From a virus: a DNA stretch of 64,000 bases. Within the stretch, counting starts at the first letter, position 1. Every line of letters begins with the position of its first letter. Location: IMG/VR virus record IMGVR_UViG_3300022074_000002; one strand, written 5' to 3'. This document shows, in pieces, positions 1-64,000 of this stretch. The notes beneath the pieces are model-generated. The model was not told the origin of the DNA, searched no databases, and was given only the letters and a program-made list of their open reading frames with translations. The translations under genes were made by a program, and so were the position numbers.

Positions 1-2
1 CA

Positions 3-137
3 TTGCATCGTCTAATTACTTTTGCTTTAGAAAATGGATATGATAAGGATGATAAAGGATACCTAGAGGATATGCAAAGTCAATTTTATGCTATGTTATT
101 AGAATATTCTTTTACTCACATAGAGAGAAATGAATGA
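3..137 (+). CDS. 3' end of a hypothetical protein (5'-truncated by window)
   Basis: Open frame from base 3 (LHRLITFALENGYDKDDKGYLEDMQSQFYAMLLEYSFTHIERNE*), stop overlapping the next ATG. Confidence 0.6.
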   Translation: MHRLITFALENGYDKDDKGYLEDMQSQFYAMLLEYSFTHIERNE

Positions 138-342
138 CATAACCATATTCATATTTGGTCTTAGTTTTGCAGCAGTTGTTGGTGCAACCTTCGCATTTAT
201 GTGGAAGATGACAGGTGCTGTATTAGAAGATGTGAATAAACCACGGAAACCACAGAGAACTGTGCATCCAGAGATGAGAGATGCAAAGGATGGAGATGAG
301 TTATTGGTTTTTAGGGGACTAAAAGACCCTGACGATAAATAA
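130..342 (+). CDS. Small membrane protein, DUF2973-like
   Basis: N-terminal hydrophobic helix followed by VHPEM...DELLVF motif; family recalled from memory. Confidence 0.6.
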   Translation: MNDITIFIFGLSFAAVVGATFAFMWKMTGAVLEDVNKPRKPQRTVHPEMRDAKDGDELLVFRGLKDPDDK

Positions 343-345
343 AGT

Positions 346-1995
346 ATGGCAACTAATGATGTATACCTAGGTAATCCCAACCTAAAGAAGGCGGGTACAC
401 CTATACAGTTTACAAAAAAGCAAGTACAAGAATGGATTAAATGTAAAAAAGATCCAATATATTTTGCTACCCATTATATAAAAATCATTTCTCTTGATGA
501 AGGTCTTGTTCCTTTTGACATGTATGATTTTCAAAAAAGAATATTAGAGGACTTTCATCAAAACAGATTTAATATTGCTAAACTCCCTAGGCAGACAGGT
601 AAGAGTACGACTGTTGTGGCTTACCTTTTATACTATGCTATTTTCTATGATAGTGTTAACATCGGTATACTCGCTAACAAGGCAAGCACTGCAAGGGAAC
701 TACTTGGAAGACTTCAACTAGCATATGAGAATCTACCAAAGTGGATGCAACATGGTATATTAGTATGGAACAAGGGTAATGTCGAACTTGAAAACGGATC
801 AAAAATATTGGCTGCTTCTACGTCTGCTAGTGCAGTTAGAGGTATGTCCTTCAACATTCTATTCCTTGACGAGTTTGCATTCGTCCCTAACCATGTCGCA
901 GAACAATTCTTTGCATCAGTATATCCTACTATTACTTCTGGTAAATCAACTAAAGTCATAATCATATCCACTCCTAATGGTATGAACCACTTCTATAAGA
1001 TGTGGGAGGATGCTAGGAACGATAAGAATGATTATATAACTAATGAAGTTCATTGGTCTCAGGTACCTGGTAGAGATTCCAAGTGGAAAGATGAGACAAT
1101 AAAGAACACATCTAAAAGACAATTTGCACAGGAGTTTGAATGCGACTTCCTAGGATCTGCTGATACACTTATCAGTCCATCCAAATTACAATGCATTCCG
1201 TTCAATGACCCAATTACGAGCAATGCAGGACTTGATGTTTTTGAGAGAGCAAAAGAAGATCACGAATATATTATTACTGTTGATGTTGCCAGAGGAATTG
1301 GTGGCGATTATTCTGCTTTCATCGTGTTTGATATCACCAGTCTCCCGTATAAGATCGTTGCGAAGTACAGAGATAATGAGATTAAACCTGTACTGTTTCC
1401 CTCGGTCATCTTTCAAGTAGCAAAGGAATATCATAATCCTTACATACTTGTCGAGGTAAATGACATAGGAGACTCGATAGCAGCAACACTAAACTATGAT
1501 CTAGAATATCCTAATGTACTCATGTGTGCCATGAGAGGTAGAGCAGGACAGATAGTCGGACAAGGATTCTCAGGTAATAAAACACAGTTAGGTGTTAAGA
1601 TGAGTATCACTGTCAAGAAGATTGGATGTGCCAATCTAAAAGCAATCATAGAAGAAGATAAATTAACTTTTCAAGATTTCGATATTCTTCAAGAACTTAC
1701 TACGTTCATACAAAGAAAGCAAGCATGGGAAGCAGACGAAGGTTACCATGATGACCTTGTTATGTGTATGGTATTGTTTGCATGGTTAGTCATGCAAGAT
1801 TACTTTAAAGAAATGACTGACACAGATGTCAGAAGAAGAATTTATGAAGAACAACGAAATCAAATAGAACAAGACATGGCACCATTTGGTTTTATAGATG
1901 ATGGTATGGGAGATGATACATTTGTAGATGCTGATGGATCATTCTGGTATGGTGATAAGCAAGAAGAAGTAGGATATATGTTGCCTGACTTGTAA
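346..1995 (+). CDS. g17: Terminase large subunit (T4 gp17)
   Basis: YLGNPNLK start, PRQTGKST Walker A, ILFLDEFAF Walker B, VDVARG and DDLVM nuclease motifs. Confidence 0.98.
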   Translation: MATNDVYLGNPNLKKAGTPIQFTKKQVQEWIKCKKDPIYFATHYIKIISLDEGLVPFDMYDFQKRILEDFHQNRFNIAKLPRQTGKSTTVVAYLLYYAIFYDSVNIGILANKASTARELLGRLQLAYENLPKWMQHGILVWNKGNVELENGSKILAASTSASAVRGMSFNILFLDEFAFVPNHVAEQFFASVYPTITSGKSTKVIIISTPNGMNHFYKMWEDARNDKNDYITNEVHWSQVPGRDSKWKDETIKNTSKRQFAQEFECDFLGSADTLISPSKLQCIPFNDPITSNAGLDVFERAKEDHEYIITVDVARGIGGDYSAFIVFDITSLPYKIVAKYRDNEIKPVLFPSVIFQVAKEYHNPYILVEVNDIGDSIAATLNYDLEYPNVLMCAMRGRAGQIVGQGFSGNKTQLGVKMSITVKKIGCANLKAIIEEDKLTFQDFDILQELTTFIQRKQAWEADEGYHDDLVMCMVLFAWLVMQDYFKEMTDTDVRRRIYEEQRNQIEQDMAPFGFIDDGMGDDTFVDADGSFWYGDKQEEVGYMLPDL

Positions 1996-2225
1996 TGGAT
2001 CTTGAGAATCAATTTGAATTAGAACATTTATTATTTAAAGAAAGGAGATGTAGGACATGTAATCAGATCAAGAATCTACTGGAAGATTTTTACATGTCAA
2101 GAAAACAAAAGAAAGGTTTACCATCTGCATATTCTTACGAGTGTAAGGACTGTACGATTAAAAGAATAGTAGCAAAAAGAAAAAGTAAAAAGAAAATAAA
2201 GGAAGGTAACTATCCAGACTGGTAG
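1995..2225 (+). CDS. Small Zn-finger protein (CxxC...CxxC)
   Basis: CRTC and CKDC pairs, basic C-terminus; TAATG overlap with g17 stop. Confidence 0.7.
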   Translation: MDLENQFELEHLLFKERRCRTCNQIKNLLEDFYMSRKQKKGLPSAYSYECKDCTIKRIVAKRKSKKKIKEGNYPDW

Positions 2226-2266
2226 AGTGTTCGTGTGTTGTTTCCCCTGTGGAGTGATGGAAATCT

Positions 2267-2273
2267 CTAAATA
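2267..2273 (+). promoter_or_regulatory. T4-type late promoter (CTAAATA)
   Basis: TAAATA core in the intergenic gap upstream of g18. Confidence 0.65.
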
Positions 2274-2309
2274 CTTTTAGATAAAATGATATCTTAGAGG
2301 TAAAATTAA

Positions 2310-4226
2310 ATGGCAAGTCAAGTCTCGCCTGGTGTTGTTATTAGAGAACGTGATCTATCTACTGGTGTCTTGGTTGGTGTTTCTGGTCTTCGTGCTGGAT
2401 TCGCATCATCATTTCGCAGTGGACCTGTAGGCAAAATTACAAATATAGGATCTGAAAGAGAATTAATTAATACTTTCGGAGCACCAGCTGAGGCAAACGC
2501 TGCAGACTGGTTAGTAGCAGCAGAGTATCTCCGCTATGGTGGATCTCTTGCGGTTGTTCGTGCAGCAACTGGCGTATTAAACGCAACTGAAGATGGTTCA
2601 GCAGTATTAGTCGGATCAAAAGAAGATTACGATGCTGGTGCTGGTTCATCAGAAAAGTTTATTGCTCGTACTGCTGGTGCAGACGGAAACAATCTTTATG
2701 TTGTTGTAGTGGACAAAGGTCCTGATTTCACAATTACAACTGCATCAGCTCACGGTTTAAGTGTTGGTGGTACATACACTGACGATGCTGCTGTTGGACA
2801 TGAAGTTGTAGAAGTTGTTAGTACAACACAGGTCAGAATTATTCAAGGAAGTGCTGCTCCTACTCCAGCTGCTGGAGATACATCTGCTGCATTCACTAAT
2901 TCAATGTGGAACGCAACTGCAATTGGATCAACTGGTTTAACATATAAAGAAATAGGTCCTAGACCAGGTAGTTCAGCATTTGCAACAGAGCGTTATATCT
3001 CAATGGATGAGGTACACCTTGCAATTATTGACACTTCAACAAATACAGTTGTTGAGAGAATGACATATCTCTCTAAGATATCAGACGCTAAATCACCAGA
3101 GGGTGCTTCAATTTATTGGAAGAATTATGTAAATGAATATTCTAATTACATTTACGCTAGTGCATTAACATCTGCTGAGTTTACTACACTAGGAGAAGAT
3201 CCTGGTGCTGCTGTTGCATCTTATGGTGCTACATCTGCTGCTCCTATTAAGATCGCAAGAATTCTTAAGACTGCTGGTGGTGCATTATCAGGCGGTACTG
3301 ATGATTACGCATATACTACAGGAGAAATCGCTGCAGCATATTCACTATTCCAAGACACAGAAGAAACATCACTTGATTTTGTTATCATGGGTGGATCAAT
3401 GGGTTCTGAGGCAGACACACTTGTTAAGGCGGGTGCTGTTGCTTCTGTAGCAAACACAAGAAAAGATTGCATAGCATTCATTTCACCATGGAACGGTACT
3501 CAGATTGCTAGTTCTGGTAACGTTGCATTAACTCCTGCACAACAATTAGAAAAGACTATTGATTTCTTCTCTAGTATTGGTTCTAGTTCTTATGTTGTTA
3601 AGGATAGTGGAATCAAATACACATATGACAGATTTAACGACAAGTATTGTTATATCGGCACCAATGGTGACATTGCTGGTTTATGTGTTTCTACTTCTAT
3701 TATTGGTGACGACTGGATTTCTCCAGCAGGAACATCTAGAGGTGGACTACAGAATGTAGTTAAACTTGCATTCAATCCTAACAAAGCAGCAAGAGATGAT
3801 CTTTATACTTCAGCAATTAACCCTGTTGTAGCATTTCCTGGTTCAGGTCCTATCCTATTTGGTGATAAGACTGCACTTGCTTCTCCATCTGCATTTGATC
3901 GCATCAACGTAAGACGTCTCTTCCTTAATATAGAGAAGAGAGCAAGAGTTCTTGCGGAAGGTGTATTGTTTGAGCAGAACGATACTATCACTCGTTCAAG
4001 TTTCAATGCTGCACTTAGTGGATATCTAAGTGAAATTCAAGCACGTAGAGGAGTAACAGACTACTTAGTTGTTTGTGATGAAACAAACAATACTCCAGAG
4101 GTCATAGATAGAAATGAGTTTGTCGCAGAAGTATTTGTGAAACCAACTCGCTCTATCAACTATGTAACTGTGACTGTTACAGCAACGAAGACAGGTGTTA
4201 ATTTCACCGAAGTCGTTGGTAGATAA
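2310..4226 (+). CDS. g18: Tail sheath protein (gp18)
   Basis: SPGVVIRERD start; FGDKT, FDRINVRRLF, KPTRSINY motifs. Confidence 0.97.
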   Translation: MASQVSPGVVIRERDLSTGVLVGVSGLRAGFASSFRSGPVGKITNIGSERELINTFGAPAEANAADWLVAAEYLRYGGSLAVVRAATGVLNATEDGSAVLVGSKEDYDAGAGSSEKFIARTAGADGNNLYVVVVDKGPDFTITTASAHGLSVGGTYTDDAAVGHEVVEVVSTTQVRIIQGSAAPTPAAGDTSAAFTNSMWNATAIGSTGLTYKEIGPRPGSSAFATERYISMDEVHLAIIDTSTNTVVERMTYLSKISDAKSPEGASIYWKNYVNEYSNYIYASALTSAEFTTLGEDPGAAVASYGATSAAPIKIARILKTAGGALSGGTDDYAYTTGEIAAAYSLFQDTEETSLDFVIMGGSMGSEADTLVKAGAVASVANTRKDCIAFISPWNGTQIASSGNVALTPAQQLEKTIDFFSSIGSSSYVVKDSGIKYTYDRFNDKYCYIGTNGDIAGLCVSTSIIGDDWISPAGTSRGGLQNVVKLAFNPNKAARDDLYTSAINPVVAFPGSGPILFGDKTALASPSAFDRINVRRLFLNIEKRARVLAEGVLFEQNDTITRSSFNAALSGYLSEIQARRGVTDYLVVCDETNNTPEVIDRNEFVAEVFVKPTRSINYVTVTVTATKTGVNFTEVVGR

Positions 4227-4247
4227 TTAAACAAAAGGTAAAAACAA

Positions 4248-4916
4248 ATGGCAACTAACAACGTATCTTCGTTCCTCCAAGTCATTGGTCAAGGCGTTAA
4301 GCCTAATATGTTCAATGTGGACATCCAATTTCCTGCTGGTTTTAATGATGCAACAATCAATGATCTCGCAGGAGGAGAACTAGCATCTGAGGGTGCTGGT
4401 GGTAATAACGGTAAAGAATTAACTTCTATTCTTTGCAAGTCCGCAGCATTACCAGGATCAAACTTGGGTGTAATCGAAGTTCCTTTTAGAGGTAGAACAG
4501 TTAAAATCGCTGGTGATCGCACCTTCGATACATGGACTGCTACATTCTTTAACGATAAAAACTTCAAGATCCGTGCTCTATTTGAGCAGTGGGCAAATGA
4601 AATCAATACACACGCTGGCAACACTGCTGAAAGATTTCTTCCAGATGCTAGTGGTGATGGTTACATGGCAAATCTTTTTGTTACTCAATTAGAAAAAGAT
4701 CAGACTGGTAGTGGTTCTGCAATAAGAACATATCAGTTACATCATTGCTTCCCAACTAACGTTTCTCAAATTGATCTTGCATATGATAGCAACGATCAGA
4801 TTGAAGAGTTTAGTGTTGAATGGCAGTATTCATACTTTACTGCAGAGAAAGCAAAAGGTGGATCACAGAATCCAGCGTCTAATAGATCTGAAGTAGCAAC
4901 TGGAAAAGTCATATAA
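4248..4916 (+). CDS. g19: Tail tube protein (gp19)
   Basis: VPFRGRTVKIAGDRTFDTW, IEEFSVEWQY; position after g18. Confidence 0.96.
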   Translation: MATNNVSSFLQVIGQGVKPNMFNVDIQFPAGFNDATINDLAGGELASEGAGGNNGKELTSILCKSAALPGSNLGVIEVPFRGRTVKIAGDRTFDTWTATFFNDKNFKIRALFEQWANEINTHAGNTAERFLPDASGDGYMANLFVTQLEKDQTGSGSAIRTYQLHHCFPTNVSQIDLAYDSNDQIEEFSVEWQYSYFTAEKAKGGSQNPASNRSEVATGKVI

Positions 4917-4925
4917 TTAACTCTG

Positions 4926-4938
4926 CTAAATATAAGTA
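4926..4938 (+). promoter_or_regulatory. Late promoter (CTAAATA)
   Basis: TAAATATAAGTA; identical 12-mer recurs at 10272-10283. Confidence 0.65.
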
Positions 4939-4961
4939 AGAGCACTATTATGACTAGGTAG

Positions 4962-6656
4962 ATGAGTCAATTATTTGGTTTCCAAATACAACGTAAGGAG
5001 GGAAAGAAGGGTCAGTCCCCTGTCCCTCCTAATGCTGAGGAGTCGATTGCTGTAGCAGCAGGAGGCTACTATGGAACGTATGTGGACACGGACAATCAAG
5101 CTCGTAATGAGTATGAGATGATCCGTCGTTATCGTGACATGGCACTACACCCTGAGGTGGACAGTGCGGTTGACGAGGTAGTAAACGAGTTTGTTGTGAG
5201 CGATGCTCATGACACTCCTGTTGAAGTAAATTTAGATAACCTTGATGCTGGAATGAGTATCAAGAAAAAAATAAGAGATGAGTTTGAATATCTCAAAAGA
5301 CTTTTAAACTTTGACAATCGAGCACATGAGATTGTCAGATCTTGGTATATTGATGGAAGATTATATTATCATAAAGTTATAGACCTAGAGAATCCTAAGA
5401 AAGGTATTACGGAACTTCGTTATATTGATCCTATGAAGATCAAGAAGGTTCGTCAAAAACTTGACCAGAAAAAGAACTTAGATTCATTGCAAAAACAGGC
5501 AATGAAAGGTACAGCATTAGAGTACGAGTACGGAACATTTGTAGATTACTATCTTTATAATCCTAAGGGTTTTTATAAAGGTGGTGTTTTAGGACCTGTT
5601 GGTGACATGTCATTGTCACAAGGTGTCAAGATGGCAATAGATTCTATTACATTCTGCCCTTCTGGACTACAAGATTTAAACAAGAGAATGACTCTTGGTT
5701 TCCTACACAAGGCAATCAAAGCGATCAATCAACTTAGAATGATTGAAGACTCTCTAGTTATATACAGACTTTCTCGTGCACCAGAGCGTAGAATATTTTA
5801 TATTGACGTAGGTAATCTTCCAAAGGTAAAGGCAGAACAATATCTCCGTGACGTCATGGCACGTTATCGTAATAAGTTAGTTTACGATTCCAGTACTGGA
5901 GAGATGCGTGACGATAAAAAGCACATGAGTATGCTAGAAGATTTCTGGTTACCACGTAGAGAAGGTGGTAGAGGAACAGAGATTACTACATTACCAGGTG
6001 GTCAAAACCTAGGTGAACTCAAAGACGTTGAGTATTTTAAAAAGAAATTATACAACAGTTTGAACTTACCTCCATCTCGTCTTACAGATGACAACAAAGG
6101 ATTTAATCTAGGTAAGACAACTGAAGTTCTCCGTGACGAACTTAAGTTTACTAAGTTCATTGGTCGTCTCCGTAAAAGGTTTAGTGAGATGTTCCAAGAT
6201 ATGCTTAAGACTCAACTGATCTTAAAAGGAGTTATTGCTCCAGAAGATTGGGAAGATATGAAAGAGCATATACAGTATGACTTCTTATTCGACAATCACT
6301 TCAATGAATTAAAAAACATTGAGATGTTTAACCAACGTATAGCAACTGTCACACAGATGGATCCTTTCGTTGGCAAGTACTTCTCCGTGGCACACATTCG
6401 TAAGGAAGTTCTTGGTCAAACCAACAAGGATATGCGAGAGTTAGATAAGGAGATGCAGCAAGAGATTGATCAAGGTATTGTTATGTCGCCACAAGATGTG
6501 AATACATTTGATACTATGGATCGTCAAAACACTGCTTTCCAACCAGAACTTCAAGCACAAGCAGCTGATGATGCTGTAGAAAGAGAGATAGATAAGGAAA
6601 AACGTAGACCTAAACCACCAGTTTCCGCATCTCAACCATCCAATAATAATAAATAA
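4962..6656 (+). CDS. g20: Portal vertex protein (gp20)
   Basis: IYRLSRAPERRIFYIDVGNLPK, EDFWLPRREGGRGTEI motifs. Confidence 0.98.
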   Translation: MSQLFGFQIQRKEGKKGQSPVPPNAEESIAVAAGGYYGTYVDTDNQARNEYEMIRRYRDMALHPEVDSAVDEVVNEFVVSDAHDTPVEVNLDNLDAGMSIKKKIRDEFEYLKRLLNFDNRAHEIVRSWYIDGRLYYHKVIDLENPKKGITELRYIDPMKIKKVRQKLDQKKNLDSLQKQAMKGTALEYEYGTFVDYYLYNPKGFYKGGVLGPVGDMSLSQGVKMAIDSITFCPSGLQDLNKRMTLGFLHKAIKAINQLRMIEDSLVIYRLSRAPERRIFYIDVGNLPKVKAEQYLRDVMARYRNKLVYDSSTGEMRDDKKHMSMLEDFWLPRREGGRGTEITTLPGGQNLGELKDVEYFKKKLYNSLNLPPSRLTDDNKGFNLGKTTEVLRDELKFTKFIGRLRKRFSEMFQDMLKTQLILKGVIAPEDWEDMKEHIQYDFLFDNHFNELKNIEMFNQRIATVTQMDPFVGKYFSVAHIRKEVLGQTNKDMRELDKEMQQEIDQGIVMSPQDVNTFDTMDRQNTAFQPELQAQAADDAVEREIDKEKRRPKPPVSASQPSNNNK

Positions 6657-6675
6657 TAATTGCTACAAGAATATT

Positions 6676-6900
6676 ATGACTGAAAATACAGATGTTAATA
6701 AAGAACTTGGTTCTGTAGATATTGTCGATAAGATTGACAATAACCAACGAGCGTCTGCTATTGATGCTATCCACGACTTGTTATTTGGCAAAGCTTCACA
6801 AGCAATGGCAGATTATAAGAAAGTGGTTGCCAATACATTCTTTGATGAACCAACCGAGACAGAGATACCAAACAATGAAACTGATAACGGAAACGATTGA
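6676..6900 (+). CDS. Small acidic prohead core protein (gp67/gp68 position)
   Basis: Size, acidity and synteny between g20 and g21. Confidence 0.6.
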   Translation: MTENTDVNKELGSVDIVDKIDNNQRASAIDAIHDLLFGKASQAMADYKKVVANTFFDEPTETEIPNNETDNGND

Positions 6901-7519
6901 AGACGTTAAACTCGTAACAGAGGAAAAAAACGGAAAGAAACTTCTTTATATTGAAGGAGTGTTCTTACAATCTGAGTTAAAAAATCGCAATGGTCGTATG
7001 TACCCCTTCACTGTTCTTGACCGTGAGGTTAAGAGATATAATGAAGAGTATGTACAATCTAAACGTGCTCTCGGTGAACTTGGACATCCCGATGGTCCTA
7101 CTATCAATCTTGATAGAGTGTCTCATAGAATTACTTCACTCAGAGCAGAGGGAAATAATTTTATTGGCAAGGCACAAATTTTAGACACACCAATGGGTAA
7201 CATTGCTAAGAACTTACTTGGCGAAGGTGTTCAGTTGGGTGTTTCCTCACGTGGTATGGGAAGCATCGACAAGACAGAAAGTTGCAATGTTGTGCGTGAT
7301 GACTTCATGCTCACCACTGCTGCAGACATAGTAGCAGACCCCTCCGCACCTGATGCTTTCGTTAATGGAATCATGGAAGGTAAAGAATGGGTTTGGTGTA
7401 ACGGTATACTAAAGGAAACTGAAGTTGCTAAATATAAAAAGATAATGAGCGACGCAAGTCGCAATGATGTAGAGGCAAAAACGCTCCAAGTTTTTGAGCA
7501 TTTCCTCTCAAATCTTTGA
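6875..7519 (+). CDS. g21: Prohead protease (gp21)
   Basis: Start reassigned to MKLITE at 6875; GELGHP, GVSSRGMGS, DIVADPSAPDA motifs. Confidence 0.96.
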   Translation: MKLITETIEDVKLVTEEKNGKKLLYIEGVFLQSELKNRNGRMYPFTVLDREVKRYNEEYVQSKRALGELGHPDGPTINLDRVSHRITSLRAEGNNFIGKAQILDTPMGNIAKNLLGEGVQLGVSSRGMGSIDKTESCNVVRDDFMLTTAADIVADPSAPDAFVNGIMEGKEWVWCNGILKETEVAKYKKIMSDASRNDVEAKTLQVFEHFLSNL

Positions 7520-7522
7520 TTC

Positions 7523-7530
7523 TATAAATA
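7523..7530 (+). promoter_or_regulatory. Late promoter, perfect TATAAATA
   Basis: Exact T4 gp55 consensus upstream of g22. Confidence 0.85.
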
Positions 7531-7570
7531 ATTCATATCACTATACGGAAAATTATTAAGGTAAACTCTA

Positions 7571-8749
7571 ATGTCAGATAAACTTAACGAAAAATTTGAG
7601 GAGTTTGCTACCGAGCAAAAAGTGACTATCGTGGAAGGCGACCCTATGCCGACTGTTTCCGCAAACGTCATACCAGGCACAGGTAGCGAACCATCTCAGG
7701 TTTCTGATGCACAGACATCAAATGGTGGCGGGAAAGATCCTATGCCAACAGTTGATGCTGGTAAATCATATGGACAGTCTGCTCCTGCAGATTTAGGTGG
7801 TACATCCACCACTCCTAATGAGCACGATGATGATGGTGAAGAGAATCCAGGTGCTAAGGCAGCCGCTCCAGTAGGAGATAAGGCAGCACAAAGCGATGGA
7901 TCTGCTCAGACATCTAACATTGGAGATGCTGGTGATCAGGGTACACAACCTACAGTTGGTGCAGATGCTGCATACGGAACTGGTACAGGTTCTAGTGTAA
8001 CCTATCCAATCAAACCATCATACGAAGACCTTGATGTTTCCGATGATGTCAATGCCCTATTAGAGGGAACAGAACTCTCAAAAGAGTTTGCTGAGAAAGC
8101 GAAGACTATCTTTGAAGCAGCAATCAAAGCAAAACTCAACGAAGAGTACGACAAGCTTGTAGAACACTTTGCTACAGAACTCGAAAAGCAAGTAGATACT
8201 GCTAAGGCAGAGCTTTCCGAGGAAGTAAATGGCACAGTTAACTACGCCATAGGTCAATGGATGGAGACTAATCAAGTAGCCGTTGATCGTGGAATCAGAA
8301 ATGAGATCACAGAAGACTTCATTGCGGGTCTAAAGGGTCTCTTTGAGGAGCACTACATTTCTATCCCAGACGAGAAAGTCGATGTGGTAGAAGGTATGGC
8401 TGACTCTATTCGTGAAATGGAATCACGCCTTGACGAACAGGTCAAAGCTAATGTGAAATTACAAAAGCGTCTTGACGAATCTGCAAGAACAGTTATTCTG
8501 AAGAATGTTTCAGAAGGACTAGCAGATACTCAGAAGGACAAACTCGCTGCACTCGCTGAGAGTCTAGAGTTTACATCTGAAGAGGAATTCTCTAAGAAGG
8601 TTACTACCATCAAGGAGTCTTACTTTACAGAAAAAACTGTAACACCAAGTGAAGTTGCAGACGAAACTCCAGTATTAGGAGCATCAGATAAGGATATTAG
8701 TCCAGCAATGGCACAGTATCTTGATGCGATGAATCGTTGGGGTCAATAA
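7571..8749 (+). CDS. g22: Prohead scaffolding protein (gp22) with low-complexity N-terminal extension
   Basis: KAKTIFEAA, LKGLFEEHYI motifs; position before g23. Confidence 0.92.
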   Translation: MSDKLNEKFEEFATEQKVTIVEGDPMPTVSANVIPGTGSEPSQVSDAQTSNGGGKDPMPTVDAGKSYGQSAPADLGGTSTTPNEHDDDGEENPGAKAAAPVGDKAAQSDGSAQTSNIGDAGDQGTQPTVGADAAYGTGTGSSVTYPIKPSYEDLDVSDDVNALLEGTELSKEFAEKAKTIFEAAIKAKLNEEYDKLVEHFATELEKQVDTAKAELSEEVNGTVNYAIGQWMETNQVAVDRGIRNEITEDFIAGLKGLFEEHYISIPDEKVDVVEGMADSIREMESRLDEQVKANVKLQKRLDESARTVILKNVSEGLADTQKDKLAALAESLEFTSEEEFSKKVTTIKESYFTEKTVTPSEVADETPVLGASDKDISPAMAQYLDAMNRWGQ

Positions 8750-8780
8750 ATTATAAATCTATTTTTCTTAAAAGAGCAAA

Positions 8781-10202
8781 ATGTTTAACTCAAAAGCTCT
8801 AACAGAGAAGTGGTCACCTGTTCTAAGTCATGAAGGTGCTGGCACCATCAAAGACAATTATAGAAAAGCTGTTACCGCTGTTTTGTTAGAAAACACAGAG
8901 GCTACATTAAGAGAAGAACGTGGAATGATCAATGAAGCATCCAACACAGTTGGTGCCATTGGTACAAGCGGTCTATCTGGTAGTGGTCTTGCTACAAATA
9001 CAGGTGGTCTAGCTGGTTTCGATCCAGTGATGATTAGCCTCATCCGTCGTGCTATGCCAAACTTGGTAGCATACGACATCTGTGGTGTACAACCAATGAG
9101 CGGTCCTACAGGACTAATCTTTGCAATGAAGTCACACTATCAGCAAAATGGATCTGCACTAAGAGCTGGAAACGAAGCACTCTTCAACGAACCAGATCCT
9201 AACTTCTCTGGTAACACACAAGGACCTGCTGCATTCAACGACCCTGCATCTCCTCTTGGAGACGGTGGTTCAACAGATGCTAACCCAGGTTTACTTAACG
9301 ATACATCTGGTGGTGGTACAACTGCTGGTAACTACGAGCGTACTGCTGGTAATATCGCTAGAGAAGACGCCGAAGTTCTAGGTTCTGGATCTACTCTCTT
9401 CAACGAGATGAGTTTCAGTATAGAGAAAACTTCTGTTACTGCTAAAACAAGAGCACTAAAGGCAGAGTACACTCTAGAACTAGCACAAGACTTGAAAGCA
9501 ATTCACGGTCTTGATGCAGAGCAGGAACTTGCTAACTTACTATCAAGTGAGATCCTTGCTGAAATCAACCGTGAGGTTGTTAGAACTGTTTATACAGTTG
9601 CTAAGTCAGGTGCACAAAACAACGTTGCAAACGCTGGTGTATTTGATCTAGACGTAGATAGTAACGGAAGATGGTCAGTTGAGAAATTCAAAGGACTTAT
9701 GTTCCAAATCGAAAGAGATGCAAACGCAATCGCACAGCAAACTCGTAGAGGAAAGGGTAACTTTATCCTAACATCTGCAGACGTTGCTTCTGCTCTTGCT
9801 ATGTCTGGTACTCTAGACTACTCTTCTGGTTTAACAGGTGCTGGTGGTCCTTCAATTGGTGAAGTAGACGACACAGGTAACCTTTTAGTTGGTACAATGA
9901 ATGGTCGCATCAAAGTTTATGTTGACCCTTACTCAGCAAACGTATCTAATACACACTACTATGTTGTAGGATACAAAGGTACATCACCTTACGATGCTGG
10001 ATTATTCTATTGTCCATATGTGCCCCTACAGATGTTAAGAAGCATCGACCCATCTACCTTCCAACCAAAAATTGGTTTCAAGACTAGATACGGTATGGTT
10101 GCTAACCCATTTGTACTTAACGGAAGCACTCCTGATGCTGAAGCTCTTACACACGGTAAGAACCAGTACTACAGAAGAGTTAGAGTAGCAAATCTAACAT
10201 AA
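8781..10202 (+). CDS. g23: Major capsid protein (gp23)
   Basis: GVQPMSGPTGLIFAM, RALKAEYTLELAQDLKAIHGLDAE, QPKIGFKTRYG. Confidence 0.99.
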   Translation: MFNSKALTEKWSPVLSHEGAGTIKDNYRKAVTAVLLENTEATLREERGMINEASNTVGAIGTSGLSGSGLATNTGGLAGFDPVMISLIRRAMPNLVAYDICGVQPMSGPTGLIFAMKSHYQQNGSALRAGNEALFNEPDPNFSGNTQGPAAFNDPASPLGDGGSTDANPGLLNDTSGGGTTAGNYERTAGNIAREDAEVLGSGSTLFNEMSFSIEKTSVTAKTRALKAEYTLELAQDLKAIHGLDAEQELANLLSSEILAEINREVVRTVYTVAKSGAQNNVANAGVFDLDVDSNGRWSVEKFKGLMFQIERDANAIAQQTRRGKGNFILTSADVASALAMSGTLDYSSGLTGAGGPSIGEVDDTGNLLVGTMNGRIKVYVDPYSANVSNTHYYVVGYKGTSPYDAGLFYCPYVPLQMLRSIDPSTFQPKIGFKTRYGMVANPFVLNGSTPDAEALTHGKNQYYRRVRVANLT

Positions 10203-10240
10203 GTGTGGAAAACTCCCTAACATTGTTAGGAAACACAAAC

Positions 10241-10266
10241 AGGGATCCTACGGGATCCCTTTTTTT
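10241..10266 (+). terminator. Rho-independent terminator after g23
   Basis: AGGGATCC-TACG-GGATCCCT 8-bp stem with cUACGg tetraloop, then a T run. Confidence 0.92.
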
Positions 10267-10308
10267 ATGCTTAAATATAAGTAGAGTAAAAAAATCCATG
10301 GACGATTA

Positions 10309-10497
10309 TTGGCAATGAATCAATCATCTGTTATACTATTGTTATGCTTATCACCGTTACTGGTGATATTTCTTGTAATTAAAATTTCACTGTGGATTAC
10401 TGAAACCATGAGATTTAGTTCAGAAACAGATAAACTAAAACGAATGCAACACGGACCTTACATCGTCTGGGACGAGGAGGATGATCTAGATGAATAA
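10309..10497 (+). CDS. Hypothetical single-TM protein
   Basis: Hydrophobic segment, acidic tail; follows TAAATA at 10272; start may be ATG 10315. Confidence 0.6.
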   Translation: MAMNQSSVILLLCLSPLLVIFLVIKISLWITETMRFSSETDKLKRMQHGPYIVWDEEDDLDE

Positions 10498-10846
10498 CAA
10501 AATTAAACACTACCTAAAAACTAACGACATGTTATCTCAATACGGAAGAAACCTAATTTCTCAAGACAACAAAGTAAAAAAAGCATACGAAAAACCATTC
10601 TTTAAGACCAAGAAACAAACTATGGTTAGTAAAGAAGAAGTTGAAGATATGATTGAGTTTGCTATCAACCAACACAATAGAAACGCTGGTCTAATTAGTA
10701 TGGCACTAGGGTTTGCATTTATTGCCTTGTTTGCTGATGGTCTATTCAGAGTGTTAGGTTTAATACCTCCGTTTATGGGTATTGATGTGAGTGTCGTACA
10801 AGACGTAGTAGATAAACTAAAAGACGAAGTGCTAAGACAAACATAA
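10490..10846 (+). CDS. Hypothetical membrane protein
   Basis: Hydrophobic stretch GLISMALGFAFIALF...; coupled overlap with upstream ORF. Confidence 0.65.
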   Translation: MNNKIKHYLKTNDMLSQYGRNLISQDNKVKKAYEKPFFKTKKQTMVSKEEVEDMIEFAINQHNRNAGLISMALGFAFIALFADGLFRVLGLIPPFMGIDVSVVQDVVDKLKDEVLRQT

Positions 10847-10849
10847 ATA
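10843..10849 (+). promoter_or_regulatory. Late promoter (ATAAATA)
   Basis: TAAATA overlapping the upstream stop codon, just before g3. Confidence 0.6.
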
Positions 10850-10870
10850 CTAAGTAGTCGAGATATTAAC

Positions 10871-11401
10871 ATGCCTTTAGGCGGAGCAGATTGGTATAAA
10901 GAACAACCAACCAATAGAAACTTTTTAAACCCTATTGGTTTTATCCTCAAACTAGAAAAGTTTGAAGGTGTAGATTTCTTTTGTCAATCAGCAAACCTTC
11001 CTGATATCAACATGCCTAGTACTCAGGTAGCAAGTCAATTTAGAAACTTGCCTATTATACCTGGTGGAGGAGTAGAGTTTGGTGATCTTTCAGTGACCTT
11101 TATTGTAGATGAAGATCTAAAGAACTACAACAGTATATACAAATGGATGCGTGACAATGGTAATGCGGATCAGATGGCGAGAGAGACACCAGAGGAAGAT
11201 ATATTTACTAATGGTCAATTACTGATAACCACCAGTGCATTCAACCCTGCATTTGTAGTAGACTATCAGAATTTATTCCCTGTAGCACTGACAAATTTGC
11301 AATTTGATGCTACAATAGGAGATGTAGAGTACATTACTGCACAGGTTACATTTAAACATCAGCAGTTCTTCCTACGTGATAAAACATTTAAGAAAATATG
11401 A
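10871..11401 (+). CDS. g3: Tail completion / sheath stabiliser (gp3-like)
   Basis: NRNFLNPIGF, FFCQSANLP, FIVDEDLKNY motifs; synteny g23-g3-uvsY. Confidence 0.85.
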   Translation: MPLGGADWYKEQPTNRNFLNPIGFILKLEKFEGVDFFCQSANLPDINMPSTQVASQFRNLPIIPGGGVEFGDLSVTFIVDEDLKNYNSIYKWMRDNGNADQMARETPEEDIFTNGQLLITTSAFNPAFVVDYQNLFPVALTNLQFDATIGDVEYITAQVTFKHQQFFLRDKTFKKI

Positions 11402-11871
11402 ATTTTGATTCTCTTCATAATAAATTTCAAAAACTTAGAGAAGAATGGGCAGAAGATAGTCATGTAGACTTTCAATTTAAGAACAAACAATATAGTGCTG
11501 ACTTAGGACAACTCGCATTAGACATACCTTTCCAACACAATAAATACTTAAACCATTACACTGACATATCTCAAATAAAAACTTCTCTAGAGTTTGAAAT
11601 TCGTAAATTAGTAAAGGACAAACGTGAATACTATTCTGGTGAAGCAGATGCTAAGACGTATGCTGCTAAACCATTTGGATCACATATAAAGACAACTGAA
11701 AAGATGAAGGTCTACATAGAGTCTGATGATGAGATCATCAATCTAGAAGCAAAGATCAAGTATCTAGAACAGATGATGTACTTTCTAGATCATGTTATGA
11801 AGCAAATATCAAATAGAGGTTTTCAAGTAAAGAGTGCCATTGAGTGGGAGAAATTTGTTAATGGACAATAA
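11398..11871 (+). CDS. uvsY: Recombination mediator UvsY
   Basis: EYYSGEA, RGFQVKSAIEWEKF; position before uvsW. Confidence 0.88.
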   Translation: MNFDSLHNKFQKLREEWAEDSHVDFQFKNKQYSADLGQLALDIPFQHNKYLNHYTDISQIKTSLEFEIRKLVKDKREYYSGEADAKTYAAKPFGSHIKTTEKMKVYIESDDEIINLEAKIKYLEQMMYFLDHVMKQISNRGFQVKSAIEWEKFVNGQ

Positions 11872-13334
11872 TGACACATCTTACAGTAAAGAAAAAGAAT
11901 GAAGTTTATATAACTATTCATTCTAATGAAGAGTACGTCCATAGAGAATTAGCGGACTACTTCACATTTGAAGTTCCAGAAGCAAAATTTTTAAAAAGAA
12001 ATCCCAGATACAAATATTGGGATGGAACTATACGTCTATACTCCCCTGCTACAGGAGATTTGTATCATGGGTTGTTAGATCATCTACAGGTATGGGCAGC
12101 AGAGAAACAATATATTGTAGAGTATGAAAAGAATGATTGGTATGGAGATCTAAGTCAGGATAATAAACTAGTCTCATTACCAGCAGTAAAACAATACATG
12201 AAAAAAATCTCTAAGATAGAACCTAGAGATTATCAATACAATGCGGTGTATGAAGCTTTAAAATATAATCGTAAGTTACTTCTTTCTCCTACGGGTTCTG
12301 GGAAGTCTCTTATGATCTACTCCATAGTCAGATACTATGCTGCCACCGCAAAGAAGATACTTATAGTCGTCCCAACTACATCCCTCGTTGAGCAGATGGT
12401 CAATGATTTTATTTCTTACGGGTGGAGTGCTGACAACTTTGTACATAAAATTTATTCTGGTAAAGATAAGAATACTGACAAACCTATTATAATATCAACT
12501 TGGCAATCTATCTACAAATTTCCTAAAAGATATTTTGATGATATAGATTGTGTGATTGGTGATGAAGCACATCTCTTTAAGTCAAAGTCATTGACAGGTA
12601 TCATGACTAAGTTACACAATGCCAAGTATAGGTTTGGTTTTACTGGTACTCTAGATGGGAGTAAGACTCACAAGTGGGTACTAGAAGGTTTGTTTGGCAA
12701 GTGTGAACAAGTAACTAAAACAGATGATCTAATCAAGGAAGGTTACCTTTCTAATTTTAGGATAAAAATCCTACTTTGTAAACATGCTCCGCAATATTTT
12801 GAATCATATCAAGATGAGATAGAATATCTTGTGGAGCATAAAGGTAGAAATAACCTCATAAAAAATCTAGTCAAAGATCTAGATGGTAACACCCTAGTAC
12901 TATTTAACTACGTAGAAAAACATGGTACACCATTATACGAACTAATAAATAGTAATGTAGACTCCGCACGTAAAGTATTTTTTGTGCATGGAGGAACTGA
13001 CGTAGAAGATCGAGAAGAAGTACGCAATCTTACAGAGACGGAATCTAATGCAATTATCGTTGCCTCTTACGGCACCTTCTCAACTGGAATTAACATTAAG
13101 CGTCTTCACAACATCGTGTTCGCTTCACCATCAAAGTCCAGAATTAGAAACCTACAATCAATTGGTAGAGTTCTTAGAAAAGGAGAAGGTAAGGACATAG
13201 CAACGTTGTATGACATTGCAGATGACATTGGTGGACAGAACTATACGCTGAAGCATTTGAATGAAAGAGTAAACATATACAATACTGAAAATTTTAAGTA
13301 TGAAGTTATAAGAGTAAACCTTAGAGCAAACTAA
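11871..13334 (+). CDS. uvsW: SF2 helicase UvsW
   Basis: PTGSGKS, DEAH, GFTGT, QSIGRVLR motifs. Confidence 0.96.
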   Translation: MTHLTVKKKNEVYITIHSNEEYVHRELADYFTFEVPEAKFLKRNPRYKYWDGTIRLYSPATGDLYHGLLDHLQVWAAEKQYIVEYEKNDWYGDLSQDNKLVSLPAVKQYMKKISKIEPRDYQYNAVYEALKYNRKLLLSPTGSGKSLMIYSIVRYYAATAKKILIVVPTTSLVEQMVNDFISYGWSADNFVHKIYSGKDKNTDKPIIISTWQSIYKFPKRYFDDIDCVIGDEAHLFKSKSLTGIMTKLHNAKYRFGFTGTLDGSKTHKWVLEGLFGKCEQVTKTDDLIKEGYLSNFRIKILLCKHAPQYFESYQDEIEYLVEHKGRNNLIKNLVKDLDGNTLVLFNYVEKHGTPLYELINSNVDSARKVFFVHGGTDVEDREEVRNLTETESNAIIVASYGTFSTGINIKRLHNIVFASPSKSRIRNLQSIGRVLRKGEGKDIATLYDIADDIGGQNYTLKHLNERVNIYNTENFKYEVIRVNLRAN

Positions 13335-13335
13335 T

Positions 13336-13737
13336 ATGAAAGACGAAGAATTTTATTCAACAATAAAAATCGTAACTGGTGAAGAGATAGTAGCAAAGGT
13401 TATCTATCTTGAGGATGAAGATAAGGTTATGTTAGAGGATCCACTTCTAGTAGAAGTACAGAGGTCAAGGAAGGGTGCATTAGAAATTGCTGGTTTTGCA
13501 TTCAAGGAATGGATGTCGGCGACGTTTGAAGACTTGTATGTTATGAATCGAGAACATATAGTAACAATGTCTGAAGTAGATCCTTCTATAAAAGAATTTT
13601 ATGTAAAGACATTAGAAAGAATAAAGAGTGGTAAAACCTTAGCAAACACTGCAGACAAGTTACCTAGGAAGTCAGGCTATGTCGGGTCAGTCTCTAAATT
13701 CAAGAAGTCTTTAGAGGATATTTTTAAAAAGAGCTAA
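13336..13737 (+). CDS. Hypothetical protein, Sm-like fold candidate
   Basis: IKIVTGEEIVAK...LEDPL...KEWM pattern shared with the three ORFs at 29239-30167. Confidence 0.7.
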   Translation: MKDEEFYSTIKIVTGEEIVAKVIYLEDEDKVMLEDPLLVEVQRSRKGALEIAGFAFKEWMSATFEDLYVMNREHIVTMSEVDPSIKEFYVKTLERIKSGKTLANTADKLPRKSGYVGSVSKFKKSLEDIFKKS

Positions 13738-13764
13738 GATCAACCTTAAACCCGCTACACGGTT

Positions 13765-13793
13765 AGTGTACTGGTTATCTAACAGTTTGTCAA
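13765..13793 (-). promoter_or_regulatory. Sigma70-type promoter on the minus strand (antisense)
   Basis: Minus strand reads TTGACA-N17-TACACT; no minus-strand gene downstream. Confidence 0.65.
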
Positions 13794-13798
13794 GTACC

Positions 13799-13827
13799 TT
13801 TACAAAACTCCTTTCATTTGCTATACT
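13799..13827 (+). promoter_or_regulatory. Sigma70-type promoter for g55
   Basis: TTTACA-N17-TATACT with extended -10 TGn. Confidence 0.8.
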
Positions 13828-13849
13828 AAAGACATCATTCAACGCAGTA

Positions 13850-14341
13850 ATGAAAAGAAAAAAAACCGAGTACTATGTAAACAACAAAGAATTTCTCGCT
13901 GCGATCACTGTTTATCGTCAGAAAGTTCATGCTGCCGAAGAAGCGGGAGAAGCAAGACCCAGAGTTACGAATTACTTAGGGTCTTGTTTTTTAAAGATCG
14001 CAACGCATCTCTCATACAAACCAAACTTTGTAAACTATATGTTTAGAGAGGATATGATTTGTGATGGAATAGAAAACTGCTTGCAGTACATAGACAACTT
14101 TGATCCCGAAAAATCAAAGAATCCTTTTGCTTATTTCACACAGATTATATACTATGCTTTTTTAAGACGTATACAAAAGGAAAAGAAACAATTAGAAATC
14201 AAAGGAAAGATACTGGAAAGGTCTGGATTTGATGAGGTAATGCACACTGACAGATATACTGGTAATATGTCAGGTATGAATGCTTCTTATTCTGATATGG
14301 GTAGCATCAAAGAAAACATTGAGACCAAAATGAATCGCTAA
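13850..14341 (+). CDS. g55: Late-transcription sigma factor (gp55)
   Basis: YVNNKEFL, KPNFVNY, EDMICDGIENC, NPFAYFTQI; start set at ATG 13850 downstream of the promoter. Confidence 0.96.
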   Translation: MKRKKTEYYVNNKEFLAAITVYRQKVHAAEEAGEARPRVTNYLGSCFLKIATHLSYKPNFVNYMFREDMICDGIENCLQYIDNFDPEKSKNPFAYFTQIIYYAFLRRIQKEKKQLEIKGKILERSGFDEVMHTDRYTGNMSGMNASYSDMGSIKENIETKMNR

Positions 14342-14496
14342 TGCCTAACGACTTATATGATGATATGCGTAGACTGAACGCACTTTATGAAGAACTAATG
14401 TGGAGTCACGATGATGATCTACAATTTATGATTGAAAACGGACGCATCGTTATTTTAAATAGAACACATGAAGAGTATATTAAGAAAACACACTAG
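14341..14496 (+). CDS. Small hypothetical protein (51 aa, below ORF-track cutoff)
   Basis: MPNDLYDDMRRLNALYEELMWSHDDDLQF...; TAATG coupling to g55 stop. Confidence 0.6.
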   Translation: MPNDLYDDMRRLNALYEELMWSHDDDLQFMIENGRIVILNRTHEEYIKKTH

Positions 14497-14509
14497 ACAA
14501 GTCGAGAGA

Positions 14510-14626
14510 ATGAATCGCTTTGAACGTAGACTTGCTGTCTCAAGAAAACTCAGAGAGATGTTTCCAGACTATCGTGGAGTCTATAAATTTACTGAATACC
14601 AGTTTATTGATTATGAAAGAATTTAA
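14510..14626 (+). CDS. Small hypothetical protein (38 aa)
   Basis: MNRFERRLAVSRKLREMFPDYRGVYKFTEYQFIDYERI*; GAGAG upstream; fills the gap. Confidence 0.45.
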   Translation: MNRFERRLAVSRKLREMFPDYRGVYKFTEYQFIDYERI

Positions 14627-15077
14627 TTATGAACTCGATTACAAGAGACTTGATTTTACAAACGAGGAGACTCGTAAACTATATCGTATTGGAAGAGGGG
14701 AGCAAGGGGTTCTACTGGTTCGCCCTTATACTAACGATATATGTGCTCATTGGAAATTCAAAACTCCACATGATGCAATAATTTCTAGTCATGAAATTTA
14801 TGGCATGTATGTAGAATATCAAAAGGATCAAGATTTTATTGGTATGGATATGTGTCGTAAATTTCTAGAGATGGGATTTACTAGATCAAGAAGATATGCA
14901 AATCACAACTCAGGCAGAAAGTATAAGAAAGGAACTAAGGAGGTTCTACCTCAAGAAACAGATCATGCTACAAGTAAATATGCTGAGTCAGCAAAAATAT
15001 TTAAAAGAGTTCGTGATGTTGTTGCAAAATCCGAAACATATGTTACAATGAGAAAAGACTGGAGATCATCAGAATGA
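14613..15077 (+). CDS. DUF4385-like protein
   Basis: YRIGRGEQGVLLVRPY and MDMCRKFLEMGFTRSRRYANH motifs (family from memory); start set at MKEF. Confidence 0.75.
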   Translation: MKEFNYELDYKRLDFTNEETRKLYRIGRGEQGVLLVRPYTNDICAHWKFKTPHDAIISSHEIYGMYVEYQKDQDFIGMDMCRKFLEMGFTRSRRYANHNSGRKYKKGTKEVLPQETDHATSKYAESAKIFKRVRDVVAKSETYVTMRKDWRSSE

Positions 15078-15592
15078 ATATCTTTGTTACAGATCCATCA
15101 CCAACTACATCCGCTAGACATCTACCTGACAAACACGTTGTCAAGATGCCTCTAGAAACTTGTCAGATGCTTTCTATTGTTTGCTCTGACAAGTGGGGTC
15201 ACAATTACGGTGATCTACATCGTCTTGATGGTCAAGCATACAAGACAGACAAGGGTGCATTTCGTAATCATCCTTGCACTATATGGGCAAACTCTTGCCT
15301 AGAAAATACATGGTGGTTACTTGCACATGGTCTTGCTCTTTGCAACGAGTACGAGCATCGCTATGGCAAGTCACATAGTTGTGAGAAGACATTGATAGAA
15401 GCAACAACTATCATACCTTCTGCACCTAGTCCATACAAACCATCATCATTTACATTTGCAGGTCCTGACGAGTTCAAGTACGATACAAGTATTGACATCT
15501 TCACTGCATACAAACGCTATGTTGCATCTAAACCTTGGGTTCCTACGAACTATCTTCGTGACCCATCTCGCAAACCAGATTGGATAAATTAA
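15074..15592 (+). CDS. Pyrimidine-dimer DNA glycosylase/DenV-like protein
   Basis: MNIFVTDP...LPDKHVVKMPLETCQMLS, HPCTIW, EYEHRYGKSH motifs. Confidence 0.72.
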   Translation: MNIFVTDPSPTTSARHLPDKHVVKMPLETCQMLSIVCSDKWGHNYGDLHRLDGQAYKTDKGAFRNHPCTIWANSCLENTWWLLAHGLALCNEYEHRYGKSHSCEKTLIEATTIIPSAPSPYKPSSFTFAGPDEFKYDTSIDIFTAYKRYVASKPWVPTNYLRDPSRKPDWIN

Positions 15593-15828
15593 TGGGAACA
15601 GAAATGTTAGCTATAAGAGATCTATTGCTGTCTTGTCCACCAGTGTATACTTTACCTGGTACATGGACTAAATGCAACGCACTAATTCCACACTACAATG
15701 CAGATCCTAATTTCACATTAGGTATATCAATAGCAGTTATCACTATATTGTTAGCAGGATATGGTGTGTATAAAGGATTTTTTGCAAACAAAAATTTAAC
15801 AGATCCATGGGACGATCATGACGACTAA
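15580..15828 (+). CDS. psbN: PsbN-like membrane protein with N-terminal extension
   Basis: TM helix followed by GYGVYKGF...LTDPWDDHDD, matching the PsbN C-terminus G(Y/F)xxYxAFG...LxDPFEEHED; start may be 15592. Confidence 0.6.
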   Translation: MDKLMGTEMLAIRDLLLSCPPVYTLPGTWTKCNALIPHYNADPNFTLGISIAVITILLAGYGVYKGFFANKNLTDPWDDHDD

Positions 15829-16031
15829 TGTATCATAATAATTTTTTTACTGAGGAACAGTGGGAATGTATTAGAGTGTGTGTAGCAAACGCACCTATAC
15901 CTTATGACATTACTAAGAAAAAGATTCCTGCTGAGATCTTAGATAAGATAGGTCAACCTAATAAAATAAAACATGAAGGTATTGAAAAAGTAAAATACGA
16001 TCTAACACCATACGGAATACATGAGAGTTGA
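15828..16031 (+). CDS. Hypothetical protein
   Basis: TAATG-coupled ORF. Confidence 0.6.
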   Translation: MYHNNFFTEEQWECIRVCVANAPIPYDITKKKIPAEILDKIGQPNKIKHEGIEKVKYDLTPYGIHES

Positions 16032-16200
16032 TAGACATAGAGACATTGCTGATGACCTTGAAGCAGAACTTCTATCTGAATTAGAAGGTATCACTAAACA
16101 ACTACGTGGCAATATGACACGACTAACCAGAGCAACATCTACTGGAAGATCATCCAAAGTTATTGAAATTGAGTATGAAATTAACGAAAGAACTAATTGA
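16021..16200 (+). CDS. Hypothetical protein (59 aa, below cutoff)
   Basis: MRVDRHRDIADDLEAELLSELEG...KVIEIEYEINERTN*; fills the gap between neighbours. Confidence 0.6.
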   Translation: MRVDRHRDIADDLEAELLSELEGITKQLRGNMTRLTRATSTGRSSKVIEIEYEINERTN

Positions 16201-16435
16201 CCAGATACAGGAAGCAATGCTTCATACCAAGAAAGATGGTAGTATCAACTGGAAAGATGAAGATGATGTGGTAGTACAGTTAGCAGGAACATTTGCTGCT
16301 GATAGATTCATTGTTATCAAAAACAAATCTAAAAGTCCTGTTGTAAGTGCTGAACCACATCCTTATTTTGATTATGAAAAGAAGGTGTTTACTAAAGATG
16401 GTAGAGAAGAATATATGAAAGAGCAAAAGAAATGA
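16175..16435 (+). CDS. Hypothetical protein
   Basis: MKLTKELIDQIQEAM...LAGTFAADRFIVIKN; ATGA overlap with g47. Confidence 0.7.
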   Translation: MKLTKELIDQIQEAMLHTKKDGSINWKDEDDVVVQLAGTFAADRFIVIKNKSKSPVVSAEPHPYFDYEKKVFTKDGREEYMKEQKK

Positions 16436-17472
16436 AGATAGCAATTATAACAGATCAACATTTAGATGGACGTAAGGGTTCTCTTCCGTTCTGGAATTTC
16501 TTTCAAAAATTTTATGATAACATATTTTTTCCAGTTCTTGAGAAAGAAGGTATCACAACGGTATTTGACCTTGGCGACACCTTTGATAATAGAAAGTCTC
16601 TGGATTATAATACTTTTAACAGAGTTAAGACTAATTACTTCGAGAGGTTAAAAGATTATAACGTACATATGATTCTTGGTAATCATTGTACTTACTATAA
16701 AAATACTAATAGGATAAATTCTCCTGAGTTATTATTAGAAAACTATGAGAATATAACCATCTATTCTTCACCAGAACATATAACTGTTGGTGGTAAAAAT
16801 TTTCTTATGATGCCTTGGATTAATTCTGAGAATAAGAAAGAAGCAGTAGAAACTATGAAGAGTAGTAATGCTGACATCATGTGTAGTCACATGGAAGTTG
16901 ATGGTTTTGAAGTTACACCAGGCATGCATTTTGATGGTGGATTTTCTGTTAGTGATTTTAAAAACTTTGATCGTGTATGGTCAGGACATTTCCATCACAA
17001 ATCAAAAAGAGGTAATGTACAATACCTTGGAAATCCTTATCAGATGTATTGGAATGATTACAAAGATTCTCGTGGATTTCATATCTATGATACTGAAACT
17101 GATAGACTTAAATTTGTCAGAAATCCTTACGAAATATTTGACAAGATCTTCTACGATGATGCCAAATATGACTACAACAAATCAAATGTATCTGATTATA
17201 AAGACAAGTACATCAAGATTATTGTTGAAGAAAAACGTGACTACCAAATGTTCGAGACATTGGTTGATCGCCTTTACAACGTAGGAGCACATGATGTTAA
17301 GATAGTGGAAACCCTAGTTGACACAGATGACATTGATGATGTAGACTTAAAGACTAAGGATACAATGACTCTCTTGAATGAATATATTGACGAGGTGGAT
17401 ATCGCTGTAGACAAATCTTCACTCAAGAATGTCATGAGATCCCTATATATTGAAAGTTGTAACGTTGGATAA
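16432..17472 (+). CDS. g47: Recombination nuclease gp47 (Mre11/SbcD-like)
   Basis: ITDQH, DLGD, GNH, SGHFH metallophosphoesterase motifs. Confidence 0.95.
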   Translation: MKIAIITDQHLDGRKGSLPFWNFFQKFYDNIFFPVLEKEGITTVFDLGDTFDNRKSLDYNTFNRVKTNYFERLKDYNVHMILGNHCTYYKNTNRINSPELLLENYENITIYSSPEHITVGGKNFLMMPWINSENKKEAVETMKSSNADIMCSHMEVDGFEVTPGMHFDGGFSVSDFKNFDRVWSGHFHHKSKRGNVQYLGNPYQMYWNDYKDSRGFHIYDTETDRLKFVRNPYEIFDKIFYDDAKYDYNKSNVSDYKDKYIKIIVEEKRDYQMFETLVDRLYNVGAHDVKIVETLVDTDDIDDVDLKTKDTMTLLNEYIDEVDIAVDKSSLKNVMRSLYIESCNVG

Positions 17473-17735
17473 TGTATGTACTTACACTGGAAAACCATGC
17501 AGAAGGAGTCTATTCTTTGTTTGATGCAGATAAGAATAGAGTCGTTCCCATATTTCAATTAGAAGATGATGCAAATAGATATCTTACAATGTTAGAAAAT
17601 ATATCAGAATATCCTTCCATGAGGGTTGTGGAAATGGAAGATCATGTTATAATAGGAGCATGTCAAGATCGTGGACAAAAATTTTCCATCATCACACCTG
17701 ACGATTTTATAATACCACCTGACGATTTAGAATGA
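17472..17735 (+). CDS. Hypothetical protein between g47 and g46
   Basis: Coupled overlaps at both ends. Confidence 0.7.
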   Translation: MYVLTLENHAEGVYSLFDADKNRVVPIFQLEDDANRYLTMLENISEYPSMRVVEMEDHVIIGACQDRGQKFSIITPDDFIIPPDDLE

Positions 17736-19477
17736 TAGTTTTTGAAAAAATCCGTTGGAAGAATTTTCTCTCAACTGGAAATGTTTTTAGTGAGATTGAC
17801 TTTACAGAAGGAAGAACAAATTTAATCGTTGGTAGTAACGGTGCGGGTAAGAGTACCATCTTGGATGCTCTTACTTTTTCTTTGTTTGCTAGACCGTTTC
17901 GTAAAATTAGTAAGAGTATGTTGATCAATAGTATCAACGAAAAGGATTGTACAGTAGAGATAGAATTTTCTATTGGTAAGAATGAATATAAAGTTGTTCG
18001 TGCCATGAAACCAAATAAGTTTGAGATCTATCATAATGGTGTGTTATGGGATAAGGAGAGTTCTGTAAACGAACAACAAAAGAATTTTGAGAACAGTGTT
18101 CTTAAGATGAACTACAAATCATTTACACAGATTGTGGTACTAGGATCATCTACGTTCGTACCATTTATGAAGTTGTCTGTACCACAGAGACGAGAGATCA
18201 TAGAAGATATACTAGACATACAAGTATTCTCTACTATGAATTTGTTACTAAAAGACAGAGTGAAAGAGAACAATGTAGAGATACGTGATGTAGATTATCA
18301 AATAGATTTATTAAAAGATAAGATAGAGTTGCAGAAGCAGCACATGTTAACTTTAGAAAAGAGAACTGAAGAAGATATCAAGAAGAGACAAAAGCAAATA
18401 GAAGAATTTCAAACAACAGAGACGTGTGGTACAGAAGAAGTTTTGATTCTAACACAACAAATCGAAAGACTTAATAAAGAAATGAAAGAGTATTCTAAGT
18501 CCAGTGAGAAGTTGAAGAAGTTGAACACGTTTTTAATAAAGTTGACACATAAGTTGAACACATGCGAGAAAGATCGTAAGTTCTTTGAAGACCATGATGT
18601 TTGTCCTACTTGTTCTCAAGAACTAGAAAAAGAATTTGTTGCTACTATGACAAATGATTTGGATGATAAGATAAAAGACATCAGTTTTGGTAAAGACGAA
18701 CTACTAGAAGCAATAGAACAAGAAGAAAATAGATTAGAAAAATTTACTGAGTTGTCAACTGAAGTAAACAATATCAATACAACTATTAGTCAGACTAATT
18801 TTCAACTCATGACTATCAGGAAACAAATAACTGATATTGAAAAAGAGATAAAGGAATTGGAAGGAACTAATCCTGACAAAAAAGCAGAGTACAATAAATT
18901 AGAAACATTTATAAAAGATAAAAAGAATTTCTCTAGACAATATTCTGATCTAAAGAAAGATGGTGATGTCCTGACAACAGCAGGACAACTACTTAAGGAC
19001 AATGGGATAAAGACTAGGATTATCAAGACTTATCTCCCTACAATGAATAAGTTAATTAACGATTTCTTACAAAGGATGGAGTTTTATGTCAATTTTACCC
19101 TTGATGAGAACTTTGAAGAAATAATTAAGAGTAGATACAGGGATATATTTTCATATGATTCGTTCTCAGAAGGAGAAAAAGCTCGCATTGATATTGCTCT
19201 TCTGCTCACTTGGCGTAGTATTGCTAAGCTTAAGAATAGCGTCGATACTAATTTACTTATCTTAGATGAGATATTTGATGGATCACTAGATCAAACTGGT
19301 ACATCTGATCTAGGATGGATCCTGAGAAATTTTGATGAGAACACAAAAGTTTATGTAATTAGTCATAAACAGAATTTAGATGATAAGTTTGATAGAACTA
19401 TAACAGTAGAGAAGAATAAAAACTATTCTACACTGGGTGTGACAGTTAACGAAGTTACACACTCACTGGTTGGGTAG
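17732..19477 (+). CDS. g46: Recombination ATPase gp46 (Rad50/SbcC-like)
   Basis: GSNGAGKST, CPTC zinc hook, FSEGEK signature, LILDE, coiled coil. Confidence 0.96.
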   Translation: MIVFEKIRWKNFLSTGNVFSEIDFTEGRTNLIVGSNGAGKSTILDALTFSLFARPFRKISKSMLINSINEKDCTVEIEFSIGKNEYKVVRAMKPNKFEIYHNGVLWDKESSVNEQQKNFENSVLKMNYKSFTQIVVLGSSTFVPFMKLSVPQRREIIEDILDIQVFSTMNLLLKDRVKENNVEIRDVDYQIDLLKDKIELQKQHMLTLEKRTEEDIKKRQKQIEEFQTTETCGTEEVLILTQQIERLNKEMKEYSKSSEKLKKLNTFLIKLTHKLNTCEKDRKFFEDHDVCPTCSQELEKEFVATMTNDLDDKIKDISFGKDELLEAIEQEENRLEKFTELSTEVNNINTTISQTNFQLMTIRKQITDIEKEIKELEGTNPDKKAEYNKLETFIKDKKNFSRQYSDLKKDGDVLTTAGQLLKDNGIKTRIIKTYLPTMNKLINDFLQRMEFYVNFTLDENFEEIIKSRYRDIFSYDSFSEGEKARIDIALLLTWRSIAKLKNSVDTNLLILDEIFDGSLDQTGTSDLGWILRNFDENTKVYVISHKQNLDDKFDRTITVEKNKNYSTLGVTVNEVTHSLVG

Positions 19478-19496
19478 CAAAAATATCTGTTATCAT
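19438..19496 (+). promoter_or_regulatory. Candidate early promoter: dyad motif plus extended -10
   Basis: GTGTGACAGTTAACGAAGTTACAC dyad; TGtTATCAT -10 hexamer starts 48 nt after CAGTTAAC. Confidence 0.55.
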
Positions 19497-19519
19497 GTGT
19501 ATATACAAAGCACAGGCAC

Positions 19520-21718
19520 ATGGCAAACAAAGAAATCAAAGGCAATCTAGCAAGACTCCTCGCAACAGAGAATCTTGTTGTTGAGCACAAACAAACACCT
19601 ACAGCATACTTCAATGTTGATTCTAGAGTCCTAGTTCTTCCAAAGTGGGACAAAGCATCTGACGTCGTGTATGATATGCTTGTAGGTCATGAGGTAGGAC
19701 ATGCATTGTTCACACCTAACGTAGACTTCAGAGAGCAAGTATCTTGTCCACAAGATTACGTCAATGTTATTGAGGATGCTCGTATCGAGAAACTCATGAA
19801 GCGTAAGTATCCTGGTCTTAAGAAATCTTTTGTTGGTGGTTACACAGAACTCAATGACAAAGACTTCTTCCAGATCTTTGACAAAGACCTTACAGAGTTT
19901 TCTCTTATTGATCGTATCAATCTACATTTCAAGTTAGGTGCTCACGCTATGATGCCTTTTGAAGGTGCTGAGTATGTGTTTGTTGCTCGTGCTGACCTTG
20001 CTGAGACTTTTGATGAAGTGTGTAAGATTGCACAAGATGTTTATAACTATGCTAAGACACAAGAAGATGAGAAAGAGAAAACTGAAGTGCCTGTTTCTCA
20101 AACTCCATCTTCTACTGGTGGCGATAAAGAGTCTGATGACGAAGAAGGTTTTGGTAAATTACAAACTTCTGCTGAAGGTCAGAAGAGTGGTGGTTCCTCA
20201 GGAGTAGATCTAGAGGATGTTCAAGATGACTGGTATGATGAGGATGGTAACATGACCGAACCTGATGATGAGTTACTAAGTGACTTACTAGATGGTGAAG
20301 GTGAAGAGAATGAAGGTGGTATTGATAGTTCTTCTACACAGCAAGCATTCAATGAAGCACAAGAAAATCTTTCTTCTACTGATCATGGTACACCAACTAC
20401 TTACATTGAGATACCAGAAAATGTTGACACTTCTAAGCACGTTGTAGATTGGAAAACAATCCATGGTTGGATTGATTCTCAAAGAGATGAGAGAGATGAT
20501 TTTACTGATGTTGACGAAGACTATAGAAAGTTTCGTAAGCAATCTCAGAAAGAAGTAAACTATATGGTCAAAGAGTTTGAGTGTCGTAAATCTGCTGATG
20601 CATATGCACGTGCTTCTACTGCTAAGACAGGTGTTCTAAACACAGGTATGCTTCACACATACAAGTACAACGAAGATCTATTCAAGAGAGTTACAGTTAT
20701 TCCTGATGGTAAGAATCATGGTATGATCTTTGTTCTTGATTGGTCTGGTTCAATGTGCTATGAGTTGCTTTCTACTGCAAAGCAATTAATCAACCTAACT
20801 TCATTCTGTAAGAAAGTACAAATACCTTTTGAAGTATATGCTTTCACAAATGAGTGGGGTGCAGCACAACGTGCTATCGACAATGATGCTACTATAGCAC
20901 AAGACACACCATACTATCGTACATACCATGATGTTGATGAAAAAGAATTAGATAAAAACAAGTTCTATATTGACTCTTGGTTCTACCTAATGAACTTTGT
21001 TTCATCACGTTCTAATGGTAAAGACTACGAGCGTATGTGTCTAAATCTATTTCGTGAAGCATCTAAGCACAGAAGATATGGTTCATACTCATCAACAATA
21101 GGTCTTGGTTTATCTGGAACTCCATTGAATGAGTCAATCGTTATGCTCAACCACATTCTTCCTACATTCAAAAAAGATAACAACTTACAAAAAGTAAACG
21201 TATGTATCTTAACTGATGGCGAAGCATGCACCAGTGCTTATGGTGCTGAGTATGATAGAGGAGAAGGTGAAATTGTAATTCGTGCACGTCGTATTGACTA
21301 TGGTGTAGCATTACGTGACCGTACAACTGGACGTACATACGAACAGTTTACATACAGCACTACTACTAACGTTTTCCTTAAGCAATTACGTGATCGTAAT
21401 CCTGATGTAAATGTTCTTGGATTTCGTATCTTAGCAGGTAGTTCTCTTATGAATTTTGTTTCTAACTATGGTTCACCAGACTGCAACTATGCTGAGATTC
21501 AAAAGGAATGGAAGAAAGAGAAGTCTGCAGTTATCAAGAATCCTGCAGGATTTACTGAACTCTATGCTATCAATAACAAAGCACTTGACAATGACACAGA
21601 GTTCGTTGTAAAAGACAATGCTAAAAAAGGTGACATCACCAGAGCATTCAAAAAAATGCTTGCTAACAAATCTGTTAACAAAAAATTACTTAACGCATTC
21701 GTAAGTAAGGTCAGTTAA
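19520..21718 (+). CDS. vWA-domain protein with N-terminal HEXXH (CobT-like partner of MoxR ATPase)
   Basis: HEVGH; acidic linker; MIDAS DWSGSM...TP...LTDGE. Confidence 0.8.
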   Translation: MANKEIKGNLARLLATENLVVEHKQTPTAYFNVDSRVLVLPKWDKASDVVYDMLVGHEVGHALFTPNVDFREQVSCPQDYVNVIEDARIEKLMKRKYPGLKKSFVGGYTELNDKDFFQIFDKDLTEFSLIDRINLHFKLGAHAMMPFEGAEYVFVARADLAETFDEVCKIAQDVYNYAKTQEDEKEKTEVPVSQTPSSTGGDKESDDEEGFGKLQTSAEGQKSGGSSGVDLEDVQDDWYDEDGNMTEPDDELLSDLLDGEGEENEGGIDSSSTQQAFNEAQENLSSTDHGTPTTYIEIPENVDTSKHVVDWKTIHGWIDSQRDERDDFTDVDEDYRKFRKQSQKEVNYMVKEFECRKSADAYARASTAKTGVLNTGMLHTYKYNEDLFKRVTVIPDGKNHGMIFVLDWSGSMCYELLSTAKQLINLTSFCKKVQIPFEVYAFTNEWGAAQRAIDNDATIAQDTPYYRTYHDVDEKELDKNKFYIDSWFYLMNFVSSRSNGKDYERMCLNLFREASKHRRYGSYSSTIGLGLSGTPLNESIVMLNHILPTFKKDNNLQKVNVCILTDGEACTSAYGAEYDRGEGEIVIRARRIDYGVALRDRTTGRTYEQFTYSTTTNVFLKQLRDRNPDVNVLGFRILAGSSLMNFVSNYGSPDCNYAEIQKEWKKEKSAVIKNPAGFTELYAINNKALDNDTEFVVKDNAKKGDITRAFKKMLANKSVNKKLLNAFVSKVS

Positions 21719-21765
21719 CAAACTGTCCACTAGGGGTGGCAACACCCCTTACTATCCATTATACT
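21710..21765 (+). promoter_or_regulatory. Candidate early promoter: dyad motif, hairpin and -10
   Basis: CAGTTAACAAACTGTCCAC; AGGGGTG-GCAA-CACCCCT hairpin; TATACT starts 48 nt after CAGTTAAC. Confidence 0.6.
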
Positions 21766-21790
21766 AAGTACAACAACAACAAATCTTAAA

Positions 21791-22888
21791 ATGCCATTCG
21801 CTCCTATTCCTGTAACAACTGAAGACTTCGTTACATACTTGACAGAAAACTTCGGTACAGAAGTTAACACAAAAAATTTATTTCAAGCGTCAGAGCATTT
21901 TAATTGTTCACTCGCTACAGTAAAGAAAAGACTTAAGCAATACAAACAAGGTATTGGTAAGTGGGATCTAACTATCCAAGAAAAACTTGAGATCACTTAC
22001 AATGCTCCTTCTGCATCTCCTGCTATTGTAGAGAATCTAATTCCTGACAAAGATCCTAACTTTGTTCCATTCGGTAACTTCTCTGATGTCAAGAGGATTA
22101 TTCAATCAGGTATCTTCTACCCCACATTCATCACAGGTCTATCAGGTAATGGTAAGACTCTAGGTATAGAACAAGCATGTGCACTGCTCAAAAAAGAATT
22201 GATCAGAGTCAACATCACTATCGAAACAGACGAAGACGATCTTATCGGTGGATTCAGACTTGTCAACGGTGAGACAGTATGGCACAACGGTCCTGTTATC
22301 GAAGCACTTGAAAGAGGTGCTATCCTTCTTCTTGATGAGGTTGACCTAGCATCTAACAAGATACTTTGTTTACAATCTGTACTAGAGGGTAAAGGTTTAT
22401 TCTTAAAGAAGACTGGTCGTTATGTAGAGCGTCGTTCTGGTTTCAACATATTTGCTACAGCAAATACTAAAGGTAAAGGATCTGAGGATGGTAGATTCAT
22501 CGGTACTAATGTATTGAACGAAGCATTCCTTGAGAGATTTGCATTGACATTTGAGCAAGACTATCCTACTGTTGCTACAGAGACAAAGATTCTTGAGAAA
22601 GCAGCATCATCACTTGCTGTTCTTGACAAAGAGTTTTGTTCCCACCTTGCTAACTGGGCAGACATCATCCGTAGAACATTTAACGATGGTGGTGTTGACG
22701 AAGTTATCTCAACACGTAGACTTGTACACATCATCAGAGCATTTGCTATCTGGCAAGATCGTATGAAAGCAATCAAAGTTTGCACCAATCGTTTTGATGA
22801 CGAGACAAAGCAATCATTCTTAGAATTATATGATAAGATAGATGCAGATGTAGTTCCAAACGAGGTAGAAAATGAAGCAACCGTTTGA
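21791..22888 (+). CDS. cobS: MoxR-type AAA+ ATPase ('CobS'-like)
   Basis: GLSGNGKT Walker A, DEDDLIGG, LLLDEVD Walker B, TANTKG, NEAFLERF. Confidence 0.88.
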   Translation: MPFAPIPVTTEDFVTYLTENFGTEVNTKNLFQASEHFNCSLATVKKRLKQYKQGIGKWDLTIQEKLEITYNAPSASPAIVENLIPDKDPNFVPFGNFSDVKRIIQSGIFYPTFITGLSGNGKTLGIEQACALLKKELIRVNITIETDEDDLIGGFRLVNGETVWHNGPVIEALERGAILLLDEVDLASNKILCLQSVLEGKGLFLKKTGRYVERRSGFNIFATANTKGKGSEDGRFIGTNVLNEAFLERFALTFEQDYPTVATETKILEKAASSLAVLDKEFCSHLANWADIIRRTFNDGGVDEVISTRRLVHIIRAFAIWQDRMKAIKVCTNRFDDETKQSFLELYDKIDADVVPNEVENEATV

Positions 22889-23057
22889 TGGTTATCTAGG
22901 ACACATCCTCCGTCTTAAAGACGGTAGGAGTGTTCGTATCTTAGGTGATGATGGCAGTGAATGGTCATCAACACATAAAATAAATGTTGTTGACCTTGAC
23001 GGAAATGAATTTCAATGCTATCATAGTGACATAGATCATGTATGGAGTGAGAATTGA
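22872..23057 (+). CDS. Hypothetical protein
   Basis: Coupled ORF, small beta-rich sequence. Confidence 0.6.
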   Translation: MKQPFDGYLGHILRLKDGRSVRILGDDGSEWSSTHKINVVDLDGNEFQCYHSDIDHVWSEN

Positions 23058-23365
23058 AATACAATGAGCAAGAGATCTTGAAACAGATCTCAGAGTACAT
23101 CTCTAGTACCTATGGTGCACACTACAGTAAACATGGAATCCAAACATTGGATCTCATTGATTCTGTTGGTGATGCTGAAGCATTCTGTAGGTCTAACATT
23201 TTGAAATATGCTTCAAGGTATGATAGAAAGGGAACAGCAAGAAAAGATCTATTTAAAATAGTTCACTATGCTGTTCTCCTTCTACATTTTAGCGATAAGT
23301 CTGCTAGAGCAGCAGAACTAAACGCAAACACACCTACAACCTTTTCAGTAGATTATGACAAATGA
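23054..23365 (+). CDS. DUF3310/SaV-like protein (T7 gp1.7 nucleotide-kinase-like)
   Basis: HY...QTLDLI...FCRSNILKYASRYDRKG...DLFKIVHY pattern. Confidence 0.6.
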   Translation: MKYNEQEILKQISEYISSTYGAHYSKHGIQTLDLIDSVGDAEAFCRSNILKYASRYDRKGTARKDLFKIVHYAVLLLHFSDKSARAAELNANTPTTFSVDYDK

Positions 23366-24036
23366 GTAAAGTAACATTATCCAAAAAAACATTAGACGTT
23401 CTTAAGAACTTTTCGACTATCAATTCATCAATTGTATTTCGTCAAGGTTCAACAGTTAGAACTATATCTAACGCAGAAAACATTTTAGCAAAGTTTACTG
23501 GCGAAGAAGTATTTCCTTCTGATTTTGCAATCTATGATTTGAGTCAGTTCTTGATGGGTATATCTTTGTTCAATGATCCACAGTTAGAGTTTACAAGTAA
23601 AGATTTTGTAAACATTAAAGGTGGTCGTCAATGTGCTAAGTATTATTTTTCTGATCCTGAGATCACATTAAAGAGTGCACCAGAAAAGAATGTAAAATTT
23701 CCTGGTTCTGATATACAATTTTCTCTTACTGCTGAGGATTTAGTTAACATCCAAAAAGCATCTGCAGTTTATAGTTTACCTGATCTAACTTTCTATTCAG
23801 AAGAAGGATCAGATGTTATTAAATTAATTCTGAGAGACAAAGAAAATGATACCAGTAATACTTACGATCTCTCTGTCAAGGGTACTACTACTGGCACCTT
23901 TTCTCTTGACCTTAAGATTGAGAACATTCGTGTTCTACCAAGTGACTATGTTGTTAAAGTATCTCAACAATTGATCTCTGAGTGGACAAGTCAAGATGCA
24001 GACCTCAAGTATTTTATTGCCCTTGAACCCGCATGA
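23362..24036 (+). CDS. g45: Sliding clamp (gp45)
   Basis: LKNFSTINSSI, FAIYDLSQFL, LKYFIALEP. Confidence 0.94.
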   Translation: MSKVTLSKKTLDVLKNFSTINSSIVFRQGSTVRTISNAENILAKFTGEEVFPSDFAIYDLSQFLMGISLFNDPQLEFTSKDFVNIKGGRQCAKYYFSDPEITLKSAPEKNVKFPGSDIQFSLTAEDLVNIQKASAVYSLPDLTFYSEEGSDVIKLILRDKENDTSNTYDLSVKGTTTGTFSLDLKIENIRVLPSDYVVKVSQQLISEWTSQDADLKYFIALEPA

Positions 24037-24656
24037 TGTTACATAAAGTTTTTTATGTTCCTATATTTACTTTTAGATTTGATAAGCATGAAATCTATGA
24101 CTTCTCTGATATAGAAAAACAGGGAAGAATAGATAGTCGTCCTAAAGGATGGACAACATCTGTCAATTCTACTTATCCTTTTATTACTGACAACGATAGA
24201 TTAATATCTACTGATGTCAGAGATAATTTGATAAGAGATTTATCAAAACAAATTAAAAAACTTTTTATATCGAATGGTATACCAGATAAGTTTGTTGTTA
24301 ATAATTTCTGGTATAATGTATATCATGAGAATCAAGGGCAAGAACCACATACACACTTGACAGGTTGTATGGAACAAACACCGTACTGGTGTGGTATCTA
24401 TTATAATAAAGGTGCTACACCAACAACGTTTTTCCGTCCAGATTCTAACAATAGAGTTCATCAGTTCCCATATCAAAGTGAGGACTTTAGAGAATACTTT
24501 GCTGATAGTTTACAACCAAATTTACATGATGGGGATGTAATATTATTCCCACCATATTTAAAGCATTGCGTTGACTTGACAACCAGTGCTAATATGAGAT
24601 TAACATTTTCTTTTAATTTACAATTACATAATGAGCAAAGAGTTCCTTTGGGTTGA
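24033..24656 (+). CDS. 2OG-Fe(II) oxygenase-like protein
   Basis: WYNVY, PHTH, GIYY, GDVILFPPYLKHCV, RLTFSFN. Confidence 0.8.
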   Translation: MMLHKVFYVPIFTFRFDKHEIYDFSDIEKQGRIDSRPKGWTTSVNSTYPFITDNDRLISTDVRDNLIRDLSKQIKKLFISNGIPDKFVVNNFWYNVYHENQGQEPHTHLTGCMEQTPYWCGIYYNKGATPTTFFRPDSNNRVHQFPYQSEDFREYFADSLQPNLHDGDVILFPPYLKHCVDLTTSANMRLTFSFNLQLHNEQRVPLG

Positions 24657-25575
24657 GAAGTATCGACCTAACAAAGTCAAAGATTGTATCCTACCAGATA
24701 CAACACGTAATGTCTTTCAAGGTTTTGTTGAACAAGGAGAACTACCTAACTTGCTATTGAGTGGTACAGCAGGAGTGGGTAAGACCACTATTGCTAAGGC
24801 AATGTGTGAAGAGATAGGAGCATCATACATTGTCATCAATGGATCTGACGAAGGTCGTTTTCTAGACACAGTTAGAAATCGTGTAAGACAGTTTGCTACA
24901 ACTGTATCATTGACATCAGGTGCATCACATAAAGTTGTTATCATTGACGAAGCAGATAACACTACTAACGATGTACAACTGTCATTGAGAACTGCTGTAG
25001 AAGAGTTTCATAACAACTGTCGTTTTATATTCACATGTAATTTTATCAATAAGATTATTGAACCATTACATTCTAGATGTACAGTTGTAGATTTCAGAAT
25101 CAAACCTGAGCAATCAACACAATTACAAGGAGAGTTCTTTGTAAGGTTGAGAAGTATACTCACAAAAGAAAAGGTTGAGTATGATGATAAAGTTTTAGCA
25201 AAACTTATCAAAAGATATTATCCAGATTGGCGAAGACTTATAAATGAATGTCAACGCTATGCTGCTACAGGTGCTATTACATCTGCAATTCTTGTTGATG
25301 TTGCTGATGTAAATTTAGATACTTTACTATCATCACTTAAGAAAAAAGAATTTACTACAGTAAAGAGTTGGGTAGTACAACATATGGATAATGATCCTAC
25401 CATGGTCATGCGTAAGATCTATGATAGTTTGTATGGTGTATTGAAACCCGCATCTATACCAGAGGCAGTTTTAATTATTGCAAAGTATATGAACAGTATC
25501 CCTATTGTTCCTGACCAAGAAATAAATTTGTTAGCATGTCTCACAGAAATCATGATGAGTTGTGAATTCAAATGA
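24631..25575 (+). CDS. g44: Clamp loader large subunit (gp44)
   Basis: WVEKYRP, GTAGVGKT, IIDEAD, PLHSRC. Confidence 0.96.
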   Translation: MSKEFLWVEKYRPNKVKDCILPDTTRNVFQGFVEQGELPNLLLSGTAGVGKTTIAKAMCEEIGASYIVINGSDEGRFLDTVRNRVRQFATTVSLTSGASHKVVIIDEADNTTNDVQLSLRTAVEEFHNNCRFIFTCNFINKIIEPLHSRCTVVDFRIKPEQSTQLQGEFFVRLRSILTKEKVEYDDKVLAKLIKRYYPDWRRLINECQRYAATGAITSAILVDVADVNLDTLLSSLKKKEFTTVKSWVVQHMDNDPTMVMRKIYDSLYGVLKPASIPEAVLIIAKYMNSIPIVPDQEINLLACLTEIMMSCEFK

Positions 25576-25937
25576 AGATCTGTAGAACATGTAAAAAAGA
25601 AAAGGAGGACATTGCCTTTGAAATAACAACTGTTACAGCAAAGAAAACATATCGTCATGGTATGTGTTACGAATGTAGAAAGGTTGTTAGGAAGGTAGAG
25701 CGAGACCTAAAGAAAATACATGGTAAAACAAAACCTTTAGGAACTCCATGTGATTGTTGTGGTAGGACAGATCTACAATTAGTTTTAGATCATTGTCATG
25801 AAACAGGAAAACTACGTGGATTTTTATGTAAAGTATGTAATACTAGTATAGGTGCACTAGGTGATAATCTAGAAGGCATTGAACGAGCAAGAAATTATTT
25901 GGTTGAAGCAATTATTTGGGAGGGTAAGAAACCATGA
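25572..25937 (+). CDS. Endonuclease VII-like His-Me nuclease (probable homing endonuclease)
   Basis: CxxC...LVLDHCHETGKLRGFLCKVCNTSIGALGDN; N-terminal CRTC/CYEC Zn finger. Confidence 0.8.
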   Translation: MKICRTCKKEKEDIAFEITTVTAKKTYRHGMCYECRKVVRKVERDLKKIHGKTKPLGTPCDCCGRTDLQLVLDHCHETGKLRGFLCKVCNTSIGALGDNLEGIERARNYLVEAIIWEGKKP

Positions 25938-26017
25938 ATCACATTGGATTGGAAGTTGTATTTTGGACAGTGTTATCAGTATATCTCCTTGCTAAACTTG
26001 GAGTATTCAGAAAATGA
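25934..26017 (+). CDS. 27-aa hydrophobic peptide
   Basis: MNHIGLEVVFWTVLSVYLLAKLGVFRK*; ATGA overlaps at both ends. Confidence 0.6.
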   Translation: MNHIGLEVVFWTVLSVYLLAKLGVFRK

Positions 26018-26856
26018 AAACAAAGAGTTTAAAGTCATATAAAACACCACTAAGATATCCTGGTGGTAAGTCTAGAGCATTGAGTAAACTGTTTCAGTTT
26101 ATTCCTGATCTAAAAGACTATACAGAATTTCGTGAACCATTTTTAGGCGGTGGTTCTGTAGCAATAGAGATAGGTAAAAGGTATCCACACATAGACATAT
26201 GGGTCAATGATCTATATGAACCATTGTATAATTTCTGGAAAGTATTGCAATCAGATGGTCAGAAACTTAGAGACATATTGATACAACTCAAACAAAGACA
26301 CTCAGATCCATCGTCTGCTAAACAATTATTTTTAGATGCTAAAGATTACCTAGCAAAACCAGTAGGAAATAAAATTGATCGTGCTGTATCATTCTATGTT
26401 GTAAACAAATGTTCTTTCAGTGGATTGACAGAGAGTAGTGCATTTTCTAAACAAGCATCGGAAAGTAATTTTTCAATGAATGGTATTGAAAAACTCCCAG
26501 AGTATTCTTTGATGATTAAGAAATGGAAGATAACTAATCTATCATATGAACAGATGTTATCTGATAAAGAAGGAACTTACATATACTTAGATCCACCATA
26601 TGAAATTAAATCTAATTTGTATGGTAGAAAAGGGGATATGCATAAAGGATTTAACCATGATGAGTTTGCAACTATATGCGACAAGTCTACATCTCCTATG
26701 TTAATATCATATAACTCATCACAGTTAATTAGAGATAGGTTTGATGGGTGGACAGTTGCAGAATTTGCACACACTTACACCATGAGGTCTACAGGATGCT
26801 ATAATAAAGAACAAGCATCCAGAAAAGAATTAGTTTTATTTAATTATGAAATGTGA
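26014..26856 (+). CDS. dam: DNA adenine methyltransferase (Dam/D12 class)
   Basis: PLRYPGGKS, EPFLGGGSV, YLDPPY. Confidence 0.92.
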   Translation: MKTKSLKSYKTPLRYPGGKSRALSKLFQFIPDLKDYTEFREPFLGGGSVAIEIGKRYPHIDIWVNDLYEPLYNFWKVLQSDGQKLRDILIQLKQRHSDPSSAKQLFLDAKDYLAKPVGNKIDRAVSFYVVNKCSFSGLTESSAFSKQASESNFSMNGIEKLPEYSLMIKKWKITNLSYEQMLSDKEGTYIYLDPPYEIKSNLYGRKGDMHKGFNHDEFATICDKSTSPMLISYNSSQLIRDRFDGWTVAEFAHTYTMRSTGCYNKEQASRKELVLFNYEM

Positions 26857-26983
26857 AGTAACCTTATACAAAGCAGGAACTGTCTTCAAAGAAGAAGTGA
26901 TTGCTAAAGACTATCAAGACGCACGTCAAGTTGCTCTTGCTAGAAACCCTAACGCTAGAGTTGTTGGGGTAAATGCTAAGTAA
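26846..26983 (+). CDS. Small hypothetical protein (45 aa)
   Basis: MKCEVTLYKAGTVFKEEVIAKDYQDARQVALARNPNARVVGVNAK*; overlaps both neighbours. Confidence 0.6.
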   Translation: MKCEVTLYKAGTVFKEEVIAKDYQDARQVALARNPNARVVGVNAK

Positions 26984-27203
26984 ATTTTGGAAGATATGGA
27001 AGTATGCACTAGGATCATTTAACGACGAGACAACTAAAAGATATGATGATATAATATGCATTATCAGATCCTTTATCTTCATACAGTTAGTAATTACTAA
27101 CTGTTTTATTATTGCAGGAAATATACGACACTGGAACGACAATGTACCAACTGAAAGACTACCTATACAGCATCAACCAATCAAAGAAAAACATATTAGT
27201 TGA
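26973..27203 (+). CDS. Hypothetical membrane protein
   Basis: WKYALGSF...TM helix...IAGNIRHWND. Confidence 0.6.
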   Translation: MLSKFWKIWKYALGSFNDETTKRYDDIICIIRSFIFIQLVITNCFIIAGNIRHWNDNVPTERLPIQHQPIKEKHIS

Positions 27204-27531
27204 TGACATTGATGCGGAAAAGAAATATCCGACATATATTATTAACAGATGTCTAAGTTCCTTTACTGACACTGTGTTGTTTGCTAATGAGATGAACAAG
27301 AACCCTCATCTACCAAAGCGTTTGCAGTATGACTTTTATATAAATAGTGTGAAACCTAGGAAGAGATTCTCTCCTTGGGCAAAGAAAGATTCTATTGACT
27401 ATCTTGAGATCGTAAAAGAGTATTATGGTTATAATGACGATAAGGCACTCCAAGCACTCAGAATTCTCACCAAGAATCAACTAGATTATATCAAAAAAGC
27501 ATTAAGCAAAGGTGGCAAACATGAACGGTGA
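27142..27531 (+). CDS. g62: Clamp loader small subunit (gp62)
   Basis: LKDYLYSIN, ANEMN, RKRFSPW, VKEYYGY; start set at ATG 27142. Confidence 0.92.
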   Translation: MYQLKDYLYSINQSKKNILVDDIDAEKKYPTYIINRCLSSFTDTVLFANEMNKNPHLPKRLQYDFYINSVKPRKRFSPWAKKDSIDYLEIVKEYYGYNDDKALQALRILTKNQLDYIKKALSKGGKHER

Positions 27532-27949
27532 ACTTGAGATTCAATGGAAGCAATCTGATATGGTTGAAGTCACATTGAACGAACCAGATGATTTCTTGAA
27601 AGTTCGTGAGACATTAACACGCATAGGTGTAGCATCAAGAAAAGAGAAAAAGATATATCAATCCTGTCACATACTTCACAAACAGGGTAAGTATTATATC
27701 GTACACTTCAAAGAATTATTTGCATTAGACGGAAAGAATACTAATTTATCATTAAACGATATTCAACGCAGGAATAGAATCGTGCAATTGTTATTAGATT
27801 GGGGATTAGTAACTACCAATATTGTTAGCAAAGATAAGATATCAGATCTTGCTCCATTAAATCAAATCAAAGTATTAAGTTTCAAGGAAAAGAATGAATG
27901 GACGTTAGAATCCAAGTATAATATAGGGAGAAAGAAACAAGAACCTTAA
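27521..27949 (+). CDS. regA: Translational repressor RegA
   Basis: DDFLKVRETLTRIGVASRK, CHILHKQGKYYIVHFKELFALDG. Confidence 0.97.
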   Translation: MNGELEIQWKQSDMVEVTLNEPDDFLKVRETLTRIGVASRKEKKIYQSCHILHKQGKYYIVHFKELFALDGKNTNLSLNDIQRRNRIVQLLLDWGLVTTNIVSKDKISDLAPLNQIKVLSFKEKNEWTLESKYNIGRKKQEP

Positions 27950-28122
27950 TGAAATATCATCTCTACGACGAACAGGAAAGACATCAAGGCAAGTTTAATT
28001 CTATTGAGGAATTAAGAACGTTCTTATGTGATAGGAAGTATGATGTCAATTGTGACAAGGACATAGGTTGTACATTTGATTACATAAAACACATTAGATG
28101 GTTCTTTGAAATAGAAGAGTAG
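27949..28122 (+). CDS. Small hypothetical protein (57 aa)
   Basis: MKYHLYDEQERHQGKF...FEIEE*; TAATG coupling to regA. Confidence 0.6.
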   Translation: MKYHLYDEQERHQGKFNSIEELRTFLCDRKYDVNCDKDIGCTFDYIKHIRWFFEIEE

Positions 28123-28139
28123 AAACCGTAACGGTTTTT

Positions 28140-28164
28140 GGGGGTTTGCACACCTCCTTTTTTT
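28140..28164 (+). terminator. Intrinsic terminator whose loop is a -35 box
   Basis: GGGGGT-TTGCAC-ACCTCC followed by T7; a second hairpin AAACCG-TAA-CGGTTT lies at 28123-28137. Confidence 0.7.
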
Positions 28165-28174
28165 GTGCTACAAT
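28146..28174 (+). promoter_or_regulatory. Sigma70-type promoter for hsp20
   Basis: TTGCAC-N17-TACAAT with TGn extension. Confidence 0.7.
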
Positions 28175-28236
28175 TATAAAATATTAATGTGATGCCGAAA
28201 GGGTCACTTAATTTACGTCGCTTTACGGAGGACACA

Positions 28237-28638
28237 ATGGTAAACTATACATGGGAGCAATTTACTCCATTCACACTAGGACTCGATGAAACATTCAGCA
28301 GACTTGAAACTTTTGCAGGAACAGGAACAAACTATCCTCCTTACAACATCTATAATGGATCTGATTCTAGAACCATATTGGAGGTGGCTCTTGCAGGATT
28401 TTCGCAAGGGGACATTTCTGTAGAAACTGAAAGGAATGTTTTAACGATCTCAGCAGACAAATCTTCTAAGGAAGAAAAGAAGTATTCATACAAAGGAATA
28501 TCTCACAAGAACTTTTCACGTAACTGGCAACTGGCGGATGATGTAGAGGTTGAATCAGTAGATTTTAAAGATGGACTTCTCACAATAAAATTGATGAAAG
28601 AACTACCAGAGAAACAAAAACGTCAGAAACATTTTTAA
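28237..28638 (+). CDS. hsp20: Small heat-shock protein Hsp20
   Basis: YPPYNI, LEVALAGF, FKDGLLTI; GGAGG RBS before ATG 28237. Confidence 0.93.
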   Translation: MVNYTWEQFTPFTLGLDETFSRLETFAGTGTNYPPYNIYNGSDSRTILEVALAGFSQGDISVETERNVLTISADKSSKEEKKYSYKGISHKNFSRNWQLADDVEVESVDFKDGLLTIKLMKELPEKQKRQKHF

Positions 28639-29213
28639 TGTTATATAATTTTCCTTCTAACTTTGTTTTTTATACCAAAGTTAAAGACCATGAACAATTA
28701 AAGAAAAAGTTATTACCTCAGATATATGCTAATGAATCTGGTATCACATATAAAGGTGAGTATCAAGATTCAATAACAAACTATTTTGAGGAGAACAACA
28801 TTCTTCTTGACATGGAGGAGGAAATATATCATAATGTAGTATGGGATCCATTCAACCAAATGTTGGAGGATCCCAATTTGAATATCGTTCATAGACCACA
28901 GGAATCAAAACTGCAGTCTATGTGGTATAATGTCTATCGTGATGGTAAGTGTTGGCATAAGACACATACACATCCGTCGTCTACATTCTCTGGCATATAT
29001 CTCTTACATCTAGAAGGAGAGAATGGCACAGTGTTTACTCAACTTGGACATCAATTGTTTGAGATGAACTACAACACAAAAAACAATGTAGAGGGAGAGG
29101 TGATTATATTTCCATCATCTCTACCACATAGTGTGGTGTCTTTTGGAACTCATAAGGTTTCTATTTCATTTAACATTATGTCTAGAAATGAAAAGTATGG
29201 AAATATATTTTGA
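28638..29213 (+). CDS. 2OG-Fe(II) oxygenase-like protein
   Basis: WYNVY, THTH, FSGIY, GEVIIFPSSLPHSV, SISFN. Confidence 0.8.
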   Translation: MLYNFPSNFVFYTKVKDHEQLKKKLLPQIYANESGITYKGEYQDSITNYFEENNILLDMEEEIYHNVVWDPFNQMLEDPNLNIVHRPQESKLQSMWYNVYRDGKCWHKTHTHPSSTFSGIYLLHLEGENGTVFTQLGHQLFEMNYNTKNNVEGEVIIFPSSLPHSVVSFGTHKVSISFNIMSRNEKYGNIF

Positions 29214-29238
29214 CAAATTTAATTTTAGGTGCTAGAAT
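29210..29238 (+). promoter_or_regulatory. Sigma70-type promoter
   Basis: TTGACA-N17-TAGAAT with TGn extension; -10 box abuts ATG 29239. Confidence 0.65.
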
Positions 29239-29571
29239 ATGGCTGTATCTGTTGTCACCTTTAAAACAGGTGATCGTGTTATTACAGAATTAAAAGAGAT
29301 CTTTGATGAAGAAGGAGACAACAAAAAAGGAGTCTGTCTTCTCATGGAAGAACCATATATTTTAACTCTTGATGGTAGCACACCACAGTATCTTACTGAA
29401 CAATCTGGTATGGAATATCAGGTAAGGTTTAGTAAATGGAATCCTTACTCTCCCGATTGGCAGTTTAAGATTCCGTATGATTGTGTTATGACAATCAGTA
29501 GTCCAGAAAAAGGATTACAAGATGCTTATGAAAAGAAACTTCAAGAAAAAAAGGAACTAACAAATGAATGA
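29239..29571 (+). CDS. Hypothetical protein, Sm-like fold candidate
   Basis: VTFKTGDRVITEL...EPY...FSKWNPYS...VMTISSP...Y. Confidence 0.72.
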   Translation: MAVSVVTFKTGDRVITELKEIFDEEGDNKKGVCLLMEEPYILTLDGSTPQYLTEQSGMEYQVRFSKWNPYSPDWQFKIPYDCVMTISSPEKGLQDAYEKKLQEKKELTNE

Positions 29572-29944
29572 AGAATTGATTACTAATCATAATATGAGAA
29601 TCGTTAGTCTTACAACCTCAGAACGTGTTCTGTGTTTGTTTGGTGAGATTAAAGGTGATGATGATAAGGTAGCAGGGTATAGAATGGTGTATCCATATCT
29701 ACTTACTCTTGGAGAACTAAATGAGGATGGAACTATTCCTATTAACTATTCTAGATGGTGTCCATATTCTCCTATTGAAGATCATAGAATTAGTGGTGAG
29801 CATATTATTAGTGTCGTATATCCTGATAATAATATTGTCAAGAATTATGCTGACAGACTAAAAGAGATTGGTCTAAAGGATGAACAAATTTTCTACGAGG
29901 TAAAGGAAGATGGAGATAGCAGCGAATCTACTGCGACTGAGTAA
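29564..29944 (+). CDS. Hypothetical protein, Sm-like fold candidate
   Basis: VSLTTSERVLC...YPY...YSRWCPYS...IISVVYP...Y. Confidence 0.72.
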   Translation: MNEELITNHNMRIVSLTTSERVLCLFGEIKGDDDKVAGYRMVYPYLLTLGELNEDGTIPINYSRWCPYSPIEDHRISGEHIISVVYPDNNIVKNYADRLKEIGLKDEQIFYEVKEDGDSSESTATE

Positions 29945-30167
29945 TGAATGGATAGTTGCCCAAGTTGATGAAGTAGAAGGTGAGACACTACCTGGTGATC
30001 CTGACTGTGTACTTCGTCAACCTTTTATGGTAGACTATGAAGGTAACCTAAGTCAGTGGCCTAAGAACTCTGATGATCGTGAGGTAGTAGTCAGGTCAAC
30101 TGACATTACTACCATTGTAAGTCCTAGTAAGGATCTACTTGCAAACTATATTAAATCCCTTGAATGA
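29910..30167 (+). CDS. Hypothetical protein, Sm-like fold candidate
   Basis: LRLSNEWIVAQV...QPF...LSQWP...ITTIVSP...Y. Confidence 0.7.
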   Translation: MEIAANLLRLSNEWIVAQVDEVEGETLPGDPDCVLRQPFMVDYEGNLSQWPKNSDDREVVVRSTDITTIVSPSKDLLANYIKSLE

Positions 30168-32653
30168 AGTTTTACACAAGTGTTGAACAAGCAGGAAATC
30201 GTCTCCTCGTAAGAGGATACAATAATGGTGACAGATACAGCGTTCGGGTTCCTTTTAACCCAACGCTTTTTTTGCCCACAAAAAACTTTTCCAAATGGAA
30301 AACACTAGAAGGAGAATGTGTAGAACCACATAAGTTTGGTTCTATATCAGAAGCAAGAGAGTTTGTAAAACAATACAAAGAAATTCCTGACTTTGACATT
30401 TATGGGAATACAAGATTTTTATATCAGTACATCGCAGAACAACATCCAGAAGAAGAACTAAAGTTTGATAGTAGTAAGATTCGTATATTCAATATTGATA
30501 TTGAGACTGCTGCTGAGAATGGATTTCCAGACATAGAATCTGCTGATCAAGAGATACTTGCTATCTCTATCAAAGATAGTTTCTCTGGTAGAATTACTGT
30601 GTTTGGTGCAAGACCATACGATAACAAAGATCCTATGGTTGATTACATGCACTTTAGATCGGAAGAAAGTATGATGAATGCTTTCTTAGATTACTGGCAA
30701 GCAAATTATCCTGATGTAATTACAGGATGGAACGTGCAGTTGTTTGATATGCCATACATCTGTAATCGTATTGAACGTATACTAGGTGAGAAGTTTGTAA
30801 AATTATTATCACCATGGAGATTGGTATCACAACGTGAGATCTTCATCAAAGGTCGTAAACAATTTGCGGTTGATACACTTGGTATATCTACACTTGATTA
30901 CTTAGAACTATACAAGAAGTTTACTTATTCTAATCAGGAATCATATCGTCTTGACTACATCTGTAATGTAGAACTAGGAGAAAAGAAACTAGATCACTCT
31001 GAGTTTGATACATTCAAAGAGTTCTATGAGAACGACTGGCAAAAGTTTATTGATTACAACATCCATGACGTTCGTTTAGTTGATAAACTAGAAGACAAGA
31101 TGAAATTGATTGAACTCGCATACACTATGGCATATGATGCCAAGGTAAACTATGAAGATGTATTCAGTCAGGTTCGTATGTGGGACAACTACATCTACAA
31201 TGAGTTAAACAAACGTAGGATTGCCATACCCCCTAAGAAAGAAGCAACAAAGAATGAGAAATACGCAGGAGCATATGTTAAAGAACCGAAACCAGGATTC
31301 TATGATTGGGTTGTGTCTTTCGATCTCAACTCTCTGTATCCTCATCTTATTATGCAGTACAATATCTCCCCAGAGACACTCAGGGAAAGCAGACATCCCA
31401 GTGCGAGCGTTGAGGGGATTCTAAATCAAAAGGTAGAGATTGATAAACAGTTTGCTACATGTGCTAATGGTGCACAGTATCGTAAAGACGTGCATGGTTT
31501 CTTACCAGAGATGATGAAAAAGATGTATGACTCTAGAGTCATCTTCAAAAAGAGAATGATTAAAGCAAAGCAACAGTATGAAAAAACTCCTACTGTTGAA
31601 CTTACAAAAGAGATTGCTCGCTGTAATAATATACAAATGGCAAAGAAGATTTCTCTCAACTCTGCCTATGGTGCTATTGGCAACGAACACTTTAGATACT
31701 ATAAGACAGCAAATGCAGAAGCAATTACACTGTCAGGACAGGTTTCTATCCGTTGGATAGAGAACAAAATGAACAGATACCTAAATAAACTACTCTCTAC
31801 AGAAAAGGTAGATTATGTCATCGCATCTGACACCGACTCAATATATCTTAATCTTGGACCTCTTGTTGATAAATTTTTTGCTGCTAAGTCTAGCGACAAA
31901 ACAGCAGTTGTTTCCTTACTTGACAAGATATGTCAAGAAAAATTGGAACCATTTATCGAGAAGAGTTATCAGGAGTTGGCGTCGTACGTTTCAGCGTACG
32001 AACAAAAAATGAGTATGAAGAGAGAGAATATTGCAGACAGAGGTATATGGACAGCAAAGAAAAGATACATATTAAATGTATGGGACTCAGAAGGAGTTAG
32101 ATACAATGAACCCAAGATGAAGATCATGGGTCTAGAAACTGCTAGGTCATCAACACCAGCATACTTTCGGGATAAATTATATGCAGCGTTTCAGATTATT
32201 ATCGGCAAAGACAATGATGAGCTTATCTCTTTCATCAATGGAGTCCGCAGCGAAACAAGGGAGCGACCCTATGATGAAGTCGCCTTCCCACGTGGAGTCA
32301 ACAATCTATCCAAGTACAGACATCCAACAAACATTTACTCAAAAGGAACCCCGATCCATGTCAGAGGGGCACTCTTATACAACTGGTACGTCAAAAAATA
32401 TAAAGTAGAACATAAGCATCCATTTATACAGGAGGGTGAGAAGATCAAGTTTATGTACTTGAAAACACCTAACCCTCTACATGAAAACTGTATCAGTTTC
32501 TTTGGTGAACTGCCAAAGGAATTTGGTATAGAGAAATATGTTGATTATCAAACACAATTTGAGAAGAGTTTCTTGGAACCTTTGAAAAACGTGCTACAAT
32601 GTATAGGGTGGACACACGAAAAAGTTATTACTATAGGGAGGTTCTTTGAATGA
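30164..32653 (+). CDS. g43: Family B DNA polymerase (gp43)
   Basis: DIET exonuclease, SFDLNSLYP, KISLNSAYG, DTDS; uninterrupted. Confidence 0.99.
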   Translation: MKFYTSVEQAGNRLLVRGYNNGDRYSVRVPFNPTLFLPTKNFSKWKTLEGECVEPHKFGSISEAREFVKQYKEIPDFDIYGNTRFLYQYIAEQHPEEELKFDSSKIRIFNIDIETAAENGFPDIESADQEILAISIKDSFSGRITVFGARPYDNKDPMVDYMHFRSEESMMNAFLDYWQANYPDVITGWNVQLFDMPYICNRIERILGEKFVKLLSPWRLVSQREIFIKGRKQFAVDTLGISTLDYLELYKKFTYSNQESYRLDYICNVELGEKKLDHSEFDTFKEFYENDWQKFIDYNIHDVRLVDKLEDKMKLIELAYTMAYDAKVNYEDVFSQVRMWDNYIYNELNKRRIAIPPKKEATKNEKYAGAYVKEPKPGFYDWVVSFDLNSLYPHLIMQYNISPETLRESRHPSASVEGILNQKVEIDKQFATCANGAQYRKDVHGFLPEMMKKMYDSRVIFKKRMIKAKQQYEKTPTVELTKEIARCNNIQMAKKISLNSAYGAIGNEHFRYYKTANAEAITLSGQVSIRWIENKMNRYLNKLLSTEKVDYVIASDTDSIYLNLGPLVDKFFAAKSSDKTAVVSLLDKICQEKLEPFIEKSYQELASYVSAYEQKMSMKRENIADRGIWTAKKRYILNVWDSEGVRYNEPKMKIMGLETARSSTPAYFRDKLYAAFQIIIGKDNDELISFINGVRSETRERPYDEVAFPRGVNNLSKYRHPTNIYSKGTPIHVRGALLYNWYVKKYKVEHKHPFIQEGEKIKFMYLKTPNPLHENCISFFGELPKEFGIEKYVDYQTQFEKSFLEPLKNVLQCIGWTHEKVITIGRFFE

Positions 32654-32826
32654 CTAGAAAAGTCTATGTTGTCACTTGGACTAACCACGTCGTTGGTCAG
32701 ATTGATACCGATAGCATCAAATGTTTTGAGGACTATGAAACTGCTCGTTCGTTTGCAAAAATGATGAGTAGTGATTATGATTATGTAAATTTTTATGAGG
32801 ATGAAGCAACACAATGGGATTCTTAG
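32650..32826 (+). CDS. Small hypothetical protein (58 aa)
   Basis: [19 protein letters not shown]...QWDS*; ATGA coupling to g43. Confidence 0.6.
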
Positions 32827-33821
32827 ATACAGTAATTAAGGACAGTGGCAATGAGTTTGCTAGTATAGTAAGTGATGGAGTTGCTGCGGGTGACGTAGAC
32901 AACTATGTTGACACTGGTTCATATATTTTTAATGCTCTTTGTAGCGGATCAATATATGGAGGGATACCTTCTAACAAAGTTACTGCACTTGCAGGAGAGA
33001 GCAGCACAGGTAAAACATTTTTTGCACTAAGTGTTGTTCGTAATTTTTTAGATGCAAATCCTAAAGGAGGAGTCATATACTTTGAGACAGAATCTGCTAT
33101 CTCTAAAGAGATGATTGAGTCTCGTGGTATTGATTCTCAACGTATGGTATTGTTTCCAGTATCTACTATTGAAGAATTTAGAACACAAGCTTGTCGTATC
33201 GTAGACAAGTATATGAAAGAACCAAAGAGAGAACCAATGATGTTTGTTCTTGATTCTCTTGGTATGTTATCTACATCTAAAGAGATGGAAGATGTCGCTA
33301 ACGATAAACAAGTTAGAGACATGACTAAATCACAATTAATCAAAGGTGCATTTCGTGTATTGACTTTGAAACTAGGTCAAGCAAAGATACCTATGATTGT
33401 GACAAATCATACCTATGATGTAATAGGATCTTACGTACCTACAAAAGAAATGGGTGGAGGAACAGGACTCAAGTATGCAGCATCAACTATCATCTACCTT
33501 GGTAAGAAGAAAGAAAAGGATGGCACAACACTTGTTGGTAACATAATAAAATGTGAAGCAAAAAAATCTCGATTAACAAAGGAGGGAAGTAAAGTTGAAA
33601 CTAGATTGTATTTTGATGAACGTGGACTGGATAAGTATTACGGATTATTGGAGTTGGGTGAACAGTATGGGGTCTTTGAACGTAAAGGAAATAGGATCGT
33701 TGTTGGTGGCAGCAGCGTATATCCTTCTGCAATTCTTAAAGACCCAGAAAAATACTTTACCGAAGGAGTAATGAAACAACTGGAGGAGGCAGCAAGAAAG
33801 GAATATAGTTATGGTGGTTGA
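32814..33821 (+). CDS. uvsX: RecA-like recombinase UvsX
   Basis: [32 protein letters not shown]. Confidence 0.95.
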
Positions 33822-34749
33822 TACAATTTTATTTGGAGATTGTCGTGAGACTTTAAAAGAGTTTGATGGCAAGGCAAGAACTTGTGTCACATCACCACCT
33901 TATTATGGATTGCGTGACTACGGTGGAGAAGAGTCACAGATAGGACAGGAACAATCACCAGAAGAATACATAAAAAATTTAGTAGAAGTATTCAGATCAG
34001 TTCGTGATGTCTTAACTGATGATGGCACATTATGGGTAAACATAGGTGATAGTTATTACAACTATAGACCTGGTAAAGGACAAGCATTACCAAAACAAAC
34101 TGTAAGTAAAACAAAACAAGATCTACCTGACAAGTGTGCTAAGAGAGGAAACAAATTAGAAGGTCTCAAAGAGAAGGACTTGATAGGTATACCATGGATG
34201 TTAGCATTTGCATTACGTGCAGATGGATGGTATCTACGTCAGGATATTATATGGCATAAACCTAATCCTATGCCTGAGTCAGTTAAAGATAGGTGTACTA
34301 AATCACACGAATATATTTTTCTACTTTCTAAAAATCGTAAATACTATTATAACAATGAAGCAATTAAAGAACCCGTCAAGCAAGACTGGGGCACTAGAGA
34401 CAGGACTAAAGGTAAGTACCATAATCCTGGTACTGGGTTGGTTCCTCATAGTGGGTTATCCAAGTCTTATGACAGGAAAAATAAGCGAGATGTTTGGACT
34501 GTAACAAACAAACCATATAAGGGAGCACACTTTGCTGTGTATCCACCTGACTTAATTGAACCTTGTATCAAGGCAGGGAGTGAAGAGGGAGACATAGTTC
34601 TAGATCCATTCATGGGATCAGGAACAACAGCAGTTGTGTCCAAATCATTAAATAGACATTATATTGGTTGCGAACTACATGAAGACTATGGTAGACTAAT
34701 ACAGAAGAGACTAAGTGAGAAATCATTTGCGAGGTTAAAACTAGAATGA
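33811..34749 (+). CDS. Beta-class DNA methyltransferase (SPPY, probably N4-cytosine)
   Basis: VTSPPY catalytic motif N-terminal; [14 protein letters not shown] motif C-terminal. Confidence 0.9.
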
Positions 34750-36131
34750 CAGAACGAATAGAAGAATCAATTCTAAGGAACCTCATTTACAATGAAACTT
34801 ATTATAGAAAAGTTGTTCCTTTTATAAAAGCAGATTATTTCCAAGAGTACCATGAAAAAATTGTATTTGAAGAGATTGCAGACTTCGCTGCTAAGTACGA
34901 TAAAGTACCTACTAAAGAAGTTCTCACAATTAATCTCCAGAACCGAGGAGATCTTACAGAAGAAACATTCAAAGATTCAGTACAGGGAATAAATTCTCTT
35001 TCTGATGATTGGGTTGATTACGACTGGTTGTTAGATGCCACAGAAAAATGGTGTCAAGACCGTGCTATATACTTAGCACTCATGCAGTCTATTAAGATTG
35101 CTGATGGCGGAGAAACTAAGTTTACCAAGGGTGCTATACCTAGCATCTTACAGGATGCTCTTGCTGTCTCCTTCGACGAACATATAGGACATGACTACAT
35201 TGAACAATCATCAGACAGATATGAATTTTATCACAGGAAAGAAGAAAAAATTCCCTTTGATTTGGAAAAGTTTAACTTTATTACGAAAGGTGGTCTCCCT
35301 AACAAGACTCTCAACATCGCTCTTGCTGGTACAGGTGTCGGGAAGAGTTTATTCATGTGCCACATGGCTGGTTCCGCCCTCACTCAGGGCTACAACGTTC
35401 TCTACATTACATGTGAAATGGCAGAGGAGAAGATTGCTGAACGAATTGACGCAAATCTTCTAAACGTAAACGTCAAGGACATCATGGAACTTCCTGAGGT
35501 TTTATTTAATTCAAAAGTAAATGAGATCTCTAGAAAAACACAAGGTAAACTGATCATTAAAGAGTACCCTACTGCATCTGCACATGCAGGACATTTTAAG
35601 GCACTCTTAAGTGATCTTAAACTGAAGAAAGATTTTGCACCTGATCTTATCTTTATAGACTATCTAAACATTTGTGCATCTGTTAGATATAAAGGTGCTG
35701 TTGTTAACTCGTATACTTATGTTAAAGCGATTGCTGAAGAGCTTCGGGGTCTTGCTGTGGAAAGTAATGTACCTATTATCTCTGCCACTCAAACTACTCG
35801 TAGTGGGTTTGGTAACTCTGATCCCGATCTCACTGACACTTCTGAGTCTTTTGGTCTCCCTGCCACTGCTGATTTTATGTTTGCCCTTATATCTACTGAG
35901 GAGCTCGAGCAACAGGGTCGCATCTTGGTCAAACAACTTAAGAACAGATACAACGACCCGACTGCCTCAAGAAAATTTATTCTGGGAATTGACAGAGCGA
36001 AAATGAGGTTGTATGATGTAGCAGAAGATTCATCTGCCATCAATATAGAAGATGAAAAGGTAGGAGAAACCTTACAACAATTCTCACAAACACAAAACCG
36101 ATTATCTAAATTTGCAGAATGGAACGTATAA
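34746..36131 (+). CDS. g41: Replicative helicase (gp41)
   Basis: AGTGVGKS, ITCEMAE, IDYLN, SATQTTR, SESFGLPATAD. Confidence 0.97.
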   Translation: MTERIEESILRNLIYNETYYRKVVPFIKADYFQEYHEKIVFEEIADFAAKYDKVPTKEVLTINLQNRGDLTEETFKDSVQGINSLSDDWVDYDWLLDATEKWCQDRAIYLALMQSIKIADGGETKFTKGAIPSILQDALAVSFDEHIGHDYIEQSSDRYEFYHRKEEKIPFDLEKFNFITKGGLPNKTLNIALAGTGVGKSLFMCHMAGSALTQGYNVLYITCEMAEEKIAERIDANLLNVNVKDIMELPEVLFNSKVNEISRKTQGKLIIKEYPTASAHAGHFKALLSDLKLKKDFAPDLIFIDYLNICASVRYKGAVVNSYTYVKAIAEELRGLAVESNVPIISATQTTRSGFGNSDPDLTDTSESFGLPATADFMFALISTEELEQQGRILVKQLKNRYNDPTASRKFILGIDRAKMRLYDVAEDSSAINIEDEKVGETLQQFSQTQNRLSKFAEWNV

Positions 36132-36535
36132 AGCATGTGGACTTTGATAGGTACACTCATTTCGTGGATGCTGTCACAAGCACTCCTAGTAAGGATTTTA
36201 AATCTCTTGTTGATCGCTTGGGTGAACTTGACAGAGAAGGTGCCAATATTGAACGCCTTACCACTGCTGGTGTTGGGATTAATGCTGAAGGTGGAGAGTT
36301 CCTTGAGATCATTAAGAAGATGGTATTCCAAGGTAAACCATGGAACGAAGACAACAGAGAACATCTGATCATTGAACTTGGTGACATCATGTGGTACGTA
36401 GCACAAGCATGCATGGCACTCGAAGTATCGTTTGATGATGTGATTGCTACCAATGTTAAGAAACTAGAGAAGCGTTATCCTGAGGGATCTTTTGACGTTT
36501 ACTTTTCTGAGAATAGGAAGAAAGGAGATAGGTAA
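36119..36535 (+). CDS. mazG: MazG-like nucleotide pyrophosphohydrolase
   Basis: EGGEFLEIIKK, IIELGDIMWY, NVKKLEKRYP. Confidence 0.92.
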   Translation: MERIKHVDFDRYTHFVDAVTSTPSKDFKSLVDRLGELDREGANIERLTTAGVGINAEGGEFLEIIKKMVFQGKPWNEDNREHLIIELGDIMWYVAQACMALEVSFDDVIATNVKKLEKRYPEGSFDVYFSENRKKGDR

Positions 36536-37717
36536 GTGGCATTCGACATCCTACCATCTACATTTGAAGAAGCTGGAAAAGCAGTAAAATTTATGAATGA
36601 AGCATCTGCTAAAGAAGCATTGCGTTTGTACAGATATTTGCTTCAAAATTATGGAGATGTCGTACAAAATCCTTTAGCATTTGATTCTAGTAAGAAGAAT
36701 GAATGTAAGATTATAAGGTTGTTAGAAGGTGGATTTACTATAAAACAACTTACAAAAGAATTAAGTCTCACAAAATTGAGACCAGATTTTGGTGATGGTA
36801 GTAGAGGAAAAAAAGGAAAGAATAATCAAGGAAGTTTATTTGAGAGAGACATGGAAGTCGCTCTTAACAAATGGATTGATACAAATACTATACAAAACAA
36901 TAAATACAAAAGTTTTCTCGAAGACATAATAAAATATTATAAGTTAGAAAAATGTCAAAAAATTATTGTAGTTCCTGAGGGTAAATCAAATAAAAAAAGA
37001 CCAATGAAATTAGTAAGTGAACATTGGGAAGTGGGAACTGCATCATATACTAATGGATATGACATAGGTTCTACTGTTACTGATATAACATTAGATACTG
37101 AATGTGATAATGTAAAACGTAAAATATATCTTTCACTTAAAACTAGTGGTACAACCAACCTATCTAATCTTGGATTAAAAACTAATGTATTTCCCGTAGA
37201 AGAAGTTAAGGCAGGAAAAATAGAAAAGAAAGAAGGACAAGCATTAATAAGAACTTTTGGTTTGAATGAACAATTTTTATGTGCTACTTTTAATGAATAT
37301 CAAAATGGAAATAGAAAATATCATCAAGTAGATACTAGACCAGTGTATAATCATCAATTAATAAAGGAACTTATAATGGGATCTCTAGGATATGGTTATC
37401 ACTATGTGCATTTACAGAGAGGAACAAAAATTAAACATCTAGAAATAGATAAGAATTTTTTAGAAAGAGCATCCACTCCAAGAGATGTAAAAATAAGTTA
37501 CGGTGGTGACACAGGAGGGAAAAAACGTGTTAATATACATATGGTGACTCCTGTATTTAACATGGTTTTTAACATCAGAAACACAACTGATAAAGGAACT
37601 ACAGCAGATCCACTTCGTGTGTATCCTGACAAGTTACAGACAAAATATACAATCATAGGTGAGACTGTTGCAACAGGACATAAAGGAGATTCTACAGAAA
37701 TAGCAGACGATAGTTAA
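36536..37717 (+). CDS. Low-GC protein, candidate PD-(D/E)XK nuclease
   Basis: GSLFE...TDITL...IYLSLK arrangement; basic; GTG start right after mazG stop. Confidence 0.55.
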   Translation: MAFDILPSTFEEAGKAVKFMNEASAKEALRLYRYLLQNYGDVVQNPLAFDSSKKNECKIIRLLEGGFTIKQLTKELSLTKLRPDFGDGSRGKKGKNNQGSLFERDMEVALNKWIDTNTIQNNKYKSFLEDIIKYYKLEKCQKIIVVPEGKSNKKRPMKLVSEHWEVGTASYTNGYDIGSTVTDITLDTECDNVKRKIYLSLKTSGTTNLSNLGLKTNVFPVEEVKAGKIEKKEGQALIRTFGLNEQFLCATFNEYQNGNRKYHQVDTRPVYNHQLIKELIMGSLGYGYHYVHLQRGTKIKHLEIDKNFLERASTPRDVKISYGGDTGGKKRVNIHMVTPVFNMVFNIRNTTDKGTTADPLRVYPDKLQTKYTIIGETVATGHKGDSTEIADDS

Positions 37718-38907
37718 TGGCAAACGTAACTCAACTAAAACACCTTGAACATTTGGAAGATGAAATGCTCAACTATGGAGTTGATGGTTGTATAGCGTCT
37801 GTTAATTTTCTCAAAGAACTGAGAAAGATGCTTGGATGTGATAACAGTACAGGTTTTATGCAAACTAAATGGGATGGTGCACCATCAGTTGTATGTGGTA
37901 CTGATCCTAATAGTGGTATGTTTTTTGTTGGAACTAAATCTGTTTTTGCAAAAAATTCTAAGGCATGTTACGATGACGTTGATGTAGATTTATATTATGA
38001 AGGAGATCTTGCAGAAAAATTAAAATATTCTTTGAAGTATTTTTCTACTTTAGGTATACAAGGTATAGTTCAAGGAGATTTACTGTTTACTACTGATGTA
38101 AAAAGAGAAACAGTTAGTGGAGAGAAATTATATACATTTACACCAAACACTATAACGTATGGTATACCTGTAGATCATCCTATAGGTGTAGCAACAGGTA
38201 AAGCAAAGATAGGTGTAGTTTTTCATACACATTATAGAGGTACTGATTTTCAAACTATGCAAGCAGTTGCTGGTGCAAAGGTAAAAGGATCTATTGATGT
38301 GTTATCTGTTGATAATGACACTCCAATGGATAGAGTTGGTTTGAATCATTCAGAAGAATTGTTGTTTGATAAGTATGTTGCTAACATAGAAAAAATGTGT
38401 GCTGAATCTGGAGACTTTTTAGATGAATTAACCACTCTTTCTGGTACTGCAGGAGATGCTAAATGGCATGTATCTTCATATCTCAAACAGTTTTTCAATA
38501 GTCAAATCAAAAATCAAAAGACTATATCAAATACAACAAAAGCACTCGAAGACTTGACTAATTTTTATCATAGTAAGGTAAAACCTCTTGCTGATAAGAT
38601 AAAAACACCAAAGACACAGGTTGCTAAGAAGAAATTAATATATGATAGTGAAAACTATCTAATCAATAACGCTACAAAGTTCAAATCAATGCTAGGTTTG
38701 TACAAAGAGATACAAGAAATCAAGAAATTTGTCATTGATAAACTAGATAAACTAGAAACTTTTAAAACATTTGTACAAACAGACACAGGATATAAAGTCA
38801 CAGGTCCTGAAGGTTATGTTCTACATAAGAATGGAGACATGATTAAGTTTGTTAATCGTCTTGAGTTCTCATACAATAACTTTACTGTTGCAAAGAAATG
38901 GCGTTAG
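37717..38907 (+). CDS. RNA-ligase-like (Rnl2-type) covalent nucleotidyltransferase candidate (DUF6267-like)
   Basis: Motif I KWDG, III QGD, IV EGYVL, V IKFVN..FS. Confidence 0.65.
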   Translation: MANVTQLKHLEHLEDEMLNYGVDGCIASVNFLKELRKMLGCDNSTGFMQTKWDGAPSVVCGTDPNSGMFFVGTKSVFAKNSKACYDDVDVDLYYEGDLAEKLKYSLKYFSTLGIQGIVQGDLLFTTDVKRETVSGEKLYTFTPNTITYGIPVDHPIGVATGKAKIGVVFHTHYRGTDFQTMQAVAGAKVKGSIDVLSVDNDTPMDRVGLNHSEELLFDKYVANIEKMCAESGDFLDELTTLSGTAGDAKWHVSSYLKQFFNSQIKNQKTISNTTKALEDLTNFYHSKVKPLADKIKTPKTQVAKKKLIYDSENYLINNATKFKSMLGLYKEIQEIKKFVIDKLDKLETFKTFVQTDTGYKVTGPEGYVLHKNGDMIKFVNRLEFSYNNFTVAKKWR

Positions 38908-39461
38908 TAACAAAACGATGCTATATGACATTTGGTAGGTTTCAACCACCAACTACAGGACACGAAGCAAACTTTAATAGTGTAAAACGTGCTGCTGGTA
39001 CAGATGATTATAGAATTTACATTTCTCAGACAGTAGATACCAAAGGAAACAACCCTTTGCTGCCAGATAGAAAATTATTTTACATGAAAAAAATGTTTCC
39101 TATACACAAATCTAACATATACAGCGGACCTAGAGATCCAGTAGCAGTTTTACAAGATATTATGATGGCAGGATATGATGAGTGTATATTTCTTGTAGGA
39201 TCTGATAGAGTTAACGCTATGCAGTGGATTCATAAATATAATGGAGACGAGTATTCTTTCCGAAAGTTAGACATCGTATCTTCTGGTAGTAGAGACGCAG
39301 ATGGTGACACATTTGCAGTATCTGGTACTAAAATGAGAAGAGCAGCGTTTGCTGGAGATTTTAAAACATTCAGATCTGGTATACCTACCAGTCTAAAAGA
39401 AGATGATTGTCGAATGATGATGATGGAAGTAGCAGCGAATTTACCCGCAAACTATAAATGA
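38898..39461 (+). CDS. HxGH-class nucleotidyltransferase ('cytidyltransferase', NMNAT/PPAT-like)
   Basis: FGRFQPPTTGH, VGSDR, SGTKMR. Confidence 0.85.
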   Translation: MALVTKRCYMTFGRFQPPTTGHEANFNSVKRAAGTDDYRIYISQTVDTKGNNPLLPDRKLFYMKKMFPIHKSNIYSGPRDPVAVLQDIMMAGYDECIFLVGSDRVNAMQWIHKYNGDEYSFRKLDIVSSGSRDADGDTFAVSGTKMRRAAFAGDFKTFRSGIPTSLKEDDCRMMMMEVAANLPANYK

Positions 39462-39685
39462 TAAATTTTAAGAAATTACGAGAACAAGCACTAAGACAAG
39501 AGCAAAGACACGAAAAAGGTCTGAGCGAGGGTGATAGTGTCATGTCTTCAAGAACAGGAGTCAAAGGAACTATTCACAGAGTGGGTGGTAACTATGCAAT
39601 TGTTATATCTGAAGAAGGAAAAATGTTCCGTGAGTGGATTAAGAATGTTAGAGCTATAAATAATACGAGAAGAACCTCCTTGTAA
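39458..39685 (+). CDS. Small SH3/KOW-like hypothetical protein
   Basis: EGDSV...GTIHRVGGNYAIV...FREWIKNV; ATGA-coupled to the nucleotidyltransferase. Confidence 0.65.
   Translation: MINFKKLREQALRQEQRHEKGLSEGDSVMSSRTGVKGTIHRVGGNYAIVISEEGKMFREWIKNVRAINNTRRTSL
39655..39662 (+). promoter_or_regulatory. Late promoter, perfect TATAAATA
   Basis: Exact consensus 28 nt before ATG 39690. Confidence 0.8.
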
Positions 39686-39689
39686 GTAA

Positions 39690-40466
39690 ATGAAGAAGCA
39701 AGAAAGAATTAACACCGTCAGAAACAATGATGATTTTTCATCAGGTTTGATGGAACAATATAATAAGTGGATGGGTGGCGATTGCTTCCAAAACACTAAC
39801 CTACCAGATTTACATTTATCTGAAGCACCTTTTGATGGCATGGATCCACAGTCTAATGGTGCAGAGATAGAGAATACTCTGGTTAAAAAGAAAGGTCCTA
39901 AGAAAGAATCACCTAAAGCACAACTTGCTACTAAGGAAGAGTACGAAGTTTTAGAACGTGAAGAGGTAGAGATTGACGGAGAACTATACGTCATAGAAAA
40001 GAGAAGATATGCTACTGAAGGTATGGCAGCAGCTCGTGATAACGTTGGTGCTTCTACATGCTGGAAAGGATATAAGGCAAAGGGAACTAAGAAGAAAGGT
40101 GGTAAAGAAGTTCCTAATTGTGTTAAAGAAGATGATTTTCATCATCAAAAAGATAAAGATGGTAACACAATTCCACACGAAGATGAGATAAAAGAAGGCA
40201 AGAAGGGTCTATATGACAACATTCATGCAAAAAGAAAGAGAGGTGAGTCTCCAGCAAAACCTGGTGATAAAGGATATCCTGCTAAGAATGCATTCAAAAA
40301 AGCAGCAGAGTCAGTTGAGCATGTAACAGAGAAGAAGTTAGATCCAGTTGGTAAGGCAGACGCTGATATCGACAATGATGGTGACGTAGATAAGTCTGAT
40401 AAGTTTTTACACGCAAGACGTAAGAAAGTTAGCAAGATCATTGCTATGTCTAAGAAGAAAAAATGA
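39690..40466 (+). CDS. Highly charged modular late protein (probable internal head protein)
   Basis: Lys/Glu-rich; modules CWKGY..VPNCV, GLYDNIHAKR, DIDNDGDVD separated by xxE sites. Confidence 0.65.
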   Translation: MKKQERINTVRNNDDFSSGLMEQYNKWMGGDCFQNTNLPDLHLSEAPFDGMDPQSNGAEIENTLVKKKGPKKESPKAQLATKEEYEVLEREEVEIDGELYVIEKRRYATEGMAAARDNVGASTCWKGYKAKGTKKKGGKEVPNCVKEDDFHHQKDKDGNTIPHEDEIKEGKKGLYDNIHAKRKRGESPAKPGDKGYPAKNAFKKAAESVEHVTEKKLDPVGKADADIDNDGDVDKSDKFLHARRKKVSKIIAMSKKKK

Positions 40467-41017
40467 AATCCTTTAATCAATTCAAAACTGATTCTAAGAA
40501 AAGAAAAGAAAAACTAAAGAACAAGAAGGTTGGCAACGTAGAAGTCATGCCCATTGTTAATGATGACGATGGCAAAGGTATGACTACTCGTGCTACTAAT
40601 GAGGAGGTGTTAAATGAAAAGTCAGTCTCAAAGTCCCAACAAAGATTCTTCGGGATGGTTAGAAAAGCTCAAAAGGAGGGTGAGAAGAAAGCTTCCTCAC
40701 CTGAGGTTGCCAGAGTTGCTGCCAGCATAAAGAAAAAAGATGCCAAGGATTTTGCATCTACTAAACATAAAGGACTACCAGAGAAAAAGGTAGCAAAAGA
40801 AGAGACTTGTGGTAAAGGACAGTACTATTGTAATGATACTCAGAAGTGTAAACCCATTCCAAAAGGTATGAAAGTAAGGGATGATGGGTTTTTAACTAAA
40901 GAATCATTCGAGTCAGGTGTAATGAAAGCGAGGAGATATCATAGGGTAGGAAAACTCATGTCATTCAAGGATTTCATGAAGATTATGAGTGAAATTTTGG
41001 GGGAATGGGAAAAGTAA
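40463..41017 (+). CDS. Highly charged modular late protein
   Basis: SKSQQRFFGMV, KDFASTKHKGLP, CGKGQYYC..KCKPIP modules. Confidence 0.65.
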   Translation: MKSFNQFKTDSKKRKEKLKNKKVGNVEVMPIVNDDDGKGMTTRATNEEVLNEKSVSKSQQRFFGMVRKAQKEGEKKASSPEVARVAASIKKKDAKDFASTKHKGLPEKKVAKEETCGKGQYYCNDTQKCKPIPKGMKVRDDGFLTKESFESGVMKARRYHRVGKLMSFKDFMKIMSEILGEWEK

Positions 41018-41050
41018 TAAATAGATACACACACATTATGGAATATTACC

Positions 41051-41248
41051 ATGTTTTCTTTTCTACTACCACTTGCAACGAAAGTTATTTCGGACGCAGT
41101 AAACAAAATTCCTGACAACGAGGAACTTGGAGAAAAATTAATAGATATTTGCTTAGTTATCCTAGGTAAGGCAGTTAAACTGACCAAAACTGACATGGAT
41201 GACAAGTTACTTGAGACTGTGAAGGCTGCTATTGCAGCAAAGGAATAG
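41051..41248 (+). CDS. Hypothetical protein
   Basis: ORF following ATAAATA near 41017; amphipathic helices. Confidence 0.65.
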   Translation: MFSFLLPLATKVISDAVNKIPDNEELGEKLIDICLVILGKAVKLTKTDMDDKLLETVKAAIAAKE

Positions 41249-41254
41249 TCCTTT

Positions 41255-41262
41255 TATAAATA
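41255..41262 (+). promoter_or_regulatory. Late promoter, perfect TATAAATA
   Basis: Exact consensus upstream of 41295. Confidence 0.8.
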
Positions 41263-41294
41263 AAACTTAGAACAATACACGATTAGAGAAAAAG

Positions 41295-42119
41295 ATGTCA
41301 CTTATTGGAACAACGGATGCTGCTGCATTCTCAAATAGTGTTGGTGTCACCAATGGCGATGCCACCGTAACAAAGAACGCTGCTGACACCGTTGTCGGTG
41401 GTGATGTACTTGAAATTTCTGGTGTTAACTATATTGTTAAGACCATTACTAGCACTACTAGCATAGAATTACATAAAGTATATGCTGGATCAACTGCTAC
41501 AGTTGCTGCTGCTAATGTAATTAAAAGAACTCCTCCAAAACAGGTTGCAGAATTTGTAATCTTAGGTGGAGACTCTAACAGTTATGAGTTAATTTTTGCT
41601 GATTCTACTGAGGGTTCTCTTGCTGAGAGTAAGTCTCGTGGAATTAAGAATCCTGGTTGGTGGTTATACAGAACATTTACCGATCACTATGGTAACACTC
41701 GTCATAAGGCAGAGTGTATAGCAGCGATGTCTGTTGCTGCTGGTGTATCTGGTGACGCATCTGATGATACCATTGCTGCTGAAGTTGCATCTGCTGTAAC
41801 TATCACATCACAACCTGGTAACTCTGCTTCATCTTCTGGTGCTGGTACATTTGCTGTTGCAACAAGTACAACAGGAACACCTGGCACACTTGCTTATGTT
41901 TGGCAACGTCAGAAAGCTGGAACTAAGCGTTGGGTTAACATCACTGCATCACTTGATACAGGTATCACATATGCTAACTTCACTACAGCCACACTTGGTT
42001 ACAGTGGACTTGCTGGTGCTACACTAGATGGTCAAAACTATAGAGTTAAGATCACTTCTGCCAATGGTACAGAAGAAGTTACCTCTAACGGAGCAGGAAC
42101 TTTAACATTCGGATCATAA
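41295..42119 (+). CDS. Virion structural protein with C-terminal Ig-like domain
   Basis: Ala/Thr/Gly/Ser-rich; ITSQP...YVWQR...YRVKI Ig-like pattern; late promoter. Confidence 0.7.
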   Translation: MSLIGTTDAAAFSNSVGVTNGDATVTKNAADTVVGGDVLEISGVNYIVKTITSTTSIELHKVYAGSTATVAAANVIKRTPPKQVAEFVILGGDSNSYELIFADSTEGSLAESKSRGIKNPGWWLYRTFTDHYGNTRHKAECIAAMSVAAGVSGDASDDTIAAEVASAVTITSQPGNSASSSGAGTFAVATSTTGTPGTLAYVWQRQKAGTKRWVNITASLDTGITYANFTTATLGYSGLAGATLDGQNYRVKITSANGTEEVTSNGAGTLTFGS

Positions 42120-42125
42120 TATGAT

Positions 42126-42482
42126 ATGAATATTAGTGAATTGAACCATGAAAACTGGTTAATCTTTGCAATTAGAAATTATAACAACCCGTTGTCAGTT
42201 ACCTATTCAGACTTTGAAGAGGATTTAAAGAGATTTAAGTACATTAAAAGACTACTGAGAAGGTATGAAACAACGGGTGAGTTGAAGACTCACTTGATAC
42301 TTAATCATGTGATAGTATTGTATAATGTCTTTGATGAGGCAGCAACACCGCTGCTATTCTATAGAGTAGAAGCAACATATTGGTCTATTATGAAGGCGTT
42401 TATGTTATTTCTAAATAGATTACCACCTAAACTTAACGAAGATGTTGACGAGGAATGTCTAAAACAACTGAATCTAATATGA
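42126..42482 (+). CDS. Conserved T4-like phage hypothetical protein
   Basis: FEEDLKRFKYIKRLLRRY...LILNHVIVLYNVF. Confidence 0.75.
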   Translation: MNISELNHENWLIFAIRNYNNPLSVTYSDFEEDLKRFKYIKRLLRRYETTGELKTHLILNHVIVLYNVFDEAATPLLFYRVEATYWSIMKAFMLFLNRLPPKLNEDVDEECLKQLNLI

Positions 42483-43189
42483 CTGAATCAATTAACTCTG
42501 CTGGTAATGGATCTGGTTTACAGTTACCACCAGCATTTGTCATGGTAAATCCTAGACAACATCGTAAGTATAAGAAAAATAATGAGACAGTGGATGGTCG
42601 TACCAAAGGTGCTAAAGATCTCTTCTCCCGTATACAACGCAGAAAAATGACTGGAACAAAAAAAGAACATACTGAAATTGAATCTCCCATCACTGAAGTA
42701 GTGTCCTCTGAAACAGAGAGAGCACAGAAACAAATCGGACAGATGAAAAAATTAAATCGTCAGAAAGATTTACAGAAAAAACGTGGTGAAGCAAAGTCTA
42801 AAATGATGAATAAGACAAAGGAGATGGATACTCTTATGAAGGCAAGATTATCTGACTTCAAAAAGAAAGCATCATCACAACAGAAAAAATTAAAACGTAA
42901 TAATGAGGAAACTAACGTGAATAAAGATGTAATACTTGAAAAACAAGACGTAGTACAGGTCGCACTAGACGTTGCTACATCAGAACTTGCACCACAGGGT
43001 GAAGGTCAATTTGCAAAGATCCAGTTTGGTGACGGATCTGTACAAAATCTAGATAACTTCTCAGCAAAGAGAATTGCAGCATGTTATGGTCAGTTGGATG
43101 ATACACATAAGCAACAGTTCCAGTACATGCTGAACAAAGACGCTTCTACATATCAATCTGCACTTGATTTCGCAATCAGAAATGTGTAA
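42479..43189 (+). CDS. Hypothetical late protein with basic coiled coil
   Basis: Start set at ATG 42479 (ATGA overlap); K/Q-rich central helix. Confidence 0.7.
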   Translation: MTESINSAGNGSGLQLPPAFVMVNPRQHRKYKKNNETVDGRTKGAKDLFSRIQRRKMTGTKKEHTEIESPITEVVSSETERAQKQIGQMKKLNRQKDLQKKRGEAKSKMMNKTKEMDTLMKARLSDFKKKASSQQKKLKRNNEETNVNKDVILEKQDVVQVALDVATSELAPQGEGQFAKIQFGDGSVQNLDNFSAKRIAACYGQLDDTHKQQFQYMLNKDASTYQSALDFAIRNV

Positions 43190-43200
43190 GATTAGGAGCA

Positions 43201-43596
43201 ATGTCTGACATTAACACAGCAATACTAGAAAGACTAGAAAAAGTTGTTGACACTCTTCAAGAAAACTCTATGAAGATGGGTCAACTTCTTGCTGTGCACA
43301 ATGAGAAGTTAGACAAACAAGATAAGGTAGATGAAGTTCTGTTTGAAAAGTTAGACAGATTGTCAGCAGATCTAAACAGAGAAACAGCATCAATAAAGAA
43401 GGGGTGTGAAAGAGATATAAGATTGGTAGATGATAGACTACGTTTGATGGAGAAGAAGATGTGGACGATAGCAGGAGCGTTGACTGTTATATCGTTTATA
43501 GTCAGTCCAATAGGACAAAGAGTGCTCCAAGGCATAGTTGCAAACCAAAACTTGACAGAATCAATTCCAACACCTATAATAAGAACATTGAAGTAA
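43201..43596 (+). CDS. Coiled-coil protein with C-terminal TM helix
   Basis: Heptad region followed by WTIAGALTVISFIV. Confidence 0.7.
   Translation: MSDINTAILERLEKVVDTLQENSMKMGQLLAVHNEKLDKQDKVDEVLFEKLDRLSADLNRETASIKKGCERDIRLVDDRLRLMEKKMWTIAGALTVISFIVSPIGQRVLQGIVANQNLTESIPTPIIRTLK
43552..43580 (+). promoter_or_regulatory. Perfect sigma70 consensus promoter for g61-nrdA-nrdB
   Basis: TTGACA-N17-TATAAT inside the 3' end of the upstream ORF. Confidence 0.85.
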
Positions 43597-43605
43597 TCAT
43601 TATGA

Positions 43606-44601
43606 ATGTCGTATATCGACGATAAGTACATAAACTTAATATCTCCTCGCCTATCTCTCTTTACTCGCAAGAAAGCAGGACTCTACAATTTTAGATGTCC
43701 TTATTGCGGAGACAGTAAAAAGAGAAAGAATAAAGCAAGGGGATATTTTTTTAGAATTAAGGCAGACACTGTATACAAGTGCCACAATTGCGGTGTTGGT
43801 AGAACTTTGTCTAATTTTTTAAAGGATCAAGACATATTATTACATGATCAATATGTCATGGAAAAGTTTAAAGACTCTACCTCTAGTACAGGTAAAGGGT
43901 CTTACACACCAAATCCAAAACTTAATTTTTTACCTCCTAATTTTGTTAAATCTGCTACTGGTCTAGAAAAAATCTCAGACCTAAATATTTTTCACGAGGC
44001 TAGGAAATATCTAGAACAAAGAGGCATCAAAGATCTCGACTATTTCTACTATTGTCCAAAATTTAAAGAGTGGACTAATAAACAGAAGCGAACATTTGAT
44101 ACCCTCAGGCAGGATCATCCCCGCATCATCATCCCTTTCAAAGACAAAGAAGGTAACCTTTTTGGATACCAAGGCAGATCACTAGCACGCAATGCTAAAC
44201 TTAGATATATCACGATCATGCTGGACGAGGAACAACCCAAGATCTTTGGACTGGATAGAATAGATACAAACAAATCAATTTACATTACAGAAGGACCTTT
44301 TGATGCGACGTTCATTAAAAACTCGGTTGCCATGGCTGGTTCCGATATTGATATTAGGGCGTTTGGTTGGAGCGATTATATTTGGGTATTTGATAACGAA
44401 CCACGCAATAGAGAAATCGTCAACAAAATCTCCAAAGTCATTGACAGAGGAGATAAGGTAGTCATTTGGCCTAACAATATTCAGCAAAAGGACATAAACG
44501 ACATGTCACTTGGTGGACATGATGTGCAAAAGATGGTAGAATCTAATGTATATCAAAAACTAGAAGCAAAACTTAAATTTAATAACTGGAAGAAAGTATG
44601 A
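43606..44601 (+). CDS. g61: DNA primase (gp61)
   Basis: CPYCGD..CHNC zinc finger, YQGRSL, TEGPFD, FDNEPRN TOPRIM. Confidence 0.95.
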   Translation: MSYIDDKYINLISPRLSLFTRKKAGLYNFRCPYCGDSKKRKNKARGYFFRIKADTVYKCHNCGVGRTLSNFLKDQDILLHDQYVMEKFKDSTSSTGKGSYTPNPKLNFLPPNFVKSATGLEKISDLNIFHEARKYLEQRGIKDLDYFYYCPKFKEWTNKQKRTFDTLRQDHPRIIIPFKDKEGNLFGYQGRSLARNAKLRYITIMLDEEQPKIFGLDRIDTNKSIYITEGPFDATFIKNSVAMAGSDIDIRAFGWSDYIWVFDNEPRNREIVNKISKVIDRGDKVVIWPNNIQQKDINDMSLGGHDVQKMVESNVYQKLEAKLKFNNWKKV

Positions 44602-46913
44602 CAAACGGTCACGGAACCAAAGTTCGTAAGCGAGACGGGTCTCTAACACCCCTTAATCTAGATAAGATTCATAAGGTAGTAGAAGAAGCGTGTGAAGGGT
44701 TAGGGGGCGGTGTGAGTGCCTCTCAAGTAGAGATGAACTCAGGTCTTCAATTCTTTGATGGAATATCTACTAACGACATCCAAGAAATATTAATTAGATC
44801 AGCGAGTGATCTTATTAGTTTGGAAACACCAAACTATCAGTTTGTAGCAGCAAGATTGTTGTTGTATTCTGTTTATAAACAGGTGTTTGGATCTGAATGG
44901 GTCAATGGATTCACCAGTGTTTATGATCATGCGTCAAAATGTGCTGATATTGATGTATATGATAAGGATATTCTTGGTAAATATACAGAAGAAGAATGGG
45001 ATGAAATTAATTCATGGATAGATCATGATAGAGACATGTTGTTTACCTATGCAGGACTCAGACAAGTCGTTGACAAATATCTTGTACAGGATAGAAGTTC
45101 TGGTGATGTTTATGAAACACCACAGTACATGTATATAATGATTGCTGTCACATTATTCCAAAATTACACTGAAAATAGATTAGATTACATAAGGAGATAT
45201 TACGATGCCATTTCCAAACACAAGATCAACATACCAACCCCCATCATGGCAGGAGTTCGCACCCCTCTTCGGCAGTTTGCGTCTTGTGTTTTGGTTGACG
45301 CTGACGACACCTTGGATAGTATTTTTACTTCTGATATGGCCATTGGTCGTTACGTCGCTCAGAGGGCTGGGATTGGTATCAACGCAGGCCGCATCCGTGG
45401 GATCAACAGTAAAATCAGGGGTGGAGAAGTTCAACACACAGGTGTTGTACCGTTCCTCAAAAAGTTTGAAGCAACTGTCAGATGCTGCACTCAAAATGGC
45501 ATTAGAGGTGGATCAGCGACTGTCCACTTCCCAATCTGGCACAAAGAAATAGAAGATATTATTGTACTTAAAAATAATAAAGGTACAGATGATTCTAGAG
45601 TTCGTAAGTTAGACTATAGCATACAAATTACAAAATTATTCTATGAAAGATTCATTAGCGGGGGTACTATCAGTTTGTTTTCTCCTCATGATGTTCCCGA
45701 TCTTTATGATGTCTTTGGAACTGAGGGATTCGACGAACTCTACGAACAATATGAAGCAGACGAAACTGTCCCAAGAAAATCAATTCCTGCTCAGGATTTG
45801 ATGTTAAGCATCTTAAAGGAAAGGGCAGAGACAGGAAGATTATACATAATGAATATTGATCATTGCAATAGTCATAGTTCTTTCCTAGACAAGGTAAACA
45901 TGAGTAACTTATGTCAGGAAATTACATTGCCCACTACACCACTAGAACACATTGATGGTGAGGGTGAAATTGCATTGTGTATTTTGTCTGCTATCAACGT
46001 AGGCAAGATCAATAGGTTAGATGAACTTGAAAATCTCTGTGACCTAGCAGTTAGAGGACTAGAAGAACTGATTGATTATCAGAACTATCCTGTTGCTGCT
46101 GCAGAACGTAGCACACTAGCACGTAGGTCATTGGGTATTGGTTATATTGGACTAGCACATTACCTAGCAAAACAAGGACTCAAGTATGACAACCCAGAAG
46201 CATGGAAATCAGTACACCAATTGTCTGAATCTTTCCAGTACCATCTACTCAAGTCAAGCAACGCAGTTGCAAAAGAGAAAGGAGCATGTGAATATTTCTC
46301 TCGTACGAAATATTTCAAAGGTATCCTCCCAATCGACACTTATAAAACAGACATTGATGAGTTCTGTAGTGGAGAGTTAAATTATGATTGGGATTCTTTA
46401 CGGTTTGACATCCAAGAGTACGGACTTAGGCATTCAACGCTGTCCGCACAGATGCCATCAGAAAGCAGTTCCGTTGTGTCTAACGCAACAAATGGAATCG
46501 AACCACCTAGAGCATACTTGTCCACTAAGAAGTCCAAGAAAGGACCTCTTAAGCAGATTGTTCCACAGTATGGGTCTTTGAAGAATAATTACACATTGCT
46601 ATGGGACATGAAGGACAACGATGGATATATAAAGATCGTGAGTGTGATGCAGAAGTTCTTTGACCAAGCAATTTCTGGCAACTGGAGTTACAATCCAGAA
46701 AATTATGAGAACAATGAAGTACCTGTATCAGTTATGGCGGGTGACCTACTTAAAACATATAAGTATGGTTGGAAGACATCGTATTATCAAAATACATACG
46801 ATCAGAAAGGAGATGAACCACAACTGACAGAAGAGAAGAAAGCAAGTATAGAAGATCTATTACAAGACATACTAACAACCGAGGAAGAAGACTGTGACAG
46901 TTGCAAAATTTAG
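44598..46913 (+). CDS. nrdA: Ribonucleotide reductase class Ia alpha subunit
   Basis: ATP-cone KRDG, PTPIMAG, SNLCQEI, MPSESSS, YYQNT. Confidence 0.98.
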   Translation: MTNGHGTKVRKRDGSLTPLNLDKIHKVVEEACEGLGGGVSASQVEMNSGLQFFDGISTNDIQEILIRSASDLISLETPNYQFVAARLLLYSVYKQVFGSEWVNGFTSVYDHASKCADIDVYDKDILGKYTEEEWDEINSWIDHDRDMLFTYAGLRQVVDKYLVQDRSSGDVYETPQYMYIMIAVTLFQNYTENRLDYIRRYYDAISKHKINIPTPIMAGVRTPLRQFASCVLVDADDTLDSIFTSDMAIGRYVAQRAGIGINAGRIRGINSKIRGGEVQHTGVVPFLKKFEATVRCCTQNGIRGGSATVHFPIWHKEIEDIIVLKNNKGTDDSRVRKLDYSIQITKLFYERFISGGTISLFSPHDVPDLYDVFGTEGFDELYEQYEADETVPRKSIPAQDLMLSILKERAETGRLYIMNIDHCNSHSSFLDKVNMSNLCQEITLPTTPLEHIDGEGEIALCILSAINVGKINRLDELENLCDLAVRGLEELIDYQNYPVAAAERSTLARRSLGIGYIGLAHYLAKQGLKYDNPEAWKSVHQLSESFQYHLLKSSNAVAKEKGACEYFSRTKYFKGILPIDTYKTDIDEFCSGELNYDWDSLRFDIQEYGLRHSTLSAQMPSESSSVVSNATNGIEPPRAYLSTKKSKKGPLKQIVPQYGSLKNNYTLLWDMKDNDGYIKIVSVMQKFFDQAISGNWSYNPENYENNEVPVSVMAGDLLKTYKYGWKTSYYQNTYDQKGDEPQLTEEKKASIEDLLQDILTTEEEDCDSCKI

Positions 46914-48084
46914 AACAAACACACCTAACAGACCTATGACAAGTGTAGAGGGCATGACGGTATTTAATACCGACAAAGTAGATACTACTAAAGGACAGAT
47001 GTTCTTTGGTGCTCCTCTAGGAGTACAAAGATATGATAAGTTTAAGTATCCTATCTTTGATAAGTTGACACAGAATCAACTTGGTTTCTTTTGGAGACCA
47101 GAAGAGGTGTCTCTACAAAATGACAGGGCGGATTACCAGAAATTAAATGCTGCACAGAAACACATATTTACTAGCAATCTCAAGTATCAGATCCTCTTGG
47201 ACTCCGTACAAGGTCGTGGTCCTGGCATGGCATTCATGCCTTATTGCAGTTTACCTGAGTTAGAAGGTTGCATGAACATATGGCAGACTATGGAGATGAT
47301 TCATAGTAGATCATATACACATATCATCAAGAATGTATATCCAGATCCATCAGAAGTCTTTGATAAGATTTTAGATGATGATCATATACTTAAGAGAGCA
47401 CAATCAGTTACTAAAGCATATGATGAATTCATTAATGATGCTCATACATATGACACTAGCAACTGGTGGAGACCAGACTGGCAAGGCAGTCCAACTGTAG
47501 CATGGGAAAAGAAAGAATTGAAGAGAAAGTTATACAGAGCAGTAGCAAATGTATACATCTTAGAAGGTATTAGATTCTATGTTTCTTTTGCATGTTCATT
47601 TGCATTTGGTGAACTTAAATTGTTAGAGGGTTCAGCAAAGATCATAGGACTGATTGCGAGAGACGAATCACAACATATGACAGTTACACAAAACATTATG
47701 AATAACTGGAAGAAGGGTGATGACCCTGATATGTTAGAGATTGTCAAGGAAGAGGAAGACTATGTGTATAGTATGTTCCAAAATTCTGTAGAAGAAGAGA
47801 AGTTATGGGCAGAGTATTTGTTCAAGGATGGATCTATCATAGGTCTCAATGATAAATTACTACAGAGGTATGTTGAATGGACTGCGAATCGTAGACTTAA
47901 GTCAATCGGTTTGAAACCTATCTTTGATGTACCTATATCTAACAACCCACTACCATGGACGCAGCATTGGTTATCTTCTAAAGGTATGCAAGTTGCACCA
48001 CAGGAGACAGAGGTAGAATCTTATCTTATTGGTAGTATAAAACAAGACGTTAAGAAGGATACCTTTGCGGGATTCAAATTATAA
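46894..48084 (+). CDS. nrdB: Ribonucleotide reductase class Ia beta subunit
   Basis: FFWRPEEV, EMIHSRSY, LEGIRFYVSF, RDESQH, APQETE. Confidence 0.98.
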   Translation: MTVAKFRTNTPNRPMTSVEGMTVFNTDKVDTTKGQMFFGAPLGVQRYDKFKYPIFDKLTQNQLGFFWRPEEVSLQNDRADYQKLNAAQKHIFTSNLKYQILLDSVQGRGPGMAFMPYCSLPELEGCMNIWQTMEMIHSRSYTHIIKNVYPDPSEVFDKILDDDHILKRAQSVTKAYDEFINDAHTYDTSNWWRPDWQGSPTVAWEKKELKRKLYRAVANVYILEGIRFYVSFACSFAFGELKLLEGSAKIIGLIARDESQHMTVTQNIMNNWKKGDDPDMLEIVKEEEDYVYSMFQNSVEEEKLWAEYLFKDGSIIGLNDKLLQRYVEWTANRRLKSIGLKPIFDVPISNNPLPWTQHWLSSKGMQVAPQETEVESYLIGSIKQDVKKDTFAGFKL

Positions 48085-48086
48085 CT

Positions 48087-48713
48087 ATGGATCTTTGGAA
48101 AAATTATAAAGCAACTGTTGCTAAGATTTTTCCAGATATAGAATTTGTTAAGCGACATGCTGAATGGACTAATAAGAAAGGTGTAAACCTAACTGCTGAT
48201 TTGTACTCAGGTGAACATCTAATTAAGTCAAGACAAGTTGAAATCTGGGATGATAAATCTTGCAGCATTCATAACAATATAATATACCCTAAGACAGGAT
48301 CTAATCTACCCTGTTTTGGTATGGATCTCATGGGAATGAGTGATAAACGAGTTGTTATTGTGTTTGATTTCCAACATCCTGTAGAGAACTACTTGTTTTA
48401 TACACCAGAGTTACCTAAAGTAGAGGGTACATATAGATTCTTTGAAGCGGGTAATCATTTCTCTGACAATCTTATTGTTAGATACTGCAAACCTGATGAG
48501 GTAGATGAATATCTACCACTGTTTACAAAGTATCTACAATTCTATAAAGATATGCTCAATGAGCATCAACCAACTGGTACTGATACTGATCAGTACAATG
48601 ACTTTGATAAGTATATGATAAGACTAGATCCAATCTCTGGATATCTCTCCAGTAGATTTGGTAAAGAACAATCAGAAATTTTAATCAAAGAATTCTTTTT
48701 CAGTTATGCCTAA
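48087..48713 (+). CDS. pebS: Phycoerythrobilin synthase PebS (ferredoxin-dependent bilin reductase)
   Basis: IYPKTGSNLPCFGMDLM, VFDFQHP, YRFFEAGNHFS, VRYCKPDEVD, LDP match recalled PebS sequence. Confidence 0.88.
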   Translation: MDLWKNYKATVAKIFPDIEFVKRHAEWTNKKGVNLTADLYSGEHLIKSRQVEIWDDKSCSIHNNIIYPKTGSNLPCFGMDLMGMSDKRVVIVFDFQHPVENYLFYTPELPKVEGTYRFFEAGNHFSDNLIVRYCKPDEVDEYLPLFTKYLQFYKDMLNEHQPTGTDTDQYNDFDKYMIRLDPISGYLSSRFGKEQSEILIKEFFFSYA

Positions 48714-49101
48714 GATAGAATTTGAACACAGTTGGGGTGGTAAAGAAACAACCTTACAAAAAATTAAGAAGTGGATCAATAAACAGAAACCACCTTTTAA
48801 TATTATTCTTAAATATCTTTTTTCATACATAGAAAAATGGTACTGGGATGGTAAAGTTCTACAAACTATGGCAGGAGTTGATCTAGAAACTAAAAAACTA
48901 CATGAACAATGGGATAAAGATGACAAACAAATCACCCCACACATCGTGGAGAAAGGAGTACTTGGAGATGAAGGCTGGTCTATCGAAATATCAAATCCAA
49001 TTGTTGAACGAGGGACCTCAACAACTAGCACAGGCATGGTTACTGGGAGCGATGCACAACGACTACAAGAAGATGAAGGGGATAAAGGAACCACCCTATA
49101 G
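48706..49101 (+). CDS. Hypothetical protein (3' end overlaps next ORF)
   Basis: Coupled to pebS; last 182 nt overlap ORF 48920-49153. Confidence 0.5.
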   Translation: MPKIEFEHSWGGKETTLQKIKKWINKQKPPFNIILKYLFSYIEKWYWDGKVLQTMAGVDLETKKLHEQWDKDDKQITPHIVEKGVLGDEGWSIEISNPIVERGTSTTSTGMVTGSDAQRLQEDEGDKGTTL

Positions 49102-49153
49102 AGAGTCAGGATATCAAACTACAATGAAGGAATTTTTTGCTCGATGGAAGTAA
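48920..49153 (+). CDS. Hypothetical protein
   Basis: WRKEYLEMKAGLS...QLAQAWLLGAMHNDY; coupled to pcyA. Confidence 0.6.
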   Translation: MTNKSPHTSWRKEYLEMKAGLSKYQIQLLNEGPQQLAQAWLLGAMHNDYKKMKGIKEPPYRESGYQTTMKEFFARWK

Positions 49154-49827
49154 TTGAAGATCTAATAAAAATAATACAGAAACATCAGAGGACTCTACCA
49201 AATGTAGAACCTCTTGATGTTGATTCTGAGTTTGAATCTGTACTACATGATACTGATGATGGCAAACTTGATATCAAAAATGAGATGTACTATTGTACTG
49301 GACTTAGGAAGGTGCATATAGAGATTGCTAAACTAGGTAATCTAAACATAGTACATTGTATATGGTATCCTGATCCAGAGTTTGACTTACCTATTTTTGG
49401 TGTAGATATAGTTGCAGTAAAAGATATAGTTAGTGCTGCCATCACAGACATATCTCCTGTAGATGGTCTTGAACATGATATCTTTGAAGACATAGAAGAC
49501 ATCAGTGACAGTTTTTATTTCCCACACGAGAGAGTTTTACCAGAATGGGGTGAAGTATTCTCACCATACTGTAAGTTTGCAAGACTAACCACAGATAAAG
49601 AGAAGAAAAATTTCTGTGATATTGTAGACCAGTACCTTGACATATTTGTTGGTGCTGTATGGGGTGCTACTAGAGATAGTTCTAGATCAGAACACAGATA
49701 CTTTGGACAGATAGAATACTGTCAACAACAAATGAAAAATGATAAGACTAAGAATATATTGATAAACTATTTTGGTAAGGAATGGGCAGAAAGATATATG
49801 ACAGAGGTCTTATTTGACGAACCATAA
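49144..49827 (+). CDS. pcyA: Phycocyanobilin:ferredoxin oxidoreductase PcyA
   Basis: LRKVHIE, VHCIWYP, LPIFGVDIV, LPEWGEVFS, QIEYCQQQMKNDKT, WAERYMTEVLFD. Confidence 0.88.
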   Translation: MEVIEDLIKIIQKHQRTLPNVEPLDVDSEFESVLHDTDDGKLDIKNEMYYCTGLRKVHIEIAKLGNLNIVHCIWYPDPEFDLPIFGVDIVAVKDIVSAAITDISPVDGLEHDIFEDIEDISDSFYFPHERVLPEWGEVFSPYCKFARLTTDKEKKNFCDIVDQYLDIFVGAVWGATRDSSRSEHRYFGQIEYCQQQMKNDKTKNILINYFGKEWAERYMTEVLFDEP

Positions 49828-49852
49828 ATATTAGGAGACTTGTTATGACAAC

Positions 49853-50275
49853 GTGGCAGAGTACACAAACCCGTGGATTTATAAAGGCAATATTTTTGAT
49901 TCTGATGACATCGGCGATCACTATGGGTTCGTCTATTGCATCACCAACACCATCAATGGGAAGTCCTACATCGGAAGAAAGTACTTCGTGCAAAAAAGAA
50001 AACCCAGAGGAGGAAAGCGAAGAGTTACAAGCGAGTCAAACTGGAAACGATATTTTGGAAGCTCTGACGAACTTAAACAAGATATTAGAACAATGGGAGA
50101 AGAGAATTTCCGAAGAGAAATCCTCTCGCTCCATCCAACAGTCGGAAAAACAAACTACGCAGAGACAAGACAACTCTTTTTAAATGATGTCCTGACAAAG
50201 AGGTTGACAGATGGCACTCCTGCCTATTATAATAGTAACATCTTAGGAAGATACTATAGAAAAGATTATTTTTAA
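49853..50275 (+). CDS. GIY-YIG family nuclease
   Basis: GFVYCITNTINGKSYIGRK, YFGSS. Confidence 0.8.
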   Translation: MAEYTNPWIYKGNIFDSDDIGDHYGFVYCITNTINGKSYIGRKYFVQKRKPRGGKRRVTSESNWKRYFGSSDELKQDIRTMGEENFRREILSLHPTVGKTNYAETRQLFLNDVLTKRLTDGTPAYYNSNILGRYYRKDYF

Positions 50276-50280
50276 ATATT

Positions 50281-50928
50281 ATGCAAATTTTTCTAGACAC
50301 TGCTGATATCAATGCAATAGAAGAACGATACGACAGTGGAATAGTTGCGGGTGTAACAACTAACCCGACACTTGTTGCAAATCAAGGAATCAATTACCTA
50401 GAATTAATACAAGATATTGCAGAAGCATTTCCTGAGATGGAAAGTATATCTGCAGAGGTCAAAGGTGACACAGCAGCAGAGATGATAGATGATGCTGCAA
50501 AGTATCGTGACATTAGCGAAGCAGTAACTATCAAGTTACCTATGACAAAGGAAGGAATCAAAGCATGTAAGTATTTTAGTGATGTTGGTGTCAAGACTAA
50601 CGTGACTCTTTGTTTCTCAGTAGCACAAGCAGCAATGGCAGGAATGGCAGGAGCAACATACATCTCACCATTTGTAGGTCGTCTTAATGACAACTCATTT
50701 AGTGGTGTAGAATTAGTTCGTGGCATTGCTGATTTGTATTGCACACAAGCAATAAAAACAAAAGTCCTCGCTGCTAGTTTACGTGATGTACATCATGTAT
50801 CTCGCTGCTTCCTTTATGGTGCAAAGGTTTGTACCCTACCTGTAAAAATATTTGATAAAATGTATGACCATGTTCTTACTCGTGAAGGACTAGATATATT
50901 TGACAAAGATTTTAAACGCATGGTATAA
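50281..50928 (+). CDS. talC: Transaldolase (TalC/MipB type)
   Basis: FLDTAD, GVTTNPT, IKLP, TNVTLCFS, YISPFVGR, LAASLR. Confidence 0.96.
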   Translation: MQIFLDTADINAIEERYDSGIVAGVTTNPTLVANQGINYLELIQDIAEAFPEMESISAEVKGDTAAEMIDDAAKYRDISEAVTIKLPMTKEGIKACKYFSDVGVKTNVTLCFSVAQAAMAGMAGATYISPFVGRLNDNSFSGVELVRGIADLYCTQAIKTKVLAASLRDVHHVSRCFLYGAKVCTLPVKIFDKMYDHVLTREGLDIFDKDFKRMV

Positions 50929-51173
50929 TGTTTACTGTATACTCTAAACAAGGGTGTCCTTTCTGTGAAAAATTTAAACAAATTTTAGAACTAGAAGGAT
51001 TGCCTAGTCTGATATTAGATTTGAATACAGACTATTCGTACGATGAATTCTATGAATTATTTGGAGAAGGATCTACCTTTCCACAAGTAATCATGGATGA
51101 CATACCTTTAGGAGGTTGTCAAGATTCATTAAGATACATGCAAGAAAATAATTTATGCTGTGAAATATCATGA
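50928..51173 (+). CDS. nrdC: Glutaredoxin (NrdC-like)
   Basis: CPFC, TFPQV, GGCQD. Confidence 0.88.
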   Translation: MFTVYSKQGCPFCEKFKQILELEGLPSLILDLNTDYSYDEFYELFGEGSTFPQVIMDDIPLGGCQDSLRYMQENNLCCEIS

Positions 51174-51352
51174 CAGAAGCATTAGAAATTACAAAAGAAG
51201 AATTTGATACTAACAAAGATGATTACCTTGATCGTGTAGAGAAAGGAGAGATTATTATTGTTAGACATCCTGATGGACGAGCAGTTCTTGCTATTCCAGA
51301 ACAGTGGGATGAAGACTTAATAAATTTATGGAACCATGATGACGGAGCATGA
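51170..51352 (+). CDS. Phd/YefM-like small protein
   Basis: EFDTNKDDYLDRVEKGEIIIVRHPDGRAVLAIP resembles the Phd N-terminal pattern. Confidence 0.5.
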   Translation: MTEALEITKEEFDTNKDDYLDRVEKGEIIIVRHPDGRAVLAIPEQWDEDLINLWNHDDGA

Positions 51353-52386
51353 TTAAAATTATAGAATCAATAGCACAGAAAGAACTCTACATGGGTTATA
51401 TCTTTGGTATTATGATAATAGGCGGTTACATCAGACAGTATCATGTACTTGATGATGTATATTCATTAGCAAAAAGATATGTAAAAGATGCTCGCATCAT
51501 GATTATTATTACATCATTGATAGGAGGAGTCTTACCAATACCTGGTAGAGTTGCATTGTCAGCACCACTATTGGATGCTATTGCACCACCTGATAAAAAG
51601 AAAAGAAGTGAGTTTGGTATTATAGATTATCTTTCTACACATCATTACTATTGGTGGTCACCATTAGAGAAGACAATCATTCTTCCTATGGCAGCACTAG
51701 GTATAACTTATGGAGAGATGCTAAGTTATACTTTTCCTTTTCTACTCGTATGCATTGGATACACTTGGTGGTATATCTTTACCAAAGTAAATCCTAGAAG
51801 TGTCATACCTGACATGAGTAACATCAGAGATTTTGATTGGAAGAGAGCATTAAAAGGTTGGGCACCATTCATAGCAACAATATGGTTCTTGTTATGTGTG
51901 GGTAAAGCAGGAGCAATCCTATTCTTTCCTTGGTTTGCTGCTATGTGTTGTTACTATGCATGGTTATGTAAGGATTGGAACTGGGGCAAGTATATTAATA
52001 AACAGTTTGCAATTATATCTACAATAGTTTTAGCACTAGGTGGTGTGGTAGGATTGATTAAAGAACCAGTTATGGTATATCTTAAATCTGCAACACCAGA
52101 AATGATTATACCTGTAACTATTGTATCCATGGTAGCAGCATGGATCATGGGATCATCAGGTAAGTATGCAGGAATGACATCAGCACTTGTGTTGATCTTT
52201 GGTCCTCAATATCTTACATGGTTTCTTGCTACAGAATACTCAGGGTACTTATTATCTCCTGCACATAAATGTTTAATGATAGGTCAACAATATTTTGGTA
52301 CACCAATTCGTAAATATTATGTTGTCTTAGGACGAATGTGTGCTATACTAATAGTATTAGCATTTATTGGCACCTTTTTACCATGA
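51349..52386 (+). CDS. Polytopic membrane protein, ion-transporter (IT) superfamily / DUF401-like
   Basis: About 9-10 hydrophobic helices; GGVLPIPG, HHYYWWSP, GYLLSPAHKCL motifs. Confidence 0.7.
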   Translation: MIKIIESIAQKELYMGYIFGIMIIGGYIRQYHVLDDVYSLAKRYVKDARIMIIITSLIGGVLPIPGRVALSAPLLDAIAPPDKKKRSEFGIIDYLSTHHYYWWSPLEKTIILPMAALGITYGEMLSYTFPFLLVCIGYTWWYIFTKVNPRSVIPDMSNIRDFDWKRALKGWAPFIATIWFLLCVGKAGAILFFPWFAAMCCYYAWLCKDWNWGKYINKQFAIISTIVLALGGVVGLIKEPVMVYLKSATPEMIIPVTIVSMVAAWIMGSSGKYAGMTSALVLIFGPQYLTWFLATEYSGYLLSPAHKCLMIGQQYFGTPIRKYYVVLGRMCAILIVLAFIGTFLP

Positions 52387-52643
52387 AACTTGAAGTGATC
52401 TTAGAACGCTATCCGTACAGGTATGTACAGTTTGGCAAACTAAAAACTGGTTATCCAGATTTTAGAATACAGAAGTTCAATGAATGGACACGAAGATACA
52501 ATGACATGTACTTGCTAGATAGTCAAGCACAACTAGATTGTTGTATAGAAGACCACGAATATACTAAGTGGTTAGACCCTGACCCAGAAGTTGCTGCCTA
52601 TGGTGGCAGAAAAGATACAGTTACATCCCCTTACACATCATGA
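52383..52643 (+). CDS. Hypothetical protein
   Basis: Start set at ATG 52383 (ATGA overlap); LERYPYRYV...YTKWLDPDP. Confidence 0.7.
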   Translation: MKLEVILERYPYRYVQFGKLKTGYPDFRIQKFNEWTRRYNDMYLLDSQAQLDCCIEDHEYTKWLDPDPEVAAYGGRKDTVTSPYTS

Positions 52644-52954
52644 GCGTAAAATCAAACGTAGAACGTGCTGAATCAGCAATGAGAAAGGCACTAATCAATG
52701 CTCTCGCAGAGGGAGAAGATCAACATCTATGTGAACTATTTGAAATGCTAATGGCATTACGTGACTTAAAATCACAAGTCAATAACACTATTAGATTCAC
52801 TGACAATACACAGCAGTATTATAATAGAGAAAGTGAATTTAATCTAGACATTAGTTCACATGATAATGTTATACAGTTTCCTACTAAACATGGAGGAGAT
52901 TTAGATGCACTGGATGATATTGAAATCAACACAGATGGAGACGAAGAGGGTTGA
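52640..52954 (+). CDS. Hypothetical acidic protein
   Basis: ATGA-coupled ORF. Confidence 0.65.
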   Translation: MSVKSNVERAESAMRKALINALAEGEDQHLCELFEMLMALRDLKSQVNNTIRFTDNTQQYYNRESEFNLDISSHDNVIQFPTKHGGDLDALDDIEINTDGDEEG

Positions 52955-52968
52955 CACCCTCTTTTTTT
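52944..52968 (+). terminator. Intrinsic terminator overlapping a -35 box and a stop codon
   Basis: AAGAGGGT-TGAC-ACCCTCTT 8-bp stem followed by a T run. Confidence 0.8.
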
Positions 52969-52978
52969 ATGCTATAGT
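52951..52978 (+). promoter_or_regulatory. Sigma70-type promoter for the ncRNA
   Basis: TTGACA-N16-TATAGT with TGn extension. Confidence 0.75.
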
Positions 52979-52984
52979 ATATTT

Positions 52985-53166
52985 GTTGGACGCAACGTTG
53001 GGAGTGACTGAATAAACTTACTGGCAACCGCTAGTTAAGGTGATGAGACACAGGTGGTGCTGCTACGAAAGTAGAACCGACTCAACCAGTCGGGTCTCAG
53101 GCAAGAAGGTTTTTACTCTGTAGTAATGCCCCTTCTTTGTTGGTATACAGGATTCCAACCTCCCTC
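52985..53166 (+). ncRNA. manA RNA: manA-class structured ncRNA
   Basis: GGGAGTGACTGAATAA...GGTGGTGCTGC signature recalled for manA; closing GGGAG/CTCCC, stems GAGAC/GTCTC, CTAC-GAAA-GTAG, CCGACT/AGTCGG, AGAAGG/CCTTCT, pseudoknot CTGTA/TACAG. Confidence 0.82.
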
Positions 53167-53234
53167 TTTATTTTTTAAAGACCTAAGATGCAACTGAGAA
53201 GTGGGGCAGATGGTCTTTTTTTATTGTGAATGTG

Positions 53235-53687
53235 ATGGACATAGACGAGATACAAGCACATAAGTATCCTTTCGCACAGGACATAAATCCAGATCTTCAT
53301 AGAGTCATTTGTGAGAATAGTGTTACCGAAGATAAGGGAGCATTGATGACTCAGTGGAATTGTTTTGATGTAGAAGAGTTTAATGTTATCGCAGACTATG
53401 CGAAGAGTTTAATTGATAGACCTACTAAATTGGTAGATCTATGGGGTCAAGTGTATCAGTATGGACACTATCAGAGTTATCATAATCATATTCATAACGA
53501 TTGGGCATTCGTATACTACGTGAATACACCATATGGATCTTCACCTATTGTATTCAGAACAAGTAACAAAAGAATTAAACCTATAACTGGGATGTTGATA
53601 TTATTTCCTGGTTATATGGATCATTATGTACCTCCTAATAAGGGAGAAGGTAGAAGTATCGTAGCGGGAAATTTAGTATACACATAA
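53235..53687 (+). CDS. 2OG-Fe(II) oxygenase-like protein
   Basis: WGQVY, YHNH, FVYYV, GMLILFPGYMDHYV, RSIVAGN; alternative GTG start at 53226. Confidence 0.78.
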   Translation: MDIDEIQAHKYPFAQDINPDLHRVICENSVTEDKGALMTQWNCFDVEEFNVIADYAKSLIDRPTKLVDLWGQVYQYGHYQSYHNHIHNDWAFVYYVNTPYGSSPIVFRTSNKRIKPITGMLILFPGYMDHYVPPNKGEGRSIVAGNLVYT

Positions 53688-53690
53688 ATA
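53684..53690 (+). promoter_or_regulatory. Late promoter (ATAAATA)
   Basis: Overlaps the upstream stop, precedes the fibre cluster. Confidence 0.65.
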
Positions 53691-53727
53691 CTTCTAGCTT
53701 AGAGAAAGTGTCTGTAGGACTAGAAGT

Positions 53728-55872
53728 ATGTCAAAAATTCTTGCAAATGAAATTGCTAATTACGGTGATGACTCACCGATAGATCTGAAGGAGGGTCTGA
53801 ATATCCCTGCTGGAAAACCAATACAGACAGCAGGATCGTCTGGTACTACAGGACAAGTCCTGTCTACTACAGGTACTACAGTGCAATGGGTAACACCATT
53901 TAGTGGAAGTTATAATGACTTATCTAATAGACCAACTATTCCTGCAGCACAGGTAAACTCTGATTGGAATGCTTCGAGTGGTGCTGCTGTAATCTTAAAC
54001 AAACCAGTAGTTCCTCCTCAATCAAGTGTCACTACAGCATCTGTAGGAACTGCTGCTCTATCATACAACAGTGGTAATGGAGAGTTTACATTCACTCCTC
54101 CAGATCTTTCATCATACGCTACAGAAACATACGTAACTACTAGAGGATACTTAACATCATATACAGAAACTGATCCTGTATTCTCTGCATCTGCTGCATC
54201 TAATGTAACTACTGCAAAAATTTCTAACTGGGATACATCATACAGTTGGGGTAATCATGCTTCTGTAGGATACTTAACTATGGAGTCTGATACTCTACAG
54301 ACAGTTGTTAGTAGAGGTAATACAAGTACAAGTCCAGCATACTTTACAGCAAAATTACAATATAGTAATGCGTTTGTAGCAGCAGATATTACTTCATCTC
54401 TTGCTACAACTTATGATGGTTTCTTTTTAAAGAATACTACTGATGGTAATGCATACTATTCACACAATACTGCATGGAAAAAATTATTAAATGAAGATTC
54501 AATCCTTGATAATCTATCTGATGTAGATCTATCTGTTGCACCTACAAATGGACAGGTTCTTAAATGGGATTCTGGTACATCAAGATGGAAAGCAGCAAAT
54601 GATTTAACAGGTGGTGGTGGAGGAGGTCTTTCACTATCAGATCTTTCTGTTCAATCATCAACAGCAGCAGGAGGAGGTACTCTTGTATACAATAATGGTA
54701 GTGGTGTATTTACATATACTCCACCAGATCTTAGTAGTTACATAACATCACTAGGAGATGCTATTCGTGATGCTGATTTCACAACCAGTGGTTTGATGAA
54801 GAGATCTAGTGCTGGAGTTTATACATCAACTACAGATAATAGTTCTAACTGGGACTCAGCATTTGGATGGGGTAACCATGCATCACAAGGATATCTAACA
54901 CAACTTCCTGTTCATGGACTAGGAGTTCATACTGGTGTAACTCTTACTAATGAAACAGCAGGAGACTTGTTACAATATAGTGGTACACAATGGGTTAACT
55001 GGACACCAAACTATCTTACATCAGAAACAGATACACTACAATCTGTAATTGATAGAGGTAATACTGTTACAGGGAAAGATATAAATTTTGGAGAATATGC
55101 AGCAAATGCTCCAAAGATTACATATGATGATTCTGACCATTTACTTTGGTTTAAAAAACAAACTGCTGGTGGTGCTTCTGCTAAAATCTGGTTAGGGAGT
55201 GGAGTAAGTTTTGATAATCTTGAACTTAAACAAACCTATACGAACGGTGGTCAATCAGAAATTACTGCATATAATTCAGACTTATTTTTATCAACTCAAT
55301 CTACTGGTAAAAATATTAAGATACAAAGTGGCAACGATATCTATATTAGTAACGGTGGTTATGATGCTATTAAAGTTCTAGAAAATGGTGTTAACAATGG
55401 TGCTGCTTTAAGTGTTGAACTTTACTGGGGAACAGGAGCAGGAAGTAAAAAATTAGAAACAACTACCAATGGAGTTACCGTATCAGGAGCGTTGACTGCT
55501 GGTGGTTTGACCTATCCAACAGTTAATGGTACAAATGGTCAGGTATTGACGAGTGATGGAGCTGGTAACGTAGCATGGGGAGTTGGCGGTGGTGGAGGTG
55601 CTAGTGTAACTATAAGTGACACACCTCCAGCAGCATCTGCTGGTGACCTATGGTGGGAAAGTGACAGTGGACGTCTAAAAATTTACTATCAAGATGTTGA
55701 TAGTTCACAGTGGGTTGATGTAGCACCACCACTTGCACCAGCGTTATCCTCAAACGCCCCTGCTACTGCTAGTTCTACTGGTACTGCGGGTGATATTAGA
55801 TATGATTCTGGTTATGTATACATTGCTGTTGCAACTAATACTTGGAAAAGAGCAGCACTAACAACTTGGTAA
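53728..55872 (+). CDS. Tail fibre-like structural protein
   Basis: Gly/Ser/Thr-rich; repeated TPPDLSSY, WGNHAS, DTLQxV..RGNT; GQVLT and GDLWWESDSG modules. Confidence 0.8.
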   Translation: MSKILANEIANYGDDSPIDLKEGLNIPAGKPIQTAGSSGTTGQVLSTTGTTVQWVTPFSGSYNDLSNRPTIPAAQVNSDWNASSGAAVILNKPVVPPQSSVTTASVGTAALSYNSGNGEFTFTPPDLSSYATETYVTTRGYLTSYTETDPVFSASAASNVTTAKISNWDTSYSWGNHASVGYLTMESDTLQTVVSRGNTSTSPAYFTAKLQYSNAFVAADITSSLATTYDGFFLKNTTDGNAYYSHNTAWKKLLNEDSILDNLSDVDLSVAPTNGQVLKWDSGTSRWKAANDLTGGGGGGLSLSDLSVQSSTAAGGGTLVYNNGSGVFTYTPPDLSSYITSLGDAIRDADFTTSGLMKRSSAGVYTSTTDNSSNWDSAFGWGNHASQGYLTQLPVHGLGVHTGVTLTNETAGDLLQYSGTQWVNWTPNYLTSETDTLQSVIDRGNTVTGKDINFGEYAANAPKITYDDSDHLLWFKKQTAGGASAKIWLGSGVSFDNLELKQTYTNGGQSEITAYNSDLFLSTQSTGKNIKIQSGNDIYISNGGYDAIKVLENGVNNGAALSVELYWGTGAGSKKLETTTNGVTVSGALTAGGLTYPTVNGTNGQVLTSDGAGNVAWGVGGGGGASVTISDTPPAASAGDLWWESDSGRLKIYYQDVDSSQWVDVAPPLAPALSSNAPATASSTGTAGDIRYDSGYVYIAVATNTWKRAALTTW

Positions 55873-55873
55873 A

Positions 55874-55880
55874 ATAAATA
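55874..55880 (+). promoter_or_regulatory. Late promoter (ATAAATA)
   Basis: Intergenic, before 55904. Confidence 0.55.
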
Positions 55881-55903
55881 AAACATAAGGAGCATACTGA
55901 GCA

Positions 55904-56947
55904 ATGGCAATTAATTTTCCCGCAACGGGAGGGCAAGCAACTGACGGAACTTTTACATACACTGTAGCAGGGATAACATACGCATGGAATGGATCATCGT
56001 GGGCAGCTGCAGGAGCTGGTGCGAGTGCTACTAATAGATCATTGTTTAGTGTCACTACTAACTCTTCTTCTGGTGGTGGAGCATTAAGTTATGATCAGAA
56101 CAGTGGAGGATTTACATACACACCTCCAGATTTATCTGCGTTTATTACAGGAGAATCAGATACACTGGCAACAGTAACTGGAAGAGGTAACACAACAACT
56201 CAAACAATTGAAACTACTCTTGGTAGTTTTAAATGTCAGATTGGTAATGGTAATCAAGGATTTTATCTTTATAATGGTGCTTCAACACATGCATCTTTTC
56301 ATTGGAGTAGTTCTGCAAGTGGAAATTATTTTAGAGGTGATGCTGGTGGTAATCATCCATTCATTATGCAGGACTTTTCAAGTGTTAGTATAAATCCTGG
56401 CACTTCTGGTGTTAATTTAAGTTACGGTGGAAGTTATAAATTTTCCACTACTAATACTGGTGTAACAATTACGGGAGCGTTGACTGCTGGTGGCAATACT
56501 TATCCAACAACCAACGGGACTAGTGGACAGGTCTTGACTACTGATGGTGCAGGATCTGTAACATGGGAAACTGCTGCAGGATCAAGAACTACTGCAGTCG
56601 TAACAGTTAACATTGCAAACGAAGCTGTATCTAACACATCATTTACAACTCCCAAAACATATGCTCTTCTAAAAGTATCAACATCTCATGCTGCATGGGT
56701 AACATTATACAGTGATACTGGTAGTAGAACTGCTGATGCATCAAGAGGAATAAATGTAGATCCTTTACCAGGTTCTGGTGTTCTATCTGAAGTAATTACT
56801 ACTGGTAACCAAATACAATTAATTACACCTGGCACAATATGTTTTAACTCTGCTGGTACAGGAACCACATACGCAAAGATAGTTAATAAATCAGGATCAA
56901 CAGCGAACATAACAGTAACACTTACATACGTTGTATTGGAGAGTTAA
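55904..56947 (+). CDS. Tail fibre-like structural protein
   Basis: MAINFP start; shares TPPDLS, DTLAxV..RGNT and ALTAGGxTYP..GQVLT modules with the upstream gene. Confidence 0.78.
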   Translation: MAINFPATGGQATDGTFTYTVAGITYAWNGSSWAAAGAGASATNRSLFSVTTNSSSGGGALSYDQNSGGFTYTPPDLSAFITGESDTLATVTGRGNTTTQTIETTLGSFKCQIGNGNQGFYLYNGASTHASFHWSSSASGNYFRGDAGGNHPFIMQDFSSVSINPGTSGVNLSYGGSYKFSTTNTGVTITGALTAGGNTYPTTNGTSGQVLTTDGAGSVTWETAAGSRTTAVVTVNIANEAVSNTSFTTPKTYALLKVSTSHAAWVTLYSDTGSRTADASRGINVDPLPGSGVLSEVITTGNQIQLITPGTICFNSAGTGTTYAKIVNKSGSTANITVTLTYVVLES

Positions 56948-56948
56948 T

Positions 56949-59900
56949 ATGTCAGAAAAAATCTATATTGTCACTCTTCATAATAGGGAAGACTTGGACG
57001 GATTTTATGATGATATGAAGGACAATGGGTTTCGTTTAAATATGAAACGTCCTATCAGTAGGAACACACACTACTGGATGACAGATGAACAAGCAGAAGA
57101 ATTAAAACAAGATCCTAGAGTATGGGATGTAGACTTGCGTCCAGAAGATAGAGGAATATATCCTAAGAAATGTGCAACACCAACTGATAATCAAGTTCCT
57201 AGAACACTTGAGGGAAGTTTCTGGAAAGCAGGAGGCATTGATACTAACAATAGTTTTCCATGGGGTCTTTCACATACCATTGATTCTACAGGTACAGTTA
57301 GAGGTAAAGGACAGTTTGGATCAAGTGGAGGAAGTTATAATCAATATGTTACAACCATACCAGGTGATAATTATGAAAATGCATGGGGAGATGGTAGACA
57401 CGTAGACATAGTTGTTTGTGACGATCCTGTATCTGCTGACTGTGGTGATTGGAGTGGGTTTGCAGCAAACAGATTTGTTTCATATGATTGGTTCAACGAG
57501 TTGAATACTGAAGTGACATCTATAGATGATGATGGTCAGACTCTACCTACTGGAGCTGTAACTTACTATAGTAATGCAACCAATCCTGAGTATCATGGAA
57601 CTCACGTTGCTGGAACTTGTGCAGGAAATTATTATGGACTTGCAAACGAAGCAAACATATATGGATTACAAATTCTAGGAACGATGCCTTCTGGTCAGAG
57701 TTTACCTACACTATTATTATATGATTACCTTAGAGCATTCCATAAAAAGAAACCTATCAATCCTGTAACTGGATATAAGAACCCTACAATATCAAATCAT
57801 AGTTGGGGGTATAGTACAGAGACATCTTTAGAATCAGAATTTCCTGCTGGTATTGCAATTGGAAATGTTGTAGAAGTAAATTATCAAGGTGTGCAATACA
57901 ATTCTGGTAATCCTAATGCTGCTGGTTGGACAATGGCAGGATTAGAAACAGATTTTGGTATTGCTCCTAACAAATGGAGTATTCCTGTTACACTTACATC
58001 TGTCAATGCTGATGTAGAAGATGCTATTGCAGATGGTATAGTTATTATTTGTGCTGCTGGTAATGATAATTTTCATGTAGTACCACAAGGTGATGCAAAT
58101 TATAATAATTTTGTTATCTTCCAAGGATATAATAGTAACTCTCCAGTCTATTTTAATAGAGGTATGTCTCCTGCCAGTGCACCAAATGCAATTATGGTAG
58201 GATCATTAAATAGTGATGCTTCATTCAAGAGGTCATCTTTTACAAACTTCGGTCCTAGAATAGATGTCTTTGCACCTGGCACTAATATATTATCTGCATG
58301 GGGAAATCCTGCTACTATTACAGGAGGTAATGCAGGAGCAGGATTCGCTGATACGAAATATGGTGGTAATAACTGGATGTATCCTATAAGTGGAACTAGT
58401 ATGGCATCACCATTAATTGCTAGTGTTGCAGCAATGGTTGCTAGTGCTAGGAGGACAGATAGATTTAGTAATGATGATCTCCGTGCATACATGAATAACA
58501 ATAGTGTCTTTGGTGACATGACATTTGATGTTGGTGGAGGAACATTTGCTGACAACTCATGTAGAAAAGATAGTCCTAACAAATATTTGGTAACAAAAAA
58601 TCCTAGAAAACAGAATGGTAATTTACAGAATAAAGTAGGAGATAGAAGAAGTGGTGCAGTATTTCCTAGACCTAAAAAATTACATGCTACTAATGGATTT
58701 CCTAGTGGTCTATTATCTACCTCATCACAATTATCAATACAAAAAGAATGGAAATCATATAATTCAACAGTAGGTCCTACAGGTTTTAAAGATCCTGCAA
58801 CTGCTGGTTTATATAATTATCTTTCCGATCTATACATTCCTACTAATGAAGCAGGTCCTACAGGATACCCAGTAATGATTTGTTTACATGGTAATGGTGG
58901 TAATGGTAGTACTATCAATGATCCAATCTATGCTACACTAGGAGATCATATTAGAGTAGGTCCTTATGGTTCTGGAAGCAGTTGGAATATAGTTGATGAA
59001 AGTAGCATCGCTCCTGACATAGAATATCTAAGAAATCTTATTAAGTTATTGAAGACATTTACAAATGTAGATAGCACAAGAATTAGAATCTCTGGTATAT
59101 CTAATGGTGCAGCACTAGCATGCAGAGCATTTGTTGAGATAGATGATCCTGCTGTTGATTTAATTGTTCCTATTGTATCTCAATTTCATACTAATGAGGT
59201 AAATAATTTTACACAGTTCTTTATGCCAACAGATCATTTAGATACTAGTGGATCTGCTGGAAGTTATGGATACACTGTTCAGAAAGTTCCTGTTGCTGGT
59301 AGAAAAATATTGATGATGCAGAATACTAATGATGGTGTCATACCTTATAATGGTGGTGCTGGTGTTGGTATTCAATTCATAGGTGCTAGACTATCCACAT
59401 ATCGTATGGCACAAGCTATGGGATGGGCAGGAGGAGAACAGAATACTGGATTAACATTCCAAGGAGACGCAGCAACACAACTCTATCGTTATAATATTAA
59501 TGGGAATGTAAATGAAGTTGTTCATTGTGCAAGTAATGGTGGACATGGTGTCAATGCAAAGATGATTGCTTTGTTTGAGGAATGGGTAGAGAGTGATGGT
59601 CAGACAATTACAGTTACATTACCATCTAATACATATAATATAACTGTGACTGCAAACAGTAACGTTAACTATCAACTAAGTGGAAATGATAGGAATGGAT
59701 TAGTAACTGGTAATGATCCTACAGTTACTGTACAGGCAGGAGATACAATTAACTTTATTGTTTCAAATACATTTGGTCATCCATTCTATATTAAGACTGT
59801 TTATGTTGGTGGTTCTGGTAGTCAAGTATCAACAGGAACTGTAACTGGAACACAAGGAACACAGAGTGGAACTCTGTCTTGGAACACAACAGGAGTGTCA

Positions 59901-59972
59901 TCAGGAACATATTATTATGTTTGTTCTCCACACGCATCTCTTGGTATGGGTGGATCAATCGTCATCACATAA
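56949..59972 (+). CDS. Subtilisin (S8) protease + alpha/beta esterase + plastocyanin-like cupredoxin fusion
   Basis: S8: VCDD, HGTHVAGT, AAGND, GTSMASP; esterase: LHGNGG, GISNG, NDGVIPY, GGHG; Cu site: GHPF, CSPHASLGM. Confidence 0.82.
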   Translation: MSEKIYIVTLHNREDLDGFYDDMKDNGFRLNMKRPISRNTHYWMTDEQAEELKQDPRVWDVDLRPEDRGIYPKKCATPTDNQVPRTLEGSFWKAGGIDTNNSFPWGLSHTIDSTGTVRGKGQFGSSGGSYNQYVTTIPGDNYENAWGDGRHVDIVVCDDPVSADCGDWSGFAANRFVSYDWFNELNTEVTSIDDDGQTLPTGAVTYYSNATNPEYHGTHVAGTCAGNYYGLANEANIYGLQILGTMPSGQSLPTLLLYDYLRAFHKKKPINPVTGYKNPTISNHSWGYSTETSLESEFPAGIAIGNVVEVNYQGVQYNSGNPNAAGWTMAGLETDFGIAPNKWSIPVTLTSVNADVEDAIADGIVIICAAGNDNFHVVPQGDANYNNFVIFQGYNSNSPVYFNRGMSPASAPNAIMVGSLNSDASFKRSSFTNFGPRIDVFAPGTNILSAWGNPATITGGNAGAGFADTKYGGNNWMYPISGTSMASPLIASVAAMVASARRTDRFSNDDLRAYMNNNSVFGDMTFDVGGGTFADNSCRKDSPNKYLVTKNPRKQNGNLQNKVGDRRSGAVFPRPKKLHATNGFPSGLLSTSSQLSIQKEWKSYNSTVGPTGFKDPATAGLYNYLSDLYIPTNEAGPTGYPVMICLHGNGGNGSTINDPIYATLGDHIRVGPYGSGSSWNIVDESSIAPDIEYLRNLIKLLKTFTNVDSTRIRISGISNGAALACRAFVEIDDPAVDLIVPIVSQFHTNEVNNFTQFFMPTDHLDTSGSAGSYGYTVQKVPVAGRKILMMQNTNDGVIPYNGGAGVGIQFIGARLSTYRMAQAMGWAGGEQNTGLTFQGDAATQLYRYNINGNVNEVVHCASNGGHGVNAKMIALFEEWVESDGQTITVTLPSNTYNITVTANSNVNYQLSGNDRNGLVTGNDPTVTVQAGDTINFIVSNTFGHPFYIKTVYVGGSGSQVSTGTVTGTQGTQSGTLSWNTTGVSSGTYYYVCSPHASLGMGGSIVIT

Positions 59973-60006
59973 ATAAACTTGAGCAGTAGTAACATTTGGT
60001 AGATAA

Positions 60007-63000
60007 ATGGCAGATCGTTTTCCGTTAATAGTAAATGCGGTTTCTCAAAAGATTGAGGAACTGATTTCTGGTGACAATTTAGAATTGTCTGGTAACAATA
60101 TAGTCATAAGTGGTGACACAGGAGCAGGAAAATATCTTACCAGTAACGGTACGGTTGTTTCATGGGGAACACCTGGTGATGTGTATCTAACACAAAACCA
60201 AGTCTTAGAAAATAAAACTTTTACTTCATGTGTAATTTCTGGATCTGCTAATACTCTCTCTAACATACCAAACGCTGCTCTTTCAAACTCCACAATACAA
60301 GTAAACGGTGCTGCTATTGCTCTAGGTGGATCTGTTACAACACCAAATGACAACACCACTTACGTTGTGAGTGCACAAGATGGTGTCAATAATAATACAA
60401 AAGTTATTAGACTAACTGCTGGTGGATCAGGACAAGGAGATGATGATGTCAGTATCGCTGTAGGTCCTCCTGCTGCTGTTCCTGCTGGATCTAATGCTCT
60501 TGCTCTAGCAATCAATAGAGTTGGTGAAGTCATTACAATATCTGGTACAGCACCTGATGCTGATACTATAACAACAGTGAAGTCTGGAACTGGTGGTACA
60601 GCACAGACTGGAGATATTACAATTGCTGCAACTGGATCCTCTACAGTATCTCAGGACACAGCATCTAAAACAATTACGATCAACTCAACATATGTTGACA
60701 CGATCACGAAGATAAGAGCAACCACAGGACAAGTATTAAATCCTGGTAACTTTACATTCTTATCTGGTGGTGCTACTACTGTTGCTCAAGGTGTTGATGG
60801 TAATGGCGACTCAACAATTACATATACATCTGTTGATACTATAACCAGATTGAAGGGAGGAGCAGCTGGATCACTTGTAACTGGTGATGTCGAGTTTACT
60901 GGTGGAGCAAACGTCACAGTATCACAAGCGGGTAACACAATTAGTATTGCTAGTGTAGATACAAACACAGTAACTAGACTTTCATCTGGTGCTAACGTTG
61001 TTACTGCAGGAGACTTTAAGTTTGTAGGAACTGGTGCTACTAGCATTTCACAAGCAACTGCTGGTGGTGTAACAACATTCACAGTCACATCTGCTAACGA
61101 TGACACTGGTGCAGCGTTGACAGCATCCGCTGGTATCTTATTATCAGGTACAGATTTCCAATTAAAAAATGCTGGTAACTTTAGTGGTAATCAATTATTA
61201 AAGTGGGACTCTGGTAACAGTCAGATAGGAAACAGTTTGATTTCTGATAACGGGTCTACTGTTACAGTTTCTGGTGACTTAGTTGTAGATGGCACTCAAA
61301 CAATTTTAAATACTACTACTTTAATAGTAGAAGACAATAGTATAGAATTAAGAAAGGGAAATAATTTAGTTGGAAATGACGGCGGTGTACAGATAAACTT
61401 AGAAACAGATGGTAGTGGATCTGTCACAAAATATCAATCATTACAGTGGTTTAACTCTGGTGGATACTGGAGAGGATGGGACGGTTCTGTTGAAAGAAGG
61501 TTTGTTACAGAGGCAGAGACACAGATTCTTACTAACAAAACTCTTACATCTCCAACACTTACCTCACCTAACATCGGTGCTGCTGTTGCGACATCAGTCA
61601 ATGGTCTTATAGTTAGTACAACTGCATCTGCAACACTAGACATCGCAACATCTAAAGTGTTGGATGTAAATGATTCTCTAACATTAACATCAGATAACCC
61701 TGCTGCAACAGTTGCTGTTAACTTTAGAGTTGGTGGAGACGTAGCATATAGATCTGATACTCTTGCATCATTCTCATCTACCACATCTACACAGATGCGT
61801 GGTTTGATTACAGATACAACAGGATTAGATAAGTTAGTATTCCAGACCAACCCTACAATTTTAACTGGTATTACTACAACATCTGCAGGATTTAATTTAG
61901 TTAACACTGGTGCTACAAGTATATTGTTTGGTGGTGCTGCTGGAAGCATCGTCATGGGTGCTTCAACTGGTGATACAACTATCAACCATGACTTAATACT
62001 TAAAGAAGATCTCACTGTTGGTGTTGATACAAATGATAACGCTGTATTCAATGGTAATCTTAACATTGAAAATGCAGACCTTACAATACGTGGAACTTCT
62101 AGTGATCCAATGCAAATTGGTAGAGGTGGTGGTGCTGTAAATACAAACACTCGTGTGGGTACATCAGCACTTGCTGCAAACACTTCTGGATCTCAGAACA
62201 CAGCATTTGGATACCAAGCATTGTTCACAAATAATATTGGTGCATCCAATACTGCAATTGGCCACAGGGTTTTGAGGGCAGCGGGTGTCGGAAATAATAA
62301 TATTGGTATTGGTAAAGATGCATTACTTGTTACACTTTCTGGTAGTAAGAACCTTGCGATTGGTAACAATGCAATGGAGACAAACTCGACGGGTAGTGGA
62401 AACGTCTGTATTGGACACTATGCTGGTTTTGATGTACAAGGTAATAACAACGTTCTTATAGGTCCTGCATACAACGAGACTTCTGCTGATGTAACATTTA
62501 GACCTCCTAATATTAGTGGAGATAATCAACTTGTTATTGGTTCTGGTGGACAAGCATGGTTGCGTGGTGATTCTAGTTACAATATTAGTACTAGTCAAAA
62601 TCTTACCGTAGATGGAGATACACTTATCAAGGGTGATCTTACAGTTAATGGTACTACAACCACAATTAAATCTAATATTGTACAGATTACAGACAAGGCA
62701 ATTGAACTTGCTGCTGTTGTAAGTACACAGTTTACATGTACTGCTGTATCTGGATCTGCAAATATCGTAGCGATTGCTCCTACACTAGGACTAATACCTG
62801 GCATGGAGATTACATCAAACACTGCTGGTATTACAGTTCCTGCTGGAACAATCATTGTAAGTATCACAAACGACACAGCGGTATTGAGCAACAACGTAAC
62901 AGGATCTGGTACACCTACATTCAGTGCGATAGGTCCTTCTGATACTGCTGCAGAAGACGGTGGTATTATTGTTAAGGGTACAAGTGATAAGACATTCCTA

Positions 63001-63768
63001 TGGAGAGGAGTTGATGGTGGTGTAACATATAATAGTTGGACATCATCAGAACATATAGATCTTGCAAGTGGTAAGAACTATTATGTAAATGGTATTCTAA
63101 TTGCCAGTGATACTAATAAAGTTATCGGACCTACAAATGGTGGTGGTCAAGGACAGATTGATTTAAGTGGTGCTGGTGTTGCATACACACTTGGTAGTGC
63201 AGTCACAGGATCATCATTAACATCTGTCGGAACTCTTAGTGCATTGACTGTTAGTGATAATTTCAAAGTTAGACCAGGTAATACTTCAAACGCTACATGC
63301 TACATGGGAGTTGTAGGTAAATCTAGTGTAAACTATGCTGGAGGTAATGCCGATACTGCCTGTTTAAGAATTGAAGACACTGGTTCTAATAATGGTTATT
63401 ATCATGGATTGGAATTTAGAACAAGACGTAGTGGTGATATTAGATTATATGCTCATGATCAAGGTGATAATTTAGCTGATTTTGTTGTTGCAGTTGATAA
63501 TGGTAGTGTACTCGTAGAAAGATTACGCATACAATCTTCCGATGGTGACTTAGTACCTGGTTCAGATAACGCACAAGATCTTGGAGCATCTAACTTACGT
63601 TGGGCAAACGTCTACTCTGGTGACGTTCATCTAAACAACACAGGAATGGGTGGTAACGAGGTAGATGGAACTGAAGGAAACTGGACAATGCAAGAGGGTT
63701 CTGATGATCTATTCTTAATCAATAGAATCACTGGTAAGAAGTATAAGTTCAACTTAACTGAGGTTTAA
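60007..63768 (+). CDS. Long tail fibre with tandem and YadA-like repeats
   Basis: Four ~40-aa DT(I/N)T repeats; 14-residue NTAxG repeats; C-terminal RWANVYSGD...KKYKFNLTEV domain. Confidence 0.85.
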   Translation: MADRFPLIVNAVSQKIEELISGDNLELSGNNIVISGDTGAGKYLTSNGTVVSWGTPGDVYLTQNQVLENKTFTSCVISGSANTLSNIPNAALSNSTIQVNGAAIALGGSVTTPNDNTTYVVSAQDGVNNNTKVIRLTAGGSGQGDDDVSIAVGPPAAVPAGSNALALAINRVGEVITISGTAPDADTITTVKSGTGGTAQTGDITIAATGSSTVSQDTASKTITINSTYVDTITKIRATTGQVLNPGNFTFLSGGATTVAQGVDGNGDSTITYTSVDTITRLKGGAAGSLVTGDVEFTGGANVTVSQAGNTISIASVDTNTVTRLSSGANVVTAGDFKFVGTGATSISQATAGGVTTFTVTSANDDTGAALTASAGILLSGTDFQLKNAGNFSGNQLLKWDSGNSQIGNSLISDNGSTVTVSGDLVVDGTQTILNTTTLIVEDNSIELRKGNNLVGNDGGVQINLETDGSGSVTKYQSLQWFNSGGYWRGWDGSVERRFVTEAETQILTNKTLTSPTLTSPNIGAAVATSVNGLIVSTTASATLDIATSKVLDVNDSLTLTSDNPAATVAVNFRVGGDVAYRSDTLASFSSTTSTQMRGLITDTTGLDKLVFQTNPTILTGITTTSAGFNLVNTGATSILFGGAAGSIVMGASTGDTTINHDLILKEDLTVGVDTNDNAVFNGNLNIENADLTIRGTSSDPMQIGRGGGAVNTNTRVGTSALAANTSGSQNTAFGYQALFTNNIGASNTAIGHRVLRAAGVGNNNIGIGKDALLVTLSGSKNLAIGNNAMETNSTGSGNVCIGHYAGFDVQGNNNVLIGPAYNETSADVTFRPPNISGDNQLVIGSGGQAWLRGDSSYNISTSQNLTVDGDTLIKGDLTVNGTTTTIKSNIVQITDKAIELAAVVSTQFTCTAVSGSANIVAIAPTLGLIPGMEITSNTAGITVPAGTIIVSITNDTAVLSNNVTGSGTPTFSAIGPSDTAAEDGGIIVKGTSDKTFLWRGVDGGVTYNSWTSSEHIDLASGKNYYVNGILIASDTNKVIGPTNGGGQGQIDLSGAGVAYTLGSAVTGSSLTSVGTLSALTVSDNFKVRPGNTSNATCYMGVVGKSSVNYAGGNADTACLRIEDTGSNNGYYHGLEFRTRRSGDIRLYAHDQGDNLADFVVAVDNGSVLVERLRIQSSDGDLVPGSDNAQDLGASNLRWANVYSGDVHLNNTGMGGNEVDGTEGNWTMQEGSDDLFLINRITGKKYKFNLTEV

Positions 63769-63769
63769 T

Positions 63770-64000
63770 ATGGCATACTTTGGAGACGGATCAAATTTAT
63801 CAGGGGTATCAGGAATACCAACTGGACTGATAGCAATGTGGTCTGGTGCTACAAATGCAATACCATCTGGATGGGTATTGTGTGATGGTAATAATGGCAC
63901 ACCAAATTTACAGGATAAATTTATAGTAGGTGCAGGAAGTTCTTATGCTGTAGATGCAACAGGTGGTTCTACAACTGATACTGTAAACATCTCTGTTAGT
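63770..64000 (+). CDS. Tail-collar domain protein (3'-truncated by window)
   Basis: PTGLIAMWSG..IPSGWVLCDG..GTPNLQDKFIVGAG collar motif. Confidence 0.8.
   Translation, partial: MAYFGDGSNLSGVSGIPTGLIAMWSGATNAIPSGWVLCDGNNGTPNLQDKFIVGAGSSYAVDATGGSTTDTVNISVS

Follow-up and report, generated by a model that had tools for sequence, protein, structure and literature searches.

The 396-aa protein encoded at positions 37717 to 38907 of a 64,000-nt stretch of viral DNA (the window) belongs to the DUF6267 family, and its predicted structure and invariant residues support a ligase-type covalent nucleotidyltransferase fold. The favoured model is that DUF6267 is a divergent covalent nucleotidyltransferase that acts as a phage polynucleotide ligase and works with an HxGH adenylyltransferase encoded by the adjoining gene. 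The model draws on family membership, invariant residues, predicted folds, gene fusions, gene order and the absence of canonical ligases, and we give it, taken as a whole, an even chance of being correct. No characterised function for this pair of proteins was found in the literature and databases, in agreement with the sequence-only reading that first described the pair, and the literature searched contains no mention of DUF6267.

The gene cassette and its borders

The features of the cassette are as follows.

36119-36535, + strand: mazG, directly upstream of the 393-aa ORF
36536-37717, + strand: 393-aa gene (phrog_8438), TAATG-coupled to the DUF6267 gene; possible PD-(D/E)xK/restriction-endonuclease-like nuclease
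37717-38907, + strand: DUF6267 protein (T4-like GC 71), 396 aa; ligase-superfamily nucleotidyltransferase fold in the predicted model
37864-37878, + strand: motif I, TKWDG, residues 50-54; K51 is the predicted nucleotidyl-accepting lysine
38314-38757, + strand: helical insert that separates motif IIIa from motif IV of DUF6267, approximately residues 200-347
38809-38871, + strand: motifs IV and V (EGYVL ... IKF ... FS), residues 365-385
38898-39461, + strand: HxGH (here TTGH) nucleotidyltransferase, NMNAT/PPAT-like, 187 aa; phrog_3041, E 1.7e-63
39458-39685, + strand: 75-aa small domain protein (phrog_4808), ATGA-coupled to the transferase gene
39655-39662, + strand: TATAAATA, T4-type late-promoter-like motif, 28 nt ahead of the next ATG
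39690-40466, + strand: 258-aa protein rich in Lys and Glu (phrog_4359), with a homologue that has been detected in virions
40463-41017, + strand: 184-aa Lys-rich ORF, 24.5% K+R; weak DUF3008 match; likeness to the fused proteins by composition only

The three ORFs of 396, 187 and 75 aa that the sequence-only reading described are present at these coordinates, and so are the junctions that it reported, a 10-nt overlap between the DUF6267 and transferase genes (38898-38907) and an ATGA at 39458-39461 that joins the transferase gene to the 75-aa ORF. That reading delimited a unit at 37717-39685, which is right in its genes and junctions, but the functional unit extends beyond these borders because the 187-aa, 75-aa and 258-aa products are domains within a single protein in other phages. 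The 75-aa ORF matches residues 212-268 of a 650-aa protein of Melnitz and residues 267-313 of a 362-aa protein of S-SZBM1. The 258-aa protein matches S-SZBM1 gp137 (BLAST, 48% over 64 aa, E 7e-13) as well as the fused proteins of Melnitz and C48C1, and it corresponds to the middle part of large fused transferases.

The Lys-rich protein downstream of the transferase is virion-associated in published proteomes (PMC9146016, PMC10665884), and S-SZBM1_139, a protein of 457 aa, was found in virions by LC-MS (PMC9146016). The 184-aa ORF possibly belongs to the same late/virion block, although this is uncertain. The TATAAATA motif is located only behind the transferase genes; the window contains 4 matches against 6 expected, which is not above chance, and therefore its position alone is suggestive. 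A T4 late promoter that would drive the cassette itself was not seen. For the 75-aa ORF an SH3-like fold is a weak lead, as its neighbours in feature space reach only 0.84-0.85 (PSHCP, 30% of whose members carry SH3_1, and DfrB), which falls short of the tool's confidence level. Nothing was found to support "RNR alpha subunit" or "NrdB", the names under which databases list the 75-aa family.

On the upstream side, mazG and the 393-aa ORF precede the pair as had been described, but the nuclease assignment of the latter is a lead only. Some of its nearest Atlas feature clusters contain approximately 10% members of the MspI/HinP1I/HaeIII family (score 0.93-0.94), and neither Pfam nor the PDB sequences gave a match to the protein. 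Where distant carriers were examined, a gene of 300-470 aa fills the same slot.

The DUF6267 protein

A family alignment of 102 members with a mean identity of ~35% revealed that K51, D53, G54, D121 (of QGD), E365, G366, K377 and F384 are invariant. In the motif IIIa region Y148 is also invariant and F141 is kept in at least 90% of the sequences, as is S385. The covalent-nucleotidyltransferase motifs noticed earlier, in the right order, are thus conserved family features and not chance strings, and they are retained in short homologues of 309-321 aa, including K51, D53 and G54. The predicted structure features the nucleotidyltransferase-domain fold, with motif I at the end of strand 47-51, followed in collinear order by motifs III, IIIa, IV and V, each on a beta-strand. 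Structure prediction, which had been proposed as a check, therefore relates the fold to that of ligases; the residues are assigned to individual ligase motifs by analogy.

The large helical insert anticipated before motif IV is seen in the model as helices 211-346. It is poorly conserved and variable, being shortened in P-SSM7 and S-SSM7 and mostly missing from the 309-321-aa homologues. The protein ends 19 residues past K377, and the model has no beta-barrel domain after motif V. RNA ligases, not DNA ligases, give the best structural matches to the model; a Foldseek search against the PDB returned nothing meaningful. Searches of PDB sequences with phmmer and with a profile (hmmsearch) gave low-complexity matches in the helical insert only. 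An NCBIfam search gave no match to DUF6267 and sub-threshold weak matches only for the three other proteins.

DUF6267 occurs in ~465 sequenced phages, which are with few exceptions marine cyanomyoviruses, and metagenomes add thousands of clusters; it is near-universal among ocean cyanobacterial T4-like phages. Its position is steady, in the replication/recombination block downstream of a gp41-type helicase, so that its conserved neighbour is the replicative helicase and not tRNA genes. Most carriers encode no other ligase-fold protein, and a PF01068 search of the DUF6267 protein and of the genomes of relatives gave no match. To our knowledge, the gp30 DNA ligase has long been noted as missing from T4-like cyanophages and a SAR11 myophage. 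A ligase-fold enzyme next to the replicative helicase is a directly testable candidate for the ligase that these phages seem to lack. That DUF6267 simply replaces gp30 is, however, insufficient as an explanation, because DLP6 and one 328-kb jumbo phage encode DUF6267 alongside a gp30-type DNA ligase.

The HxGH transferase and its link to DUF6267

The 187-aa protein is supported as an NMNAT/PPAT-like HxGH enzyme, a predicted adenylyltransferase. It features a (H/T)xGH motif, an ISxTxxR-type motif and a Rossmann-like fold (model pLDDT 89.8). The top Foldseek match is the NadM NMNAT 2qjo (E 2e-6, TM 0.66), followed by archaeal NMNAT, NadD and PPAT (E to 1e-4, TM 0.5-0.66). Among 28 diverse transferase domains G13, P17, G21, H22, P53, S142 and R147 are invariant; these include G21-H22 of TTGH and S142...R147 of SGTKMR, which bears out the NMNAT/PPAT-like motifs noticed in the sequence-only reading. 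The profile scores are low, with 19.4 bits for PF01467 (cut-off 21) and 18.9 bits for TIGR01526, whose curated NMNAT threshold is 341 bits. Relatives are annotated as "cytidyltransferase", and some papers use a glycerol-3-phosphate cytidylyltransferase (TagD) reading, which is rejected because the closest structures are adenylyltransferases. Three propagated annotations are thereby corrected, this one and the two ribonucleotide reductase names of the 75-aa family. Transferase orthologues were detected in two cyanophage virion proteomes, whose authors propose that the protein enters the host (PMC9146016, PMC10665884).

DUF6267 and the transferase are functionally linked in that Rosetta-stone fusions exist in both orders, in 65 independent 90%-identity clusters counted with a clean transferase domain profile. 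The fused architecture is present in PHROG and ESM Atlas clusters as well. Read-through of the 10-nt overlap is excluded for many of the fusions, since hundreds of residues separate the two domains. Co-conservation, the check suggested for the pair, holds in all close relatives, where the genes adjoin, but in only ~20% of divergent loci; adjacency is also lost in ACG-2014f and S-SSM7. The usual fusion partners of the transferase are an SH3-like domain, Lys-rich segments and DUF5824, and it also occurs in phage groups without any DUF6267 match. DUF6267 itself is fused in other proteins to an N-terminal P-loop kinase of the AAA_33/Zeta-toxin type (4 of 142 long forms), one of these fusions representing 344 member sequences, and in one protein to an ADP-ribosyltransferase domain.

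Proposed mechanism, alternatives and known systems

In the favoured model DUF6267 would most likely adenylylate itself on Lys51, forming a putative lysyl-AMP, and would then pass the AMP to the 5'-phosphate end of a DNA or RNA substrate and seal it, with the variable helical insert standing where an OB or C-terminal domain would normally be. The favoured role is to seal nicks in phage nucleic acid or to repair its ends, because DUF6267 lies in the replication block and is the sole ligase-fold protein in most carriers. The HxGH enzyme is predicted to cooperate, and a hand-over of an activated nucleotide from one enzyme to the other is plausible. In the simplest link the HxGH enzyme would make the adenylyl donor or regenerate it, as in the synthesis of NAD+ from NMN and ATP; alternatively, it may adenylylate the same phosphate acceptor as DUF6267. 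A far more specific version is improbable, namely that in T4-like cyanophages and pelagiphages DUF6267 supplies the nick-sealing activity that is otherwise missing and is driven by an NAD+ cycle, in which it takes AMP from NAD+ and the fused or adjacent NMNAT-like partner uses ATP to turn the released NMN back into NAD+ at once. If true, no NAD+-using ligase would have come before it except those of the LigA family, the system would regenerate its own cofactor, and phage replication would be independent of the host NAD+ pool.

The likeness of the DUF6267 model to RNA rather than DNA ligases would also suit RNA repair of the T4 Pnkp plus Rnl kind, in which DUF6267 reseals host or phage tRNA or RNA cut by host ribonucleases and the kinase-fused forms heal the ends. 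The existence of these fusions is consistent with this, as is the pairing with a canonical DNA ligase in DLP6 and the jumbo phage, which resembles that of T4 with its RNA ligases. However, the cassette of this phage has no kinase, no phosphatase or cyclic-phosphodiesterase end-healing domain was found in the window or in the kinase fusions, and the helicase neighbourhood argues against a tRNA-linked role; we consider RNA repair rather unlikely. An NAD+-centred counter-defence or host take-over is also unlikely. Here a virion-delivered NMNAT-like enzyme would rebuild NAD+ early, and DUF6267 would use or make a small molecule or protein adduct that is adenylylated or related to NAD, with no sealing of nucleic acid. 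The closeness of the transferase to NMNATs, its presence in virions, its occurrence in phage groups without a DUF6267 match, and the fusion of DUF6267 to an ADP-ribosyltransferase, another NAD+ user, favour this explanation. The cassette, however, shows no companion NMN-producing enzyme, a PADLOC search matched no defence-related family, and the transferase falls far under the curated NMNAT threshold, while DUF6267 has the fold and invariant residues of a polynucleotide ligase and is steadily found in the replication block.

The virion proteomes that list the transferase and its downstream neighbours do not list DUF6267 (PMC9146016). This is consistent with two pathways, a replication-block enzyme and a separate virion/late module of transferase, small domain and Lys-rich proteins, whose adjacency is inherited synteny and some of whose "fusions" are gene-calling read-throughs. 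The late-promoter-like motif at 39655 separates the two blocks, and the loss of adjacency in ~80% of divergent loci, ACG-2014f and S-SSM7 points in the same direction. The number of independent fusions, their two orders, their long inter-domain stretches and their recurrence in PHROG and ESM Atlas clusters argue against it, and we regard it as quite unlikely.

Among known systems, DUF6267 was compared with the RNA ligases NgrRnl/Rnl5 of Naegleria, trypanosome REL1, T4 Rnl2, the ligase domain of fungal Trl1 and T4 Rnl1. Similarity to ATP-dependent RNA ligases in sequence or profile is not significant. An hhalign comparison of the DUF6267 profile with T4 Rnl2 and a 7-member Rnl2 alignment gave a probability of ~1% or less (E 0.05-0.6). 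Alignments to T4 Rnl2, Rnl1 and the Rnl2 set stayed non-significant when the insert was excised, and they placed motif I out of register. In the best local alignments of the profile, also not significant, motifs IV and V of DUF6267 pair with "EGYVA..FKIK" of T4 Rnl1 and "EGfV..KFSE" of Rnl2. The claim that the protein closely echoes T4 Rnl2 thus stands locally, for the motif IV-V stretch; DUF6267 is not a member of the Rnl2 family (PF09414), because it lacks the C-terminal domain after motif V and any profile match. It also lacks the tRNA-binding domain of Rnl1 and the N-terminal domain of NgrRnl, and it differs from the RNA ligases in an extra helical insert of ~150 residues that separates motif IIIa from motif IV, an N-terminal HLEHxED segment that is invariant and specific to the family, and a single invariant lysine at motif V. 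Membership of the gp30-type ATP-dependent DNA ligases was rejected as well; in contrast to the enzymes of T4 (gp30), T7, Chlorella virus and archaea, DUF6267 has no OB domain and no PF01068 match, and in two phages it coexists with a gp30-type ligase. The kinase-DUF6267 fusions share the end-healing plus sealing layout of bacterial Pnkp and of the baculovirus and Marseillevirus kinase-ligases, but no phosphatase domain was detected in them, and the kinase form is a minority with no representative in the window. No description was found of any ligase fused to an NMNAT-like adenylyltransferase. The 187-aa protein resembles NadM/archaeal NMNATs, NadD and PPAT in its fold, its GRFQP..GH signature and its S..T..R motif, and this phage shares with PPAT a Thr in place of the first His of HxGH. 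The 187-aa protein differs from these enzymes in that its identity to them is 16-19% and its profile scores lie below the Pfam and NCBIfam cut-offs, and in that the transferase is usually fused (to SH3-like, Lys-rich and DUF5824 segments) and virion-associated.

Gene order and the small ORFs

The window belongs to a T4-like cyanomyovirus whose nearest annotated relatives are S-RSM4, S-WAM2, and Syn1 (Kyanoviridae). The genes from the helicase to the Lys-rich ORFs form a tightly packed run, all on the + strand:

34746-36131, +, gp41-type helicase
36119-36535, +, MazG
36536-37717, +, unknown protein, 393 aa
37717-38907, +, DUF6267 protein, 396 aa
38898-39461, +, HxGH transferase, 187 aa
39458-39685, +, 75-aa ORF
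39690-40466, +, Lys-rich ORF, 258 aa
40463-41017, +, second Lys-rich ORF

The junctions read TAATG, a 10-nt overlap, and ATGA, and the sequence-only reading was accurate about the sequence. An N6/N4 DNA methyltransferase (PF01555, E 1e-59) is encoded immediately 5′ of the helicase gene at 33811-34749 (+). The only Rfam match in the window is a manA RNA motif of full length (RF01745, 181 bits, E 9e-49) at 52984-53169 (+).

The 393-aa gene gave a weak restriction-endonuclease-like lead and the 75-aa ORF a weak SH3-like lead, and nothing else. The family of the 75-aa ORF is named 'ribonucleotide reductase alpha subunit' (PHROG 4808, GenBank) or 'NrdB' (Atlas cluster names), which looks like a propagated mis-annotation because the ORF is 75 aa long, matches no RNR family, and elsewhere forms part of the transferase protein as a domain. 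In DLP6, HTVC008M, Melnitz, and C48C1, the gene 3′ of DUF6267 encodes a 447-722-aa protein that combines the HxGH domain, the phrog_4808 domain of the 75-aa ORF, and segments like the 258-aa ORF; DUF5824 is present in three of the four. Since these domains are joined there, the window's small genes are split versions of one multidomain protein, and the right-hand border of the module first delimited at 37717-39685 is too tight.

Linkage of DUF6267 and the transferase

Among the 80 closest viral contigs, which are close kin, every one long enough to show it has the gene order DUF6267-transferase-small ORF. Fusion is stronger evidence of linkage than such conserved order, and 65 of the 142 DUF6267 proteins of at least 500 aa contain a transferase domain, located before DUF6267 (50), after it (14), or separated from it by a Walker-A domain (1). 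Three further proteins of this set feature a P-loop kinase (AAA_33/Zeta type). The link is not obligatory: the transferase lies within 5 kb of DUF6267 in 28 of 211 divergent loci (21 of the 102 with at least 4 kb downstream). Co-conservation of the pair is thus only partial. The two genes are far apart in certain cyanophages, and in enterobacterial and Pseudomonas jumbo phages the transferase occurs with no DUF6267 match.

A later S-PM2 protein entry (BFVD A0A0M6VVW4) joins DUF6267 and the transferase in a single 591-aa protein, whereas the original record AJ630128 matches in two pieces annotated as separate genes; the cause is a frameshift or else a difference between strains. Single-cluster fusions among the long DUF6267 proteins (P0015, P0016, P0063, P0093) feature ADP-ribosyltransferase exotoxin-type, plastocyanin-like copper-binding, DUF192, and SET domains.

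Classes of the two enzymes

Over its full length, the 396-aa protein aligns with Pfam DUF6267 (E 3e-118). This family, labelled 'T4-LIKE GC: 71' in GenBank notes, comprises 2,262 clusters (50% identity, E ≤ 0.001) and occurs in ~465 phage records, nearly all cyanomyoviruses; other carriers are SAR11 and Methylophilales myophages and Stenotrophomonas, Vibrio, and Pseudoalteromonas phages. Residues H9, H12, K51 (the predicted motif I lysine), D53, G54, G61, F70, K74, D121, Y148, H170, E365, G366, K377, and F384 are invariant in 102 members with a mean identity of 35%. All are retained in short homologues (309-321 aa), from which the weakly conserved helical insert at residues ~200-347 is mostly absent.

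The AlphaFold2 model is confident (pLDDT 94.4, pTM 0.90), and an independent library listed family members first, with annotated RNA ligases as a weak tail behind them. RNA_lig_T4_1 matches three members weakly, and sequence profiles gave no DUF6267-to-ligase connection. The chain stops 19 residues beyond K377 and therefore contains neither an OB domain nor the Rnl2 C-domain. Based on the invariant residues, the model, the RNA ligase tail, and these absences, we place DUF6267 as a new family within the covalent nucleotidyltransferase superfamily. Membership in Rnl2 (no profile link, no C-domain) and in the DNA ligases (no profile link, no OB domain) was rejected. The close echo of T4 Rnl2 noted earlier survives as a local alignment with Rnl1/Rnl2 motifs IV-V, limited to the EG...K...FS stretch, but does not extend to profiles or the C-domain. 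A BFVD match to the DUF6267 model, A0A4Y5JUK8 (a 446-aa uncharacterised protein of the Pseudomonas jumbo phage PA5oct; E 2.7e-6, TM only 0.40), may be a very distant DUF6267 relative from a group of phages that has the transferase too.

In the 187-aa protein, the two nucleotide-binding signatures, G21-H22 and S142...R147, are invariant in 28 diverse domains. Its model (pLDDT 89.8) matches NadM NMNAT (E 2e-6, TM 0.66), then archaeal NMNAT, NadD, and PPAT. The signatures and these matches make it an HxGH enzyme of the adenylyltransferase branch, a class assigned to branch level and not to substrate, as no curated threshold of a named family was reached. Support is lacking for 'cytidyltransferase' as a database name and for the TagD reading of some papers, as the structural matches are adenylyltransferases (NMNAT/NadD/PPAT). 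The 'cytidyltransferase' was already called an NMNAT homologue, often found in cyanophage virions (PMC10665884).

Genomic setting and putative function

The replicative helicase gene is the most constant DUF6267 neighbour: 150 of 211 divergent loci have it upstream on DUF6267's strand. The second gene 5′ of DUF6267 matches the Druantia protein DruA in 37 divergent loci (Pfam, E 6e-12; e.g. L151:1838-2953, +). With a T4 positive control that scores, PF01068, PF01653, and PF09414 found no match in S-RSM4 and comparison genome G002, nor did PF01068 and PF01653 in HTVC008M, Melnitz, C48C1, and comparison genome G003. A gp30-type ligase accompanies DUF6267 in DLP6 and in a 328-kb phage. The DLP6 paper counts gp30 as a non-cyanophage core gene (PMC5349666).

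The evidence best supports reading DUF6267 as a putative polynucleotide ligase-type enzyme that belongs to the replication/repair block. It would form Lys51-AMP, pass the AMP to a 5′-phosphate end, and then seal that end. The NMNAT-like enzyme would be its working partner, which provides or regenerates the adenylyl donor or acts on DUF6267's acceptor.

Three less likely alternatives, each compatible with the data, are a virion-borne NAD+-centred function, a role in the repair of tRNA/RNA, and independence of DUF6267 and the transferase as two modules. The transferase was detected by LC-MS in S-SZBM1 and S-CREM2 virions together with its downstream neighbour (PMC9146016; PMC10665884), a homologue of the 258-aa ORF. 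The S-SZBM1 virion table is without DUF6267 (PMC9146016), and that of S-CREM2 includes no ORF directly upstream of the transferase (PMC10665884). A TATAAATA motif lies 28 nt 5′ of the 258-aa ORF, and none was found ahead of the enzyme genes. A second TATAAATA at 41255-41262 (+) is 33 nt 5′ of a 274-aa ORF (41295-42119), whose counterpart by position in S-RSM4 is annotated as 'head protein'.

The predicted ligase-type DUF6267 enzyme differs from the Rnl2 ligases, which have the C-domain that is missing from the 396-aa protein.

What the first reader, a model, noticed from the sequence alone, without database searches (positions are those of the whole stretch)
56949..59972. Three-domain virion enzyme: subtilisin + LpqC/PHB-depolymerase-like esterase + blue-copper domain
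Seen, in a 1007-aa ORF inside the late fibre operon: a propeptide-like N-terminus; a complete S8 triad and oxyanion Asn (DD, HGTHVAGT, AAGND, GTSMAS); a complete alpha/beta-hydrolase triad (GISNG, NDGVIPY, GGHG, with LHGNGG); and a C-terminal GHPF...YVCSPHASLGMGG whose Cys/His/Met spacing equals the plastocyanin loop (CSPHQGAGM). Inference: a tail-associated multi-hydrolase that digests protein plus ester-linked or acetylated surface or EPS layers, with a type-1 copper site of unknown role (redox sensing or metal binding). I know of no described phage protein with this combination.
Basis: partly seen in the sequence, partly recalled or inferred. Interest (0 to 1): 0.8.

Follow-up and report, generated by a model that had tools for sequence, protein, structure and literature searches.

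The report
Cyanophage protease-esterase-blue-copper fibre-module protein
A marine cyanobacterial virus encodes, among its tail-fibre genes, one 1007-residue protein that joins a proteinase-K-type protease, a polysaccharide/polyester-type esterase and a small blue-copper domain, all with intact active-site residues; the protein family is common in such viruses, but I found no paper on what it does.

Summary
ORF 56949-59972 (+) encodes 1007 aa in five parts:
- an I9-like propeptide;
- a proteinase-K-like S8 subtilase (D158, H219, N372, S484);
- a conserved disordered linker;
- an alpha/beta-hydrolase esterase of the Esterase_phb/FaeC (CE1-like) fold (HG647-648, S718, D795, H866);
- a C-terminal cupredoxin with His944, Cys992, His995 and Met1000.

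Every one of these residues is invariant in 21 full-length relatives down to 42% identity. In two confident AlphaFold models each sits at its canonical position.

The gene lies in a T4-like cyanomyovirus fibre cluster. It is translationally coupled to a fibre-like gene that follows a late-promoter-like motif.

The architecture is not unique. Synechococcus phage S-MbCM7 (ACG-2014h) and many marine contigs carry it. Most relatives have only the protease, or the protease plus one to four cupredoxin modules. The same cupredoxin module sits on cyanophage baseplate gp9, which was detected in S-SM1 virions.

Best reading: a virion-borne, fibre-associated enzyme that strips protein and ester or acetyl groups from the host surface. 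Virion location and copper binding are inferred, not shown. This scan had already noted the protease-cupredoxin family on other DNA; the esterase insert is the new feature here.

The parts
55873..55880 (+). Late-promoter-like motif AATAAATA, 24 nt before the start codon of the upstream fibre-like gene
   Evidence: Similar motifs lie at 53683-53690 and 59968-59975, each before a fibre-gene start. That NATAAATA is the T4-type late promoter comes from my own knowledge of T4-like phages.
55904..56947 (+). Upstream fibre-like gene (347 aa). Its last ~110 aa form a conserved C-terminal domain that always directly precedes the protease gene
   Evidence: PHROG 9627/15343/9729. A homologue lies directly upstream of the protease gene in 55 of 57 assessable loci. 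Alignment A6 has mean identity 57%.
56938..56943 (+). Ribosome-binding site GGAGAG. The stop of the upstream gene (TAA, 56945-56947) lies 1 nt before the ATG, which suggests translational coupling
   Evidence: Sequence read.
56949..59972 (+). The whole ORF, 1007 aa plus stop (P0001)
   Evidence: PHROG 9158 matches the full length, E 3e-202.
56949..57158 (+). Residues 1-70: I9-like subtilase propeptide (beta-alpha-beta-beta-alpha-beta), with no signal peptide
   Evidence: AF2 model ma591bee4a450: E4-10, H13-25, E29-32, E39-44, H46-52, E58-63, pLDDT 81-91. Foldseek alignments to the pro-forms 3whi, 3afg and 5vlh span about 550-570 columns. Pfam I9 itself was not hit.
57381..58538 (+). Residues ~145-530: proteinase-K-like S8 catalytic domain. 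D158 (57420-57422), H219 (57603-57605), oxyanion N372 (58062-58064), S484 (58398-58400)
   Evidence: Pfam PF00082, E 1.7e-28. Best PDB sequence hits are proteinase K and Vibrio proteinase. Foldseek 2b6n, E 9e-17. The residues are invariant and sit at the canonical strand or helix ends.
58539..58715 (+). Residues ~531-589: low-confidence linker carrying the conserved motif NPR..G..R..SG..FPRP
   Evidence: pLDDT is below 50 for residues 554-583, yet R553, R566, P573 and R574 are invariant. The same motif forms the C-terminus of protease-only relatives, and in other relatives it sits behind the cupredoxin modules.
58716..59618 (+). Residues 590-890: alpha/beta-hydrolase esterase of the Esterase_phb/FaeC kind. 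Oxyanion H647-G648, nucleophile S718 in G-I-S-N-G (59100-59102), D795 (59331-59333), H866 (59544-59546)
   Evidence: AF2 pLDDT about 90. Foldseek hits: 9j07 5.4e-14, 8jh8 2.2e-9, 8daj 8.5e-8. The profile search finds 6352 relatives. The triad is invariant in A1-A3; in A4 H58/G59, D206 and H277 are invariant and S129 is in at least 90% of rows.
59631..59969 (+). Residues 895-1007: cupredoxin (type-1 copper) domain. H944 (59778-59780), C992 (59922-59924), H995 (59931-59933), M1000 (59946-59948)
   Evidence: Pfam PF00127, 34.9 bits, above the cut-off. Plastocyanin alignments. The ligands are invariant. pLDDT is above 90, and the ligand loop lies between the last two strands. Rusticyanin 1gy2 Foldseek hit, E 1.3e-5.
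59968..59975 (+). Late-promoter-like motif CATAAATA overlapping the stop codon, 31 nt before the next gene
60007..63768 (+). Downstream virion structural protein (1253 aa)
   Evidence: PHROG 6002 'virion structural protein', 1564 bits. A homologue is adjacent downstream in 38 of 69 assessable loci.

Best explanation
This is a late-expressed protein of the tail-fibre module of a T4-like cyanomyovirus.

How it is made: it is made in the cytoplasm as a pro-enzyme, since it has no signal peptide. The I9-like propeptide folds the proteinase-K-like domain and keeps it masked until it is cut off.

Where it goes: the mature protein is carried on the virion, on or beside the fibre encoded immediately upstream.

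What it does at adsorption: the protease cuts surface proteins of the picocyanobacterial host. The CE1/Esterase_phb-like esterase removes acetyl or other acyl esters from surface polysaccharide. Together they clear or remodel the receptor layer.

The C-terminal cupredoxin: it is a module shared with baseplate gp9 and other fibre proteins. It binds one copper ion through His944, Cys992, His995 and Met1000. It most likely serves as a metal-stabilised surface-binding or docking module. A redox role is possible.

Shown: the domain identities, the intact and conserved catalytic and ligand residues, the fibre-cluster context, and the modular family.

Inferred: late expression, propeptide processing, virion location, the substrates, and copper loading.
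For: Domains and residues. All 12 catalytic or ligand residues are invariant across 42-94% identity, and each lies at the canonical secondary-structure position.

Context:
- The neighbours are fibre-like and virion structural proteins.
- The start codon lies 1 nt after the stop of a fibre-like gene that follows a late-promoter-like motif.
- The same gene order holds in 55 of 57 loci upstream and 38 of 69 loci downstream.
- In S-CREM1 the orthologue lies between two baseplate wedge genes.

Modularity:
- Of 83 loci, 16 have the protease alone, about 55 have the protease plus one to four cupredoxin modules, and 8 have protease, esterase and cupredoxin.
- 78 of 112 cupredoxin copies keep His-Cys-His-Met. 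The degenerate copies are mostly internal copies of tandem arrays.
- The same module occurs on proteins annotated as proximal tail fibre, long tail fibre and gp9 baseplate connector.
- S-SM1 gp9 carries the module with HPF and CTIHAAM. Its gene cluster, T4-GC 398, is listed as detected with 25 peptides in purified virions (Sullivan 2010, PMC3037559, Table S8).

Esterase relatives:
- Cellular relatives are often secreted. In a sample of 31, six carry a type-IX secretion tail and single others carry PA14 or dockerin domains.
- The nearest solved enzyme deacetylates xylan and does not cleave feruloyl esters (PMC12103068).
Against: - No virion proteome covers this family. T4-GC 292 has no proteomic flag, and S-SM1, S-PM2 and Syn9 lack the gene. 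The 14-protein S-CREM1 proteome does not appear to include its orthologue.
- No recognisable virion-anchor domain or trimeric fibre shaft is present.
- The protein is made in the cytoplasm, where free copper is scarce. Known cupredoxins acquire copper after export, so copper loading is uncertain.
- The esterase fails the curated cut-offs of every named family, so its substrate cannot be read from homology.
- Late timing rests on a short motif that is no more frequent in the window than chance would give.
Confidence: 0.55

Rival explanations
1. It is a soluble late enzyme and not a virion part. It accumulates as a masked pro-enzyme and is released at lysis, or acts on the envelope from within. 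It then degrades envelope proteins and acylated polymers. This would aid lysis and dispersal, or destroy receptors on debris and neighbouring cells so that progeny are not lost.
For: There is no virion-anchor domain and no proteomic detection. The propeptide fits an enzyme that must stay inactive inside the cell. Cellular relatives of the esterase are free secreted enzymes.
Against: Placement is strict: inside the fibre or baseplate cluster and translationally coupled to a fibre-like gene in 55 of 57 loci. The C-terminal module is shared with bona fide baseplate and fibre proteins. No signal peptide or holin-linked context was seen.
Confidence: 0.22
2. The protease is an assembly factor. It trims or matures the neighbouring fibre proteins, for example by removing the conserved C-terminal domain of the upstream protein. 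The appended modules only target it to the assembling fibres.
For: The pairing with an upstream gene that always ends in the same ~110-aa domain is nearly invariant. Phage fibres commonly need dedicated chaperones or proteases (established knowledge, for example the S74 self-cleaving chaperone domains). Protease-only forms exist.
Against: A broad-specificity proteinase-K-type enzyme with its own propeptide is unlike the known fibre chaperones. This reading does not explain an intact esterase or the conserved copper site.
Confidence: 0.13
3. The C-terminal cupredoxin fold is only a beta-sandwich adhesion or spacer module. In the particle it holds no copper, being empty or zinc-loaded, and the ligand set is retained for fold stability.
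For: The protein is made in the cytoplasm without export. Internal tandem copies have lost the ligands yet persist. Ig-like modules are common decorations of phage fibres (established knowledge).
Against: All four ligands are invariant across 42-94% identity, and 78 of 112 copies keep them. The ligand-loop length varies (x4 against x2) while the ligands stay, which points to selection on metal binding. Apo-cupredoxins gain stability from the metal (established knowledge).
Confidence: 0.3

Closest known systems
Proteinase-K-like subtilases (MEROPS S8A; Pfam PF00082) made with an I9 propeptide, for example proteinase K (1ic6), Vibrio/Serratia proteinases (1s2n, 2b6n) and aqualysin (4dzt)
   Same: It has the Asp-His-Ser triad and oxyanion Asn in the canonical order and structural positions. 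The N-terminal propeptide has the beta-alpha-beta-beta-alpha-beta order. These are its best sequence and fold matches.
   Different: It has no signal peptide. It carries large insertions: about 55 residues between Asp and His, and about 20 residues before the catalytic Ser. Residues 70-145 form an extra segment. It is phage-encoded in a fibre cluster and fused to other modules.
Esterase_phb / FaeC alpha/beta-hydrolases (CE1-related): Aspergillus oryzae acetyl xylan esterase B (9j07), Acremonium feruloyl esterase (8jh8), Lihuaxuella PHB depolymerase (8daj)
   Same: It shares the fold, the HG oxyanion motif, the G-x-S-x-G elbow and the Ser-Asp-His order. The weak sequence hit to 9j07 covers the HG-to-Ser region.
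   Different: Identity is only 14-20%. It falls below the cut-offs of PF10503 and NF050058. It belongs to a large family that matches Pfam models only weakly and has 6352 representatives. Its substrate is unknown. I know of no report that marine picocyanobacteria store PHB (own knowledge), so a PHB substrate seems unlikely.
Plastocyanin and amicyanin (single-domain type-1 blue copper proteins; Pfam PF00127)
   Same: It has the Greek-key sandwich, the upstream His, and Cys-x2-His-x4-Met in the last loop. It aligns to Synechocystis plastocyanin with all four ligands matched. More distant relatives have the amicyanin-like x2 loop.
   Different: It is not exported. It is a C-terminal module of a 1007-aa enzyme and of phage fibre and baseplate proteins. 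No electron-transfer partner is evident. It scores far below the NCBIfam plastocyanin equivalog cut-off (32.4 against 87.85 bits).
Virion-borne receptor-modifying enzymes of phages (tailspike depolymerases and deacetylating esterases, such as the O-antigen deacetylase of coliphage G7C gp63.1 and the Vi-capsule acetyl esterase tailspikes; from my own knowledge)
   Same: The proposed role is the same: an enzyme in the adsorption apparatus that strips or remodels the host surface layer. The gene also lies among fibre genes.
   Different: As I recall, those esterases are SGNH-fold enzymes on trimeric spikes with defined anchor domains. Here the esterase is an alpha/beta-hydrolase, a protease is fused to it, no anchor or trimeric shaft is seen, and virion location is unproven.
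Synechococcus phage S-MbCM7 (ACG-2014h) gp177 and the S-CAM4 / S-H9-1 / S-RSM4 / P-SSM2 'Peptidase_S8' genes (T4-GC 292; PHROG 9158)
   Same: They are orthologous. S-MbCM7 gp177 has the same three-domain order at 41% identity over 99% of the length and sits in the same fibre-cluster position.
   Different: Most named isolates lack the esterase: they have protease plus cupredoxin, or protease only. All are annotated only as hypothetical or subtilisin-like, with no functional data.

Membership tests
Peptidase S8 (subtilase), proteinase-K subfamily | Sequence match to the family model above the curated cut-off | tested here: met
   PF00082 scores 100.2 bits against a cut-off of 21.8. Proteinase K and its relatives are the top PDB hits.
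Peptidase S8 (subtilase), proteinase-K subfamily | Catalytic Asp, His, Ser in that order, plus the oxyanion Asn | tested here: met
   D158, H219, N372 and S484 are invariant in A1 and A5. His, Asn and Ser align to the catalytic positions of solved enzymes. Asp is placed by fold only, at the end of strand 153-156.
Peptidase S8 (subtilase), proteinase-K subfamily | N-terminal I9-type propeptide | tested here: inconclusive
   The fold order fits, and Foldseek alignments to unprocessed pro-forms span the N-terminus. Pfam I9 gave no hit at E <= 1, and no cleavage site could be defined.
Peptidase S8 (subtilase), proteinase-K subfamily | Proteolytic activity | not testable with these tools
   Needs an enzyme assay.
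Esterase_phb / CE1-like alpha/beta-hydrolase (PHB depolymerase, acetyl xylan and feruloyl esterases) | Alpha/beta-hydrolase fold closest to members of this group | tested here: met
   Foldseek hits are 9j07 5.4e-14, 8jh8, 8daj/9byu, 8iyb and 5x6s. PMC12103068 places these entries in the ESTHER families Esterase_phb and FaeC.
Esterase_phb / CE1-like alpha/beta-hydrolase (PHB depolymerase, acetyl xylan and feruloyl esterases) | G-x-S-x-G nucleophile, acid and His in the order Ser-Asp-His, and an HG oxyanion motif | tested here: met
   G716-I-S718-N-G720, D795, H866 and H647-G648 are invariant in A1-A3; in A4 S129 is in at least 90% of rows and the others are invariant. Each lies in the canonical loop of the model.
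Esterase_phb / CE1-like alpha/beta-hydrolase (PHB depolymerase, acetyl xylan and feruloyl esterases) | Score above the curated cut-off of the family models (PF10503; NCBIfam NF050058 PHA depolymerase) | tested here: not met
   NF050058 scores 35.7 bits against a cut-off of 150. PF10503 is not hit by the query and is hit by 1 of 32 scanned members of A4 (the query plus 31 relatives), at E 2.8e-4. I therefore describe it as 'of that fold and kind' and do not file it as a member.
Type-1 blue copper protein (cupredoxin, PF00127) | Sequence match above the curated cut-off | tested here: met
   PF00127 scores 34.9 bits against a cut-off of 21.2.
Type-1 blue copper protein (cupredoxin, PF00127) | Four ligands: an upstream His plus Cys-x2-His-xn-Met in the loop between the last two strands | tested here: met
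   H944, C992, H995 and M1000 are invariant. They align to the plastocyanin ligands. The loop lies between strands 403-409 and 418-423 of the model.
Type-1 blue copper protein (cupredoxin, PF00127) | Copper actually bound (blue colour, EPR); export to an oxidising compartment | not testable with these tools
   Copper binding needs biochemistry. Export: there is no signal peptide at the N-terminus, so the usual route of copper loading does not apply.
Plastocyanin proper (NCBIfam TIGR02656 equivalog) | Score above the equivalog cut-off | tested here: not met
   It scores 32.4 bits against a cut-off of 87.85. It is plastocyanin-like but not plastocyanin.
Virion-associated depolymerase / receptor-modifying tail enzyme | Gene inside the tail-fibre or baseplate module | tested here: met
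Virion-associated depolymerase / receptor-modifying tail enzyme | Protein detected in purified virions | not tested
   No proteome of a phage carrying the gene shows it. T4-GC 292 has no proteomic flag. There is only indirect support: the cupredoxin-bearing gp9 of S-SM1 was detected in virions.
Virion-associated depolymerase / receptor-modifying tail enzyme | Recognisable virion-anchor domain or trimeric spike or fibre shaft | tested here: not met
   Pfam, PHROG and fold searches find none. The only candidate is the conserved disordered NPR...FPR motif, whose role is unknown.

The most novel reading that the evidence does not exclude
T4-like cyanophage particles carry redox-active type-1 copper centres on their baseplate, their fibres and this enzyme. 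The copper site takes part in infection itself. It might sense or exchange electrons with the redox or light state of the host surface to gate adsorption, or it might deliver copper locally. In this reading the protein is a three-activity adsorption machine (protease, deacylase, copper centre) with no counterpart among described phage tail proteins.
Probability: 0.12. Interest if true: 0.9.

Novelty: new variant of a known kind. Interest (0 to 1): 0.62.

Why it matters
T4-like cyanophages kill a substantial share of marine Prochlorococcus and Synechococcus. How they recognise and penetrate the cell surface is largely unknown.

- A particle-borne proteinase-K-type protease and a deacylating esterase would point to specific surface layers, protein and acylated polysaccharide, as barriers or receptors. 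They would give testable handles on host range.
- Conserved blue-copper sites on structural phage proteins would be a new use of this fold. They would also link phage infectivity to copper, a trace metal that is both scarce and toxic for picocyanobacteria.
- The modular family (protease alone, plus one to four cupredoxins, plus esterase) is a natural series for dissecting what each module does.

Tried and rejected
- Complex prediction of the protease part (residues 1-583, A5) with the conserved C-terminal domain of the upstream protein (A6) scored 0.04 and gave no verdict. This is neither support for nor evidence against binding.
- The window's own assembly is not held, and the nearest record, G001, is a 13-kb fragment with no match. 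I therefore made no genome-wide count of cupredoxin modules or of petE.
- The exact T4 late promoter TATAAATA is absent near the gene. The shorter ATAAATA is present before three fibre genes but is not enriched in the window, so late timing stays an inference.
- Literature searches for cyanophage plus subtilisin / peptidase S8 / plastocyanin-like, for phage plus cupredoxin plus tail fiber, and for virion-associated subtilisin-like found nothing relevant.
- PHB depolymerase as the actual function is set aside. The curated model fails, and I know of no report that the likely hosts store PHB (own knowledge).
- A gene-fusion artefact is rejected. The same reading frame recurs on many independent contigs at 42-94% identity.
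- The conserved stretch at 53000-53173, which matched many phages at about 94%, is the known manA RNA and is unrelated to the finding.
Full report
**What is there**

The window belongs to a T4-like cyanomyovirus (Kyanoviridae). Its replication genes are about 76% identical at DNA level to Synechococcus phages S-RSM4, S-CAM4 and ACG-2014j.

The ORF 56949-59972 (+) is real and encodes 1007 residues. The ATG at 56949 follows a GGAGAG site and lies one base after the TAA of the upstream gene. All homologues start with the same MSEKIY sequence.

The neighbours on the same strand are:
- a 714-aa tail-fibre-like protein (53728-55872);
- a 347-aa fibre-like protein (55904-56947);
- a 1253-aa virion structural protein (60007-63768);
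- a tail-collar fibre protein (from 63770).

Motifs of the T4 late-promoter type (C/A-ATAAATA) lie 24-37 nt before the starts at 53728, 55904 and 60007. The short motif is not enriched in the window, so late timing is an inference.

**Domains**

1. Residues 1-70 fold as beta-alpha-beta-beta-alpha-beta. Foldseek alignments to unprocessed pro-subtilisin E, pro-Tk-SP and PCSK9 extend over this part. This is an I9-like propeptide. There is no signal peptide.

2. Residues ~145-530 are a proteinase-K-like S8 subtilase.
   - Pfam E 1.7e-28; best PDB sequences are proteinase K and the Vibrio proteinase; Foldseek 2b6n 9e-17.
   - D158, H219, N372 and S484 are invariant.
   - Each sits where the fold requires: Asp after strand 153-156, His and Ser at helix starts, Asn after strand 365-369.

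3. Residues ~531-589 are predicted disordered. They nevertheless carry invariant Arg and Pro residues in a motif NPR..G..R..SG..FPRP.
   - In protease-only relatives this motif is the C-terminus.
   - In relatives with several cupredoxins it moves behind them.
   - Its role is unexplained. Docking to the particle or a processing site are the obvious candidates.

4. Residues 590-890 are an alpha/beta-hydrolase.
   - Curated sequence models fail: BD-FAE E 0.031; PHA-depolymerase model 35.7 bits against a cut-off of 150.
   - A model with pLDDT 89.8 matches Aspergillus oryzae acetyl xylan esterase B (5.4e-14), feruloyl esterases and a PHB depolymerase. These are the ESTHER Esterase_phb/FaeC group, related to CE1 (PMC12103068).
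   - H647-G648, S718 (in G-I-S-N-G), D795 and H866 are invariant in the phage alignments; among more distant relatives the Ser is kept in at least 90% of rows. They lie in the oxyanion loop, the nucleophile elbow and the two canonical loops.
   - A profile search of 1.84 billion representatives finds 6352 relatives, 161 of them below 1e-30.
   - A sample of these gives only weak Pfam hits to general alpha/beta-hydrolase models. Some carry type-IX secretion tails (6 of the sample) or PA14 and dockerin domains (one each), so they are secreted cellular esterases. The Atlas look-up agrees.

5. Residues 895-1007 are a cupredoxin.
   - PF00127 scores above its cut-off.
   - phmmer aligns it to cyanobacterial plastocyanins with His944, Cys992, His995 and Met1000 on the four ligands.
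   - pLDDT is above 90, and the ligand loop lies between the last two strands.

**The family**

- PHROG 9158 covers the full length.
- tblastn finds the three-domain form in isolate S-MbCM7/ACG-2014h (41% identity, 99% coverage, annotated 'hypothetical'). It finds protease plus cupredoxin in S-CAM4, ACG-2014e/j and S-H9-1, and protease only in S-RSM4 and S-WAM2.
- Sullivan et al. 2010 already list the cluster as T4-GC 292 'Peptidase_S8', present in P-SSM2 and one Synechococcus phage, with no proteomic flag.
- At least 19 clusters at 90% identity in marine metagenomes hold full-length three-domain proteins. One was auto-named 'poly(3-hydroxybutyrate) depolymerase/plastocyanin'.
- In IMG/VR, 564 stretches encode relatives. 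Among 83 loci I counted 16 protease-only forms, about 55 with one to four cupredoxin modules, and 8 with esterase plus cupredoxin.
- 78 of 112 cupredoxin copies keep His-Cys-His-Met. The degenerate copies are mainly internal members of tandem arrays.
- The loop is x4 (plastocyanin-like) in the query's clade and x2 (amicyanin-like) in most others.
- The esterase domain also occurs behind a YHYH domain in the S-ShM2/S-RIM14 protein that is mis-annotated as gp7.

**Link to the particle**

- The cupredoxin module is found by fold and by HMM on proteins annotated as proximal tail fibre (P-SSM2), long tail fibre (S-SCSM1), gp9 baseplate connector (S-H34, S-RIM14, S-ShM2) and others.
- S-SM1 gp9 has it with HPF and CTIHAAM.
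- The S-SM1 virion proteome lists that gene cluster (T4-GC 398) as detected with 25 peptides. I read the table columns by their internal logic: the T4 copy number 18 fits gp9.
- So proteins carrying this module do reach the virion. For the protease-esterase protein itself there is no such evidence.
- The gene directly upstream ends in the same ~110-aa domain in 55 of 57 loci. This indicates a functional pair, either a docking partner or a substrate.

**Interpretation**

The most economical reading is a fibre-associated, virion-borne enzyme that acts on the host surface. The protease acts on surface protein, and the esterase on acyl-decorated polysaccharide. The cupredoxin is a copper-stabilised binding or docking module shared across the adsorption apparatus.

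The rivals are:
- a soluble late enzyme released at lysis;
- a fibre-maturation protease;
- a copper-free structural sandwich.

What speaks against copper loading is synthesis in the cytoplasm. What speaks for it is strict conservation of all four ligands while the loop length changes.

**Novelty**

- Each domain belongs to a well-known superfamily, and the gene family has been in databases since 2005-2014. I found no paper that discusses it.
- Earlier notes of this scan described the protease-cupredoxin family on other DNA (e1-4211931, e1-5353851). My independent tests agree with them.
- What this window adds is the esterase insert, and with it a three-activity form.
- I class it as a new variant of a known kind (virion-associated surface-modifying enzymes). 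An unexplained and potentially important feature is the conserved type-1 copper site.

Noticed in passing
window 52984-53169 (+): A manA RNA motif (Rfam RF01745, 181 bits) fills the intergenic gap before the 2OG-Fe(II) oxygenase-like gene. It explains the ~94% DNA identity of this stretch to many cyanophages, where it is mostly unannotated.
   Followed up: partly
window 56495-56944 (+) and alignment A6: A ~110-aa C-terminal domain (consensus ...KTYALLKIQTSHAAWVTLYTD...PGSGVIAEVITTG...VVNKSG...) ends the protein directly upstream of the protease gene in 55 of 57 loci. It also ends several other fibre-like proteins. It has no Pfam family.
   Followed up: partly
window 58596-58673 (+), residues 550-575: A disordered but conserved motif NPR..G..R..SG..(F/Y)PR forms the C-terminus of protease-only relatives, is a linker here, and sits behind the cupredoxin modules in other relatives. 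Its role is unknown.
   Followed up: partly
window 53684, 55874, 59969 (+): ATAAATA motifs lie 24-37 nt before three fibre-gene starts. All 16 copies of the motif in the 64-kb window are on the + strand.
   Followed up: partly
L084:2391-3614 (Synechococcus phage S-SM1 gp9, SSM1_103): The baseplate gp9 homologue carries a C-terminal cupredoxin with an intact HPF...CTIHAAM ligand set. Its gene cluster is listed as detected in purified virions (Sullivan 2010, Table S8).
   Followed up: yes
L003:4392-6113 (Synechococcus phage S-ShM2 SShM2_094): The protein annotated 'gp7 baseplate wedge initiator' (573 aa) is really a YHYH-domain protein with the same esterase domain at its C-terminus. The annotation looks wrong.
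   Followed up: partly
window 51349-52386 (+): A 345-aa DUF401-like membrane protein (PHROG 14035) lies next to talC among the auxiliary metabolic genes.
   Followed up: no
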